The notes beneath the pieces are model-generated. The model saw only the letters and a program-made list of their open reading frames with translations. It was not told the DNA's origin and made no database searches. Of a DNA stretch of 64,000 nucleotides, positions 1 to 64,000 are shown piece after piece. The position numbers and the translations under genes are program-made. Within the stretch, counting starts at the first letter, position 1. Every line of letters starts with the position of its first letter. Location: the sequence record NC_049383.1, one strand, 5' to 3'.

Positions 1-2
1 TC

Positions 3-2153
3 TCGTCAGTTGTGAAAGACCTTTACAACTACGTAAATCCTAAAAATGGAAAGCATTCACCAATCGTTTCAAAAGAAATTTTAGATGTTGTTACAGCTAA
101 TAGTGCAAAAATAAACGCATATATCGACTATGAACGCGATTATGGTTATGATTATATCGGTTTCAGAACACTTGAAAGAGCTTACTTATTAAAAATTGAT
201 GGTAAAATTGCAGAACGACCTCAACATATGTTGATGAGAGTTTCTTTAGGTATTCATGGTGATGATTTAGAAAATGCATTCAAGACATATGATTTAATGT
301 CTAATAGAAAAATGACTCATGCAACACCTACATTATTTAATTCGGGTACACCTAGACCTCAAATGTCTTCATGTTTCTTGATTGATATGAAAGAAGATTC
401 AATAGATGGTATTTATGATACTTTAAAAATTTGTGCTAAGATTTCTCAATATGCGGGTGGTATTGGTTTAAATACACATAAAATTCGTTCTACTGGTTCG
501 TATATTGCGGGTACAAATGGTTACTCAAATGGTTTAGTACCTATGTTGAAGGTTTTCAATGAAACAGCACGCTACGTTGACCAAGGAGGTGGAAAGAGAA
601 AAGGTTCATTTGCAATGTATTTAGAACCTTGGCACGCTGATATTATGGATTTCTTAGACCTAAAAAAGAATCACGGAAAGGAAGAAATGAGAGCAAGAGA
701 TTTATTCTATGCATTGTGGATTAATGACCTTTTCATGGAAAAAGTTTTTGCTGATGAATATTGGTATTTAATGTCACCAAGCGATTCAAAAGGTCTTAAT
801 AAAGTACACGGTGAAGAGTTCAATGAACTTTATAATAAGTATATTGAAGAAGGTAAATATGTTGCTAAAATTAAAGCACGTCACTTATGGGAAAAGATTT
901 TAGTATCTCAGATTGAAACAGGTACACCATACATGGCTTACAAGGATTCAGCTAACAGGAAATCAAATCAACAAAATTTAGGAACAATACAATCATCAAA
1001 TTTATGTATTGAAATCATGGAATATACAGCACCTGATGAAGTTGCAGTATGTAATCTAGCATCAATTTCATTACCATCATGTTTAAAACTTAATGAAGAT
1101 GGCACTTATATGATTGATTATACAGACCTTTATGAAACAGCTTATCAAACTGCTTTAAATTTAGATAAAGTTATCGATAAGAATTTTTATCCTGTCGAAG
1201 AGGCTAGAAACTCAAACATGAAACATAGACCTATCGGAATGGGTGTGCAAGGTTTAGCTGATTTATTCGCTATGTTAAAATTACCATTCACATCTGATGA
1301 AGCAAAAGAAATTAACAAGAACTTACACGAGGTTATTTATTTCGCAGGTTTAACAGCTTCTAAAGACTTGGCAAAAGTTCATGGAGCTTATGAAACTTTC
1401 AAAGGTTCACCATTATCTGATGGTAAATTCCAATTCGATTTATGGGGTGTTAATGCTTCTGAATTAAGTGGTTTATGTGATTGGGATTCTTTAAGAAAAG
1501 AAATTATTGAATATGGTGTTAGAAACTCTTTAGTTACTGCTTTAATGCCTACAGCATCAACAGGTCAAATCATGGGTAATAATGAATGTTTCGAGGCTTT
1601 CACATCAAACATCTATTTAAGACGTATTTTGAGTGGTGAATTTACTATGATTAATAAGTATTTAATTGAAGATTTGATGAAATTAGGTCTTTGGAATGAT
1701 GAAATGAGACAACATATCATGTATAGAAAAGGTTCTATTCAGGAAATAGATTCTATACCACAAAACCTAAAGGATATTTATAAGACTGTTTATGAAATGT
1801 CTATGAAGGATATTATTGATATGTCTGCTGATAGAGGTTTATTCATTGACCAATCACAGTCATTGAATTTGTTCATGGAGAATCCAACAGAACAAAAGTT
1901 AACATCTATGCACTTTTACGCATGGAAGAAAGGTTTAAAAACTGGTATGTATTACCTAAGAACAAAATCAGCTTCTGATGCTAAGATGGTAACTATTGAC
2001 CCTGAATTAATTAAGAAGTTTGAAAACCAAGAGCTTTTAGAAACTCCTAGAGAAAAACCTATGTCAATGGATGAATATAAAGCAATGCTCGAAAAGAGTA
2101 GATTAGCTTCCGAAAGTGGAAACGATGAAGACTGTTTAATGTGTGGGTCTTAA
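3..2153 (+). CDS. nrdA: Ribonucleotide reductase class Ia alpha subunit (5' end outside window)
   Basis: [18 protein letters not shown] (radical Cys), [21 protein letters not shown] and C-terminal CxxC (CLMCGS); frame open from base 3. Confidence 0.97.
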
Positions 2154-2157
2154 TCAC

Positions 2158-2192
2158 AAAAAATCCGATTCAATTTTTGAATCGGATTTTTT
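2158..2192 (+). terminator. Intrinsic terminator
   Basis: aaaaatccgattca-atttt-tgaatcggatttttt hairpin plus T tract after nrdA stop. Confidence 0.85.
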
Positions 2193-2209
2193 AATTTTTG
2201 TGTTCAAAC

Positions 2210-2217
2210 TATAAATA
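2210..2217 (+). promoter_or_regulatory. T4-like late promoter candidate (TATAAATA)
   Basis: Exact TATAAATA 26 nt upstream of ORF 2244; same octamer at 11472, 19048, 21824, 40971. Confidence 0.55.
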
Positions 2218-2243
2218 AAGTATATTAAAAAACAATTTGGAAA

Positions 2244-2690
2244 ATGAATAGTTTAGAATCTTATTATTTGGCAGAATGTGCCGAAGAAAAAATATATAAT
2301 AACGTATCATTAATGTTCGAATCAAAATTAGATGGTGATGAACTTGAAATGAAAGACGTTGATGGTGATGGTGAAATGGATGAGTTCTATTTACTAATGG
2401 GAAATATCATAGATGATGAGTTAGAAAAACAATTTCCATCAGATGAAGAGGATGAAGAAGAAACTAACGAGAGTGTTAAAGCTCGCGCACCAAAGCTTAA
2501 AGGGAAGGCATTAAAAGCTAGAAAAGCAAAAGCTAATATTATGAGGTCAATTATGGCTGAAAAAGAAGTACAAGAAGCTGTAAGCCGTCTTAAAGCTATT
2601 CTTATGCGTAAGGCTAAATCAATCTCATCATCAAATGGTTTCAATAACAGACAAGTTCAAAAAGCGTTTAAAGGTAAAATAAAAATTTAA
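2244..2690 (+). CDS. Hypothetical protein, putative head-internal/processed virion protein
   Basis: Acidic N half with LAE/MFE/TNES motifs, basic C half; follows TATAAATA. Confidence 0.55.
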   Translation: MNSLESYYLAECAEEKIYNNVSLMFESKLDGDELEMKDVDGDGEMDEFYLLMGNIIDDELEKQFPSDEEDEEETNESVKARAPKLKGKALKARKAKANIMRSIMAEKEVQEAVSRLKAILMRKAKSISSSNGFNNRQVQKAFKGKIKI

Positions 2691-2691
2691 T

Positions 2692-3324
2692 ATGAAAGAT
2701 ATTTCAGTTTATATAAATGAAAAGTTAGGAAACTCAATAAATGAAGGTAAAAAAGATACTAAAATTGAGTATATCGTTAAAATGATTAAACATGAGTTTG
2801 GCTCAAAACACAATCTTAATGTTTTAGATTTTAATGATAAAGAAATTACTTTCGATATTTCAAACTTCAATGATGATAATAAAGTTCTTAAATGGGCAAC
2901 TGGTATTCTTAATAGAATGTATGGCGATAAAAGGCGACCTAAAATGATGGATGCTATCACAAAAGATGGTAAATTAATCATCAATGTAAAAGATGCTAGT
3001 GTTAATGAAAGTGAGGAAATTGATGATGAAGGTAAGATTGTCGAGGCTGAACAGATAGACCCAAAAACACTTTATAAAAAAGCTAATAATGACCTTATGG
3101 TTATTCTTAGAGAATTAGGTTTAGGTGCAACACCTAGAATTGATGAACTTTGGAGTGGTGTACAAGGATTACAAGTTGAGTGCAAAATCTCTTCTCATGT
3201 TGAATATCCAATGATTACTATGGAAAATATGAAGGTTATATCTAAGTTGAAAACTGTTAGGTATATTAGTTTTAGAGACTTTCAACACGGATATTTCCAA
3301 GTTTACTTCAAGCACGAAAATTAA
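2692..3324 (+). CDS. Hypothetical protein, putative processed virion protein
   Basis: YINE, SINEG, SVNES motifs; coupled to upstream ORF. Confidence 0.55.
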   Translation: MKDISVYINEKLGNSINEGKKDTKIEYIVKMIKHEFGSKHNLNVLDFNDKEITFDISNFNDDNKVLKWATGILNRMYGDKRRPKMMDAITKDGKLIINVKDASVNESEEIDDEGKIVEAEQIDPKTLYKKANNDLMVILRELGLGATPRIDELWSGVQGLQVECKISSHVEYPMITMENMKVISKLKTVRYISFRDFQHGYFQVYFKHEN

Positions 3325-3387
3325 TAAATTGTACAAATATCCTAGCTTATGTTAGGATATTTCGTTTTAAAACATTATATTTGTAGT

Positions 3388-4116
3388 ATGAAAGAAACAA
3401 ACTCATATCATATACCATACGATAAATTGAAAGACCATGCGAGAGGTGGTGTAGTAATTTATAATGGTATTTTTTACAAAATTAAATACTTAGACGATAA
3501 AACATTTTCTGCTTATAAAGGTAAAGAAACATTTGAAGGTAGAAATATGCACTTACACCCTTATGGGAAAAGTAAGAACGGAACTATCGTTAATTTTGGT
3601 CAAGAACTACCTTTTTTCATGTATAACCAAAATCAAAATAGAAAAGATGTTCCAAAGGAAGAAATTAACGGAACTGATTTTGATAAAGTTAAAACAGATT
3701 CATATTTAGGTTTACTTAGAGCAAACTTGACAACACATATCGTTCAATATAATGAAAAAGATGGTGGATTCGTTGTTTTTGATGATGGTAATAATGTTTT
3801 TCTTAAATTAAGAAATGGAAAAAATATCACTTTACCAAAGAAAAATTTACACTATGTTAAAAATCATTATGTGAAAGGTAAATATAAAAAGCTTTGGTTC
3901 AAATATGACCCTAAAAAGGAATTACCAATGCAAGTTCAACAATTACCAGTTAAAGGCGATGCATATAAAGAATACTTAGAATTAAAGGCTAAATTTGACC
4001 CTGATTACCAAAGAACTGATGATTATAGAGTGTATAAATCTCAACAGGCAATACATGATAAAATGAAAAGACTTTGGGAAAAATTAACACCAAAACAGAA
4101 AAAGAAAGTAGCATAA
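3388..4116 (+). CDS. Hypothetical protein
   Basis: Long ORF; ATG 3388 just after a TATATTTG promoter box preferred over 3349. Confidence 0.6.
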   Translation: MKETNSYHIPYDKLKDHARGGVVIYNGIFYKIKYLDDKTFSAYKGKETFEGRNMHLHPYGKSKNGTIVNFGQELPFFMYNQNQNRKDVPKEEINGTDFDKVKTDSYLGLLRANLTTHIVQYNEKDGGFVVFDDGNNVFLKLRNGKNITLPKKNLHYVKNHYVKGKYKKLWFKYDPKKELPMQVQQLPVKGDAYKEYLELKAKFDPDYQRTDDYRVYKSQQAIHDKMKRLWEKLTPKQKKKVA

Positions 4117-4117
4117 A

Positions 4118-4912
4118 ATGAAAATATTTAATAAAGATTTAGAAACATATATTAGCGAAAACCTAAAATCTACAATGACTATTGAAGAAATAGTTAATCA
4201 AAATCATGGAGAAGTTAGTATATATGTTGACCGTGGAATGAAAGGTTTTAAAAATGATATTGATAAAGCAATATCATTAGTTCCAAAATCTGCTGTTCCT
4301 AACATCATTGCACCATTAAACGCTAAAACATATAATGATATGATTGGTTATAAACTTGACCCTCGTATGAAAATGGCTTTCGGTGTTACTTTCCAATCAG
4401 ATGATGTTATTATACCAATGCAGTATGCAACAGATTTCATTAAGGATGAAGCTAGAAAAATGTCATTATATAAGAATGATTTAGATGGTTGGAATAGAGT
4501 TTTAGAAATCAAAAAAGATATTAGAGTCTATTCGAAATCATTTAAGAAAAATGTTTTCCAAGTATGTCTTTTTAACCCAAAGTATAAAAATTCTAAGGGT
4601 ATGACTGTAGCAAAAAAGGATTTAAACGATAAATATATTAGTAAGCATGGTGTTCGTAGAACTGTTACTGAAACTGCTTTAGGTGTTATTGTTCATGAGT
4701 TTGGTCACGTTTATGATAGTAGAAATAAAGTTTCTAAAAGTTCGGGATGGTCTGAAATACACATGAAATGGAAACATTTAAAAGATTGTCCGTTATACAT
4801 TAAAGAAAGTGCATCGGAAGCATTCTCAGAAGCTTTTGCAAACTACTTTATTGATAAAGGAAAAGATTTACCCGATTTCGTTTTAGAATATTGTAAAAAG
4901 AATTTTAAATAG
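4118..4912 (+). CDS. Zincin-like metallopeptidase domain protein
   Basis: IVHEFGH (HExxH) followed by SEAFSEAF third-ligand motif; N-terminal YISE; TAG stop. Confidence 0.65.
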   Translation: MKIFNKDLETYISENLKSTMTIEEIVNQNHGEVSIYVDRGMKGFKNDIDKAISLVPKSAVPNIIAPLNAKTYNDMIGYKLDPRMKMAFGVTFQSDDVIIPMQYATDFIKDEARKMSLYKNDLDGWNRVLEIKKDIRVYSKSFKKNVFQVCLFNPKYKNSKGMTVAKKDLNDKYISKHGVRRTVTETALGVIVHEFGHVYDSRNKVSKSSGWSEIHMKWKHLKDCPLYIKESASEAFSEAFANYFIDKGKDLPDFVLEYCKKNFK

Positions 4913-5129
4913 GAGTCAAGCAAGAGACACAAAATAATTGAAACGTAGTTGATAGATTGAGTATCATTCGCGTATGACTCCAAAATATACCAACGCTAGG
5001 ACACGTTGTATAGTCGCTTGTTAATGCAATATAAAAGTTATTGCAAGAACTTTTGTTAGTCACTATTCGTGCCGTTGGAATGTAAATCCCGACAAGGTTA
5101 AAACCCACTCTTTAAAGAGTGGGTTTTTT
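4912..5129 (+). ncRNA. Candidate structured non-coding RNA ending in a terminator
   Basis: GC-richer intergenic stretch with GGAGTCA/TGACTCC, TGCAATA/TATTGCA, GTTGG/CCGAC stems; terminator aaacccactc-tttaaa-gagtgggttt at 5100-5129. Confidence 0.35.
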
Positions 5130-5231
5130 ATTGCGAATATGAAAAAATTAAAAATATTTTTAAATAATTATAACGATTAAATAAAATATTATAGTATATT
5201 TGTATTACACTTAGAAATAAAAACAAATAGT

Positions 5232-5576
5232 ATGAATAATTTAAAATTTAAAACACCTGATAAAAACAATAAGACTTATACAGAAGCACTTAAAACTGTT
5301 TTTAGTGAGCTTGTGGATATTGATACTAAATATGTTGATATAAAGCCTAAAAAGACCCTTAAAATAGCTTATTATATGGTTATTTCTGATATTATGGTGA
5401 TATCACTAGTTAATGGTTGTGAATTATTATTATCGTATGGTGATGATATTGTTTGTATAGATGATAAAACTTATTATGGATGTACTGGTGGTGATTTCGA
5501 ACTTATAAATTTAAATCCCGATTTTGTTAAAATTAATAGTGATTTTGAGAATGGTGTAATTTTTAAAAATAAATAA
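5232..5576 (+). CDS. Hypothetical protein
   Basis: ORF after TATATTTG box near 5197. Confidence 0.6.
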   Translation: MNNLKFKTPDKNNKTYTEALKTVFSELVDIDTKYVDIKPKKTLKIAYYMVISDIMVISLVNGCELLLSYGDDIVCIDDKTYYGCTGGDFELINLNPDFVKINSDFENGVIFKNK

Positions 5577-5584
5577 AATAAATT

Positions 5585-5887
5585 ATGAACGAACTTATTT
5601 TTAACCTTATGGTTGAACTTACTACATATGGTATTCAACCAAAAATGTGTAGAGATTTTGAGAATATTCTCTATATTGATTTAGATACTTATGCAAAATC
5701 ACACTTATATCTTTACTTAGATGGTAAAATAGTAGGTCGATATGAATACACATATCAGCTTGATTTGTCTAAAAGTATCAATGATTTACTTGTAGATTTA
5801 GGTGAAGAGTTTAAGAAATCAACTCATGGGAGAGGTGGGAATGATGCATGGTTTAATCTATGTCAACAATTAGGTATTAACATTTAA
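5585..5887 (+). CDS. Hypothetical protein
   Basis: Compact operon ORF. Confidence 0.6.
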   Translation: MNELIFNLMVELTTYGIQPKMCRDFENILYIDLDTYAKSHLYLYLDGKIVGRYEYTYQLDLSKSINDLLVDLGEEFKKSTHGRGGNDAWFNLCQQLGINI

Positions 5888-5898
5888 AACAAATAAAT

Positions 5899-6456
5899 AT
5901 GTGGCAAGGAATTAAAAGAGAAGACTATAAATTAATAGTTGAATCAAGACAATTAGCATTTAGTGCGCACGACCGTTGGACTAATCATGATTATAAAAAA
6001 GGCGTTGGATATTCTTATCACCTGCAAATGGCTGTTGATTTTGGTATCATGTTCTTACACCTTTTAGAACCCGAAGAAAGAGCTATTGCTATTTCAGGTA
6101 TTTACTTACATGATGCTGTAGAAGATGTTCGTTTAACCAAAAATGACATAATCAAGTCAATAGAAAATAAAAGAGTGGCACAATTATCATGTAATATGTG
6201 TTGTGATATTTGGGGTGGAACTCGTGATGAAAGAAATTCACCAAGCTACTATAAAAGAGTTAATAGCGATAAACTTAGTGTTTATGGTAAACTATGTGAT
6301 AGAATGGCTAATATTACTGAATCTATATTAACTAAAGGTGAACCGACTGATTTTTATATCGATGAAATGGAAGATTTCTTATCTAAATTAGATATTGATA
6401 AAAATGGTTTCCAAGAAATGAGTTTATATCTTAAAGAAATTGCAGGATTTCATTAA
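5899..6456 (+). CDS. HD-domain hydrolase, RelA/SpoT hydrolase (Mesh1/SAH)-like
   Basis: YxYH, LHDAVED and KLCDRMAN motifs in SpoT-HD order and spacing. Confidence 0.8.
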   Translation: MWQGIKREDYKLIVESRQLAFSAHDRWTNHDYKKGVGYSYHLQMAVDFGIMFLHLLEPEERAIAISGIYLHDAVEDVRLTKNDIIKSIENKRVAQLSCNMCCDIWGGTRDERNSPSYYKRVNSDKLSVYGKLCDRMANITESILTKGEPTDFYIDEMEDFLSKLDIDKNGFQEMSLYLKEIAGFH

Positions 6457-6481
6457 ATAGGTTGATAAGAATGTTAAATTT

Positions 6482-6534
6482 TGAAAGTTTTTTAGATTTG
6501 CTATTGTAAAACTAAAAAACTTTCATATATTTGT
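6482..6534 (+). promoter_or_regulatory. Bacteroidota-type promoter within a 14-bp inverted repeat
   Basis: tgaaagttttttag...ctaaaaaactttca followed by TATATTTG; homologous cassette at about 25287-25340. Confidence 0.7.
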
Positions 6535-6566
6535 AGTGTATTTATTAAACATCAAAACAAAACATT

Positions 6567-6845
6567 ATGTCAATCGCAAGAGAAATTTTAACAGTAATCG
6601 AGAAAACAAACCAAATCGCATTAGTTGTAGCAGATGAACACACAATCGGTTATATTGTTCCTGAATGTCCTAATAAATTTCTAGTATTAAGACCAAATTT
6701 AGGTTCTTGGATGAAAGATGGTAGTGCAACTACTTTAGATAATATCAGTGAATTAAGATTATTAGAAACTAAAGATTTCGAAGAGTATAAACTATGTGGT
6801 GAAGGTTACATAAGAGACACTACAAATTACTATTTTAATAGATAA
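6567..6845 (+). CDS. Hypothetical protein
   Basis: ORF directly after promoter. Confidence 0.6.
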   Translation: MSIAREILTVIEKTNQIALVVADEHTIGYIVPECPNKFLVLRPNLGSWMKDGSATTLDNISELRLLETKDFEEYKLCGEGYIRDTTNYYFNR

Positions 6846-6927
6846 TAAAAAATAAAGTTAGATTTCCTTTGTTGGAAGTCTAACTTTTCTTATATTTACA
6901 AAGAATTTAATATTAATTAAAAACAAA

Positions 6928-7242
6928 ATGGAAAAATTAAATCTAATGGGTGTCGAAAGACCATTGAAAACTAGGTGTAAAATCAAGGAATTTGTTAGTT
7001 GTATGGTTTTCGAAGGAAATAAACTACCTAGAAAAGCAAAGAAAAAGTATTTAAAAACATATAATAGAGACACATACCGTAATATAATATTTCTAAACAA
7101 AATTAAAGATGAAATGTTAAAAGGCATTCCATTAAAGTTTCAGTTACCCGCAGGAATTGGTAAAACAAATATGATATTGAATAATATTATATTTGGTGTA
7201 ACCCCTAAAATTACTCACAATCCTATAACAATTTTACCATAA
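6928..7242 (+). CDS. Hypothetical basic protein
   Basis: ORF coupled to next gene (TAATG overlap). Confidence 0.5.
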   Translation: MEKLNLMGVERPLKTRCKIKEFVSCMVFEGNKLPRKAKKKYLKTYNRDTYRNIIFLNKIKDEMLKGIPLKFQLPAGIGKTNMILNNIIFGVTPKITHNPITILP

Positions 7243-8225
7243 TGAGAACAAAAGAAGAAATAAAGTTAGCTGAATTAACACTTCAAAAGTGTTTAGAAAA
7301 TGTTCAACGATTTAGTATGTTTGGTGATGATAATCATGAACAAATTAATGCAGGTCTTAGGATTTTGCGCGACCCTTCACCAATGTATAAACTTGATGAA
7401 GAGCTTACATATTATGAAGATGAAATTGATGATATGGCAACAGCAACTTTCATACTTTCGTTAGGTGAATGGTTTGATGGAAATGAGGAACTTGTTGATA
7501 TTATTTGGGGTGAAGAAAATTTAGTAACTTCATTAGAAGATGAACCAAAAAATAAAGTTCCAGTTGTTTGTGTTAAGTTGTGTAAAGATTGTCCGTTCTC
7601 AAAAACATCTTTAAAAGGATTTTTAGCTGATTATGAAGTAGATGATTTCACTAGAATGATGAGTGCAAATTTTTCATTCCCATGTCATAAAAACGTTAAA
7701 GATGATATGACTTTAGAAGCTGTTCAACAAAAGATTAACAATTCCGAAATGTTTCATTGTAGAGGTTATATTGAATCATTCATAAAATCGGGTAGAACTG
7801 GGTATGGTAATCCAAAGTTACAGGAAGCAATAGATGAGGTTAAGAAGCAAGGTCTTAGTGATAATTCAATGTCTGATTATGAGTTCAAATATCACCACGA
7901 TTATATTTATATGGTTGATACTTGTATCAAGAAAGAAACAGATTTTACACTATTCTCAGAATCTGTTTATAAATCATATTCACCAAAATCTTTTTCAATT
8001 GATGAAGTTGCTGAGAGATTACAAAAGATTTGTTTAAAAGGTCATGGACTAGAGATTATGGGTGAAGTTCGTCATTATATTAGTGGGAGTTTTTACAATA
8101 GATGTATTGGTGAACAGGATTATAAAAGTATTATTAGGAAATTTCATAAAGGATGTGTAAATCTTAACATTGATGAAATTTATGAATTAAGTATTAATAC
8201 TTTAAAATTAGCAAAATATGAATAA
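7242..8225 (+). CDS. Hypothetical protein with putative Zn-binding Cys cluster (DUF6283-like)
   Basis: CKDCPF...FPCH...HCRG pattern. Confidence 0.5.
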   Translation: MRTKEEIKLAELTLQKCLENVQRFSMFGDDNHEQINAGLRILRDPSPMYKLDEELTYYEDEIDDMATATFILSLGEWFDGNEELVDIIWGEENLVTSLEDEPKNKVPVVCVKLCKDCPFSKTSLKGFLADYEVDDFTRMMSANFSFPCHKNVKDDMTLEAVQQKINNSEMFHCRGYIESFIKSGRTGYGNPKLQEAIDEVKKQGLSDNSMSDYEFKYHHDYIYMVDTCIKKETDFTLFSESVYKSYSPKSFSIDEVAERLQKICLKGHGLEIMGEVRHYISGSFYNRCIGEQDYKSIIRKFHKGCVNLNIDEIYELSINTLKLAKYE

Positions 8226-8243
8226 CAATTAAGTAAATAAAAT

Positions 8244-8588
8244 ATGGAAAAAACATTATTTCAGAGAGTAAGACAGAATTTAATAAATAGTGGTCTTTTA
8301 AAAGAGGAATCAACACATTTAGAAATAGAAGCATTGGTTGTATCTATTCTAGATACAACATCTAACCCAAGCGGATTATCAGAAGCTGTTCAATTAGAAC
8401 GTATGGTTAATGATAGAAAAATGCCTCATGATAAAAAGTTTGAACATAATAATTATACATTGGATGATATGTTTAATATGGTTAATTATGGTCATGATTA
8501 TGTTCTTAAATGTCAAACAAAAGGGTTTGTTCCGAAAGGAAATATTCTGCAACATATTGAATATTTAGAGTCTAAGAAAGACGATTAA
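8244..8588 (+). CDS. Hypothetical protein
   Basis: ORF followed by terminator. Confidence 0.55.
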   Translation: MEKTLFQRVRQNLINSGLLKEESTHLEIEALVVSILDTTSNPSGLSEAVQLERMVNDRKMPHDKKFEHNNYTLDDMFNMVNYGHDYVLKCQTKGFVPKGNILQHIEYLESKKDD

Positions 8589-8615
8589 TTATATCTTTTT
8601 ACATATAATTTTAAT

Positions 8616-8661
8616 AAAAATCCTGAAACTATACTTTTTTGCATATAGTTTCAGGATTTTT
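8616..8661 (+). terminator. Intrinsic terminator
   Basis: aaaaatcctgaaactata...tatagtttcaggattttt. Confidence 0.85.
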
Positions 8662-8745
8662 GAGTTAGAACAATATATATAATAAACAATTTTTATTCAT
8701 TAGAGACTGGATTTAAACAAGTCTTTATTTTTAATTTACACTTAT

Positions 8746-9192
8746 ATGAGAATAGAACAATATTTAACAGAATGTTTGGTTACAGAATCAATGGCATCAA
8801 ATAACGCATCAGTAAAAATAGAGAAACTTTTAAAAACACTTAATTTAAACCATGATAAAGGTGGTTTTGAACCATTCGGAAAAGATGGAAAGGCTATGTT
8901 TTTAACTGTTATGAAGGAAGTAATTAATGGAGTTTTTGATGATATAAATTATTCAGATTTGAAAGATTTGAATAAAGGACTATTCGGAAAAGATTCTACA
9001 AAAATAGAAGATGCTAAGAATAAAAATTTCATGAAAAAAGCAGTTCTGATTGACTCTGAAATCCAAAAAGTTGTACATTCTATATCAAAAATTGTTAAGT
9101 GGGATGCTGTAGTTTTTGTAGAGGCTATGAATCAATACTTACAAAGCCAAGGATTTAATTTAAAATTAATACACGAAAAACAAGATAAATAA
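8746..9192 (+). CDS. Hypothetical protein, putative processed virion protein
   Basis: N-terminal YLTECLVTES. Confidence 0.55.
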   Translation: MRIEQYLTECLVTESMASNNASVKIEKLLKTLNLNHDKGGFEPFGKDGKAMFLTVMKEVINGVFDDINYSDLKDLNKGLFGKDSTKIEDAKNKNFMKKAVLIDSEIQKVVHSISKIVKWDAVVFVEAMNQYLQSQGFNLKLIHEKQDK

Positions 9193-9815
9193 TGAAAAGT
9201 ATTTTAGAATATGTTACCGAGTCTAGAAATAAAACGGTAAAAGCAGATTTAGGACACTCTAATATGGGTGGTTGGGATTCTATTTATAACAAATCGAAAA
9301 TGGAAAATGGTGATTATCAATATGTTGCATTGATTTCACCTACTACTGGTGAGATTAATTGGCGTGGTGTTTTCAAAGATACCGAGGGTAAGAATTTGGA
9401 TAAAGCGTCATATGATTATATCATGAAGGTTTCAAACAAATATGCTAAGAAAAACAAGAACTTAAAGAAAGTTGAGAAGAGGGTTAAGGATATTTTCAAG
9501 GCTAAGAAGCCTGTAAAAGTTCAATATCCCGAAGGGAAGGTTAAGGATGCTGTTATCGATAATGGTCGATTAGTTTTTATTGAAAATGGTATTGGTTTGT
9601 TTTCTCATTCAATTAATGATGTTATTGAACTTGTTGCTAAAAAATCTTACGATATAGTTGAGTCTGTTAATGAATCAAAAGAAACAGATTTTGTTGTGGG
9701 TCAACCATTTATGTATGGCAATTTCGCAACAACTGTTGTTAGTGTTACAGAAACAACAGTTGAATTAGATGCAGATGGTGAGATTTTCGAAGCTAAAATC
9801 GAAGATTTATTTTAA
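9192..9815 (+). CDS. Hypothetical protein, putative processed virion protein
   Basis: N-terminal YVTES, internal VESVNES. Confidence 0.55.
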   Translation: MKSILEYVTESRNKTVKADLGHSNMGGWDSIYNKSKMENGDYQYVALISPTTGEINWRGVFKDTEGKNLDKASYDYIMKVSNKYAKKNKNLKKVEKRVKDIFKAKKPVKVQYPEGKVKDAVIDNGRLVFIENGIGLFSHSINDVIELVAKKSYDIVESVNESKETDFVVGQPFMYGNFATTVVSVTETTVELDADGEIFEAKIEDLF

Positions 9816-9871
9816 TAACTAATTTTTAATACTTATATTTGATGAGTATTAAATAAGAATAAAAATTTATA

Positions 9872-10990
9872 ATGAAAGTAGGTAAACAAGCAAAGGATTT
9901 ATCGGCAAAAGTAGGGTCGAAAATTGGAAATATTACAAATGCAGAATCCGCATTAAAAAAGTTAAAAAAAGAACGTAAAGATACAATTTTAGGATATGCT
10001 AAACAGTATATCGATAAAATAAATGAAAATCAGTATGTTAAGGCTAAATTAGATGTACATGAGCAAGATTATACAAGAATGTATATTGATATCGATAATA
10101 GTGGTTATGGTGGTGCTATTATAATGAATCACGGTTATTCATCTATTGATATGGGTGATGTATTCAGAACAGTTGTAAATGTTAGTCTTTCGGGATATTC
10201 TAAAGAGGTTATAGACCCAATAATCGAATACCCTATATATGGAGAAAAGAAAGTTTCTAATGAGAAAATGGGAGCTACATTAGAAAAGGTTTCAATAATC
10301 GCAAAAGAATTATCACAATTATATTGGATTATGAACGGTTTCATTCTTTATAAAGAGGTTGAGAAAGAAGTAAAACAATTAGATAAAGAAATTGAAAATA
10401 TCGAAAGTTTAGCAACATCAAACCCATATGTTGAACAATATGGTTTAGCAGAGGTTGTAGCTAATGAAGCTATAGCACACGCATTCAAACAAAAGAATTT
10501 CAAATTCCAACCTAAGAAATTTAGTGATTTAGTAAAAGATATCAAGAAAAATAAAGGATTCTATTTTACCCAAGGTGGTAATGGTAGTGGTGATATGTTC
10601 GGTTTATCTTGGCGTTATAACTCTATGGGTGATAATCAATCAGCTTGGGAACAAATGGTTATGGATATTGTAAATGTTGATACTCGTTTAAGTGAAGGTG
10701 ATGTTATTTTACCAGTATTTGTAGAAAAAGGTGGTTTATACTCTGATATGATGAGTGAATTTAAAATCGAATCTAAAGGAAAAAACTTCAAAGGTGTTGC
10801 TAAATCTGCTTCTAGTGATGAAGTTAAATTATCTAAAAAGTTATTATCAGCAAAGCCTAGAAAAGAAGTTTATTTATCTTCAACTAAAAACGATGTTTCA
10901 GATGTTTTCATACATAAAGGAGCATTCATTCTTTTATTAGCGTTATTCACTAATGAAATGGACGAATATAAAAAACTTTTCATTAACTAA
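9872..10990 (+). CDS. Hypothetical protein
   Basis: 372-aa ORF followed by terminator. Confidence 0.6.
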   Translation: MKVGKQAKDLSAKVGSKIGNITNAESALKKLKKERKDTILGYAKQYIDKINENQYVKAKLDVHEQDYTRMYIDIDNSGYGGAIIMNHGYSSIDMGDVFRTVVNVSLSGYSKEVIDPIIEYPIYGEKKVSNEKMGATLEKVSIIAKELSQLYWIMNGFILYKEVEKEVKQLDKEIENIESLATSNPYVEQYGLAEVVANEAIAHAFKQKNFKFQPKKFSDLVKDIKKNKGFYFTQGGNGSGDMFGLSWRYNSMGDNQSAWEQMVMDIVNVDTRLSEGDVILPVFVEKGGLYSDMMSEFKIESKGKNFKGVAKSASSDEVKLSKKLLSAKPRKEVYLSSTKNDVSDVFIHKGAFILLLALFTNEMDEYKKLFIN

Positions 10991-11017
10991 AAGAAAAATT
11001 TTTATAAATTATACTAT

Positions 11018-11055
11018 AAAAAAGACCAAAATTCGAAAGAGTTTTGGTCTTTTTT
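11018..11055 (+). terminator. Intrinsic terminator
   Basis: aaaaaagaccaaaattc-gaaa-gagttttggtctttttt. Confidence 0.85.
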
Positions 11056-11346
11056 ATTATCAGATTTAACAGATATTTGGCTAATTTTCGTCTTAAACAT
11101 AATTTTATTAATTTTATTCATAATATACTGATTATCAATATTCTACACTTTTTATTTTTGTACTTAAAATAAATGTTAAAAATTTTGTTAAAAATGTTAA
11201 AATTACATACGTAAAATATTCGACATGACAAATTTTTTAACATTTTCGATTACAATTTTAAGTAACTGATTTACAACGTTTTATAAGAATTTAACAAATT
11301 TATGAATTTTGTTAAATTTTAAACAATTACACCCGAAAAATTTTCG

Positions 11347-11496
11347 ACATATACAAACCTTGCTGTAGAGACAATATTTTAACAAATTCTTTGAAAGATT
11401 CTCAATAAAACGAATTTTTCGTTTAAAGAAAATCAGTAAAAATGTACCTAGGTGCATTTTCTTTTATATATTATAAATACAAATAAAATAAATAAA
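11347..11496. repeat. Dispersed 150-bp non-coding repeat, copy 1 (near-perfect 22-bp palindrome aaaatgtacctaggtgcatttt at 11439-11460)
   Basis: Aligns ungapped with 40846-40995, about 12 mismatches by hand count. Confidence 0.9.
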
Positions 11497-11617
11497 AGCG
11501 CGCGGAGAGAGGTTTAAAAAATTCTTATAAAAATTGTAATTAAAAATTTTGTTTTGAAAACATTTTGTTCTTTAAAATATTAATCTTTATATTTGCTAAA
11601 ATTTTAAATTTTATATT

Positions 11618-11977
11618 ATGGAAAGTAATCAGACAGAAATTGTTGTTGTATCTGCTTCATTAGGTAGTGGTAAAAAATGGGTCGGTGGTATCGAATATAA
11701 ACAAAAAGTGAAAAACGTTGTTGAGAAATCTAAATGTTATGATACTATTGAACAAAACAAAAGTAAACGTTACAGGAAGTCTGAAATGAATAAGATTAAA
11801 ACAAATCTTAACGGTACACTTTCAGAAGACGGGTCATTAGTCGCATATCATATGATTGTTTTAAACAATAAAGAGGATATTGAAAATGCAGAAAATGTTT
11901 TAAAAGATAGGATTGAACAACACGTTATAAATATTTATGAACGTGCTAAAGAATTAATGAGAAATTTAGAAAGTTAA
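11618..11977 (+). CDS. Hypothetical protein
   Basis: ORF after TATATTTG box near 11589. Confidence 0.6.
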   Translation: MESNQTEIVVVSASLGSGKKWVGGIEYKQKVKNVVEKSKCYDTIEQNKSKRYRKSEMNKIKTNLNGTLSEDGSLVAYHMIVLNNKEDIENAENVLKDRIEQHVINIYERAKELMRNLES

Positions 11978-12070
11978 AATAACTAGTTTTAAGAGACTTT
12001 TTAATATATACTTAGTATATTTATATAGAATATATATAAAAGTCTCTTAAAACCACTTAAAAATAAGTTT

Positions 12071-12601
12071 ATGGCGACATTTAAGGCTATTGTAGCTACA
12101 GCAAGAAATAATATTATTGGAAATGGTGAAAAAATGGGTTGGAATATACCCGAAGAGTTGGAGTATTTCAAACAAGTTACACAAGGTTCAATAATTATAA
12201 TGGGTCGAAAAACATTTGAATCAATTGGTTGTAGGTTATTGCCGAATAGGAAGACTATCGTAATTACTCGTGAGAATGGGTATAAGAATCGTCTTTTGAG
12301 TGAAGGTAGGATAAGCAAAAATGATTATGATAATTTACTATTAGTCACAAGTTATCGCGATGTGATTATACGTGTTTCATTATTCAATACACAAACTGAT
12401 GTTTTTGTTGTTGGTGGTGGTGAAATTTATAAAATGTTTGAGTATCTTTATGATGAAATTTATGTGAGTCGTATTGATATGGATATTGAAGGTGATGTTA
12501 CTTTCGATATTGATTTAAAGCACTATTCTATGGATATAGTTAGAGAACCTATTATGAAGAATGGTAAAGAATTAGTTAAATTTGAAAGATATAGATTATG
12601 A
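12071..12601 (+). CDS. folA: Dihydrofolate reductase
   Basis: AIVA...IIGNG..MGWNIPEELEYFK...IIMGRKTFESIG..LPNRKTIVITR, VVGGGEIY. Confidence 0.95.
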   Translation: MATFKAIVATARNNIIGNGEKMGWNIPEELEYFKQVTQGSIIIMGRKTFESIGCRLLPNRKTIVITRENGYKNRLLSEGRISKNDYDNLLLVTSYRDVIIRVSLFNTQTDVFVVGGGEIYKMFEYLYDEIYVSRIDMDIEGDVTFDIDLKHYSMDIVREPIMKNGKELVKFERYRL

Positions 12602-12981
12602 AATTAGAAGATTATCAAAATAAGTTTAAGGAGCTTAAAGATATTGAGTTTGAGGAATTAGAAATTCCAAAAGGTGAAACACTTGAAAAGTTTTTAAAAC
12701 AACATAAAATAGATGATGATTATGAGATAACACTATGTCATATATTCAAAAAAGATATCAAAAGATTTGATTACTTTTACAATGTCTATGTGAAGGATTG
12801 TCAGAGAAAAATTTACAGAACATTGAATGATGATACTAAGTTACATCAACAAGTGTTTGGTGTTCCTCATGTGTATGTTAGAGAGGAAGATAAATTTTAT
12901 AGAATACCAAATTCTATACTTCATAATGATGTAGAATCGGACTTGATAATTGAGAAGATAGAGGAAAATTGGTTAAATTAA
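12598..12981 (+). CDS. Hypothetical protein
   Basis: ATGA overlap with DHFR. Confidence 0.55.
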   Translation: MKLEDYQNKFKELKDIEFEELEIPKGETLEKFLKQHKIDDDYEITLCHIFKKDIKRFDYFYNVYVKDCQRKIYRTLNDDTKLHQQVFGVPHVYVREEDKFYRIPNSILHNDVESDLIIEKIEENWLN

Positions 12982-12983
12982 TA

Positions 12984-13030
12984 AAAAATCCGTTTCACAT
13001 TTGGTGGAATGGATTTTTTGTTTTAGATTT
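12984..13030 (+). promoter_or_regulatory. Overlapping terminator hairpin and Bacteroidota promoter
   Basis: TTTG in hairpin loop, 20-nt spacer, TAGATTTG; covarying homolog at about 24415-24461. Confidence 0.7.
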
Positions 13031-13063
13031 GTGTTATAATTAAAAAACTTAAAAACTATTATA

Positions 13064-13666
13064 ATGGAAAGTAATTTATTCGAAACTAGAAGAAAAGAAG
13101 TATTGGGAACTGTTGATTATGAATTGAAAGAACCATTTAGAACCCCAGTTAATTTAGAAATTGTTAAAAAAGGAACTGATTTTTTTGCTTCACTTTTTGA
13201 AGAAAAAGAAATTAAAAAAGCTATAAATAGGATATATTCAATGTATGAATTTTCCGAAAATATGATGGTAAAGGATGTAAACCTAATTCCTGCTAGGTCT
13301 GTTTTAAAACATAATACAGAATACAATTATTATAAACAATCTTTATCTTACATTTTTTCATGGTTATTAATCAGAATTGGTGAAGGAACAATGAAAAATG
13401 AAAGTGAAACAATCCAAAGATTTAAAAACTATATTGAGTTCAGAAAGAATAAAATAATAAGTGAAATGATTGAAAGAACACCATCATTTAACTCAACTTG
13501 TGTTATGTCTAACATGAAAGAGATTTATGAAAATGAGGCTAGAGCATATATGTTAAGAAATATATTCTTACCTATTTCAAATTCTTTAAACGGTAAGATT
13601 GGTGATACTACATCTTCTATAAGTGTTGGATTTCCTACATCAAATTTTAATAATAAAAATTGTTAA
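13064..13666 (+). CDS. Hypothetical protein
   Basis: ORF after promoter. Confidence 0.6.
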   Translation: MESNLFETRRKEVLGTVDYELKEPFRTPVNLEIVKKGTDFFASLFEEKEIKKAINRIYSMYEFSENMMVKDVNLIPARSVLKHNTEYNYYKQSLSYIFSWLLIRIGEGTMKNESETIQRFKNYIEFRKNKIISEMIERTPSFNSTCVMSNMKEIYENEARAYMLRNIFLPISNSLNGKIGDTTSSISVGFPTSNFNNKNC

Positions 13667-13668
13667 TC

Positions 13669-13941
13669 ATGAGTGAAGTAATTAAAGGTTTAGTTCCTGA
13701 TTATAAAGATTTTGATTTTAATGTTTTATATTGTGCTAAAATAAAACACAATTCGATTCACATTAATTATTCTTTGATGGGTGAATTTTTGAAGTTCTAT
13801 AATGAGAATAAAAAGGATGATGAAGTTTTGGTACAGAGTAAGGGTGTTTATGATACTGGTGTTAAACAAGTTATTGTACTTTGGTCTTCCGAAGGCACTT
13901 ATTTAAAATTCAAAGATGAGGTTTTAAAGAAATATAGTTAA
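13669..13941 (+). CDS. Hypothetical protein
   Basis: ATG 13669 preferred over TTG 13660. Confidence 0.55.
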   Translation: MSEVIKGLVPDYKDFDFNVLYCAKIKHNSIHINYSLMGEFLKFYNENKKDDEVLVQSKGVYDTGVKQVIVLWSSEGTYLKFKDEVLKKYS

Positions 13942-14047
13942 ATCATATAAAATAAATTTTGTAGAAAAAGCCGAGATATTTTTTAGTATCTCGGCTTTTT
14001 TGATTAGTTTTGTGTAAAACAATTACAAAATGTAAAACAATAGAACA

Positions 14048-14512
14048 ATGTTAAAAGAACTTTATGATGCTGTCATAAAACAGCCGTTCGATGAAGAACG
14101 TTATAGCCCACAACCTAAATCAAAACTAAAAGGATTTGATGTTAGGATTATAAGTAAAAGAGAAAAAATATCCAAAATACCTAGATTAATATTAAGTGTT
14201 GATATGGGAAGAGCTATCCCAAATGAGGGTAGTATAATAGTTGCTGAGGAAATTGGTGATATTTATCAAAATAAAAAGACTGTTTTAGTAGAAAATATTC
14301 ATTGGATTTTCAATATTGAAATAAAACTACCTTTGATTTATAATTATGATAGTTTATTAAATCTAGAACGTTTAGAAAATATTGATGAATTTTTATATAT
14401 CGATGTTGATGCTTTGAAATTGGAATTGGAACATAAATTTTCTATTTTAAGGAAAACAGTTAGCTATTATAATGAAGATTTTAAATATAAAAGAAATCTT
14501 TTTGGTTGGTAA
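14048..14512 (+). CDS. Hypothetical protein
   Basis: ORF after terminator/promoter at about 13966-14015. Confidence 0.55.
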   Translation: MLKELYDAVIKQPFDEERYSPQPKSKLKGFDVRIISKREKISKIPRLILSVDMGRAIPNEGSIIVAEEIGDIYQNKKTVLVENIHWIFNIEIKLPLIYNYDSLLNLERLENIDEFLYIDVDALKLELEHKFSILRKTVSYYNEDFKYKRNLFGW

Positions 14513-14646
14513 TCAGATGTTTAAAAAATATTTTTAAAATTTTAATAAAATTTTCATTGTATAACTAAAAAAAGTTGTATATTTGAAGTGTCTAAAGTGA
14601 CAAACATTTAAAAACATAAAAACAAAACATTTTTAAAATTAGAATC

Positions 14647-14793
14647 ATGGCAAAATTAAGTCAAAAACAAAGAGAGCAAAGAGGTCAAAACGGATTAGTA
14701 ACAAAAAATGCTACTAAGAAGTTGAAGAGAAAATCTTTAAACAAGACACCAAAGGTGTCAAAGAAAGTTGACTTTAGAGAATTAGATATTTAA
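14647..14793 (+). CDS. Small basic protein (48 aa, not in ORF track)
   Basis: MAKLSQKQREQRGQNGLVTKNATKKLKRKSLNKTPKVSKKVDFRELDI; first ORF after TATATTTG near 14578. Confidence 0.6.
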   Translation: MAKLSQKQREQRGQNGLVTKNATKKLKRKSLNKTPKVSKKVDFRELDI

Positions 14794-14797
14794 TACT

Positions 14798-15460
14798 ATG
14801 AAGATTGTAGTAGAATATAAGGTAATGCTTCGTGGTGCAGAAGAGGTTTCAAAGTTAACTGAAACTCATTTGCTTTCCGAAGCATTATCTGATAAAGAAA
14901 GAACCTTAATCGTTAAAGACCAAAATGGCGGTGAAGACTTCGAATTGAAATCAGACTATAGTATAGCAGACCAATTCGAGGACTATTTAGATGAGACGGA
15001 TTTATCAGATTGGATGGATAGTAATGATGTTTCAATTATAATTAACTATAAGGTTTTAGAGGTTATTCAAGATGGTGATTCTCGCGATTTACCAACAATT
15101 CAAAGTGACATGGAATTGCGTGAAATGAAACAATCAACTGAATCATTTGAATTTGGGCTATATTATTTATACTCGAAAGGTGTTATAACAAATAAAAAGT
15201 TGATTTTAGATTGCATGGCTGTTTATTCAAAAATGTATGATAGTATAAAAGATTTGAAGACTCATAAACAAATAGATATAGTTTTAAAGGCGACAGGTGT
15301 TGCATACGACTCTGCATCAAATGCTTATCAACATATGACTAACATACTTAAATCATCAAATTCTGATGAAATGAAAGAACTTATAAAATCATGTGACGAT
15401 GATGAAGATATTTTAAGATTAAAACAAGAGTTTAATAAAAAACAAAGAGAAAATGAATAA
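14798..15460 (+). CDS. Hypothetical protein
   Basis: Operon ORF. Confidence 0.6.
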   Translation: MKIVVEYKVMLRGAEEVSKLTETHLLSEALSDKERTLIVKDQNGGEDFELKSDYSIADQFEDYLDETDLSDWMDSNDVSIIINYKVLEVIQDGDSRDLPTIQSDMELREMKQSTESFEFGLYYLYSKGVITNKKLILDCMAVYSKMYDSIKDLKTHKQIDIVLKATGVAYDSASNAYQHMTNILKSSNSDEMKELIKSCDDDEDILRLKQEFNKKQRENE

Positions 15461-15944
15461 TTTAGACCATATAGTACCCGAAATTTTAGCAAATTCTATT
15501 AGTAAAGTATTGACTAGAAACACTAAAATAAGACCTTTTAGAGTTTTAATTTTCAAAGATGATATTACTGAATTTCATATCAAAAAATACGATTACACTA
15601 TAGTATTAGCTTCAATGGATTATAAAGAGTTCAAAAGCGGTATTGGATTTTTTGGTAATCAAGATTTCGATAGACAAGCTATGAAGTTAAATAAAACTCC
15701 TGAAAACTACTATGAGACTTTCAGAAAAGAATCATGTTTACAAATAGCATTATCGGTTTCTAATAAAATAGAAGATATATTAACAAGTATTTTTTCTACT
15801 TCTATTGATATTGATACAATTAAAGGTACTGAGAATATATTAACAAATTGTGTATTGAAGGGTGAAAATTTAACACCACATATTGTAATAGGTGTTGAAT
15901 TAAGTGATATTAAGTCTCCTGAATCTGTATTAATTGTACACTAA
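15453..15944 (+). CDS. Hypothetical protein
   Basis: Overlaps upstream stop. Confidence 0.55.
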   Translation: MNNLDHIVPEILANSISKVLTRNTKIRPFRVLIFKDDITEFHIKKYDYTIVLASMDYKEFKSGIGFFGNQDFDRQAMKLNKTPENYYETFRKESCLQIALSVSNKIEDILTSIFSTSIDIDTIKGTENILTNCVLKGENLTPHIVIGVELSDIKSPESVLIVH

Positions 15945-15992
15945 TTTATTGAATAATAACAGTCATAACTTAAAAATTTAAAAACTTAAAAA

Positions 15993-16532
15993 ATGTACAC
16001 ATACGACAAAGATTATAAAAGTGATATTGTATCACAAATGGCTTATAATAGAACTTATATGAAGTTCGTAACTTTAGTTTTTGATGAAAAATGTCTTCCA
16101 ATCATTATAAAGACTGATTTATCTAGGAGTTCTTTTGAAGAAATAATTGTTTGGGTAGAAAACATTGAGTGTGATATAATGTATTTCAATGGTAAACTTA
16201 TAAAAATAAACGAAGATGCTATTAAACTAAAAGGTGTTGATTTCGAAGATTTAGAAAGACTTTTCCCTGATTTATTATCTGAAATGTTTCCTAATATCAA
16301 TGATTTCATAGTTTATTACAAGTATGAAAATTACTATAAAATCATGAACAAAACCCAAGAAGATATTTTCTTTGATGTTATGAAGATTTCACCAAAATCA
16401 TATAGAATTATTCAACACACTCCATATGACCAACCAACAGTTATAGTGATTGGTGGTAAAAATTACTTGACTAGAGAGCAAGTTGAAGAGTATTTGAAAA
16501 TTGATTTAGATATGGTTTCTGTACATCTTTAA
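15993..16532 (+). CDS. Hypothetical protein
   Basis: A-rich leader, 179 aa. Confidence 0.55.
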   Translation: MYTYDKDYKSDIVSQMAYNRTYMKFVTLVFDEKCLPIIIKTDLSRSSFEEIIVWVENIECDIMYFNGKLIKINEDAIKLKGVDFEDLERLFPDLLSEMFPNINDFIVYYKYENYYKIMNKTQEDIFFDVMKISPKSYRIIQHTPYDQPTVIVIGGKNYLTREQVEEYLKIDLDMVSVHL

Positions 16533-16612
16533 AATTATTTTATATTTTATTTTTATTGTTTATAAAAAAGAATTATCTTTGATGTATCGAAAGATATTTA
16601 AAAACAATAAAA

Positions 16613-16846
16613 ATGAAATTAGTACACACAAAATTAAGAAAGTCATTAAAAGAATTATCTAGAACAACTGAATCTTATTTAGTTTTAACATCGATAAAAC
16701 AATTTTTGATGGGGTATAGTAACTCGATTTTAGCTATTGAAAACAATATTTCGAGTTATATTAATGATTTAACATTAGAAGAGCTTTTACCTGAGTTTAA
16801 AAGAGTGGAGATTCTTAATACTGAAAGAAGAAGCGCGAAATTATAA
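16613..16846 (+). CDS. Hypothetical protein
   Basis: Between TATCTTTG promoter and terminator. Confidence 0.55.
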   Translation: MKLVHTKLRKSLKELSRTTESYLVLTSIKQFLMGYSNSILAIENNISSYINDLTLEELLPEFKRVEILNTERRSAKL

Positions 16847-16915
16847 AAATTTCCATCTGAATTATTGTCAGATGGAAATTTTGTTGTATATTAGCACTAT
16901 AAAAATTAAACAACA

Positions 16916-17593
16916 ATGAAAAATTTATTCACAACAGCGTTATTAGTAGGATTTATAATTTTCCTTTATTCATTTTCAAAAGGTGAGCGAGAATTAGCTA
17001 ATAATATCGAAATCAAAAAAGAGCAAATTATAGAACAAATTAAAGTAGAGGCTGTCACAACAGAAGTAATCATTTTAGAGTCTGTAGATAAAGATATTAC
17101 TACTATAGAGTCTGTAGAGTCTGTAGATAAAGATATTACTTTAGGTATGGTTAAATATATGGATGCTATCGGAATGCAGGAATCTTCTGATAACTATGAT
17201 ACTATTAATAAGTATGGTTATAAGGGTCGTTATCAATTTGGTGGTAGTGCATTAAAAGATTTAAAGATACATAATAGGAAAGATTTTCTAAAAAATGAAG
17301 AATTACAGGATAATGCTTTTATATCATTATGTAGAATAAATAAGTATCGTTTAAGAAAATTCATAAATAAGTATGAAGGGTCTGTTATAAATGGTATTAA
17401 AATTACAGAGAGTGGTATTTTAGCTTCTGCACATTTAGTTGGTGCAAAATCTGTTAAGGAATATTTAAAAAGTAACGGAAATAAAATAAGAAAAGATGCG
17501 AACGGAACAAGTGTTGAAAAGTACATGAAAAAGTTCGCAGGTTATGAGTTAAACATAACAGCTAAAAGAAAGATTAACTTAAAGAATTTTTAA
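16916..17593 (+). CDS. Lysozyme-fold / lytic transglycosylase-like protein with N-terminal signal or anchor
   Basis: Hydrophobic N terminus; IGMQESSDNY (catalytic Glu position), GYKGRYQFG, AHLVGA motifs. Confidence 0.7.
   Translation: MKNLFTTALLVGFIIFLYSFSKGERELANNIEIKKEQIIEQIKVEAVTTEVIILESVDKDITTIESVESVDKDITLGMVKYMDAIGMQESSDNYDTINKYGYKGRYQFGGSALKDLKIHNRKDFLKNEELQDNAFISLCRINKYRLRKFINKYEGSVINGIKITESGILASAHLVGAKSVKEYLKSNGNKIRKDANGTSVEKYMKKFAGYELNITAKRKINLKNF
17076..17140 (+). repeat. In-frame direct repeat of 26 nt (ESVDKDIT twice)
   Basis: tagagtctgtagataaagatattact at 17076-17101 and 17115-17140. Confidence 0.9.
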
Positions 17594-17597
17594 AAAT

Positions 17598-18062
17598 ATG
17601 ATTACAAGCGTTGGTTTCCAACTTGAAAATGGAATAGGTGGTGTCCTATATGTTAATAAGAATAAAACTCAATTAAAGAAAGTTGAGGTGCAGAAATATA
17701 TAAGAGAAACATTCCCAATGATTTCAGATAAGATAAAGGAGTATATTGATGGTAATGGTTATATATTCACAATTAACAATATAACATATTTCAATACTGA
17801 TGAAGCAATAACAGTAAAAATAACCAATGATAAACATGATTTTACTTTATTTAATGATTTGATTAATGGTAAAATTCGAGTTATTGTAACAGATATGTCA
17901 ACTATGGAAGTTGTGAGGGAATATGATGTATTTGATTTATATGAGTACATTAGTGAAGATGTATTAGCTTCTTTAATTGATACACGAAATGAGCATGAGG
18001 AATTAATTGTACATTTATGTTTACTATCCGAAATAATGGTTAAACGTATTCTTATTTCATAG
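17598..18062 (+). CDS. Hypothetical protein
   Basis: Operon ORF, TAG stop. Confidence 0.55.
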   Translation: MITSVGFQLENGIGGVLYVNKNKTQLKKVEVQKYIRETFPMISDKIKEYIDGNGYIFTINNITYFNTDEAITVKITNDKHDFTLFNDLINGKIRVIVTDMSTMEVVREYDVFDLYEYISEDVLASLIDTRNEHEELIVHLCLLSEIMVKRILIS

Positions 18063-18130
18063 TTCGACAGTATTCTTTGTTTATTTGGTATTTAATGTAT
18101 ATATTTGCATCAATAATAAAAATAATATAC

Positions 18131-18820
18131 ATGGCAAAAAACGGATTCTCAACCCCTGAAAGAATCATTAAGTTAGAGCAAAAATACAGGAATGATGATA
18201 TTGTTTATACGATGAACGATACAAGAAAAAATAGAGATATTTTATTTGCAATATCATATAAGGTCGCTGTTGGTGTAGGTAAAAGAATTTACAACAATAA
18301 TGTTTCAAATTCAAAAATCATAACACTTGATGATTCTATTCAAAATGGTTATTTAGGTATTAATGAAGCATCTAACAGATGGTTGCAATTAAAAGAGTCG
18401 GAAAGACGAAAATATTATTCATTCAATGCATATGCCACACCTTGGGTAAATAAATACATTCAATCATTTTTCGAAATGAACGTGTTTATGATTAGTCACC
18501 CACACAACATTATTAAGGACATACGTGAAGATTTTAGTTTTGGTTCTTTAGATTATAGTGATGCTCATAACATAAATGATTATTTCACAGATAATGATGA
18601 TTTTACTGATTTCGATTCATTAGATGGTATTGATAATAGTAAATTGGAATTTATTAGAAATATTGTTGGTGATTATGATTATAACTTTCTTTTGAAATAT
18701 TATGATAAATCTATACCTAGAACAGAATTAGCCAAGATTTTTGATGTTGATTTAAACAATAAAATGAAACTTTTAATTCAAAAGATAAAAATTAAAACTA
18801 AGAAATATGAGCAAGTCTGA
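18131..18820 (+). CDS. Sigma70-family RNA polymerase sigma factor (divergent)
   Basis: Region-2-like DDSIQNGYLGINEASNRW...YSFNAYATPWVNKYI; ATG 18131 preferred over TTG 18077. Confidence 0.65.
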   Translation: MAKNGFSTPERIIKLEQKYRNDDIVYTMNDTRKNRDILFAISYKVAVGVGKRIYNNNVSNSKIITLDDSIQNGYLGINEASNRWLQLKESERRKYYSFNAYATPWVNKYIQSFFEMNVFMISHPHNIIKDIREDFSFGSLDYSDAHNINDYFTDNDDFTDFDSLDGIDNSKLEFIRNIVGDYDYNFLLKYYDKSIPRTELAKIFDVDLNNKMKLLIQKIKIKTKKYEQV

Positions 18821-19052
18821 TAACAAAAGTAAAATAGATGATTTTAAAAGTTATGAAGAGTACTTAGAATCACTAATCCCAAACAATGATGAGGATTCTT
18901 TAAGAAAAAAGTATTTCAATAATTTTGAGAAATATGCATCATATTTAGGTAATGGGGTTTATACATGGGATGGCTTTTATTCATCATGTACAAGAGAGTT
19001 ATGGTTAATGGGTGCTTTACACAGAGAAAAAATTATTTTTGAAAAACTATAA
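18807..19052 (+). CDS. Hypothetical protein
   Basis: Overlaps sigma stop. Confidence 0.5.
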   Translation: MSKSDNKSKIDDFKSYEEYLESLIPNNDEDSLRKKYFNNFEKYASYLGNGVYTWDGFYSSCTRELWLMGALHREKIIFEKL

Positions 19053-19074
19053 ATATAGTATAAATTATGAAAAT

Positions 19075-19551
19075 ATGAGTAAATTACCAAATCCAAAGTT
19101 GAAGGATATAAACTTAGGCGAATCACACGCATCATTAGGAAGTGCATCTAAATCTAACTTCTCAGAGATTGAAAAATATTTAAGTAATCATAATGAAAGA
19201 ATAGATGATTTAGAAGAAAATTCAGGTAATAATATTGGTTTAGGTGATGATGATATAGTTAATATTGTAAATGCTGTTAGGTCAAGTATGGTTAAAATTA
19301 TTCCATTGAGCGCAACACATACAGATGGTGTTACAACACTTCTTGACAATAATTGTACTGTAACACGTTCAGGTAATAAATTTATTATCCAAACACCTAG
19401 TGCTATTGAGTATTCACCTATAGGTTTACGAGACGCAACAACAAAAAGTTATGCAAGCGCATACGATGTAAAAATTGATAACACGAATCAAATAATTGTA
19501 AGTTTTTCACCGTTTATTAAACAGAATTTAGAACTTATTTTATTTGGATAA
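19075..19551 (+). CDS. Hypothetical protein, probably late/structural
   Basis: TATAAATA at 19048-19055 upstream; beta-rich C terminus. Confidence 0.5.
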   Translation: MSKLPNPKLKDINLGESHASLGSASKSNFSEIEKYLSNHNERIDDLEENSGNNIGLGDDDIVNIVNAVRSSMVKIIPLSATHTDGVTTLLDNNCTVTRSGNKFIIQTPSAIEYSPIGLRDATTKSYASAYDVKIDNTNQIIVSFSPFIKQNLELILFG

Positions 19552-19566
19552 AAACATTATTTAAAC

Positions 19567-20019
19567 ATGGCAAAGAGAGAAAATAAACAAACAAAGAAAA
19601 CTTTAACAGTTGATACAGGACTTGAAATGTCTGATATCGAAAATGCAAAAACTATCGAGGAAACAGTCGAGGAAACAGTCGAGGAAACTAATGAAGTTGA
19701 AACAGAGACTAATGAAATAGATTCTGTAGTTGAAGAAAATGATAATGAAGAGGAAGAGGAAGAAGAAAATGAAGAAGTTACAAATATAACAAACCCTTAT
19801 AACTTGGATGATGAGCCTGAATTGAGAAAATATTTAGTAACATCACTTAATAGGATGGCATCAAATGCATTAGAATCGGGTAATTTATCAATGAATAAAG
19901 AGGCGATTGATGATTTTGTAAGGGATGCTTGTAGTCAATGTAGATATGAAGACTTTGAAAAAGCAAAAGTATTCGCTTATGATACTATTAAAAAGGTTTC
20001 TAGTACACTTTTAATGTAA
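19567..20019 (+). CDS. Hypothetical acidic low-complexity protein
   Basis: Glu-rich; 12-nt tandem repeat tcgaggaaacag about 2.8 copies at 19655-19688. Confidence 0.55.
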   Translation: MAKRENKQTKKTLTVDTGLEMSDIENAKTIEETVEETVEETNEVETETNEIDSVVEENDNEEEEEEENEEVTNITNPYNLDDEPELRKYLVTSLNRMASNALESGNLSMNKEAIDDFVRDACSQCRYEDFEKAKVFAYDTIKKVSSTLLM

Positions 20020-20117
20020 TTTATTACGAAAAAATTTAATTCAAACAATAAATATATTGATATATTAATGGGTCTAATTAGTTTTAGACCCTTTTGTTTA
20101 AATAAAAAATTTAAATT

Positions 20118-20732
20118 ATGATTGAACAAATTGAACTACAAGAACAACCACCATTACAAGAACAACCACATATAGTAATTCAACCAATCCCTGATGATTC
20201 GGATATTCCTAGTGGTGAACCACCAATTAAAGCACCAACACCGAGAAAAGTTCCATTAAGTGTTACTCCAACAATTAAATTAAGAGGTAAGGATGTGGCA
20301 ATTGATAAAATTGATTTGGGTGGTGTTTTCAGAAACCCTTTGGATAACAAAGAAATTACTAAAAAAGGTAAAAAAGCAATTGATGATGCTTTAGAATTAG
20401 AAACAAAAAAGGTACAACATATTGTAGATATTGCTGAGAATATCGCATTAAATATTTCACCAAAAGAAGGTGAGACAGTTAATGAAGACACTTTAGATAC
20501 AGTTTTATCTGAGATTGCAAGTCAAGGACAATATGATGATTTATTAGCAGTCAAGAGACTTTTTGCAATTTCTTTTTCGTCATATAATAAAGGTTTATCC
20601 GAAAGGACTAAAAATAGATTTGGTTTATCTAATGACTTAAAGGTTATTGAACCATTTGACCCTTTTGATAAAAAAGATAGTAAAGATGATGAAGACCAAA
20701 CACCAATAGAGGAACATCATAATAATAATTAA
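20118..20732 (+). CDS. Hypothetical protein with Pro-rich N terminus
   Basis: 204-aa ORF followed by terminator at about 20740-20772. Confidence 0.55.
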   Translation: MIEQIELQEQPPLQEQPHIVIQPIPDDSDIPSGEPPIKAPTPRKVPLSVTPTIKLRGKDVAIDKIDLGGVFRNPLDNKEITKKGKKAIDDALELETKKVQHIVDIAENIALNISPKEGETVNEDTLDTVLSEIASQGQYDDLLAVKRLFAISFSSYNKGLSERTKNRFGLSNDLKVIEPFDPFDKKDSKDDEDQTPIEEHHNNN

Positions 20733-20802
20733 CTATTTAAAAATCCGATTTTTATAAGAATCGGATTTTTTGTATAAAAATTACATTTTTCTACAAAAAA
20801 AT

Positions 20803-20833
20803 TTTGCAGGTAATTAGAAAAGTTATATATTTG
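20803..20833 (+). promoter_or_regulatory. Bacteroidota housekeeping-type promoter for the tRNA cluster
   Basis: TTTG (20803) - 19 nt - TATATTTG (20826). Confidence 0.75.
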
Positions 20834-20849
20834 CATAAGTAATAACAAA

Positions 20850-20923
20850 GCCGAGTTGGTCGAGTGGTTAAGACGCAAGACTCTAAATCTTCGAAATCAC
20901 GGGTTCGAATCCCGTACTCGGCA
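20850..20923 (+). tRNA. Amber suppressor tRNA, anticodon CTA (reads UAG)
   Basis: Acceptor GCCGAGT/ACTCGGC-A, D arm GTC/GAC, anticodon arm CAAGA-CTCTAAA-TCTTC, T arm ACGGG-TTCGAAT-CCCGT; CCA not encoded. Confidence 0.88.
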
Positions 20924-21081
20924 CAAAGTTCTTTTGTGTAGCTCGATAGAGAAAAGTGCGTTTTATCACAGGTCTATCCGAAATATCGAGAGCAGGTAAC
21001 TTAGATGAAGGTTATCACTAGGACTTTAATTTTTATTGTAGTTGATAAGGTGAACCAATTAATGTCACCAAACTTACTACA

Positions 21082-21158
21082 GATGGTGTGTTGACATAGT
21101 GATTTGTATTGCCGATTGTAAAAACATTATAACCGTAGTTCGAATCCACCACACGTCA
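21082..21158 (+). pseudogene. Degenerate tRNA-like sequence
   Basis: GTTCGAATCC T loop, bulged acceptor GATG-G-TGT/ACA-CGTC; no clean anticodon arm. Confidence 0.4.
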
Positions 21159-21168
21159 CAAACTAAAA

Positions 21169-21358
21169 GCCCTAATTGGGTCAACTATTGGAGAATGGTT
21201 TAGAACAACCAACCGCCAATTAAAATAATGTAAGGTGAAAATCAGTTATTAGTTGAATGCTGATATGGTAATTTTAATACTAAATTATTCCGAACCCATT
21301 TGCGCTAGGGTCATGTATTAAAAGTAAGTAACCACCATAGTCTAAAAAGAGTTACTTA
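21169..21358 (+). ncRNA. Candidate multibranched structured RNA in tRNA cluster
   Basis: GCCCTA/TAGGGT and TGGGT/ACCCA closing stems, GGTT/AACC, ATCAG/CTGAT internal hairpins, TAAGTAAC/GTTACTTA 3' hairpin. Confidence 0.4.
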
Positions 21359-21361
21359 AAT

Positions 21362-21440
21362 GGTTGTATAGCTCAGTTGGTAGAGCGTTCGCGGGTATAT
21401 TACCCTCGAAAGGTCGCAGGTTCGAGTCCTGTTACAACCA
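21362..21440 (+). tRNA. Atypical tRNA-like RNA with extended anticodon arm, copy 1
   Basis: Canonical acceptor GGTTGTA/TACAACC, D arm GCTC/GAGC, T arm; anticodon arm 23 nt TTCG-C-GGG-TATATTA-CCC-T-CGAA instead of 17. Confidence 0.8.
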
Positions 21441-21447
21441 CGAATTA

Positions 21448-21521
21448 GGATATGGTGTTTAATTAGGACAGAACGCGCCTATTTACGGTATAGGTTCTGT
21501 GGTAGAATCACATCATATTCA
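21448..21521 (+). tRNA. Atypical tRNA-like RNA (ACG at anticodon position, non-canonical T loop)
   Basis: GGATATG/CATATTC acceptor, GTTT/GAAC D stem, CCTAT-TTACGGT-ATAGG, T loop GTAGAAT lacks TTC. Confidence 0.5.
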
Positions 21522-21524
21522 TTT

Positions 21525-21597
21525 GGTCTTGAAGTTAGTGGGTTTTAACACTATACGCGGAGTATAGAGGTCACAGGTTCGAATCCTGTCTTGACCA
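21525..21597 (+). tRNA. Atypical tRNA-like RNA (no U33, CGG at anticodon position)
   Basis: Canonical T arm ACAGG-TTCGAAT-CCTGT, D stem GTTA/TAAC, CTATAC-GCGGA-GTATAG arm, acceptor with two T-T mismatches. Confidence 0.6.
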
Positions 21598-21600
21598 CGA

Positions 21601-21724
21601 CTGTTTGTAAATCGAACTATAATAGATTTATAATGAATCAAACCTTTATAGAGGTGGTGGATTCCCTGTGATAACTCAATATCACCAGTTAGGATAGGTG
21701 AAGACTATTATGTGAAGTCCTAAC
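21601..21724 (+). ncRNA. Candidate structured RNA between tRNA-like genes
   Basis: TGTAAATC/GATTTATA, GTGATA/TATCAC and GTTAGGAT/GTCCTAAC stems. Confidence 0.35.
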
Positions 21725-21728
21725 ATTT

Positions 21729-21807
21729 GGTTGTATAGCTCAGTTGGTAGAGCGTTCGCGGGTATATTACCCTCGAAAGGTCGCAGGTTCAAGTCCTGCT
21801 ACAACCA
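21729..21807 (+). tRNA. Atypical tRNA-like RNA with extended anticodon arm, copy 2
   Basis: Identical to 21362-21440 except two structure-compatible T-arm changes. Confidence 0.8.
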
Positions 21808-21839
21808 CAATTAATTTCTTAATTATAAATATAATAAGT

Positions 21840-22082
21840 ATGGCAAATGATTTACTGAAACATGGTGATAAAATTCAATTTGTTGTTTATGGATTCTCAA
21901 AGGATGATACTGATTTGAATATTGAGGGTGAAAACGTTTCATTTTCGCAGTTATACGGTATGTATGGGTGTCAAATAAATAATGATGAAAATAATGAAGA
22001 AGTCGCTAGAAAGTGTAAACAAGTTGCTGATTTATTAGTAGAAATTAGAAAATTAAGTAAACCAAATGAAAAAACAAGTTAA
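21840..22082 (+). CDS. Hypothetical protein
   Basis: True start likely ATG 21840 after TATAAATA (21824); track start 21744 lies inside a tRNA. Confidence 0.6.
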   Translation: MANDLLKHGDKIQFVVYGFSKDDTDLNIEGENVSFSQLYGMYGCQINNDENNEEVARKCKQVADLLVEIRKLSKPNEKTS

Positions 22083-22536
22083 AAACGTTTCTGAATATCT
22101 AACGGAAGCCATGTTATCAAATCACTTACTTGAACGTTTATCGGGTAGAGTTGAGAAGTTTAATGAGGTAGATTTACCAAAGCAAAAGAAGCAAGAAATA
22201 TTAGATAATATTGAAAATGTTTCAAAGTTGAATTTTCCAAGTAATAAGGATTATGCTGTTATGGTTGGTTACTTCTCTATAAATCAAAAATCGGATTTAT
22301 ATGTTGAAGAACCTACAGGAAAGTATTATAGAATTTATGATTTCTTAGGTGTTGATTCAACAGGAAATCAAATTTGGATTATTATTAGAAGTGGAAATAT
22401 AGTTTCTGTAATGCTTAGAAAAGGTATTCAACCAGTAGAAAATATGAGAGTTGATGTTGTTGTAAAGAACATTAACAAGTTCATTAAAAACTTTAAAACT
22501 GGTGGTAGTAGAGGTAAAAAGAATCGTAAAAAGTAA
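22066..22536 (+). CDS. Hypothetical protein, putative processed virion protein
   Basis: N-terminal EYLTEA; basic C-terminal tail. Confidence 0.55.
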   Translation: MKKQVKNVSEYLTEAMLSNHLLERLSGRVEKFNEVDLPKQKKQEILDNIENVSKLNFPSNKDYAVMVGYFSINQKSDLYVEEPTGKYYRIYDFLGVDSTGNQIWIIIRSGNIVSVMLRKGIQPVENMRVDVVVKNINKFIKNFKTGGSRGKKNRKK

Positions 22537-22559
22537 TCATATTAAAAAACTATTATTAA

Positions 22560-22841
22560 ATGACAAAAGAAGTATTCTTAGAGCAAAACGAAGGCAAAAT
22601 CATTGATTTTTACGCTGATTGGTGTAGTCCTTGTAAAGTATTAAAACCTAAATTAGAATCAATTAATGAAGATGATTCTGATTTAGAAGTGAATTTTGTT
22701 AACGTTGGTGAACAAGCTGAAATCGGTGCTATGTTTAATGTTCGTTCAATCCCAACATTATTATATGTTAAAGATGGTGAGACTCATGTTATTACAGCTC
22801 GTGATGTTAACGGAATTAAGGCACAAGTAGAAGAAATTTAA
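22560..22841 (+). CDS. trxA: Thioredoxin
   Basis: IDFYADWCSPCKVLKP, VRSIPTLL. Confidence 0.9.
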   Translation: MTKEVFLEQNEGKIIDFYADWCSPCKVLKPKLESINEDDSDLEVNFVNVGEQAEIGAMFNVRSIPTLLYVKDGETHVITARDVNGIKAQVEEI

Positions 22842-22861
22842 ACCAAAAACAAATATAAATT

Positions 22862-23299
22862 ATGAAGTATTTCTTAGTATCTATTGCACACCAAGTGGAA
22901 ATTCCACAGGAAGATGCAAACAAAGACCCAAAAATTAAAACAAAGAAGGATAAAGTTTTAGTTGAAGCAGAAAATTATGGTGATGCTGAAAAACAATCTT
23001 ATGAGTATGCTGAACAACACTCATTAAAAACCTTTTCTGTTGAATCAATCACTATTAAAAACATTTCTCGTGTTTATGTTGATAAAGATTCTGTTGGTGA
23101 AAATTCTGCTTACTTTGATGTAACAACAAAGTATGAGTATGAAGATGATAAAGGTAAAACTAAAGTTGAGAAATCAAATGTTGTTATCGAAGCATCTAAT
23201 TTGGATAGTGCATATAAATTCTGTTTAAATGAATTTGAGGATGAGAAAATCCACAAATTAGAATCATCAGTTATTGTAGATACTGTTCTACAAGAGTAA
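22862..23299 (+). CDS. DUF4494-like protein (Bacteroidota-type)
   Basis: Two-repeat pattern LVEAENYGDAEK / VVIEASNLDSA recalled from DUF4494. Confidence 0.55.
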   Translation: MKYFLVSIAHQVEIPQEDANKDPKIKTKKDKVLVEAENYGDAEKQSYEYAEQHSLKTFSVESITIKNISRVYVDKDSVGENSAYFDVTTKYEYEDDKGKTKVEKSNVVIEASNLDSAYKFCLNEFEDEKIHKLESSVIVDTVLQE

Positions 23300-23344
23300 A
23301 AAAATCACCCAATTGGGTGATTTTTTATTTTTCGACACTTTTTA

Positions 23345-23375
23345 TTTGGTTGTTCAGAATAAATCATTATATTTG
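23345..23375 (+). promoter_or_regulatory. Bacteroidota-type promoter of the Pth2-like/HD gene
   Basis: TTTG (23345) - 19 nt - TATATTTG (23368). Confidence 0.75.
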
Positions 23376-23412
23376 TAACTCAAATTAATGTTTAACTTAA
23401 ATTTTTTATATT

Positions 23413-24366
23413 ATGAAATAGATAACCAAAAATTCAAATCGTTCTAACAAGGTTGAGCAAAGTCAAAAATTTAGAATTATAACACGCTCAGATTTAAGTG
23501 TTGGTCAAGCTGTTGTTCAAACAGCCCATGTAGCCGCGGAATTTCAAATGAATTTCCCAACCGAATATGAAACATGGTTAAAAACAAATAGAAGTATAAT
23601 TACATTTTCGGCAAAGAATGGTAAAGAACTTCTCGAATATGAGACACTCTTAAAATCAAAGGGAGTCCAAACCTATAGGTTCTATGAACCCGATTATAAT
23701 CAAATAACGGGTATCGGAATAGTACCTAGTGACCAAGCTAGAAAAATGACATCATCTTTAAAACTTTTTAGACATACACAACAAGAAATGTATTTCGACG
23801 AGGTTACAAGAGATATGAGTCGTACCGAACAAATGGATAACCTTTCCGTACTACAACATGGTGAAATGGTACACGACTATTATAAAATGATAGTTTCAAA
23901 TCAAATGTGTAACCTTTCAAAATTTGAAAAAGTACCTAAATGGTTACTCGAAAATAAAGCGTATATTCTAAATGAATTGTCTAAATTTGATTTCAACGCA
24001 ATCAAAGATTATCAAATAATGCATGATTTGGGTAAACCATACTGTATTCAAATTGATGAAAATGGTAGAAGACATTTCCCGAACCACGCGCAAGTTTCAT
24101 ATGATACTTGGAAAAAGTTAAATGGTGACCCTTTTGTTGGTAACTTAATACTTAATGATATGAAAATGCATACAATGAAGGCATCAGATATTGAAGACTT
24201 TATGAAAATAGAGGGTTACTTAATATTAATGGTAACATCAGTTGCTGAATTATACGCAAATGCTGAAATGTTTGGTGGTTATGAATCAACTTCATTCAAA
24301 ATTAAATTCAAACAGTTAGAAAAGAGAGGAAATGCTATCTTTAGAATCATAAATGAATCTAAGTAA
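23413..24366 (+). CDS. Pth2 (peptidyl-tRNA hydrolase II)-like domain fused to an HD domain; in-frame TAG at codon 3
   Basis: ATG AAA TAG then an open frame: KFRIITRSDLSVGQAVVQTAHVAAEF...W...FYEPDYNQITGIGIVP (Pth2/PTRHD1-like); C half VLQH...MHDLGKP...HFPNHA (HD). Confidence 0.75.
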
Positions 24367-24479
24367 AAACAAACCCATCAAAAATTTGATGGGTTTTTCT
24401 AAAAAATTATAAAAATAATCCGTTTCAAGTTTGTTGGAATGGATTATTTATTTTAAATTTGTCATATAATTAAATAAAA

Positions 24480-25280
24480 ATGAAAACATTAGATTTATTA
24501 CTTAAAAAATTAGAACCATTAACAAAACAAGTTGTTCAAAACACAATTGAATACTATAAAGAGGAAGGTTTTAACTTCACTAAATGGACTGAAAAGGAAG
24601 TTCGTTTACAAACACAATACGACATAATAAATGCATTCACTAAGTATGTTAAATCTGATTCTAAAATAATCAAATTAACAGCAAACATCAGAGCAGGTAA
24701 AATCGTTGTTTATATGATTATAGAACAAGATGGTGAAAGACATCCATTAGAGACAGAGGTTATAATATGTGGTGGTCACTCTGTTCAACGAATCCACTAT
24801 AGATATATTACGAAAACTTCATTAAAAAGAATAGTGGATTCTTTTAGTAAAGAAACTACAAAGATTGCAAAAAAGCGTTTATCTAGCGTTGAAAAATTGA
24901 TTGAAACACAAGGTATTTTAGATAGTGTTAAAATCAAACTAAAAGAAGATAAAAATAAATTAAGCATTCTTAGAAATTTTAAAAAAGAAGATATCATAGC
25001 AAATTGTGAAAATGGATTTGATAAACTTTACAACACTTCATTTGAAGATATTTCTAAAAATGACCCTGAAAGGTTAAAGTGTATTGCTAAAAATTATGGT
25101 GTTGAATCATTTGATGAGAAAACTTGGAATAAATATCGTGAAGAAAATATCTATCGTGATGCAATAAAAGCACTTTATGATTCCAAAGTTAAAATATTAA
25201 CATCAACTATAAAAAGTCAAACTGAAAGATTAACTAGGTTGGAATCAGATGTTAAGAAATATAAAGAGTTATCTAAGTAA
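24480..25280 (+). CDS. Hypothetical phage protein
   Basis: ORF after terminator/promoter; GGHSVQRIHYRY motif, coiled-coil C terminus. Confidence 0.6.
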   Translation: MKTLDLLLKKLEPLTKQVVQNTIEYYKEEGFNFTKWTEKEVRLQTQYDIINAFTKYVKSDSKIIKLTANIRAGKIVVYMIIEQDGERHPLETEVIICGGHSVQRIHYRYITKTSLKRIVDSFSKETTKIAKKRLSSVEKLIETQGILDSVKIKLKEDKNKLSILRNFKKEDIIANCENGFDKLYNTSFEDISKNDPERLKCIAKNYGVESFDEKTWNKYREENIYRDAIKALYDSKVKILTSTIKSQTERLTRLESDVKKYKELSK

Positions 25281-25372
25281 AAAAATTGAAAGTTTTTTGG
25301 TTTTGTCATTGCAGAACTAAAAAACTTTCTTATATTTGTAGTGTATTTATTTAACAACAAAAACAAATTAAG

Positions 25373-25675
25373 ATGAGCTTTTACAATACAATTTTAGAAC
25401 AATTAGGTGGGAACAAATTTTTAACTATGACAGGTGTGACTAACTTAATTAAATCTGATAAAGATTTATACTTATCAATGAAATTAAGAAGAAATAAATC
25501 TAAAGCTCAATATTTAAAGATTACTTTGAATGCTAATGATACTTACACAATGGAATTTTCTAAATTCAATAAACAATTTGATAAGACTGTTGTATCATTA
25601 CACGAAAATGTTTACTGTGATATGTTAACAAAAATTTTCGAAGACGTTACTGGATTTTATACAAAATTATTCTAA
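25373..25675 (+). CDS. Hypothetical phage early protein
   Basis: ILEQLGG...MTG...VYCDML..IFE.VTG.YT pattern; follows promoter cassette. Confidence 0.6.
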   Translation: MSFYNTILEQLGGNKFLTMTGVTNLIKSDKDLYLSMKLRRNKSKAQYLKITLNANDTYTMEFSKFNKQFDKTVVSLHENVYCDMLTKIFEDVTGFYTKLF

Positions 25676-25676
25676 T

Positions 25677-25907
25677 ATGTTAAACGATAGATTTAATAAT
25701 AGATTTACAGCACCAAAGTCTAGGAAGTCTCATAAAAGAGTTCCTAGACGCTTAAAGAAGCGTTTTAAGATAGTTTTTAGTGATAGATATGATTTTCTAT
25801 CACTTGACCAAAAAATATGGTTTATAGGTTGGGAAATTAACCCTGATTATAATCAATTTTTAATTAATAAAATTATAGAAGATGAAAAACAAACTATGCG
25901 AGATTAG
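25677..25907 (+). CDS. Hypothetical basic protein
   Basis: Operon ORF, TAG stop. Confidence 0.5.
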   Translation: MLNDRFNNRFTAPKSRKSHKRVPRRLKKRFKIVFSDRYDFLSLDQKIWFIGWEINPDYNQFLINKIIEDEKQTMRD

Positions 25908-26022
25908 AGAGAAGTTATATCAAGCTATGGAATCGGGTGATAAAATAGATATGGGTTTCGCTATAAACGATTTAGATACGTTCATTTATAATAATAAAGA
26001 GAAGTTGGAATCATTTGTTTAA
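25882..26022 (+). CDS. Small hypothetical protein (46 aa, not in ORF track)
   Basis: MKNKLCEIREKLYQAMESGDKIDMGFAINDLDTFIYNNKEKLESFV fills the gap. Confidence 0.45.
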   Translation: MKNKLCEIREKLYQAMESGDKIDMGFAINDLDTFIYNNKEKLESFV

Positions 26023-26083
26023 AGGTTTTTCATAAGATGTTTTAAAATGTGAATAAAGATATTAACATTAAAACATTATTAAG

Positions 26084-26293
26084 ATGAACAAACTTTTTAT
26101 AATTGAAAGAACTGATAGTATTGGATGGGATGAGTATATTTCTGTATTAGTATCGGCTAATGATAAATTTCACGCTATAAGGATTGCAAATGAATTAAAC
26201 ACGAGATTTAAAATTAACGTTGTTAAAACTAAATTTATCGGAACGACCAATGAACCTTACGGGGTGCTTATGGATTCTTTCTTAAATGGTTAA
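26084..26293 (+). CDS. Hypothetical protein
   Basis: ORF ending at convergent terminator. Confidence 0.55.
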   Translation: MNKLFIIERTDSIGWDEYISVLVSANDKFHAIRIANELNTRFKINVVKTKFIGTTNEPYGVLMDSFLNG

Positions 26294-26296
26294 AGT

Positions 26297-26329
26297 AAAA
26301 AGCCCTTTCAGAAATGAAAGGGCTTTTTT
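26297..26329. terminator. Bidirectional intrinsic terminator
   Basis: aaaaagccctttca-gaaa-tgaaagggcttttt between convergent genes. Confidence 0.9.
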
Positions 26330-26367
26330 AAGAAAAATATAAAATCATCCGATAGGATTTGTGAAGT

Positions 26368-26562
26368 TTATATACTATACCATTCGCGAAGTCGCTGTAA
26401 TGGTTTCATAGACTCAACTAAAATAACTTCACAAGCTAGTATGAGTCCTGATGTTAAACGATTTGTAAAAGCACGAACAGGTAAAGACCTTTTCAAAAGG
26501 TTATTTTCCCAATCATACTTTAATGTTTCCGTTTTTTCCAAATGTTTAAATCTATTTTCCAT
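26368..26562 (-). CDS. Small hypothetical protein in structural operon
   Basis: Last ORF of minus-strand block. Confidence 0.5.
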   Translation of the reverse strand: MENRFKHLEKTETLKYDWENNLLKRSLPVRAFTNRLTSGLILACEVILVESMKPLQRLREWYSI

Positions 26563-26720
26563 TATGAATATTCTGATGTGTTACTCCAAGCAGATTTCCA
26601 AAAGCTTTTCTTTTTACTCCAAGCTTTTTTACCTGCCTTTTTTAGACGTTCTTTAGCTTTTTTCAATCTCGATTCTTCGACTGCTACAAGCTCTTCAAAT
26701 ACGTGTTCTAAATTTTTCAT
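26562..26720 (-). CDS. Small basic protein (52 aa, not in ORF track)
   Basis: MKNLEHVFEELVAVEESRLKKAKERLKKAGKKAWSKKKSFWKSAWSNTSEYS; TAATG coupling to next gene. Confidence 0.55.
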   Translation of the reverse strand: MKNLEHVFEELVAVEESRLKKAKERLKKAGKKAWSKKKSFWKSAWSNTSEYS

Positions 26721-26738
26721 TGTTCGTTTGATTTATTA

Positions 26739-28478
26739 TTATAAATTAACCCATTGGTCATTTTCTTTTAAAAATATCATTACCCCGTTACTTGGTAATA
26801 ATTGAGTTGCTCCACCTTCTTGATATACTTCAAAACCACCTCTTAAAATAGGTGTTTCATTTTTATTCGTAATTATATCACCGATATCAGAAAGTCCTAA
26901 ATTTGGGTCTGTATCTTCACTAACTACGATTCTACGAGTTATTTTCTTTTTTGATGAGCCGATTATTTCTGTTTCAACCTTATCATAAAAACCGTTAATC
27001 TTAGCACTTTCATTTTCCTCTGTTATTATATCTATATTTACAGAGTTAATTTCAGGTAAATCAACTAAAGCATTTACGAAATCTGAGCGCGAAATTAGGT
27101 CATTTGATGTATCTTTATCAACATCACCATATGTCTTTTTCATCATAATTTCAGAAATAACATCTTCTACTTTATATTTAAAATCTAGTTTATCATAAAC
27201 TATGCTATTGTCGATAAAAACGAACATTGCATATTTTTTGATAACTGGGTTATGAAATACAAATTCTGTAGATACCCAATCTCTTCTAGAAGCATCTAAC
27301 ATTCCTTTAATAGATGTTTTCTGTGTTTCTGTTAGAGAAAACTTACTTTCATCCAATGTCAAATATTCCCTCATTGAAGATAATGTAATCTTTGGTAATG
27401 CTAATAAGTTGAAAATTAAATCATCTTCGTCAGTCCAAGCATCAATATGAGATAAGATACTTAATCTAGAAAGATAACTTTTCATATATTCAGGTCTAGC
27501 AAAAGTTAAAGCTCTAGAGCTATAACCAGTCATTGCTCTTGTTAGTTCAGAATCTTCGCCATCAGAACCTAAATCAAAACCACTTTCTTTTACAATACTT
27601 ACATATTGACCTGCGTTTATTCCGTTTCCTTGTATATCTCTTAAACCGCTAATTATTTCAAATGTTGTTGAATCGTTTGTTGTGTTTCCTGCCTCACCAT
27701 TTGTCACAAGATATTCAACCCTGATAACATCACCAGTCTCAACGGCTTTTCCTGATGTTCCGTTACCAAAAATAATATCAACTTGGTTACCGAATCCAAC
27801 TCGCTTTAAATAGGCTTTTTCATCAACAATCATATCTTTTAATGAATCGTTTTTACTCCAAAGCTCATTATTTACATAAACTTTTAAATCATAATGTTCA
27901 ATATACTCTGAATCATCTAGATTAATAGTGTAAAGCTTATTACCAACTAAGTTACTATTTCCATCTATAACAAATGTTTGCGATTTCCTTGTACCTTCAA
28001 TTAATTGTAGAAATTGATAAGGTTTTGATGTATCAATCCTCGTATCTATCTCATTTTGAAGTATATATGTAAGTCCATTTTCAACATTTCTAAAAATAGA
28101 ATCACTACTAAGTATTACGGTTCTACCAAACTCTTTTAGGTCGCCATTTAAAAGTGTCATTCTTACAGCCCCTCTAGCTGATATTGGTAAAACTGGGTTA
28201 TGACCTGTCATTTGTGCAATACCTCTGATATTTCCTTCATTTTGGGCTGTGAAAATATTTAATTCATTTTCTGCTGTTTCTTGGTTTAAAAGGTGTAATG
28301 TTGATACATCTTTAGTGACATCTATTGTTAGATTGAAAAGATTTGCTATTGATTTAAAACGATTTGGTATATTTTTATCAATATATTCTCTGATACTTGC
28401 ACTTATTGAATCTATGTTTGTATAAGCATCTTTAAGGAATTTGAATTTATCCTTAAAATATAAATTTACTTTTGGCAT
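26739..28478 (-). CDS. Baseplate wedge subunit (T4 gp6-like)
   Basis: IFTAQ...IAQMTGHNP...SARG, IIFGNG..GK..ETGDVIRVEYLVTNGEAGN, GSDGED. Confidence 0.75.
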   Translation of the reverse strand: MPKVNLYFKDKFKFLKDAYTNIDSISASIREYIDKNIPNRFKSIANLFNLTIDVTKDVSTLHLLNQETAENELNIFTAQNEGNIRGIAQMTGHNPVLPISARGAVRMTLLNGDLKEFGRTVILSSDSIFRNVENGLTYILQNEIDTRIDTSKPYQFLQLIEGTRKSQTFVIDGNSNLVGNKLYTINLDDSEYIEHYDLKVYVNNELWSKNDSLKDMIVDEKAYLKRVGFGNQVDIIFGNGTSGKAVETGDVIRVEYLVTNGEAGNTTNDSTTFEIISGLRDIQGNGINAGQYVSIVKESGFDLGSDGEDSELTRAMTGYSSRALTFARPEYMKSYLSRLSILSHIDAWTDEDDLIFNLLALPKITLSSMREYLTLDESKFSLTETQKTSIKGMLDASRRDWVSTEFVFHNPVIKKYAMFVFIDNSIVYDKLDFKYKVEDVISEIMMKKTYGDVDKDTSNDLISRSDFVNALVDLPEINSVNIDIITEENESAKINGFYDKVETEIIGSSKKKITRRIVVSEDTDPNLGLSDIGDIITNKNETPILRGGFEVYQEGGATQLLPSNGVMIFLKENDQWVNL

Positions 28479-28498
28479 AATTGTTTTATTTTAATAAG

Positions 28499-28867
28499 TT
28501 AATCGAAAAGGAATGTTTTTTCTCTCGCATCACCATCATAAGGTTTCGCTAAAATATCAATTAAAGCTATATCCCTTTCGTTTCCTTGCATAAATCTAAC
28601 TCCGACATCCCATGCTTGTAACTCTTCATTAGTGAAACAATATTTCGAAATAGCATTTTTCAACTCTGATTTGATTTGTGCTTCATTTGCATTTAAACGC
28701 CAAATAAGACCTTCTGCATCGAATCCGAAATCATTATTTCCTAAAACATCCATAGGTTTAGTTGTTAACAAAAGTTCAACTTCGCTAAAAAATAAGTCTA
28801 TGATAGATGTTAATATAGGTTGTTGATTATTACCCTTTTCTGTTTCCATGAAAAAATTAAAATCCAT
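28499..28867 (-). CDS. Baseplate/sheath initiator (gp25/GPW-like)
   Basis: LLLTTKPMDVLGNNDFG pattern, size, position upstream of gp6-like gene. Confidence 0.6.
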   Translation of the reverse strand: MDFNFFMETEKGNNQQPILTSIIDLFFSEVELLLTTKPMDVLGNNDFGFDAEGLIWRLNANEAQIKSELKNAISKYCFTNEELQAWDVGVRFMQGNERDIALIDILAKPYDGDAREKTFLFD

Positions 28868-28873
28868 ATTAAT

Positions 28874-30448
28874 TTATGTTATTTGTACCCATGTTTTCAA
28901 AGTACCATCCCATTGATACCTTGTACCATCTTCGTACTCGATTATATTATTTTCTACATCAATTAAATCACCTAAATAACTCTTTTTAGAAATGATGTTA
29001 TTTATAGTGAAATTACCACCTTCTGAAATCTTTTTAACAGTATTATCAAATGCCTTAAATAACTCTTCATTTGAAATACGTACACTATTTGATGCACCAT
29101 TTACATTACCAGTTAAAATCAATTGAATATTTTTAGTATTTTCATCCAATTGGCTTTTCGCATTAAGTAAATCTTGCTGACTCATCATAATAGTTAGATA
29201 CTTATCCAATTGTAATTTTTGATTTGCGATAACTTCTAGTAATTTTTCTGCGGTATTTGTAAGTGTAGTAACTCTATTTAAAACATCCATGTATAACTTC
29301 ATAGATACTTGTGAATAATCATTTATAGATATCTCACTAGTAACATGGTTTGTAGAGTTTGAAAATTTCAAGTTTAAACCGAATGAGAAACCATTACCAC
29401 TAACATTTACACTAGGTTGGTACTTCATAACTTTTGGTAATTGACCAACACCTGCAATTGCTGTATTGAAATCTTCTAGAACAAAAATACCATATAAATT
29501 TGTTCTTGTTAAAGTCTCATCATCTTTATCATAAATATCATAATAAAGGGCTATTGCATTAAATTCAAAATCACCTTTTTGATGTTTTGATGTGTCATTA
29601 TAGATATCAACAAAATCAATACCACAATCAGATAAATCATTACCTACTTCATATTGTTTTGTTGAACTGTTATCATAAATAGCACTTGCATTATCTGTAT
29701 TAGCATTATATTGAGATTCTAAACCTGCTGAATAATCTTCACCACCACCAGTAGGAATTAAACCACTACCGAAATTAATATCACTTCTTTTGAAATTAAT
29801 TGTTTCCATAGCACCTTTGCTAGTCGGTAAATTAATGAACATTTCAATATACTCATTACCTTTATCCTTTGTATGCTTCATTACATTCACATCACCAACG
29901 AATTTAACTATTGGCTCATAATTAGCATCTTTTGCACGCTCTCTATAAATTCTTTTTGTTACCCCGTGTTCAATAACGTTTTCACCTGAATCAACCATTT
30001 CCATAGCTCCCAACTTTTGTAATGTCTTCCAAAATGAAGCCTCTGCATAGTTGGCTAAAGAATTATCAGTTCTTGATGTCTCTGAATGTTGAATTAAGTT
30101 TTCTGTATAGTTTTGTAAAATTTTCGGGAATACTTGGTTGGGGTCTGTTATTAATGGTTGACCTACTTCTGTTGGGTCTAAATACATTCTTTGATTTGTT
30201 GTATTTTGCCAATCAGGAAGACGTAATGCAACAAATTTACTTGGTGCAATTCTAACGTTACTATCATTAAATAAGTAACTAAAATCGTTTACTGTTGAGC
30301 TAAATGTATAGAATGTACCCCCTTCTGTTTTCAATCCATTTAGAATTGGAACACTTGATGTTATCATATCTGTTAATGTTTTAAATATTTTTCTTACTGT
30401 ATTTATTGTTCCAACACAAAATGGTTTTGTGAATGCCTTAATCGACAA
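28874..30448 (-). CDS. Putative virion structural protein
   Basis: 524 aa in baseplate operon; coiled-coil near C terminus. Confidence 0.5.
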   Translation of the reverse strand: MSIKAFTKPFCVGTINTVRKIFKTLTDMITSSVPILNGLKTEGGTFYTFSSTVNDFSYLFNDSNVRIAPSKFVALRLPDWQNTTNQRMYLDPTEVGQPLITDPNQVFPKILQNYTENLIQHSETSRTDNSLANYAEASFWKTLQKLGAMEMVDSGENVIEHGVTKRIYRERAKDANYEPIVKFVGDVNVMKHTKDKGNEYIEMFINLPTSKGAMETINFKRSDINFGSGLIPTGGGEDYSAGLESQYNANTDNASAIYDNSSTKQYEVGNDLSDCGIDFVDIYNDTSKHQKGDFEFNAIALYYDIYDKDDETLTRTNLYGIFVLEDFNTAIAGVGQLPKVMKYQPSVNVSGNGFSFGLNLKFSNSTNHVTSEISINDYSQVSMKLYMDVLNRVTTLTNTAEKLLEVIANQKLQLDKYLTIMMSQQDLLNAKSQLDENTKNIQLILTGNVNGASNSVRISNEELFKAFDNTVKKISEGGNFTINNIISKKSYLGDLIDVENNIIEYEDGTRYQWDGTLKTWVQIT

Positions 30449-33149
30449 TCACAAAACCATTTTTTATTCTCTTTACACTACCAAACTTTGTTTCTACATC
30501 AAGTTCTAATGTATATGAACCTTTATATATTAACATATTTCTATATACTAAAGAACTCTGTGTATCTAAAATTTCACCTGTTAGAGCGTCTTTTAAAGTC
30601 CAAAGGTAATCAGCACCATCAATTAACGTTTTAGTGTCTATAAACGCATAAAATGGAACACCTAGACTAACTATATCACCAGTAGGTGCTTCTTTTAATC
30701 TAGAACCCTCAACACCTCTAGGAGAATCTTTAACATATCCGAATGATTCATGTTTTATATTTATTTCCTCTAATGATGATACAATTAAATGATTACCAAG
30801 GTCAAAAACACTAACTCTAATACCTAAATTTTCATATTGTGTTTCTAATTCCGTTTTTAAATCTGATGTATTTGTCACATCAAAATTACTTACCACAGAA
30901 CCGTTTATGTATAAATCATTCGCGCCTTTTGTCAAGTCAGGATAAATATTAACATAAGAACTAAATGGCATAACAGTATAAATGTCTTCCTTATGTTCTA
31001 GTGTTGTGTTATAATCAGAAGCATTTGTTTCTAAAATGAAATGATTGATACCAAACCCAACATTTTTTCCAGTTAACCTCAACATCAATTTAGAACTTAA
31101 AATATCTGTCTCAGAATATGATTGAATTGTCGCGGTAAAGTTATCCAATAATCCTGATGATTCATTTATAGCACTAACAACATCATTATAAAACTTATAA
31201 TCTTCATCATAAATAGCTGAATCATAATGTACTGTTACTTCAATCCAATCATGATGCTCAAACTCTTTTATTAAAATAGTTCTATCACCAGTTGTTCCAT
31301 CACCTATTAAATCAACCATAAATCTAGCATACTCATAACCATAATCCGTTAACCTAGTGTGTATTAAATCACTGATTTTCAATGAGTTGTATTGAAAAGA
31401 ATTTAATTGAAGTGTTCTTTTATCATAATCTTTTGCATTATAACGGAATATAAGGTTTGAATTTGTACTTTCTTGCCAAGTATTTATATCATAGGTATCA
31501 TCAAAAATATCTATTTGGATAGTTCTATTATCATCCTTATAAGTTTCAAAAGTACTCCAAAAGTCTAATCCTTTTAAATCACTTGTTTCACTTCTATCTA
31601 ATTTTGCTAATTTGAAATCTATATTTCCTAAAACTATTTCAAATTCCTGATTATTTGGGTTCATTAATGTTACACCACCGTAATAATCAAATAGATAAAC
31701 CATTATTTTAAACTTTCCAAGTTCTGCAATTCCGAATTTAATAGAATTATCAACAAGTTCATCAATTTCGTATAATGATGATGTATAAACACTAACATCA
31801 TCTTTTATTATTTCAAATTTGAACCTAGAATATTTTGAAGTATCAGCGTCTATGTTTATTTCAACTAATCCAAAGTCGTTTCTAAGATACTTTTCTAAAT
31901 AATCTAAATCATCTAAATGAAAGTTAACATCATCAAGTTCATCAACTTCATAGTTAAGAACTTTATCAATCTCAAAATATTTATAATCGAATTTAGTATC
32001 TGTAACACCCGCTTGATACTCACCTGTATAATTTGAGTCATTCGGATTTATTACCTTTAATAGAGGAACTTTTCTCAATACTTCATGTTCTGAAATTTCA
32101 ATAACGCTTTGTGATAGGTTGAAATCGAAACCACCATCTGAATGTTCATTTATATTAACATCAAAAAATGTTTGTACATTATCCCATATCCTAGCATCAA
32201 TACCAACTGTTCCTTTTTGTTCACCAATAATATCAACTATTTTTGTATTTAATGGTAAAAAGTCGCGTTCTAAAACACGTCTAAGAGCGTACATTTTTAT
32301 TAAAATTTCCTCGGTGTTTAATAAAACATTTACATAATTAGGTAAACCATCAGAATCAAAAGTTCCATCCCAATCATTTATTTTATAAACTAGTTGCATT
32401 TGGTTTGTTTTACGAAAACCAGTAAGGCGTTTATCAATACTATCTAAAACCATTTTATCAACATCTGTTGTTGTGTATCTCTCACCATTTTTCCATATCT
32501 CTCGAATTGTTAAAAGGTCACCATACCCAAAATAATCTAAAGCATTTAATAAAGCATCATAAGAGCCAATACCCGCAGTTAATTCAAAATATCTCAAAAG
32601 GTATTCTTTACGCTTTTCATTCATTAATTTTTGGTCTATGTCTGATGTTTTATAGTCAGTATCACTAAATGCTTGATAATAATCATCATTAATATCAATT
32701 TTTCTATTTTGTGTATGAACAATCAACTTAGAATCTATACCTATTATATTTACTGATACTTTGAATGTATAAGATAATGGAACACCATCTATTTCATATG
32801 AAACATTCATATCAGTTTCGAAAGAACCTTCTTTATCACTAAAAACTAATAAGTTCCATTTACGAATTTGATAACCATTATTATCAGGTAATCTAAGTTC
32901 TGTATCTGTTGCTGATGTTGTCTCTATAAAATTATCAGTTAAACCATCACGATATGCGATACTAAATTCTCTACTTGATACGGTAACGTTAAAGTTAGAT
33001 ATAGTTTTTGATGTATCGAATAATGACACAAACGTTTTATTATTAACGATGTTTATTGATGTGTTATCTAATGTTATAGAATCAACCTGCTGTTTAGTAC
33101 TTGAATCTACATAAACACTAGCTTTTTTGTTTTTTAAACTTAAAATCAT
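30438..33149 (-). CDS. Putative virion structural (baseplate) protein
   Basis: 903 aa, beta-rich, first gene of baseplate operon. Confidence 0.5.
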   Translation of the reverse strand: MILSLKNKKASVYVDSSTKQQVDSITLDNTSINIVNNKTFVSLFDTSKTISNFNVTVSSREFSIAYRDGLTDNFIETTSATDTELRLPDNNGYQIRKWNLLVFSDKEGSFETDMNVSYEIDGVPLSYTFKVSVNIIGIDSKLIVHTQNRKIDINDDYYQAFSDTDYKTSDIDQKLMNEKRKEYLLRYFELTAGIGSYDALLNALDYFGYGDLLTIREIWKNGERYTTTDVDKMVLDSIDKRLTGFRKTNQMQLVYKINDWDGTFDSDGLPNYVNVLLNTEEILIKMYALRRVLERDFLPLNTKIVDIIGEQKGTVGIDARIWDNVQTFFDVNINEHSDGGFDFNLSQSVIEISEHEVLRKVPLLKVINPNDSNYTGEYQAGVTDTKFDYKYFEIDKVLNYEVDELDDVNFHLDDLDYLEKYLRNDFGLVEINIDADTSKYSRFKFEIIKDDVSVYTSSLYEIDELVDNSIKFGIAELGKFKIMVYLFDYYGGVTLMNPNNQEFEIVLGNIDFKLAKLDRSETSDLKGLDFWSTFETYKDDNRTIQIDIFDDTYDINTWQESTNSNLIFRYNAKDYDKRTLQLNSFQYNSLKISDLIHTRLTDYGYEYARFMVDLIGDGTTGDRTILIKEFEHHDWIEVTVHYDSAIYDEDYKFYNDVVSAINESSGLLDNFTATIQSYSETDILSSKLMLRLTGKNVGFGINHFILETNASDYNTTLEHKEDIYTVMPFSSYVNIYPDLTKGANDLYINGSVVSNFDVTNTSDLKTELETQYENLGIRVSVFDLGNHLIVSSLEEINIKHESFGYVKDSPRGVEGSRLKEAPTGDIVSLGVPFYAFIDTKTLIDGADYLWTLKDALTGEILDTQSSLVYRNMLIYKGSYTLELDVETKFGSVKRIKNGFVIVD

Positions 33150-33230
33150 TGTAATATATTTTTCTTATTTTATTTATTGTTTGGAATTGATATTTAATTT
33201 ACATATATTTGTTCCCTAAATTAAATTTAT

Positions 33231-33437
33231 ATGAATACAGATATTAATAAACCTCTAAAGGATAATGATGAAAGTGGTATATCATTTCATTCATCTTATG
33301 TGCCTTTGGAAAGACCCGACTTAGGGGAATGGATGGAAAAGCACCATGTAAGCGGACAAATTATGTCTATTCCTAGTGCTTTGACTAAAGCAATAGAATA
33401 TGAACAATTAAAAACAGAACTTTATGAAAGAGCTTAA
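33231..33437 (+). CDS. Hypothetical protein
   Basis: After TATATTTG near 33205. Confidence 0.5.
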   Translation: MNTDINKPLKDNDESGISFHSSYVPLERPDLGEWMEKHHVSGQIMSIPSALTKAIEYEQLKTELYERA

Positions 33438-33882
33438 TAATGTTCTTAAAAAAGAACAACATGACACGTTTGAAGCGTTCGCTAAATCTGAAATGACATT
33501 ATGGAACTACTTAGGTGATAAAGTAGGTAAAAATGACGTTTTTATACATCAAATCTATGACAATAATACAATTAAGTCAAGAATTTATGATAAATTTTAC
33601 CCACTAATTACAGGTCTTGGTGTTCAATTCAAATCTATAGACCTTCTACAATTTGTTAAAATACCTAAACTTATCGAAAAAGGTATGGATTTTATGACAA
33701 CAAATCAACAAATCAATGTCATTTATTTATTAAATGATGTTAAGATTAATGGTGTATTAACACCATCAGGTACAACTATTATTCAAAAAGATGGTGAGGA
33801 CGAAAATAATATTAATATACAATCTGATGGTAGTGAGTCGGTTAACTTTATTTGGTTAGTATTAGGAAAAATTAACAGTTAA
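33424..33882 (+). CDS. Hypothetical protein
   Basis: Overlapping operon ORF. Confidence 0.55.
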   Translation: MKELNNVLKKEQHDTFEAFAKSEMTLWNYLGDKVGKNDVFIHQIYDNNTIKSRIYDKFYPLITGLGVQFKSIDLLQFVKIPKLIEKGMDFMTTNQQINVIYLLNDVKINGVLTPSGTTIIQKDGEDENNINIQSDGSESVNFIWLVLGKINS

Positions 33883-33893
33883 AAAATTGGTAA

Positions 33894-34229
33894 ATGAAAA
33901 AATTAAAACTATTTTTGAAAAACATTATCGTTGAAGCGATAGAAAAAGCAATTCCTAAAAAGGATATTTTAGAAACATTAATTGAGAATGTTGTTGCTGA
34001 AACAAATATTAAATTTGATGGTATTAAAGAACCTGTAAATTTTTATATTATAGATTCAAGGTGTATGTCTAGAAATAAATTTCATGATAGAATGTCTTAT
34101 TTCCAACATAAAAAATCAATTGGTGAATGGTATGAGCTTTGCTCTTCAACTATTTTTACTAGTAATGGTGAAATATGTGTGTTCTCATATGCCGAAGTAG
34201 ATTCTGAAAAAGAAAACACAAGCATATAA
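33894..34229 (+). CDS. Hypothetical protein
   Basis: Operon ORF. Confidence 0.5.
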   Translation: MKKLKLFLKNIIVEAIEKAIPKKDILETLIENVVAETNIKFDGIKEPVNFYIIDSRCMSRNKFHDRMSYFQHKKSIGEWYELCSSTIFTSNGEICVFSYAEVDSEKENTSI

Positions 34230-34305
34230 ACCAAAAAATAAAAAATCACACTCTTCGGAGTGTGTACATTAAATAAGAATATTAACAATTAAATAAAAAT
34301 AGATT

Positions 34306-34881
34306 ATGTCATTATACGATGCTAACGCAACTAGAAAAACCTTATTAGAATCTTTAACAAAAGATAAAAGAGAAATGATTTCAAAGAGAAATGAATATTT
34401 AATTTCTTTCGGAAGATATTTAATTACTTACTTAGGTGGTCATGACTCAGATGGTAATATAAAACTAATAGGTGACCCAAATCAACCTACAATAGTTTTT
34501 AAAATAAATGGTGTTAGAAAAATATTTTCAATTTTCGTAAAAAACTTCTATGTTTACCTTTCTGATAACTTCGGAAGAGAAGGTAACATACTACACAAAT
34601 ATAACCTCAACGATTTTAACAGAGATTGTAATGATTCAGCACATTGTGAAATGATGATTGAACCATTATCAACATTATCACTAGAATCTAAAATTATCAA
34701 TACAATTTCTGTAGAAGGATTCCCAAATGGTTTAGAATTAGCAAAATTAGATAAGTTCGGAAACGCTTATTGGTCTGAAACAAACCCAAAACTTTATTTC
34801 AACACAGATGATTTGAAGTCTGATATTGATAAAGTAGAGAAATTAGGTTATAGCGTAAATCATAATAAAATCTACATTTAA
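34306..34881 (+). CDS. Hypothetical protein
   Basis: 191-aa ORF. Confidence 0.55.
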   Translation: MSLYDANATRKTLLESLTKDKREMISKRNEYLISFGRYLITYLGGHDSDGNIKLIGDPNQPTIVFKINGVRKIFSIFVKNFYVYLSDNFGREGNILHKYNLNDFNRDCNDSAHCEMMIEPLSTLSLESKIINTISVEGFPNGLELAKLDKFGNAYWSETNPKLYFNTDDLKSDIDKVEKLGYSVNHNKIYI

Positions 34882-34930
34882 TATGATTTAAAGATTTTAG
34901 TTAAAATTATAAACCTAAACAAGATGCATT

Positions 34931-35116
34931 ATGGCTAATTTAAAAAGAAAACAACTAAAATTAGTGAAACTTGGTATGTGGTGGCATATCATGGAAAGGA
35001 GAAAAGTGCCTGTTTTTAAATTCTTTTACAGATATCAATGGTTCACTATATTCCCATATTACTATAATAAAGAAGAAGCAAAAGAAGCGTTTAACAAAAT
35101 TAAAACAACAATATAA
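34931..35116 (+). CDS. Small hypothetical protein
   Basis: 61-aa aromatic/basic ORF. Confidence 0.45.
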   Translation: MANLKRKQLKLVKLGMWWHIMERRKVPVFKFFYRYQWFTIFPYYYNKEEAKEAFNKIKTTI

Positions 35117-35204
35117 TGAATACGCAAAAATTAAAAAATTACGAAATCACATACAAAGAGCTTGATAAATTTATTTTCATATATTTGTAAAAATTAAAAC
35201 ATAA

Positions 35205-37223
35205 ATGAGTAAAAATTATACTGATAAGGTTAAAACCCTTACTGAATTAGAACGTATAAAAATACGTCCACAGATTTATATAGGGTCAACAGTTCCCGTA
35301 GAAAGACAAACACACGTTTTAAATGATAGTGATAATACATTCGAACCTAAAACGCTCGAATATACACCCGCTATTCTTAAACTATGTGATGAGGTTCTTA
35401 CAAATTCTATAGATGAGCGAATTAGGAATGTTCAAGAGTTTGAAAAAACACCAAAATCAAAACAGAAAAATGTTAATGTAATTGACCATATTATTGTAGA
35501 TGCTACAGAAGATGGGAAAGTAACTGTTACAGATAATGGTGGTATTCCAGTTGAGTTTCACCCTGTAAATAAATGCTACACACCACAAATGATATTTGGT
35601 GAAATTGGTACAGGAACAAACTATGACGATACTGCTGATAGAAATGTTGCAGGACTTAATGGTTTAGGTTCTAAGTTAGCAAACATTTTCTCTAAAGAAT
35701 TTTATATAAAAACTTGTGATGGTGTTTCTCAATATGAGCAAACTTGGCGAAATGGTTTAATCGATATAGAATCACCAACTATTACAACTAGAGCTAAAAA
35801 GGCTTACAAAAAACAAGCTATTGCGTTTATTGGGTCTAAGTATGAAAAGAAGATTCCAGTAAAAGTTGTTAATGGTGATATTGGTAAAAGAGGTACTACA
35901 GTTTCATTTAAAATTGATATGTCATACTTCGATGGTGAAACCCTTAGTTATGGTGTTTTAAAATTACTGGAAAGAAAATGCATCCTTGGTGCGGCGACAA
36001 ATATCGGTCTAAAAGTAACATTCAATGGTAAAGATTATAAATTCGATTCTTTTAATGAATATGTTGAAATGTATGGTCACGAAACAGTTTTCTACGGAAA
36101 GAGTAAAAATTGGGAATATGCTATTGGTGTAGTTCCAATGAATCAAGGTAATTACAATTATAGTATTGTTAACTCTGCCGAATGTTCTAGTGGTGAACAC
36201 GTATCGCACGCTAATCATATTTTAAGAAATCACTTGAAAGCATTCATGGCTAAGAATCATAAAATGGATTTTACAAATGATAACATTTCGTCACAATATG
36301 TACTTTATTTGAATGTTGTTGTTAATAAACCAACATACGAAACCCAAACAAAGGAAAAATTAATAACTCCTAGAAACAATTTTGATGGTAAGAATGGTGG
36401 TAAACCTTCTATTTCATCATCTGTATTAAAGGATATTGAGAAAAGTGATATTATCAAAAACCTAATCCAACTACACAAAGAAAAAACATCTAGTGAAGAC
36501 AGTAAAGCAATCAAGAAACAGGATGCTTTGAATAAAAAGAAGTCTGTTCGCTCAATTGAAAAGTTGGTAGATGCTACAAGTGTAACAGGTCGTAGTAAAT
36601 GTGCTTTATGGATATTCGAGGGATTATCGGCAGGTAACTCATTTATTTCTGCTAGGAACTCAAAAATACACGGGTCTTATACACTAACTGGTAAAATAAA
36701 AAATCTTTATGGTCTTCCCAAGTCAGCTATAGCAAGTAATGCTGTATTAAATGATATTGCAATGGCTTTAGGTATCACATATGGTAAAAAGATTGATGTT
36801 AGTAAGCTGAGATATGGAAAAATAGTTATTGCTGTTGATGCCGATGTTGATGGTATTTCTATTTGTGCGCAATTAATAACATTCTTTATGATTGTAGCAC
36901 CCGAAATTGTTGAAGCAGGTATGTTATATATCGTTAATTCACCTTTATATAAGCTGTATAACGGTAAAACTGAAAAGTACTTATATTCACAAGAAGATTT
37001 CGACAAAGCTTCTAAAAGAGGATTTAAAGTTGAATACTTCAAAGGTTTAGGGTCATTAGGAGCTAAAGAATATAGACAAATGGTTGAAAATCCTAAATTA
37101 ATTCAATTGGTTGCTGATGATGAAGCAATGGATTCTATTAAGTTATGGATGGCTAAACAAACGAAAGATTATAACGCGCCAATGTATAGGAAGCAGGCAA
37201 TGGATGTAATTTTAAACAAATAA
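35205..37223 (+). CDS. Type IIA DNA topoisomerase, ATPase/TOPRIM subunit (T4 gp39+60 / GyrB-like)
   Basis: RPQIYIGS, DEVLTNSID, DNGGIP, GTNYDD, GLNGLGSKLANIFS, IFEGLSA, DADVDG, YFKGLGS. Confidence 0.95.
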   Translation: MSKNYTDKVKTLTELERIKIRPQIYIGSTVPVERQTHVLNDSDNTFEPKTLEYTPAILKLCDEVLTNSIDERIRNVQEFEKTPKSKQKNVNVIDHIIVDATEDGKVTVTDNGGIPVEFHPVNKCYTPQMIFGEIGTGTNYDDTADRNVAGLNGLGSKLANIFSKEFYIKTCDGVSQYEQTWRNGLIDIESPTITTRAKKAYKKQAIAFIGSKYEKKIPVKVVNGDIGKRGTTVSFKIDMSYFDGETLSYGVLKLLERKCILGAATNIGLKVTFNGKDYKFDSFNEYVEMYGHETVFYGKSKNWEYAIGVVPMNQGNYNYSIVNSAECSSGEHVSHANHILRNHLKAFMAKNHKMDFTNDNISSQYVLYLNVVVNKPTYETQTKEKLITPRNNFDGKNGGKPSISSSVLKDIEKSDIIKNLIQLHKEKTSSEDSKAIKKQDALNKKKSVRSIEKLVDATSVTGRSKCALWIFEGLSAGNSFISARNSKIHGSYTLTGKIKNLYGLPKSAIASNAVLNDIAMALGITYGKKIDVSKLRYGKIVIAVDADVDGISICAQLITFFMIVAPEIVEAGMLYIVNSPLYKLYNGKTEKYLYSQEDFDKASKRGFKVEYFKGLGSLGAKEYRQMVENPKLIQLVADDEAMDSIKLWMAKQTKDYNAPMYRKQAMDVILNK

Positions 37224-37238
37224 AAACCAAAATAAATT

Positions 37239-38030
37239 ATGAGATTAATAAGGAAAGCAAACGTGTCTATCAAAGTTGATGATAGACACTTAGAATTAGA
37301 TATTAAACAATTTTCAAAATACCTTGTAAATGGTATTTTGGCAGAAATGCTAGGTTTGGTTAAATATGGCACTTACATTATTAAACCTATTGGTAAAACA
37401 ACCATTTCATTAACATCAATGAATAAAGAGATTACAGAAGATGTAATTGATTATGTTATTGAATGGGAATCTGTAGAGGAATTACAAAATAAACTTGTTA
37501 AATTATCTTCTATTTTCTTAAAAGATATAAAATCATCTGATATTAAGTCAAGATATGAATCTGCATTTTTCGATGGTAAAGGTATATGTTTTGGAATAAG
37601 GGAAACTCCCGAAGGTGTAGCACCATACCAAGTACCATTATATCACCATGTTTATGACGGTATTAATATACCCGATGTAGTTCAAGAAAGTGTTCTTGGG
37701 TTATTAAATGATAAATTCATGTTCCAGTTTTATGTTGTCTCAAATGGTAAAAGGTTAGAGATAGAAGAGTTTGAATCTGATTTGGCAGAAGGTTTTAAGA
37801 AAATGTTAAACGATTATTTAACACGAGTTTATGAAATTTATTCAGGAAATGTTGATATTTGTATATTGTGTGGTAATAATGAATATTCATTTATTGATAT
37901 GCACTCGACTTTAAGACAGGGTAAAGAATTAAAAAGTTTAGGTATTAGTTTCATTGAATCAATACAAAAAACATTCATAAACGAACTTATTACTAAAAAC
38001 TTATTTTATTGCACCGAAAATGATGAATAA
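37239..38030 (+). CDS. Hypothetical protein
   Basis: 263-aa ORF before terminator. Confidence 0.55.
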   Translation: MRLIRKANVSIKVDDRHLELDIKQFSKYLVNGILAEMLGLVKYGTYIIKPIGKTTISLTSMNKEITEDVIDYVIEWESVEELQNKLVKLSSIFLKDIKSSDIKSRYESAFFDGKGICFGIRETPEGVAPYQVPLYHHVYDGINIPDVVQESVLGLLNDKFMFQFYVVSNGKRLEIEEFESDLAEGFKKMLNDYLTRVYEIYSGNVDICILCGNNEYSFIDMHSTLRQGKELKSLGISFIESIQKTFINELITKNLFYCTENDE

Positions 38031-38126
38031 TTATACGGTCAAGAGCAGATATTTTAAAAATATCTGCTTTTTTCATTTGTATATTTAAAATATTTCATTA
38101 CATTTACATTCTAAAAATTAAACATT

Positions 38127-38561
38127 ATGAATATAAATATTATTAGAGAATACCTTTTATCAGGGTCAGTTTTCGCAAACGATACAAATAATGGTAAACT
38201 TTTTTATAAAGATGGTAAATTAAACTTTGAGTTCAAAAGTGGTAATACTGATATAACTATAATGAACTACCAAATACCTGAGCATTTAAAATTGGTTCTT
38301 ATGCGTATTAGTGATTTGAAAAACTCACCAATGGCTTTAGCAGAAATACATAGCATTTATTCTAAGGCTGTGCCGATTTTAGAAAATATAAGTCATGAAA
38401 CTTTAGCAGATTCTTTGGAAAATGTTGTTAAAGATGGAACTGTATTTGAATTACCATACAATGTTGTAAAACGTCTTATTTCAATGGGTTATGATGTATA
38501 TAATCTTATTGATAGTGGTGATGCTTTAGAACTTAATGTTAAAAACACAACAAATGAATAG
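38127..38561 (+). CDS. Hypothetical protein
   Basis: ORF with TAG stop overlapping next start. Confidence 0.55.
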   Translation: MNINIIREYLLSGSVFANDTNNGKLFYKDGKLNFEFKSGNTDITIMNYQIPEHLKLVLMRISDLKNSPMALAEIHSIYSKAVPILENISHETLADSLENVVKDGTVFELPYNVVKRLISMGYDVYNLIDSGDALELNVKNTTNE

Positions 38562-39573
38562 TTTATTCCCAGTTACACATATTACACCATCAGATGAGCC
38601 ACATATATATGCAATGGTTGGTTTACCTGCAACTGGTAAAAGTACTTACGCAAGACAATTGCGTTTAAAGTTGGAAAAGGAAGGTAAAAATGCGGTAATT
38701 GTTTCACGCGATGCATTAAGAAAACAATTATATGGTTATGATGATTCGAACCTATCACTTTATTATTTGAATGATTCACAAGAAATGTTCAAGAGAATGA
38801 AAAGGATTTCTGAATTTGAAGATAATATGATTTATGATGCATTATCTAGAGGTTATAAAGTTATTTTAGACTCTTCACACCTTGAATATAAGAACATTAA
38901 GAAATTAAAGTACTGGAATGTTCCTGTTGAATTGGTTATCATTGAGGTTGATAAAAAGAACTTCAAAACTATTAAAGGTTTGGATGATAATCGTGAAAAG
39001 GGTATTGGTGAAGATAAGTTGAAAAGACTTTTTGACCGCTATAATTTCACTAGACAGAAGTTAAAAGATGAGCCTTTCGATTTCACACCTATTGAAAAAC
39101 CATCATATGATGTGATGAAAGATAATTGTATAATATTCGATTTAGATGGAACTTTAGCACACAATAATTGTGGAAGACGTTTTAATGACATGACTAGAAC
39201 TGGCGAAGATTCATACCACAATGATATTTGTAGTATATTAGAGCTTATTTCTAGAGGTCGTAATGATAATACATATAAAACTATGTTAAATCGTCAGAAA
39301 AACCCTAGAATAATATTTTGTAGTGGTCGTTCTGAGCAAGCTAAAGAAGATACATTAAACTGGATTTCTAAGATTTATAACGTACATACATCAGACCTAT
39401 ATATGCGAGAAGATGGTGACAAAAGAGAAGATTGGAAAGTTAAGCAGGAAATGTGGGCTAAATTAGAAGAGAATTACAACATTATTGCAATGTTTGATGA
39501 TAGAAGTCAAGTCGTTAGAAGGGCTAGAGCTTTGGGTTATAGAGTATTACAAGTATCACAAAACAATTTTTAA
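38554..39573 (+). CDS. pseT: Polynucleotide 5'-kinase / 3'-phosphatase (PseT-like)
   Basis: N-terminal P-loop GLPATGKST with SRDALR; C-terminal HAD DLDGTL...SGR...FDDR; start 38554 or 38536. Confidence 0.88.
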   Translation: MNSLFPVTHITPSDEPHIYAMVGLPATGKSTYARQLRLKLEKEGKNAVIVSRDALRKQLYGYDDSNLSLYYLNDSQEMFKRMKRISEFEDNMIYDALSRGYKVILDSSHLEYKNIKKLKYWNVPVELVIIEVDKKNFKTIKGLDDNREKGIGEDKLKRLFDRYNFTRQKLKDEPFDFTPIEKPSYDVMKDNCIIFDLDGTLAHNNCGRRFNDMTRTGEDSYHNDICSILELISRGRNDNTYKTMLNRQKNPRIIFCSGRSEQAKEDTLNWISKIYNVHTSDLYMREDGDKREDWKVKQEMWAKLEENYNIIAMFDDRSQVVRRARALGYRVLQVSQNNF

Positions 39574-39576
39574 ATT

Positions 39577-39909
39577 ATGAAAATTGAAGAAAAGGTAATT
39601 TGTAGCGCAATTTGGTGTAAAGAACTACCATTAAAAAATGAGGAAATAACTAAGAATAAAAACATGATACCAAATAATGTTGATAGAGGTATTGTAATTT
39701 CGGGTTGGAGACATCAAAACTGTATAGTACAAATAGTAGCTATAACAGGTCTTAGGATGGCTGAAATAGGTGAATATGAATCAGGATTCTTAACAAATCA
39801 TAATAGATATGTTGGTAGGGAAGAAGGTGCTGAAATAGCACTAAGAACTAAACAAATAGAAAAACTAAATTTTCATTCAAAGCGTCTTTTTAGTGAAGAC
39901 CTTTATTAA
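39577..39909 (+). CDS. Hypothetical phage protein
   Basis: RH...GFLT..NRYV.REE...IA pattern. Confidence 0.6.
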   Translation: MKIEEKVICSAIWCKELPLKNEEITKNKNMIPNNVDRGIVISGWRHQNCIVQIVAITGLRMAEIGEYESGFLTNHNRYVGREEGAEIALRTKQIEKLNFHSKRLFSEDLY

Positions 39910-39927
39910 AACTTAAAAACTTAAAAC

Positions 39928-40194
39928 ATGAATTTCAAAAAATTAGATTTAGGATTATTTTCAGGGTGTATATCACCATATTTAGGTAAACCTATAAAAC
40001 AAGCTATTTCAATTGATTATATTGATGGTAGTTTTTGGTTAACATATATTGAGGATGATTATGAAATACAACACAGTACAACTATTGATATTTTAAATAC
40101 CGAATGTGATTCATTAACATTCTCTAATAGTAGGTTACTAGGTTCATACACATATCAAGGCGTTGTTTATGCAGTATTTGAACGGATTTATTAA
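39928..40194 (+). CDS. Hypothetical protein
   Basis: ORF before convergent hairpin. Confidence 0.5.
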   Translation: MNFKKLDLGLFSGCISPYLGKPIKQAISIDYIDGSFWLTYIEDDYEIQHSTTIDILNTECDSLTFSNSRLLGSYTYQGVVYAVFERIY

Positions 40195-40222
40195 TTAGAT
40201 TCAACCCTATGTGATGTAGGGT

Positions 40223-40546
40223 TTATTTATTAAAGAAAGGGTTATTGGAAAGTGCTTCAATAACCCTTACTGCATTTTCACACTCTTGTTTAAATGACAT
40301 AGCCATTTCATCAGTCATACTAAACCATTCACCTCTTTTACCATATTGATTAAATTTATTATGTAACATCTTTTCAACCTTCAAGTAATGTTTTGTTCTG
40401 AAAGTATCTACAATGATTATTTCATCACTATTACCTGTCTGCATTGATTTAACACGTTTTTCAACAGTAGATGTTGTGAATCCTATTTTGAAAGCTCGTT
40501 CAAAATTTCTATACTCTTCAAGTAAATAAATATATCCTATTTTCAT
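40223..40546 (-). CDS. GIY-YIG superfamily nuclease (T5orf172/MUG113-like)
   Basis: GYIYLL...FKIGFT...RVKSMQTGN...EKMLH...GEWF; ATG 40546 preferred. Confidence 0.85.
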   Translation of the reverse strand: MKIGYIYLLEEYRNFERAFKIGFTTSTVEKRVKSMQTGNSDEIIIVDTFRTKHYLKVEKMLHNKFNQYGKRGEWFSMTDEMAMSFKQECENAVRVIEALSNNPFFNK

Positions 40547-40845
40547 TATAAATTGTTTTGTTATATTAATATAACAATTGAATTTTAAAAGTTGGATTTT
40601 ATTATATTTTTTATACCAAAAAATGAGCCTAAAAATGACCATTACAAATGTTAATTTAATGTTAAGAAAATAGCGAAATTCTCGTGAATGTTAAGTTAAT
40701 GTTAGCAAGTTAAAAATTTTAACATTTTTAACACTTTTCATAATTATTTGATTATTAAATATTTAAGTCGTTTAATGTAAATTTAATGTTAAGAGAATGT
40801 AAACTTAGTGTAATTTTTTCGTGGTTTGTACTGGTAAACGATACA

Positions 40846-40995
40846 ACATATGCAAACTTTATTGTAGTGACAATATTTTAACAAATTCTTTGGAAGATTC
40901 TCAGTAAAACGCATTTTTCGTTGAAAGAAAATCAGTGAAAATGTACCTAGGTGCATTTTCCTTTATATATTATAAATACAAATAACATAAATAAA
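40846..40995. repeat. Dispersed 150-bp non-coding repeat, copy 2 (near-perfect 24-bp palindrome at 40937-40960)
   Basis: Aligns with 11347-11496. Confidence 0.9.
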
Positions 40996-41071
40996 CTTAA
41001 AAATGACTGTTTAAAAAATGTTTGGTTTATGTGTTAAAAATAACTATATTTGCTCACTAAAAATTTATAAA

Positions 41072-42130
41072 ATGAAAGTAGATTTAAAATTAAGTGGATT
41101 AGCTCTTTTTCAAACATTACGGAACTATGAAAAACGTGGTTTGGTAATTTCACAAAGACATCCACAAAACAAAGAAATTATTATTTGGAATTATTCTAAA
41201 CAAACTCAATATGATAATCATTGGGATGAAATAACTTTGAATGCACGTAGTTTGGTAACGAATACCAAAGGTGATATTATTGCTCGTGGTTTTCCTAAGT
41301 TTTTCAATTATGAAGAACCTGAGTTCGAATTACCTGATACAAAACTCTATAATATTAAGTATTTCAAAAAGCTAGATGGTTCTCTTATCTTGCTTTTCAA
41401 TTATGAGGGTCGTTGGTATGTTTCATCTAGAGGTTCTTTTGAATCAGACCAATGCAATATGGCTAAATCAATACTTCGTGATAAATACAACGGATATTCT
41501 AATTGGTTGGATAAAGATTTAACATATTGTTTAGAACTTATACACCCATCAAATAGAGTTGTTGTTGATTATGGTGATGAAGAAGATTTGATTATGATAG
41601 GTATTTTGACATCAAATATGCAAAGTGTCGATATGTCAAAACTTACTTGTGGTGATTTCAGATATCAAAAAGAAGAGTTGATACCTTTTGATGATTTCAA
41701 ATTAATACAGCAACAAGATACTGAAAATGAGGAAGGGTATGTTATGCTATTCCCTAATGGATATCGTGGAAAGATTAAGTTTGAGAATTATAAGTACTTG
41801 CATTATTTGTATGGTGAATTTTCACCTTTAGCTATTTGGAAGTGTTTGAAAGAAAAAGATAATGATAGATTGATGTTTATAAAGGATAATACACCCGATG
41901 AGTTCTATGATGAGGTTAAAAAATGTATTTTCAAACTTAAAAAACAATTCTTTCAAATAAAGAACACAATATTAAGCGATTTAAACGACTTTTTACCTGA
42001 CGACTATATAAACGACCATGAATTGTTTAAAAGTCTCGGAAAACGTCTAATAACAGCCTTTAACGATGAATATAAGCTAGATAGGATGATATGGGATGAT
42101 ATAAAACCTAAAAACAATATTTTTTCATAA
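41072..42130 (+). CDS. rnlA: RNA ligase 1 (T4 Rnl1-like)
   Basis: ARGFPKFFNY, KLDGSL (adenylated Lys), SRGSF, ELIHPSNR, EGYV, KIKFE; ATG 41072 after TATATTTG. Confidence 0.9.
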   Translation: MKVDLKLSGLALFQTLRNYEKRGLVISQRHPQNKEIIIWNYSKQTQYDNHWDEITLNARSLVTNTKGDIIARGFPKFFNYEEPEFELPDTKLYNIKYFKKLDGSLILLFNYEGRWYVSSRGSFESDQCNMAKSILRDKYNGYSNWLDKDLTYCLELIHPSNRVVVDYGDEEDLIMIGILTSNMQSVDMSKLTCGDFRYQKEELIPFDDFKLIQQQDTENEEGYVMLFPNGYRGKIKFENYKYLHYLYGEFSPLAIWKCLKEKDNDRLMFIKDNTPDEFYDEVKKCIFKLKKQFFQIKNTILSDLNDFLPDDYINDHELFKSLGKRLITAFNDEYKLDRMIWDDIKPKNNIFS

Positions 42131-42199
42131 TATTTTTAAAAAATTTCTTGTGAGTAATAAAAATTTGATTTATCTTTGTCATAAGAAATTAATAAAAAC

Positions 42200-42550
42200 A
42201 TGGAAAATTCAAACACATTAAACGTAAATTCAAGACCAAAGATGATAAGAAATATTTTAGTATTAATTTTCATGATGGTTGCAACATTAACATTTGGTCA
42301 AACTAAAGTTATACCAAACGTTAATTCTGATTATGTTTCAGTAAAAGTTAAAGGTGATTCTTTAGTTGTAAAATCTGATTTCAAAATCAATAAGATTTTC
42401 ATTTCAAAAGGTGTTTCAACTACAAGAAAGGAGTTTTATAATCTTGATAGCTTAAAGTTATCGACAAAAGATTTGTTTAATGGTAGAAATATTTTTATGA
42501 TTTCTACGAATAGAAAAATTGTTGTAATATCAGTAGAGAATGGGAAATAA
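42200..42550 (+). CDS. Secreted protein, possibly resembling a T9SS C-terminal domain
   Basis: Signal-peptide-like MIRNILVLIFMMVATLTFG-Q followed by an about 80-aa beta-rich domain. Confidence 0.5.
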   Translation: MENSNTLNVNSRPKMIRNILVLIFMMVATLTFGQTKVIPNVNSDYVSVKVKGDSLVVKSDFKINKIFISKGVSTTRKEFYNLDSLKLSTKDLFNGRNIFMISTNRKIVVISVENGK

Positions 42551-43040
42551 AAACGAATTAATAGAAATTAGTATTTCAAGAGGTGTTTTAGAGTATTTAA
42601 TATTAAATTCATTTCCAAAATATCACTTACTAAAAGATGATGAAGACCTGAAAGAATTAGGGGATTATAAAAAATCTTCTGATGGTGGAAATACTGGTGA
42701 TGGTTATAATTTCATTTGGAATTTTTCAAGATTGCAAGATTTAGAATTAGTAAAACTTAAAGAAATTTATGAAAAGATTCAAGACTATCACTATAATTAT
42801 CGAGTTATAGTTGAGCGTGTTGATTCATCTAATAACATGGTTTCAATTCGTGATTTCTATGGTAATGGTTTAGAAGGTAATACACATGATTTTTATAATG
42901 GTGTTTCATCTATTTATAAGGATTTTATTGAATTTAATAATACTGTTGAATTTAAGAGAGCTTTAGTTGATTACTGGTTGAAGCAAAACAAGAAAATGAA
43001 GTTTAAATTTATAAAAGAAAATTATAATTATGAATTATAA
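42540..43040 (+). CDS. Hypothetical protein
   Basis: Overlapping operon ORF. Confidence 0.55.
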   Translation: MGNKNELIEISISRGVLEYLILNSFPKYHLLKDDEDLKELGDYKKSSDGGNTGDGYNFIWNFSRLQDLELVKLKEIYEKIQDYHYNYRVIVERVDSSNNMVSIRDFYGNGLEGNTHDFYNGVSSIYKDFIEFNNTVEFKRALVDYWLKQNKKMKFKFIKENYNYEL

Positions 43041-43761
43041 AATTAATAAAGAACACGCGGATTTGTTATTGAAAAATACAGAATCTAAATTACTTTTTGG
43101 CTCTCGTTTATTAGGAACAAACACAGATACATCGGATTATGATTATATCTGTTTATATGACTTTAAAAAGGTTTTTGGATTCCATGAAGATGAAGTTTTC
43201 ATAGGATTACCTAATATACACAGTCTTCAATTTGATGATACCGAAAATAACACACAATATGTGTTTATGACTAAGTTACAATACATCAAATGTATTACAT
43301 CAGGTGATGGAACTATGGCTGTAGATACAATGATTTTCGACCCCGAAAAGGATGTTAGAGAAGACCCTAATAATGAAATTTTAAACTTGGTTCGTACATC
43401 AAAAGTCATAAAAGCATATTTAGGAGTAGCTAAAAGAGATTTGAAACTACACCCTCATAATCCAAAGAAAAGATTTCATGCAATGCGTTCACTTTATATT
43501 GCTAACTCTTTGATGGATGGCGAATTACCAAAGAAAAGTGAAATTCAAAAGTTTGATGGTTCAAAAAAGCCCGAATATTATAAATATTTAACTAATGTTT
43601 ATAGAGAACGGTTTATAAAAATGGTTGAAAATCAAGAGCTTAAAATGTATTATCTACCATCTATTGAAGAAATAGTAAATGATATTGGGTTGGATGAATT
43701 GCGTTCTAGCTTATTAGGTCAAATACTTATTTTAAATAACATTAGGGAGTTTAGATATTAA
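43030..43761 (+). CDS. Pol-beta superfamily nucleotidyltransferase
   Basis: LFGSRLLGTNTDTSDYDY (GS...DxD) and K..FHAMRSL helical motif. Confidence 0.8.
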   Translation: MNYKINKEHADLLLKNTESKLLFGSRLLGTNTDTSDYDYICLYDFKKVFGFHEDEVFIGLPNIHSLQFDDTENNTQYVFMTKLQYIKCITSGDGTMAVDTMIFDPEKDVREDPNNEILNLVRTSKVIKAYLGVAKRDLKLHPHNPKKRFHAMRSLYIANSLMDGELPKKSEIQKFDGSKKPEYYKYLTNVYRERFIKMVENQELKMYYLPSIEEIVNDIGLDELRSSLLGQILILNNIREFRY

Positions 43762-43830
43762 AAAAAGTGAGATTTCTTTTTGAAGTCTCACTTTTTTGTT
43801 TTAGATTTGTAATAACAAAATAATTTAACA

Positions 43831-44643
43831 ATGGAAAAAAGTAAAAATTCAGTATTAGATAAAATCGAAAAGCTATTATCATTAGCTAATAATGAGGGAG
43901 CAAGCCAAGGAGAAATAGAAAATGCTATGAAAATGGCTGAGAAGCTAATGTTAAAACATGACATTGAGGCTGTTGATATAGAGATTGGTTCATTAGAAGT
44001 TAATGAAACTAAGGTTCAATTCGAAGAGGAAAAAGGATTTTACCCAAAGTGGCGTTATGAATTACTTAAAGAATTAGCATTAGCTAATATGTGTGAGCAT
44101 TTCTATAGTGATAAAAGAACTGCTGTTAATGTTATGACAGGTATGGGATGGAAATATGTTGTTCGTAAAACTGGTGAGTATTCTGTTACAATTATTGGTA
44201 GAAAAGACCGTAGAAAGACAGTATTTAAAATGTATGATTTATGTTCTAAGATGTTGCCTGAATTGGCGAAACAACGTTGGAAAGAATATCGTACACAAAA
44301 AGTTAAAAGTGCTAAAGAAATGGGAATCGATGCTACAGTTTCATTTTTGGTTAAGCATGATTTGATGTTTGATAGAAGAGTATTTTTTAATTCTTATTTG
44401 AAAGGTGCTTTTAAAGGTATTGTTGAGAAAATAGAATCTAATCTTGATGAATTATCACCTGCTGAAAAAGATAAATATCAGTTAGTTGTTGCAAAGAATG
44501 ACTTAGTTGTTCGAAATTATTTAACTGAAAAATATCCTAGTGTTAAATCTGTTAATAGAAGAAAAGGTAATATTAGTGCAGAGGCTTATAGAATGGGTGA
44601 ATCTGATGCTAAAAATATTGGAGAGAAACAATTAAATGCATAA
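43831..44643 (+). CDS. DUF2786-domain protein
   Basis: LDKIEKLLSLA....ASQGEIENAMKMAEKLMLKH and C-terminal AYRMG. Confidence 0.75.
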   Translation: MEKSKNSVLDKIEKLLSLANNEGASQGEIENAMKMAEKLMLKHDIEAVDIEIGSLEVNETKVQFEEEKGFYPKWRYELLKELALANMCEHFYSDKRTAVNVMTGMGWKYVVRKTGEYSVTIIGRKDRRKTVFKMYDLCSKMLPELAKQRWKEYRTQKVKSAKEMGIDATVSFLVKHDLMFDRRVFFNSYLKGAFKGIVEKIESNLDELSPAEKDKYQLVVAKNDLVVRNYLTEKYPSVKSVNRRKGNISAEAYRMGESDAKNIGEKQLNA

Positions 44644-45139
44644 AAATATGGGTATTGTTTTTAAAAGTAAAGTTATTTCAGGTACTGGTCACAGATTAGA
44701 CCCGTACAAAAAACCATATGATAAAAGAAAAGCTATAGATGTTACAAAGTCGGTTTTAGAGGAATTGAAACCGACTAAAGTTATTTCGGGTATGGCTTTA
44801 GGATTTGATACACATTTGGCTTTGGCGAGTTTGGAACTTGGTATTCCATTAGAATGTGCAATGCCTTATAAGGATTTTGGTACTCGTTGGAGTTCTAATC
44901 ACCAAAAAATTAGAGATTATATTTTAGGTGAATCCATGAAAGTTACAATTGTAAGTGATGGATTATATCATATTTCTAAATTACAAATAAGAAATGAATA
45001 CTTGGTAAATAATTGTAATACACTTTTAGCTTTCTTTAATGGAACTAATGGTGGAACAAAGAATTGTATTGAGTATGCAAAGAAAGTAGATAAAGAAATT
45101 ATTAACATTTTTGAAAAATATGAATCATGGAAATATTAA
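44636..45139 (+). CDS. SLOG family protein (YspA/DUF1273-like)
   Basis: TGHR, ISGMALGFD, RNEYLV, GGTKNCIEYA. Confidence 0.85.
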   Translation: MHKNMGIVFKSKVISGTGHRLDPYKKPYDKRKAIDVTKSVLEELKPTKVISGMALGFDTHLALASLELGIPLECAMPYKDFGTRWSSNHQKIRDYILGESMKVTIVSDGLYHISKLQIRNEYLVNNCNTLLAFFNGTNGGTKNCIEYAKKVDKEIINIFEKYESWKY

Positions 45140-45273
45140 CAGCTTTAATAGAATTTTTTGTTGAATTGGGTGTGGCAATGTCATTTAATAAAGATAAAGA
45201 TGGAAAATTTGGATGTTTAATTCTTTTTGTAATTTTTATCGTATTAATTGTTGGTTTATGTATTTTTATTTAA
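45127..45273 (+). CDS. Small membrane protein (48 aa, not in ORF track)
   Basis: MEILTALIEFFVELGVAMSFNKDKDGKFGCLILFVIFIVLIVGLCIFI. Confidence 0.55.
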   Translation: MEILTALIEFFVELGVAMSFNKDKDGKFGCLILFVIFIVLIVGLCIFI

Positions 45274-45286
45274 TACATTTGTACTT

Positions 45287-45544
45287 ATGAAACATTATTT
45301 AGCACACACGGATTTATATGATAAGATGCAAGACATGGAATCATTGAAAACAACAATTGATAATTACTTGGTAGCATTGGTTACTATTAACGATAAGTTA
45401 AACGGAAATCAACCTTTGGGTGTTTTTGATAGAGTTAATGAACTTAAACATGAGAAGGTGATATCAGAAAAAGTTGTAACTAGATTAAAACAAAGATATA
45501 ATAGAATTTTAAAATCAATTAATTTTTATGGCGCGACCATCTAA
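45287..45544 (+). CDS. Hypothetical protein
   Basis: ATG 45287 preferred over TTG 45248. Confidence 0.55.
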   Translation: MKHYLAHTDLYDKMQDMESLKTTIDNYLVALVTINDKLNGNQPLGVFDRVNELKHEKVISEKVVTRLKQRYNRILKSINFYGATI

Positions 45545-46898
45545 AATGACTATCTCGGATTTTTTCGAGAAGGAGTATGCAACAAAGTATGTGAAATATA
45601 CTTATGAGGAAAGAGCAATACCGTCTTTAATAGACGGACTTAAACCATCTTATAGAAAATCACTTTATTCAGCACTAACATTTATGAAGAAAGGTAAAAC
45701 AGTTAGTGGTTTAGAAATCGTTGGTGAGACTTATAAAAAGTCAGCTTATCATCACGGTAATAGTTCTATTGAAGATGTAATTATTAATCAAGGAGCATCT
45801 TATAAAGATAACACAGCACCATTCATCATTAGTGGTTCGGGTGGTGATTTAAGAAACCAAAACGCATCAGCTATTCGTTATCTTAAATTCATGTTATCCG
45901 ACTTTTCATCTTTATATAATGTTGATTTAGATATACTTGAACATAACTATGATGGTGAAAATAAGATTGAACCGACTTTCTTTTTACCTATTGTTCCTTT
46001 AGTATTAACAGCAAAGTCTAAGGGCGCGGCGGTTGGATTTGCATTCTCAAATGGTATTCAATATAGTTTGGAATCTATTACAGAGGCATCATTAGTTGCA
46101 TTGGAAAACTTAGGTAGAAAGAAACAAGTTGAATTAACTCAATTAACACCGTTTGTAGATGGTTACGATAATGGTTATGAGTATGTTGGTGAGGATAAAT
46201 GGAAAACTACTTCAAAATATACCATTAAGGGTAATAAAGTTATTATTGAAGGATTACCAGTTGCAGAGACATTTGATTCATTTGAAAAGAATTTATCTAC
46301 ACTTATTGATAAGGAGAAGATTGTAAATTTTGTAAATGAGACTTCTGATAAGTGTATAAAGTATATTGTAACGTTCAATAGAACTAACTTACAGAAGCTT
46401 ATTAAAAATAGTAATGAGCCTTTAGAGAAGTTATTGAGATTAACAAGTATTTCACATAAGAATGTTTATGTTTTCTTGGATGAAAATAAGGATATTATTG
46501 AATCTTTGAATACACCAAATAAGGTTATCGAGTACTTTGTTAGATATCGTTTAAGTCGATATAATGACCGAAAGAAATTGATGATTAAAAATATAACGGA
46601 ACAAATCGATATCAAAACTGATATTTCTAGGTTTATTAAGGCTGTTGTTGATGGTAAATTAGAGTTAAGAAATAGACCTATAAAAGAGATTAAAGCATAC
46701 TTAACAAAAGAAAATATTAAGCATCATGTTTTGGATGTTAAGGTCACAAAGATAACTAAAGAAGAGTACTTGAAGTTATTGAAAGAAATTGATTCAATGG
46801 AAAATGAGCGCGAGAAGATTCGCAAAACAAAAATTGAATCGATGTATAAAACGGATTTAAAAGAATTATTAACCCATTTAAAAACTAAGAAAAAATGA
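45528..46898 (+). CDS. Type IIA DNA topoisomerase, breakage-reunion subunit (T4 gp52 / GyrA-like)
   Basis: RAIPSLIDGLKP..RK, YHHG..S, ASAIRY (catalytic Tyr), IEPTFFLPIVP, GAAVGF. Confidence 0.93.
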   Translation: MARPSKMTISDFFEKEYATKYVKYTYEERAIPSLIDGLKPSYRKSLYSALTFMKKGKTVSGLEIVGETYKKSAYHHGNSSIEDVIINQGASYKDNTAPFIISGSGGDLRNQNASAIRYLKFMLSDFSSLYNVDLDILEHNYDGENKIEPTFFLPIVPLVLTAKSKGAAVGFAFSNGIQYSLESITEASLVALENLGRKKQVELTQLTPFVDGYDNGYEYVGEDKWKTTSKYTIKGNKVIIEGLPVAETFDSFEKNLSTLIDKEKIVNFVNETSDKCIKYIVTFNRTNLQKLIKNSNEPLEKLLRLTSISHKNVYVFLDENKDIIESLNTPNKVIEYFVRYRLSRYNDRKKLMIKNITEQIDIKTDISRFIKAVVDGKLELRNRPIKEIKAYLTKENIKHHVLDVKVTKITKEEYLKLLKEIDSMENEREKIRKTKIESMYKTDLKELLTHLKTKKK

Positions 46899-47821
46899 TG
46901 AACTTTATTTACGGTGTTTTAACAACACTATATTTCGTATTTAATACTTATGCAATGTTTGAAGAAGCAAAACATAATAGCATGAATGAAAAATCAAAAT
47001 TTAAAAGATACCTAAGATTAACCTATGTTTTCTTTTTTGCCTCGTTAGAATTGATGTTTTACATTTTAACACATTTATTAAAGTTTGTATTACCTTTAGA
47101 TTTTATTAAAATGTCATTTTTAAAGACCTTTTGGAAATCTAAGTATAAAAAGATGTATGAAAGTGAAATTATGAGAGATTATATATCTAGAATGGCTGAA
47201 AGGGCGAGAAAAGAGAAACCTTGGTATTATATTCCTCGATATAATTGGATTTTGGGTGATAAGTTATTAAAAGGTGAGCGTATTTTATTTGCAAAGATTA
47301 AGTACTATTTGGATTGTGCTTCTGATATAAGTGATTGGGAATCATATGCTAGATTTTTCTATAGTTTCAATACATATTTAATATTATTGTTGATAAATCA
47401 TTACACGTTAAATCTTGAAGTATATTTTATTTTAATCATTTATATACCAATAGGTATTTTATATAATATTTTGTATAGTAAACAAAAGTATAGGGAAATT
47501 TTAGATAAATATGCTTTAGATGGCATTTTTAGAGTAGCTGTTTCTAGGTATATAAGATACATCTACTATTGGATTGTTATAATTACTGTATTATTACTAT
47601 CTTTCATAATTTTTGATGTAAATACAACATACAACTATAGTAAATTACTAAATGATAATGATTTTCTTACAAACACTATCATAATTATTATAAATTCATT
47701 TCCTTTGGTTTTTGAAATTATAAGACAATCTAGAAGAAAATCAAAAGGTTTAAGTTTCCGATTTTTACCATTATTAGTAATGTTGTTTTATACTTTCATA
47801 TTCACATTAGCAACAATTTAA
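46895..47821 (+). CDS. Multi-pass membrane protein
   Basis: Several long hydrophobic segments. Confidence 0.55.
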   Translation: MMNFIYGVLTTLYFVFNTYAMFEEAKHNSMNEKSKFKRYLRLTYVFFFASLELMFYILTHLLKFVLPLDFIKMSFLKTFWKSKYKKMYESEIMRDYISRMAERARKEKPWYYIPRYNWILGDKLLKGERILFAKIKYYLDCASDISDWESYARFFYSFNTYLILLLINHYTLNLEVYFILIIYIPIGILYNILYSKQKYREILDKYALDGIFRVAVSRYIRYIYYWIVIITVLLLSFIIFDVNTTYNYSKLLNDNDFLTNTIIIIINSFPLVFEIIRQSRRKSKGLSFRFLPLLVMLFYTFIFTLATI

Positions 47822-47903
47822 AATAAAAATCCTGTATTTCTACAGGATTTTTATTTTTTTATATCATATTTAATCACTATATTTGCTAAAAATATTTTTA
47901 ATT

Positions 47904-48344
47904 ATGAATAAAAACGAGGAATCTAAACAAAATATATGTCACCTAGAGTCGTTACAGAAAGCACATGAACCTGTAATTATAGGAAATGCAGAATCGGGTG
48001 TGGCATCTTTAAAACATTTAGCTTGTCATGAAATGGGAAGTCCTTTATTACCATCAATGCCATCTATGAGTGTGGAAGACCCCGAACGAGGTCTTAATAT
48101 TATAAGTGATGATGTCGAAACATATTCAGAAACTATTGAACGCTTTGGTAAAACATTTAAAATAACAGCAAATTCTATTGAAGAATTAAAGCAAGATGTT
48201 TCAAATTTTTATGAGAGTCAAGAATCTTATTATGGGTGTCGCTCAATGAGTGCTAAGGGTCATACTACGAGTCATAAGAATATGTTAAAGATTCGTAAAA
48301 GTAAGAACCGAAAAAGAAGAAAGAACCGTAAAACACACAGATAA
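47904..48344 (+). CDS. Hypothetical protein with basic tail
   Basis: ATG 47904 after TATATTTG. Confidence 0.5.
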   Translation: MNKNEESKQNICHLESLQKAHEPVIIGNAESGVASLKHLACHEMGSPLLPSMPSMSVEDPERGLNIISDDVETYSETIERFGKTFKITANSIEELKQDVSNFYESQESYYGCRSMSAKGHTTSHKNMLKIRKSKNRKRRKNRKTHR

Positions 48345-48353
48345 TATTAAAAT

Positions 48354-48983
48354 ATGAAAATGAAAGAAACTAATAATATCGAATTAATTAAGAACCTCAT
48401 CGGGTTCATTCATGGTGATGATGATGTTATTTACCATACAGAGATTGTAAAACGTAGGAAAGACCATCCAAATTTGAGTATGAAAAAGGATTCTGTTTCG
48501 TTAGGTCATTACTATATTAAATCTCTTGACCAATATGAAAGAGTGACTGAGGAAATCAAAAACATTTGTGATGTAACTGGTGCTAGAGCTTACATAAATC
48601 TAAATGCTAAATCTATTGAATCTATTGGACGTTTTTTCTCAAAGGAAGTTGCTGAACTATCTTCTACAGATTCTTATAAGAAAATGATGTCTATTTATCC
48701 ATCATGTGTTGGTAAACAAACAGTTAAGAAAGGTTACAATAAGATGTGGTTAATTGATTGTGATGGTATTAACGTTATTCAAGATAGAGAGCTTGTTAAT
48801 CATTTAATTACTTTAAGACCAATTGGAGAAGATAAGGTAATTGAGTATATCCCAACACCTAATGGTTATCATTTGATTACTAAACCATTTGATTTAGGTC
48901 GTTTTGATATTGACTTTTTAAAGATGGATGATGTTAAGAAAAATTCACCAACTTTACTTTATTCACCAATCTTAAAAAAATAA
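48354..48983 (+). CDS. Hypothetical phage protein, possibly primase-polymerase (AEP)-like
   Basis: WLIDCD and PTPNGYHLIT resemble AEP DxD and sGxH motifs. Confidence 0.4.
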   Translation: MKMKETNNIELIKNLIGFIHGDDDVIYHTEIVKRRKDHPNLSMKKDSVSLGHYYIKSLDQYERVTEEIKNICDVTGARAYINLNAKSIESIGRFFSKEVAELSSTDSYKKMMSIYPSCVGKQTVKKGYNKMWLIDCDGINVIQDRELVNHLITLRPIGEDKVIEYIPTPNGYHLITKPFDLGRFDIDFLKMDDVKKNSPTLLYSPILKK

Positions 48984-49061
48984 ATTAAAAATATCTTTGT
49001 TATTTAGATAAAATTATTTATCTTTGGCTATAAAGGGATTTATTAACTAAAAATTAGAAAA

Positions 49062-49547
49062 ATGAAGAAAATCTTATTAATTTTGCTAGTCATGTTTTCG
49101 TTAAACACTAGCGCACAGTACATTACAAACACAGATTATAGCCATATAGTTAGTGTTTTCAGAGATACAAACGGTTCATTCGGTCTTGCATTGACACAAG
49201 ATTATGAAAAGTTTTACATGGGGTTAGAGGTTGAAAATTTATATAACCCTAATTATTTCATGATGTTCAACTTTTTATGTAGTGCAGGATATAATGTTAG
49301 GGGCAATGATTGGGTTTTACGTTTTGGTGGTCGTTTAGGTTTCGCAAATGTGAATTATAAAGCAAGAAGACCTGCTATTGGTGGTGAGGTTTCATTAGAG
49401 CAATATATTGATAAGTCTAATAGTATTTACTTGGGTGTTAAAGTAACATCCGACTATTATATTAACTATCACAATTTAGAAACGAACGAACTTGAAAATG
49501 GATTTATTAGTAAATTATTTTTCAGAGTAGGGTATAAAATTAATTAA
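49062..49547 (+). CDS. Outer-membrane beta-barrel-like protein
   Basis: Sec signal (SLNTSA-Q), alternating aromatic/Gly strands, C-terminal FRVGYKI. Confidence 0.6.
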   Translation: MKKILLILLVMFSLNTSAQYITNTDYSHIVSVFRDTNGSFGLALTQDYEKFYMGLEVENLYNPNYFMMFNFLCSAGYNVRGNDWVLRFGGRLGFANVNYKARRPAIGGEVSLEQYIDKSNSIYLGVKVTSDYYINYHNLETNELENGFISKLFFRVGYKIN

Positions 49548-49557
49548 ATACAAATAT

Positions 49558-49965
49558 ATGAATAAAGTTTTAAATGTCTCAGAGGAAGACAAAAGAGGTA
49601 TCAGAAAGGCAATAAAAAAGTCTTTTGGAAAAGTAAAGATTTCTTATTTCGTTAGAAGAACAAAAAGAAATATCACAGTTGATAATCAACCATACACACT
49701 AAGAACAATTTTACAAAATTGGGAAACATTTAGTAAATCATTGAAAAATAATGATTTGGGTGCATTTTCTGTTCCTGATGAGCATTATAAATTGATGGCT
49801 TATGAAATGGGTATTGGTGCTGATAGAAACTTTATTCTATACTTTGATGATATGCCATTCGTTAATATCGTTTCACAATCTAAATCAGAAGAGGTTTCTA
49901 AAAAGATTGAGGAAGTTGGTATGATGGAAGCATTAGAAGAAGGTTCAGCCGATGTCAAAGAATAA
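49558..49965 (+). CDS. Hypothetical protein
   Basis: Operon ORF. Confidence 0.55.
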   Translation: MNKVLNVSEEDKRGIRKAIKKSFGKVKISYFVRRTKRNITVDNQPYTLRTILQNWETFSKSLKNNDLGAFSVPDEHYKLMAYEMGIGADRNFILYFDDMPFVNIVSQSKSEEVSKKIEEVGMMEALEEGSADVKE

Positions 49966-50308
49966 ATTTATATTACAATTCCGTGATAAAAACTGGTCGC
50001 ACAGGAACATCACGGAATTGTCTTTTCCAAAAACACATGATTTCATACGTAGGAATTGGAATAATATTGTACGTATGCATAATGAAAGTTTAGAAAAGCA
50101 AAAAGGAAAGCTTTTTAAGAAGCCTATGGAGTTAACTATTTCTGATGTTGATTTGGCATTGGGAATATCGGAAGAATTGGGAATCGATTTAACAAAGGAT
50201 AAAATTGATTTTTTACATAAAGGAGCAAATTTATTTAGTTTAGAGTATGAAAATAATGACACCACGGAAACAGATGAGGAATCTGAAAAGGATGGTAAAT
50301 CGTCCTGA
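49952..50308 (+). CDS. Hypothetical protein
   Basis: Overlapping operon ORF. Confidence 0.5.
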   Translation: MSKNKFILQFRDKNWSHRNITELSFPKTHDFIRRNWNNIVRMHNESLEKQKGKLFKKPMELTISDVDLALGISEELGIDLTKDKIDFLHKGANLFSLEYENNDTTETDEESEKDGKSS

Positions 50309-50681
50309 GAATAGGTTTATTAAACAAATTGTTGAAGATTATTATAAAAGCTTCATTGATGAATTTAATACACTTGAAAATCAAAATAAAATAACATCAC
50401 CAAGAGACTATGTTATAAAACAAAGTAGTATAACAATAAATCACTTATCGTTTGTGTGTTATATTGAACAAACCGATATGATTATTAAAAGTTTATCTTA
50501 TAAAATAACATTAGAACTTGCTAAACTAGGTTGGAATGTTAATAATGTTGATGTTAGTTTTAGGAGTAGTGTGATAATTGATGATAATGTAACTGTAAAT
50601 TCTGTTAGAATTATTACTGAAATGAATATGATACCATTATCATTATGTGGTAGGTTAAGAATTAAATTATTTGGATTATGA
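50292..50681 (+). CDS. Hypothetical protein
   Basis: ATG 50292 preferred. Confidence 0.5.
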   Translation: MVNRPENRFIKQIVEDYYKSFIDEFNTLENQNKITSPRDYVIKQSSITINHLSFVCYIEQTDMIIKSLSYKITLELAKLGWNVNNVDVSFRSSVIIDDNVTVNSVRIITEMNMIPLSLCGRLRIKLFGL

Positions 50682-51076
50682 TAAGTTTAAGCGATTTAGT
50701 AACATATAACCTTGAACATAAGGAAAAAATGAAATTGTATTGTAGGCAATTCATTGAGACACATTCTAAAGGGTTAACAAAGGCTATCAAAGAACATTGG
50801 AAAAATGAAGATAATCATTATAATATTGGTTATGACTTTTTCCAAGTAGAATCTACAGTAGAATATAAGTACTCTAAGTATGAACTTTTCAAGAAAAGAA
50901 AGAAACTTTTCGAAGATGAAACGTATAAATCTTATCTAAAAAGTGAAATGAGAAAATATTTAGAAAAAAGAGGATGGGAATTTCAGTTTGTAAGTTGCTC
51001 AACTACAAGCACTTTGAAATGTGAAAAGACATATTTTTATATAACAATGAAAATTTCTTTGAAGAAAAAGTCATAA
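50678..51076 (+). CDS. Hypothetical protein
   Basis: ATGA overlap; followed by terminator/promoter. Confidence 0.55.
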   Translation: MISLSDLVTYNLEHKEKMKLYCRQFIETHSKGLTKAIKEHWKNEDNHYNIGYDFFQVESTVEYKYSKYELFKKRKKLFEDETYKSYLKSEMRKYLEKRGWEFQFVSCSTTSTLKCEKTYFYITMKISLKKKS

Positions 51077-51133
51077 AAATTTTGTTATGACTTTTTCTTT
51101 TCATATATTTGTATAGAATTAAAAAATATAAAA

Positions 51134-51826
51134 ATGTATAAATTAACAGAAACTTTAAAAGAACAATGTGAAATCGTAGTTAAATACGGTACTAAAAAAC
51201 TTGAAACAGGATTCAAAGGCAAGTCAGTTAAATCTGATGATTTTTTATCAAACATTTTCATGGAGCTAGAAAGCTTAAATGTTAATAGAACTAACAACAA
51301 AATTGCTAATTATATCAAATGGTTCATTAAATATGATGGTTCTTGGGATTGTGTAAAAGAATATTTACAATCTGAAAAGGAACGTATGAACAAAGATAAG
51401 TTCACAAGATTTGAACACTATTATAGTGAAGACTTATTCTTAGTTATGGATGTGTTTAAAAAGATGGAAGTTGATTTGTATGATTTCCATACATATTTAG
51501 AAAATATGTCTATTTTAAATGATTTGAGTCCTGAAAATTTAAAGTATTGTATCGATAATGAATTTCTTGATATTTGGAACATATTCGATACTAATTTCAG
51601 AGGAACAATTTTAACTCATTATACGGGAGAATCTGATGAACAATTGATTTTTAAAACTTCTAAAAAAGATTGTGAAGAATTTTCATACTATGTTCCTAGA
51701 GTTAGAAAAATAGACCATTACTGTTTTGATTCTTTTGAAAGTGCAATGACATCGGCTATATTCGGTGGTAGATTTGAAGATACTTTAGGTGTATTATTAA
51801 ATCAAGTTAAAAACGAAAATCAATAA
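51134..51826 (+). CDS. Hypothetical protein
   Basis: After TTTG-19-TATATTTG (51081-51111). Confidence 0.6.
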   Translation: MYKLTETLKEQCEIVVKYGTKKLETGFKGKSVKSDDFLSNIFMELESLNVNRTNNKIANYIKWFIKYDGSWDCVKEYLQSEKERMNKDKFTRFEHYYSEDLFLVMDVFKKMEVDLYDFHTYLENMSILNDLSPENLKYCIDNEFLDIWNIFDTNFRGTILTHYTGESDEQLIFKTSKKDCEEFSYYVPRVRKIDHYCFDSFESAMTSAIFGGRFEDTLGVLLNQVKNENQ

Positions 51827-51830
51827 TATT

Positions 51831-52052
51831 ATGCAAGGAAATGTCGAAATCAAAGATTATGAATATGATAAACACTTAATTCTAGTAGGTCTTCAAATGG
51901 TAGGTTTACGAGTGGATTATCAAACAGCAGACCTAATTGATGAGGTTATCACTAAAGTAAAAAGTGGCGAGCTTAAAGATATGGAACAAGCTATTGAACT
52001 GAAAGTCAGACATGAAGAGAAATACAAAAAATATTTCGAATCAAAAGAGTAA
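51831..52052 (+). CDS. Hypothetical protein
   Basis: Operon ORF. Confidence 0.55.
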   Translation: MQGNVEIKDYEYDKHLILVGLQMVGLRVDYQTADLIDEVITKVKSGELKDMEQAIELKVRHEEKYKKYFESKE

Positions 52053-52138
52053 TTTTTTTTAAAAATAAATGAAAAACCTTTGGTGGAAAGCCAAAGGTTT
52101 TTTATATTTGTATAGATTTAATAACTAAAACAAATAAA

Positions 52139-52327
52139 ATGAATACAGAAGTAACAATCACAGCAAAAGATAAAGCGAGAATGAAATCAGTAAACTATGC
52201 TAGATTAGCAAGAAGAAATAAAGCTATGATTTCTAAAGCTAGAGAAATGGGTTACAAAGGAATTTCAGAAGTTACTAACGAGGAACACAAGGCTATTCTT
52301 AAAGAAGTATTCGAAACAATAAAATAA
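52139..52327 (+). CDS. Hypothetical early protein
   Basis: After TTTG-20-TATATTTG (52079-52110). Confidence 0.6.
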   Translation: MNTEVTITAKDKARMKSVNYARLARRNKAMISKAREMGYKGISEVTNEEHKAILKEVFETIK

Positions 52328-52345
52328 TATAAAACAAAAATAAAA

Positions 52346-52552
52346 ATGCAAAATTTAGTAGGTCAAACAATCGTAGCAAATGTAACATCAAGTAGTTCAT
52401 TTTATAAAAAAGTAGAAGGTGTTGTTATTGAAGATAAAGGTGATAGATTGGAAATACAAGCAACTAGAGTTATTTCTAACTGGTCTAGTGAATGGAAAAA
52501 CCATCCTACAAGTTGTGCAATGAGTGTTTTAAGAACAAATTTAATAAAATAA
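52346..52552 (+). CDS. Hypothetical protein (small beta-barrel-like)
   Basis: LVGQTI...VEGVVIE pattern. Confidence 0.55.
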   Translation: MQNLVGQTIVANVTSSSSFYKKVEGVVIEDKGDRLEIQATRVISNWSSEWKNHPTSCAMSVLRTNLIK

Positions 52553-52565
52553 AAATCAAACAAAA

Positions 52566-52916
52566 ATGGCAATTAAGACTATTGATGCAAAAGAAATTAC
52601 AACGAAACAGGAATTTTTCGATTTAGTAAAAACATTAGACCCAAAATGTGGTCAAGACATAAGAGTTAATCTACCTGATAATTGTTTTTATAAGTGCTTT
52701 GTTTTAGAGCATAGTGATGATGATAGCTACGGTAATGAAAAAGGTTATAGTTATACACTTTCGTATAATTTGAATGTTTCGGGAAGAACAGGTTATGATT
52801 TTCCTATGATTGGTTCAACTGATATGGTTAAAACATTTAAGACAAAAAGCGGATGTATCAGGAGACTTGTAAAAAACATCGATTGGATAAATGATTCTAA
52901 ATTTATACAAGGGTAA
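52566..52916 (+). CDS. Hypothetical protein
   Basis: Operon ORF. Confidence 0.55.
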   Translation: MAIKTIDAKEITTKQEFFDLVKTLDPKCGQDIRVNLPDNCFYKCFVLEHSDDDSYGNEKGYSYTLSYNLNVSGRTGYDFPMIGSTDMVKTFKTKSGCIRRLVKNIDWINDSKFIQG

Positions 52917-52918
52917 AT

Positions 52919-53305
52919 ATGAAAGTTATAAAAGTAAAACCTGTTATTAGTGATGGTATGACTAGACAGAAAATTTCGGAAAAGATTAAAAATATTATTT
53001 CAAGTAGAGAAGTTATTTATAATGATATTGGAACACTTAGTGTTAATGATATTAAAGTTAAAATAGCTTATATAAAGGGTATTAAGGAAGGAAATGTTAA
53101 CTTTTGTTATACAAACACTAAAGATAAAACCATCGATATAAATTCTAAGATAATGATTGATTATCGAAAATTCGGTGAGTTTGAATCTAGACCTAGAATA
53201 AATCAAGGTTTTGAATTAGATGCTGTTTATGTTGGTGTTAAGAAATTAACATTAGATATGACAAAAGATATTATACAATATGTTACTAATTTTTTAACTG
53301 ATTAG
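52919..53305 (+). CDS. Hypothetical protein
   Basis: Operon ORF, TAG stop. Confidence 0.55.
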   Translation: MKVIKVKPVISDGMTRQKISEKIKNIISSREVIYNDIGTLSVNDIKVKIAYIKGIKEGNVNFCYTNTKDKTIDINSKIMIDYRKFGEFESRPRINQGFELDAVYVGVKKLTLDMTKDIIQYVTNFLTD

Positions 53306-53417
53306 TTTTCATTTTTTATTTTTTAATTGATGGAGAAAAATTCGACTTTTTTAGTCGAATTTTTTGTTCTATTAAATAAAAAAGTTGTATATTAGCACTA
53401 TCAAAAATATAATAAAA

Positions 53418-54023
53418 ATGAAAACATTAAACGAAAAAATAGAAGATATTAGATTACTTACTGAAATTCACGAAGTTAACACTTCTAGAATAGTTTATTT
53501 ACCCGAATTAGTTGAAGTAGGTCACTTGATGGGTGAATCTGTTTATGTAAATTCTATTAGTGGAAACTTTTATTCTGAAAGAATTACAGCAGGTGTTTTA
53601 TTTAATCAACAGCCTGACGATTTTTATGGCACAAGTTTTAAAGGACATGGTTGGTTAACAATAGCAGGTTTTGAGTGTGAAGATGAAGATTATGTTGATA
53701 TAGTATTGAATGATGATTGGTTAAATCGTATTTATGATACTTTATTCTCTGATGAACAATTTTTGGCAACACAACTTTATCATAGAGAAAATGAATCTAG
53801 ATTTAGTCACAAATCATATGATGTGTTAGGTTGGGAAAAATATTTGATGTATAATGAAGCAAAAGCATTTATAGACAAATACCAAAACCATTTCGGTGAA
53901 TCATATGATTTAAATACTTACAACGAAATGGTTACTGACGGTGAAGAAAAGTATATTGAAAAGTGTAGAAAAAGAAATGAGACTATGATGAAAATAATGG
54001 GCGAAATGGACTTAAAATTATAA
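53418..54023 (+). CDS. Hypothetical protein
   Basis: ATG 53418 after TATATTAG variant box. Confidence 0.6.
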   Translation: MKTLNEKIEDIRLLTEIHEVNTSRIVYLPELVEVGHLMGESVYVNSISGNFYSERITAGVLFNQQPDDFYGTSFKGHGWLTIAGFECEDEDYVDIVLNDDWLNRIYDTLFSDEQFLATQLYHRENESRFSHKSYDVLGWEKYLMYNEAKAFIDKYQNHFGESYDLNTYNEMVTDGEEKYIEKCRKRNETMMKIMGEMDLKL

Positions 54024-54026
54024 ATT

Positions 54027-54476
54027 ATGAATAACAATATTTTAATAGGTGATTTTGACCGAACAAAAAGGTATTATGCAACTAAAGGTAGTTCACAATA
54101 TAAACTAGGATTCGATACTTATGATGAATGTATGGAATGGATTAAAGGTCAACAGTTAAAGACTTCAAATTTAAATGGTTATCATCCAACATTTGGTGCT
54201 TTAACAACTATGAAATACACATTTTCATTTGATGAGTTGATGAATGTTATTGAGCAAATTGGTGAAATAGAATTACCGAATGATGTTGATGATAATGGTA
54301 ATAGAATTTATGTTGATGGTATTTATCCAGTAACATTTATGAGACGTGATGAAAAAGGAAATTTCATGTTTCGTTTCAATGGGTTTTCGTTACATAAATC
54401 ACAAAGTTCAATAGGATGTGTTTATGATGCGATTGTTGAGGTTTTAAACTATTTGAAAACAGAAAATTATTTCTAG
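54027..54476 (+). CDS. Hypothetical protein
   Basis: Operon ORF, TAG stop. Confidence 0.55.
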   Translation: MNNNILIGDFDRTKRYYATKGSSQYKLGFDTYDECMEWIKGQQLKTSNLNGYHPTFGALTTMKYTFSFDELMNVIEQIGEIELPNDVDDNGNRIYVDGIYPVTFMRRDEKGNFMFRFNGFSLHKSQSSIGCVYDAIVEVLNYLKTENYF

Positions 54477-54477
54477 T

Positions 54478-55131
54478 ATGTATATATTTGCGTTAACAAA
54501 AAGAGGTGACAGAACCAACATAAAAAGTAACTTTAGAATAGTTGATTTAGATGAGGTTGTTAAAATAATTAATTCAAGTTCATCAAATTATAATTCCATA
54601 AGGTTTGCAAAATTAAATGGAACAACATATACTATGTTATATCATGAAAATGGAACTGTAGAGAATATTAATAAAATGGGTATGATTGATTTTGAGCATA
54701 TTTTTGTACCAAAAGGTTTTTGTCTTTTGAGTAAAGATAAAGTTGATATGCACTTTAAGAAAGAAATTTCAGACAAATATGGAACTGAAAATGTAGAAGA
54801 GAAACCTGTTAAATTAAAAGATGTTGAGGTAGGTAAGATTTACAAAAATAATCGTTTAGGACATTGTGTTTATGCAGGTGAATATGCACTTTTTAAAGGT
54901 AGAAATATGGATGAACTTAAAAAGCAAGGTCATTGTTTTATTTCAGTCACATATAATGAGCGTACTGGTAAATTTAATTCATTTGATACATGGGATGAGA
55001 ATAAATTCAATATCACAAAATCATTCCCTAAAGTATTTGAATCTGATAAAGGTTTTATAAGATTCATACCAAAAGAGTTTGAAAGTGTTTCACATTCATA
55101 TAGAAAATGGAAAGTTAAAAAAGTAGAATAA
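54478..55131 (+). CDS. Hypothetical protein
   Basis: Operon ORF. Confidence 0.55.
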   Translation: MYIFALTKRGDRTNIKSNFRIVDLDEVVKIINSSSSNYNSIRFAKLNGTTYTMLYHENGTVENINKMGMIDFEHIFVPKGFCLLSKDKVDMHFKKEISDKYGTENVEEKPVKLKDVEVGKIYKNNRLGHCVYAGEYALFKGRNMDELKKQGHCFISVTYNERTGKFNSFDTWDENKFNITKSFPKVFESDKGFIRFIPKEFESVSHSYRKWKVKKVE

Positions 55132-55132
55132 A

Positions 55133-55345
55133 ATGAAAAAACTAAAAAAATTAATAGGTAAGTGTGTGAATTATAATTTGAATATTTCATTCACTCATCA
55201 AAGGATAAATGACTATTCTATTGAGATTTATAAACCTCATTCGAAAGGTCAACCGCCATTATTTTATACTGACGGTCATATAGACGCGAAAAAAGCAATT
55301 AAAAAAGGTTTGAAATTCATCAAATCTTATAACCCTAAAAACTAG
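55133..55345 (+). CDS. Hypothetical protein
   Basis: Operon ORF, TAG stop. Confidence 0.55.
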   Translation: MKKLKKLIGKCVNYNLNISFTHQRINDYSIEIYKPHSKGQPPLFYTDGHIDAKKAIKKGLKFIKSYNPKN

Positions 55346-55353
55346 AATTATTT

Positions 55354-56838
55354 ATGGATTTACCCACTATTTCAGAACTTTACGCACAAGCAATTGAGTT
55401 AGTTAAAACAAACCAAATGGTACAAGGTGGTTTAGTATTTTCAACACTAACATCATTTTTCTTATCATTACCGAGATATATTTTACCTTGGCTTAAAAGA
55501 CTTTATGAACGTATTGAACGTTTGGTTGTATTCTCAGTAACTATTGAACAGACAGATGATTTATTTTATTATTTTGAGCATTGGTTGTATAATAATTATG
55601 AGACGAAGTATAGGAATGTTGAGGCTGTTGTAAAATTTAACGGTGCTTATTCATCCAATTATGATTTATTAAGTGGTGAATTTATAGAAAAAGAGGATGA
55701 GAAGGTTCATTTTAGACAGTTTGAAGACCTTTTCTATTTCCGTAAAGGACTAAACTTCATTAGGATTTTTAAAGGTCGTGAGAAGCTTGAAAACGCAAAT
55801 AGTATTGATAATGCACATTTCAATAAGTTTCATATTAGTGGGTTATTTGCTAAGAAAGCAATCACAAAATTAATAAAAGATATTCATGAAGAAGCCAAGA
55901 CTAAAATGGTTGAGATTAGACAAAAATCAATTGAAGTTTTTTCATCAAGTAGTTACGGTGATTGGATTAGAGAAACTGTTGTAGAGCCTAAGAAATTGGA
56001 AAATATTATTATTGAGGGTAAGGAAGCTCTTATGGCTGATATGGAAGAATTTGTTAATAGAAAGTCGTGGTACAGAGAGAATGAATTAATGTATAAGCGT
56101 GGCTATCTTTTTACTGGTAATGCAGGAACAGGTAAAACAACTATGATAATGTCGCTTTCTAGACACTTTAATAGACCTATTTATTTTCTTCAATTAAATA
56201 ACATTGATGATAATAATTTAAGAACAGCTTTTCGTAATTTACCACCGAAATCATTTTTAGTAGTTGAAGATGCTGACTCAGCTTTCGATAAAAGAAAATC
56301 AAAGTCTAAGTTTTCATTCTCAACATTCTTAAACTGTTTAGATGGTGCATTTTCTGCTGATGATGTGATGGTTATTTTCACAACAAATCACCCTGAAAAA
56401 TTAGACCATGCATTACTAAGAAAGGGTAGAATGGATTTCAAAATGGAGTTTAAAAGACCCTCAAAAAGTTATGTAGAAAAATTCTTAAATAGATTTTATA
56501 AAGATGTTGATTCTAAAGAATTAGTTCTACCATCAGATTATAATGGTATGATTCCAATGGTTGATGTTCAGGATAGTTGTATTTCAAATATCAATGACCA
56601 TGAAAAAGCTATTGCTAAAATTATTGAATCTGATAAATTTGTTATGTTGAATGGTGACCCTAAAGACGATGTTATTAACTTCGATGTTAATGAAAAAGAT
56701 GATAAAGGTTTGAAAAAATATAGTAAAAAGGATAAGAATAAGAAAAAGAAGAAGAAGAAGAAGAAGACGGAAAATAATGTTGAAAGTGAAGAGCAAAATA
56801 AACTTACAGAATCATATAAAAAACATAGAAGAGGTTAA
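55354..56838 (+). CDS. BCS1-like AAA+ ATPase with N-terminal membrane segment
   Basis: WY....YKRGYLFTGNAGTGKT (Walker A), LVVED (Walker B), FSTFLNCLDG, FTTNHPEKLDHALLRKGRMD. Confidence 0.85.
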   Translation: MDLPTISELYAQAIELVKTNQMVQGGLVFSTLTSFFLSLPRYILPWLKRLYERIERLVVFSVTIEQTDDLFYYFEHWLYNNYETKYRNVEAVVKFNGAYSSNYDLLSGEFIEKEDEKVHFRQFEDLFYFRKGLNFIRIFKGREKLENANSIDNAHFNKFHISGLFAKKAITKLIKDIHEEAKTKMVEIRQKSIEVFSSSSYGDWIRETVVEPKKLENIIIEGKEALMADMEEFVNRKSWYRENELMYKRGYLFTGNAGTGKTTMIMSLSRHFNRPIYFLQLNNIDDNNLRTAFRNLPPKSFLVVEDADSAFDKRKSKSKFSFSTFLNCLDGAFSADDVMVIFTTNHPEKLDHALLRKGRMDFKMEFKRPSKSYVEKFLNRFYKDVDSKELVLPSDYNGMIPMVDVQDSCISNINDHEKAIAKIIESDKFVMLNGDPKDDVINFDVNEKDDKGLKKYSKKDKNKKKKKKKKKTENNVESEEQNKLTESYKKHRRG

Positions 56839-57266
56839 TGAGTATATTTAAAAAAGAGCCTTTATTTAGAGGTAAGAAGAAAGATACTATTATTGATTAT
56901 ACAGATGATGAAATCAAAGATGTTTTAAGGAACATCTTTGATGGAGTCTATAACAAAGGTGAAATTTTAAAAACATTATCAATAATGGAATGTAGGACGG
57001 ATGATATAAAGCCTTTTTTTGATGAATGTGGTTTAGAAGGATGGTATTATCTTGACCTACAAGATGTATTTCGTGTTATGTCAGCAAACTTTATTATAAA
57101 GTTGGAATTGGATAAAGGTGAACGAACAGATACTATAACTATCCAAAGAGGTAGAAGGGGTAAACAGTTGTATGTTAGAGATATAACTGATGATTTTAAT
57201 AGTATAACAGATAAGTTTAAGGATTTATTAAAACAGTTTAATGATGCAAGAAGTAAAGATGTTTAA
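56838..57266 (+). CDS. Hypothetical protein
   Basis: TAATG coupling. Confidence 0.55.
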   Translation: MSIFKKEPLFRGKKKDTIIDYTDDEIKDVLRNIFDGVYNKGEILKTLSIMECRTDDIKPFFDECGLEGWYYLDLQDVFRVMSANFIIKLELDKGERTDTITIQRGRRGKQLYVRDITDDFNSITDKFKDLLKQFNDARSKDV

Positions 57267-57381
57267 TGATTTATATGATTGGATGGTGATAAATTGGTTA
57301 TATTTTTCATCAAGTTCTTTGATAGTATTTATAATTTTGTTATATTTGCGTAAATTTAAAAACGTAAAACATGAGAAATAA
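57259..57381 (+). CDS. Small membrane protein (40 aa, not in ORF track)
   Basis: MFNDLYDWMVINWLYFSSSSLIVFIILLYLRKFKNVKHEK. Confidence 0.4.
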   Translation: MFNDLYDWMVINWLYFSSSSLIVFIILLYLRKFKNVKHEK

Positions 57382-57970
57382 AGAAATTTTCCAAAAGTAT
57401 AATATACTAAAAGAGATTATGGATGTTCAGAAACATTGTAGAAAAATCATGAATAGTGTTATTCCAATGAATGAATGTAAATCCATAAAGTTTTCTATGA
57501 AAAACTGCCAGTTCGAATTATCATATTTAATTGATAATCTAAAACTTAGTGGTAAAAGAATGAAACCTTCTACAGAAATTTTAGATGCTTGGATTAAATG
57601 TTTGAAAATTTTGAACTTTCTTCGTAATAATCGTATAAAAATAACCAAAGTAAAGAACTATGATGATTGTGTTGAATACTTAACATTTTCAAAAACATTA
57701 ATTTATAAAGCAAGAAGTAATTCAAAACTTGGTTCAATAGATATTTATGATATTGGTTATTGGTCTTCTCACGATGATGTTAAAGAGTTTTTTAACGATT
57801 GTAAAATCTCTACAACAACAAATTCTGTATCATTTACGCATTTAAAAACTTTGAAGGGATTCAGAATTTTATTCGATTGCTCTGAAAAAGTAGAAGTTGA
57901 GAGGCTTGAAGAACAGATTAAAATAAAGGTTTATGAACCTAAACCAAATACAGATATTGATGTTAGCTAA
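57371..57970 (+). CDS. Hypothetical protein
   Basis: 199-aa ORF. Confidence 0.55.
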   Translation: MRNKEIFQKYNILKEIMDVQKHCRKIMNSVIPMNECKSIKFSMKNCQFELSYLIDNLKLSGKRMKPSTEILDAWIKCLKILNFLRNNRIKITKVKNYDDCVEYLTFSKTLIYKARSNSKLGSIDIYDIGYWSSHDDVKEFFNDCKISTTTNSVSFTHLKTLKGFRILFDCSEKVEVERLEEQIKIKVYEPKPNTDIDVS

Positions 57971-58031
57971 ATGTTAAGAAGATTTTGTTTTTATATTGGA
58001 ACTATACAATATATTAATAAATCCAATTAAC

Positions 58032-58340
58032 ATGAAAAACACCGCAGTTTGCAAAATTAAGAAAAGGAAATTCTATGATGAAATATTTATAGAGTTAGGA
58101 GAAACGAAGGTTTTTGTGTCGAAAAGGTTATTTAAAAGCCCCGAAAAACACTTAGAAACTTTTAAGAAAAACATCAAAGACGTTAATTTCATTCACATTG
58201 ATAATGATGTGAATAATAACGGAACTGATAAATGGTACTTTATCGTTTATGATTCGAATGATGTTATTTTCGGTATGTCTAAATTTTATAAATCTAGGTC
58301 GGAAGTAGAAGAAGTCCTTAGATTAATTGGTACAAAGTAA
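58032..58340 (+). CDS. Hypothetical protein
   Basis: ATG 58032 preferred. Confidence 0.55.
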   Translation: MKNTAVCKIKKRKFYDEIFIELGETKVFVSKRLFKSPEKHLETFKKNIKDVNFIHIDNDVNNNGTDKWYFIVYDSNDVIFGMSKFYKSRSEVEEVLRLIGTK

Positions 58341-58430
58341 TGTTAAACCACAAAAATTTTAAAAATTTTTGTGGTTTTTCTTTTTTATATTGAAAATAAC
58401 CTTTATATTTGTGTATATAAATTTAACAAT

Positions 58431-58742
58431 ATGAAAACTTTTACAGAATTATACAACAAAGCAATAGAAAAAGGTTTACCAATAGACACCTATACTGAAT
58501 ACTTTTCTAAGTTATTTGATGGAGAAGAGTTGGAAATAAAAAGAACTGTTTTGATTATAGAATGTGAAGAAGATATTAATTATATATGGAATAGAGACGT
58601 TTATAACGGTGATATGGATTTTAGAATCGATGATAATTTTGATGATTTGATATTTTTCGATGGTCGTTATAATAGAAAAAATGGTGCTAAACAATGCACT
58701 TATAAAAAAGAACAAAAAGCATTAAGAATTTTAGGATTATAA
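58431..58742 (+). CDS. Hypothetical protein
   Basis: ATG 58431 after TATATTTG. Confidence 0.6.
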   Translation: MKTFTELYNKAIEKGLPIDTYTEYFSKLFDGEELEIKRTVLIIECEEDINYIWNRDVYNGDMDFRIDDNFDDLIFFDGRYNRKNGAKQCTYKKEQKALRILGL

Positions 58743-58745
58743 ATT

Positions 58746-58985
58746 ATGAAATATAGAGATTTTTTCAAAGCAATTCCTTTTACAGCACTTTATGTTGTCT
58801 CTGTTATTATGGGTATTTCAGGATTACAATACTTGTTTGACTTAGTAATACAACCGAAAGCAAAGTTTTTGCTTTATGAAGGTGTTATAAACGACTCTGA
58901 TATTTTAATCGGAGCAATTATATTAACTTTAGTGATGGCTTTTTATAAGGCTATTTACGACAAAATGGATAAACCAAATGACTAG
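58746..58985 (+). CDS. Two-TM small membrane protein
   Basis: Two hydrophobic helices. Confidence 0.55.
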   Translation: MKYRDFFKAIPFTALYVVSVIMGISGLQYLFDLVIQPKAKFLLYEGVINDSDILIGAIILTLVMAFYKAIYDKMDKPND

Positions 58986-59871
58986 AGACGAAGCATTAGA
59001 CCATATTGGTCAAATATCTATTGATATTTATGAAACAGGAACACAGAAATTAACACTACTTAAAGTGCATAAGCAATGTTATATTATCAACAATACTGGT
59101 AGAAAATTTGCTGATTATGCGCGTTATTGTGATGTTGATAGTAGAGGTGATTTAGAAGGTGTTTTAGATTACTTGGATGTTAAACATAACTTTTTTGTTA
59201 AAAGAGCTATTAGAAAGATATTCAAAAGGGTTGAATACTCAATTAATGAACTCCCAACTAGTAAAGTTATTGAAATACTTTTACTGAATGGTTTCGTAGT
59301 TGAAGCTTATGCGTTAACAATATACTATGGATTGGAATTAAAGACTATTAATATTTCCCAACCACAAATACACATTCCCGAAGCATTAAGAAAATTACAC
59401 AAAGATAATCATTATATGATGTATGATTTAATTAGTGATAAATCAATAATTCAACATATTATTTATAATGTTGAATCTTTTGAAGAATTTGAATTTATTG
59501 ATTCACATATTAGATTGAGAGAATTTGATATCAAAGATGTTTACACAAAACGTTCAAGAAATGATTTTGCTGAGAAAATCATACCAATGTATAAATTCAG
59601 ATTCGATTTTAACTCGATGTTAAAGAAATATTCAATTGGTGACGAATTATTACTCAAATATTGTCTGTCAAATTCAACGTATGAAGAAGTGAACAGACTT
59701 TTTAAGGAAGTATTTAAAAAAGAAGGTGTGAATGGATTAAATCATCTTTTAAATGTCACAGAATCGCTTGAAATGGGTCAAATGTATAAAGATGAATTGG
59801 GCGAAGAGTTATTATCAGAATTTCCAAATGAATTAAAATTTTTAAAAATATTTACAAATGAAACAAAATAA
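58978..59871 (+). CDS. Hypothetical protein
   Basis: Overlapping operon ORF. Confidence 0.55.
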   Translation: MTRDEALDHIGQISIDIYETGTQKLTLLKVHKQCYIINNTGRKFADYARYCDVDSRGDLEGVLDYLDVKHNFFVKRAIRKIFKRVEYSINELPTSKVIEILLLNGFVVEAYALTIYYGLELKTINISQPQIHIPEALRKLHKDNHYMMYDLISDKSIIQHIIYNVESFEEFEFIDSHIRLREFDIKDVYTKRSRNDFAEKIIPMYKFRFDFNSMLKKYSIGDELLLKYCLSNSTYEEVNRLFKEVFKKEGVNGLNHLLNVTESLEMGQMYKDELGEELLSEFPNELKFLKIFTNETK

Positions 59872-60442
59872 ATTAGAAAAAATAGCGATTGACGGTCAAG
59901 AATATCAAATTGATGATAAAATAGAAGGTTTAAATATCGGTAATGTTATCGACTTGTCAAAGTTTGATAAGTTCATGGTATTCAAAGATTCTAATACTTT
60001 AATCTGTAAAAATTCACTAAAACCAAATGATTCATTTATTTGTTTAACATTCCCTAATGGGTTTAGTTATAAATTCTTAGGAAAGGTTGCTAGAGAATAT
60101 ATCGAAAAAAATTCAGAAAAAACATACGCTCTAAAAGGTGTTGTTAAACATAAAAGTACACTTAACACACAAATGAAACGTTACAGTTTACTACATTATT
60201 CTAACAGTTTCGGGTATTTTCACTCTGAAAGAATTTTGACTTTATTGGATGAGCGTAAGTTCTTATCACATATTGATAAAGAGTTAAACCCAAATCCTTT
60301 TAGATTGGTTAAGAAGTTTAAAGACAAATATTTAGTAGAGCAACATATTTTTTATAGTATTCAAGGTGCTTTACATATGTTAGAAATGGCTAAAATGATT
60401 GGTGAAAAAGTTAAAAAAGATACAGAAAATGGAAAAAATTAA
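59858..60442 (+). CDS. Hypothetical protein
   Basis: Overlapping operon ORF. Confidence 0.55.
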   Translation: MKQNKLEKIAIDGQEYQIDDKIEGLNIGNVIDLSKFDKFMVFKDSNTLICKNSLKPNDSFICLTFPNGFSYKFLGKVAREYIEKNSEKTYALKGVVKHKSTLNTQMKRYSLLHYSNSFGYFHSERILTLLDERKFLSHIDKELNPNPFRLVKKFKDKYLVEQHIFYSIQGALHMLEMAKMIGEKVKKDTENGKN

Positions 60443-61412
60443 ATTCAACTCAAATAACCTTACATTAGAAGCATTCTTAACTAAGGACGAAATTGGCAAA
60501 GGCGAATATAACATATTCGTAACATTAAAAAACCAAAAAGGGTTTTACTTATATCTTTCAAAAGAGACTTTAAAAACAACATCTAATAGAATAATTGATA
60601 AGATTGAATCTGATATGAAACAAAAAATTTCAGAATTATCATTTGGTGCATTTGTACCACCTGTAAATATTAGAGGTTATTTAGATAGTTATGATGCTGT
60701 TCTAGTTAATCGTGTGGGTGGATATTTCGGTATTCATGAAGAGTCTGAAAAAGATACAACATTTGATTATATTGATGAAATTTATGTTTTTGAAGATTTT
60801 CCACATGGTTTGAATATACCATTCATTTGTACTAATGTATTTGAAATTAATAAAAACTTCAAACTTGCAAAGCGTTTCTCACAAGGATATTTAACAGATT
60901 CTAAAAATCCAAATAAATTTAAGTTCTTGGATAAACTAGAAAAATATCCTGAAAACTTATTAGTTTCATATTATGTGAAATTCTATAAGATTTCTTATGC
61001 AGGTGGGAAAAACAAAACAAAATTCACATTCACAGATAATGTAATGGTTGAACAAGATAATCCTGAAAAAGATATTAAGAAGTTTATTTCTAAAAAGTAT
61101 AATGATGTTATCGTAAGAAACATTCAAATCAAATTATCTAAAGTTTCAATTTATCACTATGATGTAACTTTTGAAACATACCCGAAATTAACAGCAAATA
61201 CTTATTGTTTGACTGATTTTAAAGGAAGACCAATTGCATCTGTTATTGATGTTAAAGGTGATTCAGTTTTAATAAACTTAATCGGTAGTGATAAAATCAC
61301 TCGAAAAAAGATTAAAACTAATGATGGTATAATGTACATAAATGTCGATTCAAATAACAGATATAGGTTAATAGTAGGCAACGGTTTAACACAATTTGAA
61401 AGATTTGAGTAA
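60429..61412 (+). CDS. Hypothetical protein
   Basis: ATG 60429 preferred. Confidence 0.55.
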   Translation: MEKIKFNSNNLTLEAFLTKDEIGKGEYNIFVTLKNQKGFYLYLSKETLKTTSNRIIDKIESDMKQKISELSFGAFVPPVNIRGYLDSYDAVLVNRVGGYFGIHEESEKDTTFDYIDEIYVFEDFPHGLNIPFICTNVFEINKNFKLAKRFSQGYLTDSKNPNKFKFLDKLEKYPENLLVSYYVKFYKISYAGGKNKTKFTFTDNVMVEQDNPEKDIKKFISKKYNDVIVRNIQIKLSKVSIYHYDVTFETYPKLTANTYCLTDFKGRPIASVIDVKGDSVLINLIGSDKITRKKIKTNDGIMYINVDSNNRYRLIVGNGLTQFERFE

Positions 61413-61413
61413 T

Positions 61414-61782
61414 ATGGTATTATTTACAGAAACACACCAAAGTTATTATGTTTTCACAAAAGAAGGTGGAATACAAAAGTGGAATGAAATTCAAGAGCAA
61501 GACTTTAGTGAAGACCTAGTTGTTGATTACCACAAAGTTAGTGATGAACCTGTTGAAATACCACCCTATAATTGGTATGTTCGTCTAGGTGATGAATCTA
61601 ATGTACTTTACAGAAATAATAGTGATAGGACTTTAGAAAAGCAATCTGATGTTAGGTTGGTATTGGAATCGTCCGTACCGTTATTGATAAGTTCTGATGA
61701 GTCTGATATTTATCAAGATATATTCAATTTTGATTATTTTAGTGATGAGCATTTACCCGAATTAGAATTTGTAGTAAAATAG
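61414..61782 (+). CDS. Hypothetical protein
   Basis: ATG 61414 preferred; TAG stop. Confidence 0.55.
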   Translation: MVLFTETHQSYYVFTKEGGIQKWNEIQEQDFSEDLVVDYHKVSDEPVEIPPYNWYVRLGDESNVLYRNNSDRTLEKQSDVRLVLESSVPLLISSDESDIYQDIFNFDYFSDEHLPELEFVVK

Positions 61783-61846
61783 TAAAAAAGTTTGTATTAG
61801 ACGAATTTTTAAATTAAATTTGTAAAAATTTTAAAACAATTATTAT

Positions 61847-62119
61847 ATGAAGAAAATTAAAAACGTAGTTTTAGGAAGTTTATTATTATTTGCTGTAGCA
61901 TTAGGTATGCAATCTTGTACAGATGCATCTAGAGCTTCTTTAGGTAGTTATGGTAGCGAATTTGAAATAACAATGTATTCAGGTGGAAACGTTGTTGGTA
62001 AATGGACTAGTACAGGTCGTGTATCTACTGAGGAATCAAGCGATGGTTACAAATTCAAAGACAAAGAAACTGGTAAGTTTGTTCGTGTAACTGGTGATTT
62101 AACCATAATCGAAAAGTAA
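61847..62119 (+). CDS. Lipoprotein
   Basis: MKKIK + hydrophobic stretch + lipobox-like MQS-C. Confidence 0.7.
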   Translation: MKKIKNVVLGSLLLFAVALGMQSCTDASRASLGSYGSEFEITMYSGGNVVGKWTSTGRVSTEESSDGYKFKDKETGKFVRVTGDLTIIEK

Positions 62120-62120
62120 A

Positions 62121-62666
62121 TTGTTAAAAAAGTTAGCACTTACTATAAAATACAATACCCCCGAAAGTAAATCAATCGGGGGTTTCTTTGTAGAAAGAAA
62201 AGAACATATAGATATTGTCGCTGATGCTATTGAATCGGTTGATAAGTTTGAATATGATTATCTTTTAAAAGACCAAATACAAGTTTTTGACCCTAAAACA
62301 GAAATGCCAAGGAATCATAAATTTGATTTAAGCGAAGACCAAATGAGAGAAGTTGTTAAATACTGCTTTGAAAGAGGTGTTTTCGTTTTGCCACTATTTC
62401 ATAATAACTCTTTTCAATATTATGAAAATGGATGTATTACAGTTCAGGATTTCATTGATAGACATTGCGTAGAATGTTATAAATACTTAGTTTATGAGTT
62501 TGATAAGAAATTCTTTAATATCGATATAGGAGAAGGTAAATTATTTGGTGATACTAATGATAGTAGTAATTGGGAAACATTTAGTATTAAATTACCTATT
62601 GGTGATTATTCATTACATGGCGTTACACACATAAGTAACACCACTATAGTAATCTTAAAAACATAG
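62121..62666 (+). CDS. Hypothetical protein
   Basis: TTG start, TAG stop. Confidence 0.5.
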   Translation: MLKKLALTIKYNTPESKSIGGFFVERKEHIDIVADAIESVDKFEYDYLLKDQIQVFDPKTEMPRNHKFDLSEDQMREVVKYCFERGVFVLPLFHNNSFQYYENGCITVQDFIDRHCVECYKYLVYEFDKKFFNIDIGEGKLFGDTNDSSNWETFSIKLPIGDYSLHGVTHISNTTIVILKT

Positions 62667-62667
62667 T

Positions 62668-63264
62668 ATGAGTACAATTATAGCAGTAAAACAAGACGGT
62701 AAAATTTATATGGGTTGTGATACACAAGCTTCGGGAAAAGCTAGAATGTCTCAAAACAGAAAGGACAAAAAGATGTTCATTAAAAAGAACGGTAACGGTA
62801 TTAATTTTGGTATCGGTGCTTGTGGTTCTTTTAGATTCATGAACATTCTACAATATGGTTTCTCAATCCCATCATTCCATAGTTCTGAATATTCTAGTGA
62901 CGACCCTAAAATGGAATACATGGTAAACACTTTCGTTGAAAAACTAAAGTTGTTCTTCAAAGAAAGAGGTGTTCATGTTGATGCAAGGGATAAACAATTA
63001 GACCAAGGCGGTTATTTATTAGTTGCCTTTAGTGGTAGATTATTCCATATCATGGATGATTACCAAGTGGCTGAATATCATGATGATTTCCTAGCAATCG
63101 GTTCAGGTGGTGATATCGCAAAGGCATCATTAATTACGAGCGAAGAGTTTAAAAATACAAACAATGAAGTTGGTGTTGAAAAAAGAATTTCATTAGCTTT
63201 GGAATGTGCGTCTAAGATTGATTTATTCACCAGTCCACCATTTATTTATCAGACTGTTACATAA
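62668..63264 (+). CDS. HslV/proteasome-beta-like Ntn protease
   Basis: M-S-T-IIAV N terminus, D..A..K, G..G, AIGSGG, ALECA..D..T..P. Confidence 0.8.
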   Translation: MSTIIAVKQDGKIYMGCDTQASGKARMSQNRKDKKMFIKKNGNGINFGIGACGSFRFMNILQYGFSIPSFHSSEYSSDDPKMEYMVNTFVEKLKLFFKERGVHVDARDKQLDQGGYLLVAFSGRLFHIMDDYQVAEYHDDFLAIGSGGDIAKASLITSEEFKNTNNEVGVEKRISLALECASKIDLFTSPPFIYQTVT

Positions 63265-63306
63265 TAGGTTTGGTAAAGCCTCTTCCACAAGGAACGTAAC
63301 CAAACG

Positions 63307-63340
63307 AAAAACCCAACTTTTTAAGTTGGGTTTTATTTTT
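63307..63340. terminator. Bidirectional terminator
   Basis: aaaaacccaactt-tt-taagttgggtttt between convergent genes. Confidence 0.8.
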
Positions 63341-63665
63341 AGTTTAAATCAACAGTATCAAAACCGTTATTGTGTGAGAATTTATGATTATCAAATTTTC
63401 TTATTAAGTAGCCTGAATAAACCTCATCATTTAATACAGCTTCTTCGATATCTTCTCTTAAAGCCTCTCCAAAATCTGATGAATCTCCCATTAGATGAAA
63501 CTTCTTGTTTGGTATATCATACTCAAACCACCCACCACTAATGATTTTATCTCTATCTGTTTGTGGAACTAATTCTTTGTGGAAAGTACATTTTCCGATT
63601 ACTAACTTCTTAACACCATCTTCTACTAAGATGATAAATTTTGGATAAACTTGTTTTTCATACAT
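63339..63665 (-). CDS. Hypothetical phage protein
   Basis: FHKEL...ISGGWF...L.G.S.DFG pattern. Confidence 0.6.
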   Translation of the reverse strand: MYEKQVYPKFIILVEDGVKKLVIGKCTFHKELVPQTDRDKIISGGWFEYDIPNKKFHLMGDSSDFGEALREDIEEAVLNDEVYSGYLIRKFDNHKFSHNNGFDTVDLN

Positions 63666-63667
63666 AA

Positions 63668-63949
63668 TTATCTGAATTTTTTAATTAATAAATTTCTTTT
63701 ACGTCTATTCCTTGGTAATTGCATAACATCACCGATTAATATCAAAGTATCACCATGTTTAGGACATCTATACGATGAATTATGTGTCTTTGATTGACTA
63801 TCAGTAATTCGATAAGCTCTAGATGAGTAATTACAATTCCTTACACCACAACACATTGTGAATTTCTTATTTAAAGCTCTTCTAGATGTATTTGAGTGAC
63901 TACCCCATGTTTGTCTGAATTTTGGGTCTTTTAAACTTTTAATTTTCAT
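63668..63949 (-). CDS. Hypothetical protein with Cys/His Zn-ribbon-like motifs
   Basis: CC...NC...CPKHG; promoter-like TATATTTA at about 63965-63972 on minus strand. Confidence 0.55.
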   Translation of the reverse strand: MKIKSLKDPKFRQTWGSHSNTSRRALNKKFTMCCGVRNCNYSSRAYRITDSQSKTHNSSYRCPKHGDTLILIGDVMQLPRNRRKRNLLIKKFR

Positions 63950-64000
63950 AATGTTATTAAATTTTGTGTAAATATAAACAAAAAATCAACATACAAGCTG

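Follow-up and report, generated by a model that had tools for sequence, protein, structure and literature searches.

What does a phage gain from a tRNA gene with the anticodon of an amber suppressor, CUA, if TAG remains an ordinary stop in its own genes? The question is raised by a gene in Tenacibaculum phage pT24 (LC168164.1 / NC_049383.1, 234,670 bp), and we examined it in a stretch of 64,000 nucleotides, the right-hand 64 kb of that record (NC_049383.1 170671-234670), which we call the window; a window position equals the pT24 record position minus 170,670. According to its genome announcement, pT24 is a lytic jumbo myovirus isolated from a Thai shrimp pond, sequenced at 1,290x coverage and similar to Sphingomonas phage PAU, with '4 tRNAs' found by tRNAscan-SE 2.0, on which the announcement gives nothing further. 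In GenBank (LC168164/NC_049383) the CUA tRNA bears the label HYP10_gt001, 'tRNA-Sup', and is followed by a tRNA-Undet, a tRNA-Pro and a second tRNA-Undet. An initial annotation, made from the letters of the window, described an intact amber-suppressor tRNA in a Flavobacterium phage without TAG recoding; the family, Flavobacteriaceae, is right, and the actual host genus is Tenacibaculum. The novelty that it ascribed to the gene was overstated, since the tRNA already stood as tRNA-Sup in the record and suppressor tRNAs in standard-code phages had been described before: they were noted in standard-code relatives of recoded phages by Borges et al. (10.1101/2021.08.26.457843), and Stenotrophomonas phage DLP5 (tRNA-Sup-CTA) and Klebsiella phage phiKp24 (tRNA-Sup-TTA) are annotated cases in cultured standard-code phages. 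Both the CUA tRNA of pT24 and its kind are already on record and, as annotations go, ordinary. What is new here is the evidence from conservation and covariation, together with the connection to recoded megaphages through a relative available in culture. Judging from the gene and its relatives, it almost certainly functions as a tRNA and is kept by selection, and we lean, by a small degree, towards a functional amber-suppressor tRNA maintained in a phage lineage that uses the standard code.

Structure and conservation of the CUA tRNA

We observe that ARAGORN calls a tRNA at 20850-20924 (+) with the anticodon cta starting at position 34, and that Infernal aligns 20850-20923 to the Rfam tRNA model RF00005 over its full length (model positions 1-71 of 71; E 3.5e-13), with a score above the gathering score of 29 bits, which places the element in the Rfam tRNA family and bears out its description as an intact tRNA. 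The anticodon loop has 7 nt, C32-U33-C34-U35-A36-A37-A38, with the amber-suppressor anticodon 5'-CUA-3' at 34-36. The conserved tertiary and loop nucleotides U8, A14, G18G19, A21, U33, a purine at 37 and G15/C48 are all present, as are a T arm ACGGG-UUCGAAU-CCCGU whose loop fits UUCRANY, the discriminator A73 and an acceptor stem of 7 bp, with no CCA encoded. The D stem consists of G10-C25, U11-A24 and C12-G23 followed by a G13-A22 mismatch, with the D loop AGUGGUUA, and the variable region is short (5-6 nt). The anticodon stem CAAGA/UCUU(c)G carries one extra C between positions 42 and 43, which may also be read as a C27-C43 mismatch with a 6-nt variable loop; this C and the G13-A22 mismatch are the irregularities of the molecule, and both are small. 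When folded by free energy on its own, the sequence does not form a cloverleaf, which is common among tRNAs and is outweighed by the covariance score. Additionally, an antisense match of 46.6 bits to the Rfam model 'Plastid-ycf2', which appears to include, in reverse complement, a plastid tRNA whose anticodon is CAU, had suggested a link to tRNA-Ile2 and lysidine; the match lies below the gathering score, and we took it for generic tRNA likeness and rejected the link.

In IMG/VR, pattern searches for the tRNA scaffold and for the neighbouring tRNA-like hairpin each matched pT24 alone; the metagenome collection yielded nothing like the scaffold, and no relatives were found of the upstream gene gp226. 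Closer relatives, both uncultured and with proteins about 60-70% identical to those of pT24, were found through the downstream gene gp293: L282 (JAKLPE010000030.1, 227,882 bp), whose homolog P0006 is 61% identical to gp293, and L280 (JAHDBD010000006.1, 231,974 bp), whose homolog P0002 is 63% identical. Both loci are syntenic with the window, with baseplate proteins 48-71% identical (48-68% in L282), and across the 14-21 kb read both appear to use the standard code, with TAG as a stop. In L282 the cluster gap contains a terminator, a TATATTTG box and then a CUA tRNA (50.6 bits) as the first element. Upon comparing the 21 stem pairs of the pT24 and L282 tRNAs on the Rfam structure, we found 9 identical, 10 with compensatory changes, 2 with single-side changes that keep the pair and 0 broken, and the G13-A22 mismatch, the D loop and the anticodon loop CUCUAAA were unchanged. 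In L280 the gap of 165 nt contains a terminator, a TATCTTTG box and, in the same slot, a 68-nt tRNA-like element with the anticodon CUA, in which the acceptor arm and T arm are intact, the D stem is missing and the loop reads UUCUAAA (27.2 bits, just below the Rfam cutoff). The conservation of CUA in related phages, which had been named as a check, is thus found in the same slot of two of them and supports function, not readthrough specifically.

The covariation and the identical CUCUAAA loop in L282 indicate that selection keeps the CUA tRNA gene, and the CUA anticodon would thus be conserved under purifying selection in a standard-code lineage. The same conservation argues against an assembly error or a relic. 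The latter reading, in which a tRNA cluster is decaying and one member drifted to CUA without being used, or is used no longer, draws on the aberrant neighbouring tRNA genes, on a tRNA remnant in the spacer, on the bulged C in the anticodon stem and on the missing footprint of the CUA tRNA in TAG-stop usage. The phages in culture that are related to pT24 are distant from it, with portals about 30% identical (PAU, PTm1/PTm5 and MA9V-1/2); ARAGORN found no tRNAs in the whole PTm1 genome and MA9V-1 has none according to its paper; this absence fits a relic as well. The bulged C, the aberrant rest of the cluster and the absence from PTm1 and MA9V-1 also count against a working suppressor. However, ten compensatory and no disruptive stem changes separate the gene from its syntenic ortholog, the loop is invariant between the two, the score is about 65 bits, the gene has a promoter motif of its own and a CUA element occupies the same slot in three phages, so that we consider a neutral relic very improbable.

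Genetic code, TAG stops and proposed readthrough

Genes were called with one simple ORF caller throughout the whole pT24 genome, read in pieces. We found that 241 genes end in TAA, 33 in TAG and 13 in TGA, with a code-11 coding density of 87-93% in each piece. When TAG was read as sense, the summed length of ORFs of at least 100 aa rose from 77,790 aa to 84,567 aa, a gain below that of the TGA control (91,927 aa). Single stops with at least 60 open codons on both sides numbered 5 for TAG, 14 for TGA and 22 for TAA, and across the whole genome we observe neither an excess of open frame upstream of in-frame TAG relative to TAA nor an excess of open frames downstream of TAG. Furthermore, several TAG stops directly precede terminator hairpins. 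The nine TAG stops listed by the initial annotation are ends of annotated CDSs, to which a tenth at 58985 can be added, and its statement that the phage does not use code 15 holds genome-wide on stop counts, ORF gain, and junction and open-frame tests. pT24 reads the standard code, with TAG as the stop of about 11% of its genes, and TAG recoding was rejected on these whole-genome statistics. No in-frame TAG that would depend on the CUA tRNA was found in pT24.

In the related Lak megaphages, TAG is recoded chiefly in structural genes and long regions are devoid of it, which gives some reason to consider a cryptic, partial recoding of pT24, with code 15 in some genes masked by code-11 gene calling. 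Against this, the whole-genome tests are negative, the coding density is high in every piece, the large structural genes are intact in the annotation and the sole clear gene-splitting in-frame stop is a TGA, not a TAG; we regard partial recoding as close to refuted, with the slightest of chances left to it. No release factor is found among the annotated pT24 products, and neither RF2 nor an aminoacyl-tRNA synthetase, which accompany the code change in some Lak and Jade phages, among those products or the 10 neighbouring genes scanned with Pfam and PHROGs, a scan outside which lie about 250 hypothetical proteins.

We next consider whether the tRNA serves programmed readthrough, by which a few TAG-terminated phage proteins, or a single one, would also be made in a C-terminally extended or fused form, and for which the initial annotation had proposed selection. 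The conserved CUA tRNA is what this explanation would lead one to expect, and three TAG genes have long in-frame continuations: gp159 into gp160 (180 aa), gp059 into gp058 (124 aa) and gp037 (+59 aa). However, the in-frame extension has a median of 9 codons after TAG and 6 after TAA, and extensions of at least 50 codons are equally frequent after the two stops (3 of 33 TAG genes, 19 of 241 TAA genes). The extensions share no peptide, and a conserved peptide added by readthrough was sought among them and rejected as a candidate. The best candidate junction, gp159-TAG-GAT-ATG-gp160, joins an RNase H-like protein to a 5'-nucleotidase-like one, but the PTm1 homologs of the two lie 11 kb apart and the relatives of gp160 in a large protein collection are all stand-alone proteins of about 170 aa, so that we take gp159 and gp160 to be two independent genes and not a fusion. 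Across the orthologous genes of pT24, L280 and L282 (about 15-20 kb compared for each relative) the TAG stops differ, as in gp278, whose ortholog ends in TAG in L280 and L282 and in TAA in pT24. The proposed selection for selective readthrough is not borne out by these comparisons, and we hold the explanation to be improbable, though less so than a relic.

When examining stop usage, we observe TAG at 11.5% and TGA at 4.5% in pT24, as compared with TAG at 14% and TGA at 13% in PTm1 (29.7% GC), which has no tRNAs, indicating that TAG has not been purged from pT24. That TAG is undepleted and commoner than TGA speaks against an efficient, long-standing suppressor and against a pre-recoding model. 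Backup stops are not in excess after TAG (within 3 codons in 21% of cases vs 39% after TAA), which likewise counts against the suppressor reading. TAG stops are unevenly spread, with 15 of 66 genes in 0-50 kb vs 2 of 76 in 50-125 kb, a region that includes the structural block; this scarcity fits avoidance of TAG in late, highly expressed genes and is equally expected from a plain preference for TAA.

Proposed expression, charging and pay-off

The features around the gene are collected in Table 1. Upstream of the CUA tRNA, we observe a terminator-like hairpin that ends gp226, with equivalent hairpins in L282 and L280, and then a motif whose end lies 16 nt before the tRNA start and which follows the -33/-7 pattern of Bacteroidetes sigma-A promoters. 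We counted 18 copies of the motif in the window, where 4.8 would be expected, and 0 of 100 shuffles reach 18. Of the 53 copies in the whole genome, 23 precede a gene start on the same strand by 3-86 nt; the genes so preceded are mostly small or concerned with replication or nucleotide metabolism, and only 4 copies fall in the structural block at 75-125 kb. A TAnnTTTG box stands before the CUA tRNA in L282 and L280 as well. These findings agree with the earlier description of the gene as the first RNA after a host-type promoter, and expression by the host polymerase, early or in the middle phase, is a reasonable inference from the motif. A simple scan found no terminator between the CUA tRNA and position 22200, so that a transcript beginning with the tRNA may continue past the other cluster members and into gp297-gp294.

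Table 1. Position and evidence of features in and around the tRNA cluster (window coordinates)
Feature	Position	Strand	Evidence
Intrinsic-terminator-like hairpin AATCCGAT...ATCGGATT with T run, ends gp226	20741..20772	+	Read from the sequence; absent from the list of the simple terminator scan
Putative Bacteroidetes sigma-A-type promoter motif TTTG-N19-TATATTTG (-33 and -7 boxes)	20803..20833	+	Pattern search
tRNA with anticodon CUA (amber suppressor type)	20850..20923	+	ARAGORN; Rfam tRNA 65.2 bits; GenBank 'tRNA-Sup'; syntenic CUA orthologs; 10 compensatory stem changes vs L282
Degenerate tRNA remnant in the 437-nt spacer	21085..21158	+	Rfam tRNA 14.5 bits, below threshold
tRNA-like gene, copy 1, closed hairpin extension in place of the anticodon loop	21362..21440	+	GenBank 'tRNA-Undet'; Rfam tRNA 58.8 bits; 15-nt insert
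Aberrant tRNA-Pro(CGG)-like gene	21525..21597	+	Rfam tRNA 37.1 bits; GenBank tRNA-Pro; no ARAGORN call
tRNA-like gene, copy 2, closed anticodon hairpin	21729..21807	+	Rfam tRNA 60.6 bits; 15-nt insert; fold z = -5.1
gp293, PTH2-like (peptidyl-tRNA hydrolase 2) N-terminal part and C-terminal domain of ~180 aa	23548..24366	+	Pfam PTH2 22 bits, just below the cutoff

The body of the molecule points in several directions as to the amino acid. By BLAST, the nearest phage tRNAs are annotated as Glu or Asp. At least 122 bacterial tRNAs match the D arm GGTCNAGTGGTTAAGAC together with the T loop, and among the matches listed all are tRNA-Glu and all are from Firmicutes. In the variable loop and T arm, tRNA-Glu comes nearest, followed by tRNA-Asp, both among 791 tRNAs of 20 isotypes from the loci of the matches listed and in a separate phage tRNA set. 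pT24, and pT24 only, has the Glu-type augmented D helix (G10-U11-C12 / G23-A24-C25) with the matching T arm, and a single base separates CUC from CUA. In the other features, the tRNA departs from bacterial tRNA-Glu (UUC/CUC): the anticodon is CUA and not YUC, the anticodon arm is not Glu-like, and the variable region is 2 nt longer (5-6 nt, against 4), with residue 47 not absent. Moreover, L282 has C11-G24 in place of U11-A24, which undermines a Glu identity, and we did not accept it as an assignment; the Glu resemblance of the pT24 sequence may serve as a lead.

The anticodon arm AAGACU-NNN-AAUCUU occurs in tRNAs for Tyr, Lys, Leu(UAA) and Asn and in other CUA tRNAs, and the arm AAGACT-NNN-AATCTT is common to many phage tRNA-Tyr(GTA) genes. 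This fits the comparison with supF made in the initial annotation, in which the core AGACUCUAAAUCU is common to E. coli supF and the pT24 tRNA. The likeness extends to phage tRNA-Tyr genes with the arm AAGACU-GUA-AAUCUU, and the mechanism would be that of supF and other classical chromosomal amber suppressors, competition with RF1 at UAG. However, bacterial tRNA-Tyr and supF have a long variable arm whereas the variable region here is short, and supF is a laboratory point mutant of a cellular tRNA whereas the pT24 tRNA gene occurs naturally in a phage and is conserved. U35 and A73 would be compatible with LysRS as well, GlnRS tends to charge suppressors with a CUA anticodon, and LeuRS takes no account of the anticodon. 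As the initial annotation held, the amino acid is not assignable, given a Glu-like body in pT24, an ortholog that lacks that feature and a short variable region.

On the suppressor reading, the CUA tRNA would be transcribed by the host RNA polymerase in the early or middle phase, matured by the host RNase P, a 3' nuclease and the CCA-adding enzyme, and charged by a host aminoacyl-tRNA synthetase, with Glu, Lys, Gln, Tyr and Leu as candidate amino acids. On the ribosome it would compete with release factor 1 at UAG, and the outcome would be partial readthrough of TAG-ending genes, roughly 11% of those of the phage, plus those of the host. In an AT-rich genome with a median of 9 residues to the next stop, such readthrough is cheap. 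The pay-off is most likely general, an altered treatment of UAG in the infected cell, and expression of one particular extended protein is less likely. A general pay-off might make amber mutations tolerable, disturb termination in the host and sustain a standing state in which the suppressor has been acquired and TAG is not yet reassigned, which is a proposed route to TAG recoding.

Known suppressor tRNAs and the tRNA cluster

Borges et al. (10.1101/2021.08.26.457843) proposed an order of events from low GC through depletion of TAG and TGA stops and acquisition of a suppressor to recoding. The standard-code phages with suppressors in that study resemble pT24 in having a stop-anticodon tRNA, low GC, mostly TAA stops, code 11 and a standard-code host, and such phages may represent a step before recoding. 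pT24 fits the first and third of the proposed steps, low GC and the suppressor, but not the depletion of TAG, which is not its rarest stop (TAG 33 vs TGA 13). It further differs from those cases in that its tRNA covaries with that of one standard-code relative and occupies the same slot in a second, which looks like a stable state and not a brief transition. The Sup-CTA tRNA of DLP5 has a different D arm, and Gln-type CUA tRNAs in IMG/VR have a body unrelated to that of pT24.

When comparing pT24 with the TAG-recoded Lak and crAss-like phages, we observe the same anticodon, CUA, hosts among the Bacteroidota and, in Lak, a homologous portal. The pT24 portal matches those of huge phages (LR7565xx) and of Lak megaphages (26.8% identity, E 4e-32 for Lak), and Devoto et al. 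(PMC6784885) rooted the Lak tree with PAU. Lak genomes have a CTA suppressor together with RF2, and TAG is sense in their structural genes (PMC6784885), whereas pT24 has neither in-frame TAG nor an annotated release factor. Recoding is thought to start with low GC, rare TAG and TGA stops and the acquisition of a suppressor, an intermediate that has so far been inferred from metagenomes only. pT24 is lytic, reads the standard code and is available in culture, as its host can be; it is related to the PAU-like group, from which the outgroup of Lak was taken, and its suppressor tRNA is maintained by selection. Given its relation to the TAG-recoded Lak phages, it could serve as a model in culture, and it opens to ordinary experiments the charging of the tRNA, its amino acid, the extent of readthrough and its worth to a phage that does not need it for decoding.

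The CUA tRNA is the first element of a small tRNA cluster, and ARAGORN finds no tRNAs elsewhere in the pT24 genome. The remaining three tRNA-like genes are less canonical, and the earlier description of the CUA tRNA as the most canonical of the cluster agrees with the covariance scores (Table 1). Copy 1 of the tRNA-like gene folds into a cloverleaf with 4 bp, a 1x1 mismatch, 5 bp and a UAU triloop, and the tRNA-Pro(CGG)-like gene has G33 and two U-U mismatches in its acceptor stem. The structure of the 437-nt spacer is not significant (z = -1.0), and an HDV-like or theta ribozyme or other known RNA in the cluster spacers was rejected, with no Rfam match and no significant fold.

Among the 10 genes adjoining the cluster, scans with Pfam and PHROGs returned thioredoxin, DUF4494 and a weak PTH2 match only. 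The last is gp293, whose homologs bear PF01981; its C-terminal domain is also found as stand-alone proteins, a few of which match the HD domain PF01966. The gp293 family occurs in several other jumbo phages beside tRNAs, aminoacyl-tRNA synthetases, CCA-adding enzyme, Thg1 and tmRNA. We examined 9 distinct phages with a member of this family; 6 of them have a CUA tRNA no more than 10 kb away from it, and all these loci locally appear to use the standard code. gp293 is thus a conserved neighbour of the tRNA cluster and possibly cooperates with the CUA tRNA.

The neighbourhood bears on a further explanation, in which the RNA does not decode and instead acts as a decoy, substrate or anti-defence element, for instance against tRNA-targeting nucleases; in one variant it is the dedicated substrate of a tRNA-acting enzyme, and the nonsense anticodon keeps it out of the translation of sense codons. 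The other tRNA-like genes of the cluster cannot decode, having closed anticodon hairpins, and their type is also kept in L282. The window encodes a tRNA-repair pair, Pnk and an Rnl1-like ligase, and PTm1 encodes a tRNA-splicing ligase. The L280 ortholog, which retains the loop, the acceptor arm and the T arm and has no D stem, is hard to reconcile with use on the ribosome, and the PTH2-like/HD-like neighbour is conserved, but its association with CUA tRNAs may reflect only the clustering of translation-related genes. On the other hand, the anticodon loop is exactly that of a decoder of U-starting codons (U33, A36-A37-A38) and is invariant, pT24 and L282 keep all elements of the L shape, and no known defence system was identified here as a partner. 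We consider a purely non-decoding role unlikely, though less so than programmed readthrough, and retain the functional suppressor as the preferred reading.

A broader proposal, which we offer tentatively, is that standard-code jumbo phages of Flavobacteriia, namely pT24 and at least two uncultured relatives, have long kept a suppressor without using TAG as sense, for a benefit independent of a change of code. That benefit might be the manipulation of UAG termination or a counter-defence centred on tRNA, possibly together with the PTH2-like/HD-like enzyme and the non-decoding tRNA-like genes. If this were true, recoding would no longer be the sole function of phage suppressor tRNAs, and the second one would be found in a phage and host that are both in culture. 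Finally, L282 also has tRNA-like genes in which a hairpin, there with an insert of 22 nt, replaces the anticodon loop, and such genes may be the 'intron-containing' tRNAs reported for jumbo phages.

Translation and tRNA repair genes in pT24 and other phages

We found that members of the gp293 family are located among genes for tRNAs and translation in jumbo and huge phages (loci L276-L279, L280, L282, L285, L287 and L289), and in six of nine distinct phages a CUA tRNA, of the amber-suppressor type, lies at most 10 kb from the family gene. In L277/L278, the CUA tRNA is just 43 nt downstream. In gp293 itself, which neighbours the tRNA cluster of pT24, a PTH2-like peptidyl-tRNA hydrolase part is fused to a domain of ~180 aa that can also form a protein by itself; a few such stand-alone proteins have an HD-domain match. 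When examining L287, on the 352-kb phage contig BUSI22-1 scaffold_1, we observe that the gp293 homolog is ~3.4 kb downstream of a phage-borne tmRNA gene, and that the locus also carries a second PTH2 gene, pieces of a CCA-adding enzyme and Thg1.

Additionally, pT24 encodes polynucleotide kinase (Pnk) and an Rnl1-type RNA ligase, 1.5 kb apart, which constitute a T4-type tRNA repair pair and thus suggest pressure from tRNA-cleaving defences of the host. In contrast, the more distant cultured relative PTm1, which has no tRNAs, encodes a tRNA-splicing ligase instead of this pair.

Coordinates of the features in pT24 and in related or homologous loci
Feature	Sequence	Position	Strand
Promoter motif sites (examples)	pT24 window	11564, 13000, 20803, 24430, 33180, 43779, 51081, 57318, 61791	
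tRNA-like gene, copy 1	pT24 window	21362-21440	+
tRNA-Pro(CGG), annotated	pT24 window	21525-21597	+
tRNA-like gene, copy 2	pT24 window	21729-21807	+
gp293	pT24 window	23548-24366	+
Pnk	pT24 window	38536-39573	+
Rnl1-type RNA ligase	pT24 window	41072-42130	+
In-frame TGA	pT24 outside the window (L002, record coordinates)	32477-32479	-
tRNA-like gene with hairpin insert	L282 (JAKLPE010000030.1)	7878-7965	
CUA tRNA-like, 68 nt	L280 (JAHDBD010000006.1)	1147-1214	
tmRNA gene	L287	6215-6596	

Atypical tRNA genes in pT24 and other phages

The acceptor, D and T arms are well formed in two near-identical tRNA-like genes of pT24, but in both a closed hairpin, built of 4 bp, a mismatch, 5 bp and a UAU triloop, takes the place of the anticodon loop, and the genes are therefore unable to decode. 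The uncultured syntenic relative L282 retains one such gene, in which the corresponding position carries an A/U-rich hairpin insert of 22 nt; in both phages these genes could be tRNAs containing an intron or RNAs that do not decode. The tRNA-Pro(CGG) of pT24 (37 bits) carries G at position 33, where U is universal, and its acceptor stem has two U-U mismatches; the gene is not called by ARAGORN and is probably defective or unusual. In L280, also uncultured, the slot syntenic with the pT24 CUA tRNA is occupied by a tRNA-like sequence (27.2 bits; not called by ARAGORN) with the anticodon loop UUCUAAA, intact acceptor and T arms, and no D stem.

Separately, several IMG/VR phage contigs (e.g. L038, L028 and L062) contain tRNAs of 73-77 nt with the Leu anticodon UAA and a short variable loop, which differs from that of bacterial class II tRNA-Leu.

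Stop codons and promoters of pT24

TAG stops are not spread evenly over the pT24 record as a whole: they terminate 15 of 66 genes in the replication-gene arm (0-50 kb) versus 2 of 76 at 50-125 kb, a stretch that contains the structural block. The number of TGA stops is unusually low, with 13 compared to 39 in PTm1. A single in-frame TGA, between gp038 and gp037, divides an ABC-ATPase-like ORF (253 aa) from 136 more open codons, the first 23 of which include no ATG, GTG or TTG start. The annotated TTG start of gp037 falls inside the stretch VVLPDFQGLGLG, which by eye resembles a GNAT acetyltransferase motif, and the open piece on the gp037 side has no Pfam match. Readthrough of this TGA is one possible explanation, as are a pseudogene and an error in the sequencing; the codon is unrelated to the CUA tRNA.

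Finally, the Bacteroidetes promoter motif TTTG-N17-21-TAnnTTTG occurs at 18 sites in the window, an approximately 4-fold enrichment, usually 20-45 nt upstream of gene starts; the sites provide a map of probable host-polymerase promoters of pT24.

Follow-up and report, generated by a model that had tools for sequence, protein, structure and literature searches.

Two tRNA-like genes with an over-long, closed anticodon arm in Tenacibaculum phage pT24: a lineage trait and its possible roles

INTRODUCTION

It has long been asked why phages carry tRNA genes. The recent answer, that such genes replace tRNAs cut by defence systems, covers only those that decode. The tRNA cluster of Tenacibaculum phage pT24, a large phage of a fish bacterium (genus Kungbxnavirus, NC_049383.1, 234,670 bp, G+C about 28%), raises the question in another form. 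Two of its genes share their cluster and their body with ordinary phage tRNAs, are annotated as 'undetermined', and appear to be non-decoding. What could such RNAs be for? We analysed the last 64 kb of the genome, referred to below as the window, in which position 1 is record position 170,671. All four tRNA genes that GenBank lists for pT24 lie in this one cluster, as tRNA-Sup, tRNA-Undet, tRNA-Pro and tRNA-Undet. The two tRNA-Undet entries are the genes in question, which were thus catalogued earlier, without explanation. New here is that these catalogued tRNA-likes are a lineage trait and part of a broader phage pattern.

RESULTS

Layout and transcription of the cluster

The cluster and the genes around it are composed as follows (window positions).

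20739-20770, + strand: terminator-like hairpin ending the upstream gene gp226 (16-nt arms, 94% complementary, followed by a T run)
20803-20833, + strand: Bacteroidetes-type promoter (TTTG, 19 nt, TATATTTG), the sole promoter within the tRNA cluster in a motif scan
20850-20923, + strand: canonical amber suppressor tRNA (anticodon CUA), the first gene of the cluster, annotated tRNA-Sup (Rfam 65.2 bits; ARAGORN cta)
about 21086-21160, + strand: decayed tRNA remnant, a suppressor paralogue with a GUA-like loop (alignment to the suppressor)
21362-21440, + strand: rod-arm tRNA-like, copy 1 (Rfam, ARAGORN, RNAfold)
21448-21520, + strand: structured spacer, an 11-bp outer stem around a 7-bp inner stem (RNAfold)
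21525-21597, + strand: Pro-like non-canonical tRNA-like, annotated tRNA-Pro (Rfam 37.1 bits)
21729-21807, + strand: rod-arm tRNA-like, copy 2, with its 3' end 32 nt ahead of the gp297 start codon
21840-23326, + strand: gp297, gp296, thioredoxin gp295 and DUF4494 gp294 (Pfam names), with the first terminator after the cluster (23299-23326)

The Bacteroidetes promoter consensus used in the scan is established knowledge. It matches the window 21 times against 7.3 expected, about three-fold, a number reached by none of 100 shuffles, and the matches lie mostly directly upstream of + strand genes. Window scans gave no promoter motif between 20833 and 23345 and no terminator before 23299-23326, so that the tRNA-likes and the four ORFs look like one transcription unit, in which gp297-gp294 are probably co-transcribed with the tRNA-likes from the single promoter. 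Copy 2 would then be located in the 5' leader of gp297-gp294.

The other members of the cluster are in various states of preservation. The remnant can be aligned to the suppressor tRNA without gaps at about 55% identity (80% at the 3' ends), but its stems are lost and it gives no Rfam match even at E up to 10. The Pro-like tRNA-like has the loop CGCGGAG, without U33, and RNAfold closes its arm to 6 bp with a 5-nt loop. Its acceptor stem is paired at 5 of 7 positions, with tandem U.U mismatches, while its 3' part is paralogous to the rod-arm copies (82% identity across 33 nt). A spacer of 131 nt separates it from copy 2. The 73-nt spacer at 21448-21520 folds with -23.8 kcal/mol (z = -3.9; 0 of 200 shuffles as good) and is not alignable to the clusters of the relatives described below. 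No tmRNA was found by ARAGORN in the window. Recoding of TAG in pT24 was considered and rejected, as TAG ends 35 of 302 long ORFs genome-wide.

Fold of the rod-arm copies

Both copies are recognized by the Rfam tRNA model (RF00005) over model positions 1-71. They score 58.8 and 60.6 bits, where the gathering score is 29 and the intact suppressor tRNA reaches 65.2. The acceptor stem (7/7), the D stem (4) and the T stem (5/5) are paired, leaving all 16 top-half pairs intact, and the tertiary bases U8, A14, G15, G18, G19, A21, G26, C48, U54-U55-C56 and A58 are all present. In score, in acceptor, D and T stems and in conserved tertiary bases the copies therefore belong to the tRNA family. The sole anomaly in the Rfam alignment is that 15 nt replace the central 9 model positions of the anticodon arm, which adds 6 nt. 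ARAGORN labels the genes tRNA-Ile(tat) and places the anticodon at position 37, whereas position 34 is usual.

RNAfold predicts a cloverleaf in which the 23-nt anticodon arm consists of 4 bp, a C.U mismatch, 5 bp and a UAU triloop. The z-scores of the whole molecules are -3.5 and -5.1. The isolated arm folds at -9.5 kcal/mol, compared to -2.0 +/- 1.7 for shuffles, with a fraction of 0.0008 at least as good, and at least 8 end-anchored pairs arise in 366 of 200,000 arm shuffles (0.18%). The self-complementarity of the arm is well beyond chance. If the arm is taken as an 8-bp stem, the remaining 7-nt loop is UAUAUUA, with A at position 33 and U at 37, and the copies thus lack the 5-bp (at most 6-bp) stem, 7-nt loop, U33 and purine 37 of a functional decoder. 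A search for an antisense target of the rod arm within the window gave nothing above chance.

These results bear out what an earlier note on this DNA had described from the sequence: two 79-nt copies with textbook acceptor, D and T arms, a 23-nt anticodon arm, no U33, and a loop that can zip to a triloop. Its view that such an arm is incompatible with decoding also fits a 2020 review of non-canonical tRNAs, in which anticodon stems are 5 bp, and 6 bp in Pyl and mitochondrial Ser(UCN) tRNAs among the cases treated in detail (PMC7609411).

Duplication and signs of maintenance

The two copies are 97.5% identical over 79 nt. They differ at exactly two sites, R57 in the T loop (G/A) and position 65 (U/C, giving a G.U or a G-C pair), and both differences are structure-neutral, as the earlier note had noticed. 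The weight it placed on the identity of the odd arm is not retained: two changes placed at random over 79 nt would both fall outside the arm with a probability of about 0.5, and the identity therefore carries no weight. More telling are the limits of the duplication. Similarity ends at base -1 and at about base +8, and the flanks of the two copies do not align outside the tRNA boundaries. Pseudogenes lose stems and bases, as the remnant at 21086-21160 has done; the rod-arm copies keep both their pairs and their score. Since the remnant is stemless and invisible to Rfam whereas the duplication is bounded by the tRNA ends, the rod-arm copies look as if they are being maintained. We consider it very probable that they are maintained, tRNA-derived genes that do not decode.

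Relatives of the locus

Searches by DNA pattern in IMG/VR, in the GenBank phage set and in a metagenome scan returned no close relative. In IMG/VR the exact 23-nt arm, the acceptor plus D-arm pattern and the suppressor-tRNA pattern each retrieved pT24 itself alone, and the neighbour proteins gp226 and gp296 gave no relatives by pattern search or in the protein database. Two relatives were reached via homologues of gp293, a PTH2-like protein discussed below, as syntenic contigs in NCBI assemblies: L149 (232 kb, 63% identity in gp293) and L151 (228 kb, 61%). Both have an amber suppressor tRNA at the same place (27.2 bits in L149, 50.6 bits in L151), preceded as in pT24 by a TAnnTTTG box, and both carry tRNA-likes.

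L151, 7878-7965: tRNA-like, Rfam 43.3 bits, 22 nt replacing the 7-nt loop, arm of 32 nt
L149, 1486-1603: tRNA-like, Rfam 34.5 bits, 51 nt replacing the 7-nt loop, arm of about 61 nt

Both exceed the Rfam threshold and combine canonical D and T arms with a long closed anticodon arm. The inserts are AU-rich hairpins that have no sequence in common with the pT24 arm. The acceptor stems are imperfect: that of L151 has a tandem G.A/A.G, that of L149 a bulge. The T arms are alike within each genome but different between pT24, L151 and L149. A second tRNA-like in L151 has a D-loop insertion and the loop UCGUUUU. Synteny is the sole basis on which the tRNA-likes of the three phages can be regarded as putative orthologues.

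Conservation of the arm among relatives, as compared here, is absent in sequence and in length (23 nt in pT24, 32 in L151, about 61 in L149). The earlier note had pointed to related phages as the place to find the same arm with compensatory changes; that arm does not recur, but the trait does, in the form of canonical D and T arms joined to an over-long closed anticodon arm. As judged from the sequences, the rod arm is a trait of the lineage, kept at a locus where the rest of the intergenic DNA cannot be aligned. Three further contigs (L152, L153, L150) are 100% identical to the relatives and so offer no test of polymorphism. Phages PTm1 and PTm5 have one neighbouring gene in common with pT24 and no tRNA at that place.

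Ancestry and wider occurrence

The body of the pT24 RNAs matches the tRNA-Ile(GAU) of a Sulfitobacter phage. G26 and the UUCG-/-CGAA stem are common to both, the variable loops are similar, and the T arms are almost identical. The RNAs look like a tRNA-Ile in which the 7-nt loop is replaced by 13 nt. A comparison with E. coli gave tRNA-Lys as the nearest body (75%), but this is uninformative for a Bacteroidetes host and the phage tRNA-Ile(GAU) is the better match. Canonical tRNAs that share the stem base were also sought across genomes; the matches listed included actinobacterial tRNA-Phe and were uninformative on host and ancestry.

Similar molecules occur in other phage tRNA arrays. One metagenomic array has 23 tRNAs on contig L025 and 8 more on its continuation L023, together with a tmRNA and an amber suppressor. 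One of its members is a tRNA-like that agrees with pT24 in stem base and T arm. The loop region of this tRNA-like is 12 nt long, and mismatched pyrimidines face each other at the stem position of the pT24 mismatch. When IMG/VR was scanned for the same D arm with the T arm spaced 6 +/- 1 nt too far, 18 other contigs were found, about half of which have an extended, capped anticodon hairpin. The caps include UNCG tetraloops (L005, L007), a UCGCU loop (L009, L014) and triloops (L008, L022), and 8-bp stems are present in L009 and L020. Several of these tRNA-likes are tightly packed into tRNA arrays, with 2-4 nt between them and ordinary tRNAs. Between L009 and L014 the pairing of the rod is kept through three or four two-sided changes while the UCGCU loop is invariant, and L005 and L007 have a G.G mismatch at the same place. 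These patterns, drawn from two or three sequences in families other than that of pT24, indicate that at least some rod-arm tRNA-likes are selected as RNAs. A family scan for the UCGCU-loop type returned the two known members alone. A wider spacing scan was dominated by eukaryote-type, intron-containing tRNA-Tyr from giant-virus bins and is therefore unusable for counting the class. In the literature no description was found of phage tRNA-likes with anticodon stems of 8 bp or longer.

Repair genes and gp293

Two genes elsewhere in the window bear on tRNA metabolism.

38536-39573, + strand: T4-type polynucleotide kinase-phosphatase (Pnkp), annotated Pnk (Pfam HAD_PNKP 5.5e-34, AAA_33 1.7e-12)
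41072-42130, + strand: T4 Rnl1-type RNA ligase (Pfam RNA_lig_T4_1 4.5e-19), with its own promoter at 41021-41052

In T4, Pnkp and Rnl1 repair tRNA cut by the anticodon nuclease PrrC, and their presence in pT24 indicates that this phage is under pressure from tRNA cleavage. The earlier note had also proposed a Pth2-like/HD protein as a possible ligand of the RNAs. This link is weak. The protein, gp293, matches the C-terminal part of the Pfam PTH2 model alone, at E = 2e-4, just under the cut-off. It gave no Pfam HD match and no relative among solved structures, and two shorter homologues have a precomputed HD-domain match (PF01966). [quoted passage not shown]

DISCUSSION

Possible roles of the rod-arm RNAs

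The explanation that we place first, as a tentative one, is that the rod-arm tRNA-likes are nuclease-proof mimics of the tRNA body that serve as decoy or competitor. Such non-decoding RNAs with a tRNA-Ile-like body would act through their intact top half. Their early transcription would start at the one host-type promoter, which serves the amber suppressor tRNA as well, and they could be excised by RNase P and 3' trimming before CCA is added. The product is expected to fold into an L-shape with normal acceptor, T and D elements and a closed rod of about 10 bp, without a single-stranded anticodon loop. An RNA of this form could not be positioned on the ribosome and would present nothing for anticodon-loop nucleases to cut. 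Proteins that recognize the tRNA body might be occupied by it in a tRNA-directed conflict between phage and host, possibly the same conflict for which Pnkp and Rnl1 are carried. The presence of two copies would raise the dose.

Several observations agree with such a mimic. The top half is canonical, the tRNA scores are strong and the pairing of the arm is far above chance; the duplication is bounded by the tRNA while a neglected paralogue has decayed in the same cluster; and the syntenic relatives carry long-armed tRNA-likes beside the same suppressor tRNA. Two-copy dosage, a perfect rod, covarying rods in other families and the Pnkp and Rnl1 repair genes point in the same direction, as do the short anticodon stems of the tRNAs in PMC7609411 (5 bp, 6 bp in Pyl and mitochondrial Ser(UCN)) and three reports in which phage tRNAs defeat tRNA-cleaving defences (PMC10264068, PMC11464382, PMC11555353). 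On the other side, a sponge must compete with a very large host tRNA pool, and the arm resembles no host anticodon stem-loop, so that it is no bait for nucleases that read the anticodon loop. The lack of conservation in arm sequence and length and the flawed acceptor stems of the relatives fit relaxed constraint, and the other degenerate tRNAs indicate that decay is ongoing in the cluster. The covariation comes from other families and from two or three sequences, and the orthology of the tRNA-likes across the three phages is a matter of synteny. Ranked next, as possible but more doubtful, is a role in processing of the transcript. Decoding would have been lost and the tRNA-likes kept solely as sites for RNase P and 3'-end processing, in the manner of t-elements, with cuts in the early transcript that free the suppressor tRNA, the structured spacers and the downstream four-gene mRNA. 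The single promoter (20803-20833) followed by no terminator until 23299-23326, the structured spacers between the tRNA-likes, and the position of the L149 tRNA-like at 14-15 nt from ORFs on both sides all speak for this explanation. It would also account for the fact that the top half read by RNase P alone is common to the relatives while the arm drifts, and the t-elements of plant mitochondria are a precedent (PMC1920247). Yet the L151 tRNA-like has its own terminator before the next ORF, and in dense arrays (L009/L024) the neighbouring tRNAs already give cleavage sites. Neither a perfectly paired rod nor two identical copies would be needed, and the compensatory change in the rods of L009 and L014 argues for selection on the RNA product.

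A further explanation, which we regard as rather unlikely, is that the copies are functionless relics: tRNA-Ile pseudogenes whose anticodon hairpin has grown by palindrome extension and which were recently duplicated or homogenized. The cluster is indeed something of a graveyard, with a decayed remnant and a Pro-like gene that has acceptor mismatches and lacks U33, and GenBank labels the copies Undet. The arms of the relatives are wholly different and their acceptor stems flawed, and with two substitutions alone between the copies, duplication or conversion could be young. Against this, a random gain of 6 nt that gives 9 of 10 paired positions is improbable, and outside the arm the copies are flawless, with a suppressor-like score, while a neglected paralogue 200 nt away is unrecognizable. 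The flanks are unalignable despite 97.5% identity across 79 nt; direct repeats of 79 nt lying 367 nt apart would be expected to be lost by recombination unless selected; and the trait is found again in the relatives, although nothing else in their intergenic DNA can be aligned. Two more explanations would restore a working tRNA, and both seem very improbable. In one, the copies are precursors from which the extra nucleotides are removed at the RNA level to give a tRNA-Ile(UAU) or similar, for instance by an endonuclease and the heal-and-seal pair Pnkp and Rnl1. The phage does encode healing and sealing enzymes, the length of the insert varies among relatives as in introns, and the body resembles phage tRNA-Ile(GAU). 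When all contiguous 6-nt deletions of the 23-nt arm were enumerated by hand, however, none combined U33 and a purine at position 37 with a paired stem of 5 bp, which makes splicing unlikely, and the 22-nt insert of L151 likewise yields no U33 and purine 37. A bulge-helix-bulge motif is missing, group I introns are far longer than the inserts of 6, 15 and about 44 nt, and no splicing endonuclease was found. The intron-containing tRNA-Tyr from the giant-virus bins keep CUGUAG at the start of the loop, which the pT24 RNAs do not have. The earlier note had named splicing to a normal tRNA as the alternative to its own view, and such splicing is unlikely. The other explanation is that the RNAs decode as they are, as an unconventional tRNA-Ile(UAU) for the AUA codons of an AT-rich phage. 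ARAGORN calls them tRNA-Ile(tat), the genome has about 28% G+C, and other phage arrays often contain canonical tRNA-Ile(UAU) genes. The pair C29-G41 and A73 are present and Ile-like under the established identity rules of tRNA-Ile. What speaks against decoding is the presence of three extra base pairs with no compensating shortening elsewhere, A at position 33 and U at 37, and a minimum-energy fold that leaves a 3-nt loop, whereas among the decoders in PMC7609411 the anticodon stem is 5 bp long, and 6 bp long in Pyl and mitochondrial Ser(UCN) tRNAs. Other roles make up the remainder.

Mimicry of the tRNA body could extend beyond pT24. Rod-arm tRNA-likes may form a widespread, so far undescribed class of phage noncoding RNA, made in tRNA arrays, that binds and neutralizes host proteins acting on tRNA without entering translation, a proposal that we put forward as speculative. 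Equally speculative is the corollary that its targets would be defence nucleases, acceptor-end toxins or sensors, with pT24 and its relatives as one lineage of the class.

Significance

Rod-arm genes that prove to be matured, stable and protective would add a branch of RNA mimics to phage counter-defence. As protective mimics they would also help to identify host proteins that recognize the tRNA body. If they are processing signals, they would be the counterpart in a bacterial virus of the organellar t-elements.

Comparison with known systems

Among known RNAs, mascRNA and the tRNA-like RNAs of gammaherpesvirus 68 are tRNA-like processing signals. The tRNA cluster of phage T4 offers another parallel, in that its small stable RNAs 'species 1' and 'species 2', of unknown function, are co-transcribed and processed with the cluster tRNAs; compared by description only, they differ from the pT24 RNAs, which are full cloverleaves. 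YrlA and other Y RNA-like molecules (RF02553), some of them phage-encoded, share the mimicry of the tRNA elbow. The two ends of YrlA lie in its long stem, while those of the pT24 RNAs lie in the acceptor stem, and the Rfam scores for this family are 18 bits in the window and 23.5 in L151, against a gathering score of 69.

Anticodon stems longer than 5 bp, as in pT24, are also found in Pyl and mitochondrial Ser(UCN) tRNAs and in Sec-like tRNAs (PMC7609411). In the 6-bp Pyl and Ser(UCN) cases the one extra pair is offset by a shorter connector, a small D loop or a short variable loop, and the anticodon loop is normal, whereas the pT24 arm has three to five extra pairs and no compensation. Phage tRNAs that evade defence are closer in setting. 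According to the respective reports, mycobacteriophage tRNAs with anticodon-loop variants evade a tRNA-cleaving defence (PMC10264068), and T5 tRNA-Lys and tRNA-Tyr act against PARIS (PMC11464382) and retron effectors (PMC11555353). The pT24 RNAs likewise belong to a phage tRNA cluster and are changed in the part attacked by anticodon nucleases, and the phage also invests in tRNA repair with Pnkp and Rnl1. The evading tRNAs, however, keep a 5-bp stem and a 7-nt loop and still decode, while the pT24 RNAs have a 23-nt closed arm and on structural grounds are not functional decoders that could replace a cleaved host tRNA.

The t-elements of plant mitochondria (PMC1920247) resemble the pT24 RNAs in being non-decoding, cloverleaf-like units with an intact acceptor and T region within a longer transcript. 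The pT24 tRNA-likes too are located inside a longer predicted transcript and directly flank ORFs or other RNAs. Whereas t-elements, mascRNA and the gammaherpesvirus 68 RNAs are eukaryotic or organellar, the rod-arm RNAs of pT24 come from a bacterial virus, have a perfect D arm and perfect tertiary bases, and are present in two identical copies.

Amber suppressor tRNA and TAG usage

The suppressor gene, a neighboring tRNA remnant and the TAG site of interest are located as follows.

Window 20850-20923, amber suppressor tRNA of pT24
Window 21086-21160, decayed tRNA remnant, not annotated
L151 7342-7413, amber suppressor tRNA of a syntenic related phage
L149 1147-1214, amber suppressor tRNA of a second syntenic relative
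pT24 record 134215-136332 (outside the window), gp159-TAG-gp160

The remnant can be aligned without gaps to the suppressor tRNA of pT24 and carries the loop UUGUAAA, with a Tyr-like GUA, which suggests that the suppressor was derived from a Tyr-type tRNA by a change of G34 to C. An amber suppressor is retained in three of three related phages (pT24, L151 and L149). In the whole pT24 genome TAG is an ordinary stop codon that terminates 35 of the 302 long ORFs. Genome-wide, a TAG flanked on both sides by a long in-frame segment occurs only at gp159-TAG-gp160 (568 and 182 codons), a locus that is a candidate for a programmed read-through fusion.

Spacers, promoters and protein-coding genes

The spacers between the tRNA-likes are structured. 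The one at 21448-21520 folds into a hairpin of 11 and 7 bp (z = -3.9) and the one at 21598-21728 forms several hairpins (z = -2.1); neither shows sequence conservation in the related phages. Both could be freed as small RNAs through tRNA processing.

The Bacteroidetes-type promoter motif TTTG-N17-23-TAnnTTTG is enriched three-fold in the window (21 matches against 7.3 expected), with sites at, for example, 11564, 13000, 18076, 20803, 23345, 24430, 33180, 41021 and 43779. This enrichment, together with the position of the motif immediately upstream of many + strand genes, including those for the T4-type RNA ligase Rnl1 and for gp293, suggests that the block is transcribed by the host polymerase.

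Three further loci are of note.

Window 23548-24366, gp293, PTH2-like protein
Window 44636-45139, gp264, annotated 'GTP-binding domain'
pT24 record 32066-33238 (outside the window), gp037 and gp038, adjacent ORFs

The N-terminal part of gp293 matches PTH2 weakly, while its C-terminal part of about 180 aa is conserved and also found on its own. Homologues are common among jumbo phages infecting many hosts. In one metagenomic phage (L156 10001-11511) the homologue adjoins genes for HD_4 (RelA/SpoT-type hydrolase) and aminoacyl-tRNA-synthetase-like proteins, a neighborhood that points tentatively to a function at the tRNA 3' end. Despite its annotation, gp264 matches the Pfam models YpsA/SLOG (5.8e-07) and DprA-like; YpsA/SLOG is a nucleotide-binding fold frequent in conflict systems. 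gp037 and gp038 share the annotation 'ABC transporter ATP-binding' and may be one split gene.

Comparison with other phage tRNA arrays

Among the IMG/VR matches with long inserts (L160-L278), many are intron-containing tRNA-Tyr(GUA) genes of eukaryote type, mostly from giant-virus bins, and these need to be taken out of censuses of odd phage tRNAs. Odd tRNA-likes also occur in other phage tRNA arrays.

L025 4099-10996, and L023, tRNA array
L009 1119-1199, UCGCU-loop tRNA-like
L024 3495-3575, UCGCU-loop tRNA-like
L028 7-67, UCGCU-loop tRNA-like
L014 10456-10534, UCGCU-loop tRNA-like

The array, which is metagenomic and phage-like, has 23 tRNAs called on L025 and 8 more on L023. It also includes a tmRNA and an amber suppressor, as well as a tRNA-Ile-like gene whose anticodon loop is 12 nt long and whose stem base and T arm are shared with the pT24 RNAs. 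The UCGCU-loop genes form a small family of tRNA-likes that lie within arrays and have an anticodon stem of 8-9 bp. In this family the loop is invariant and the stem shows compensatory changes from member to member.
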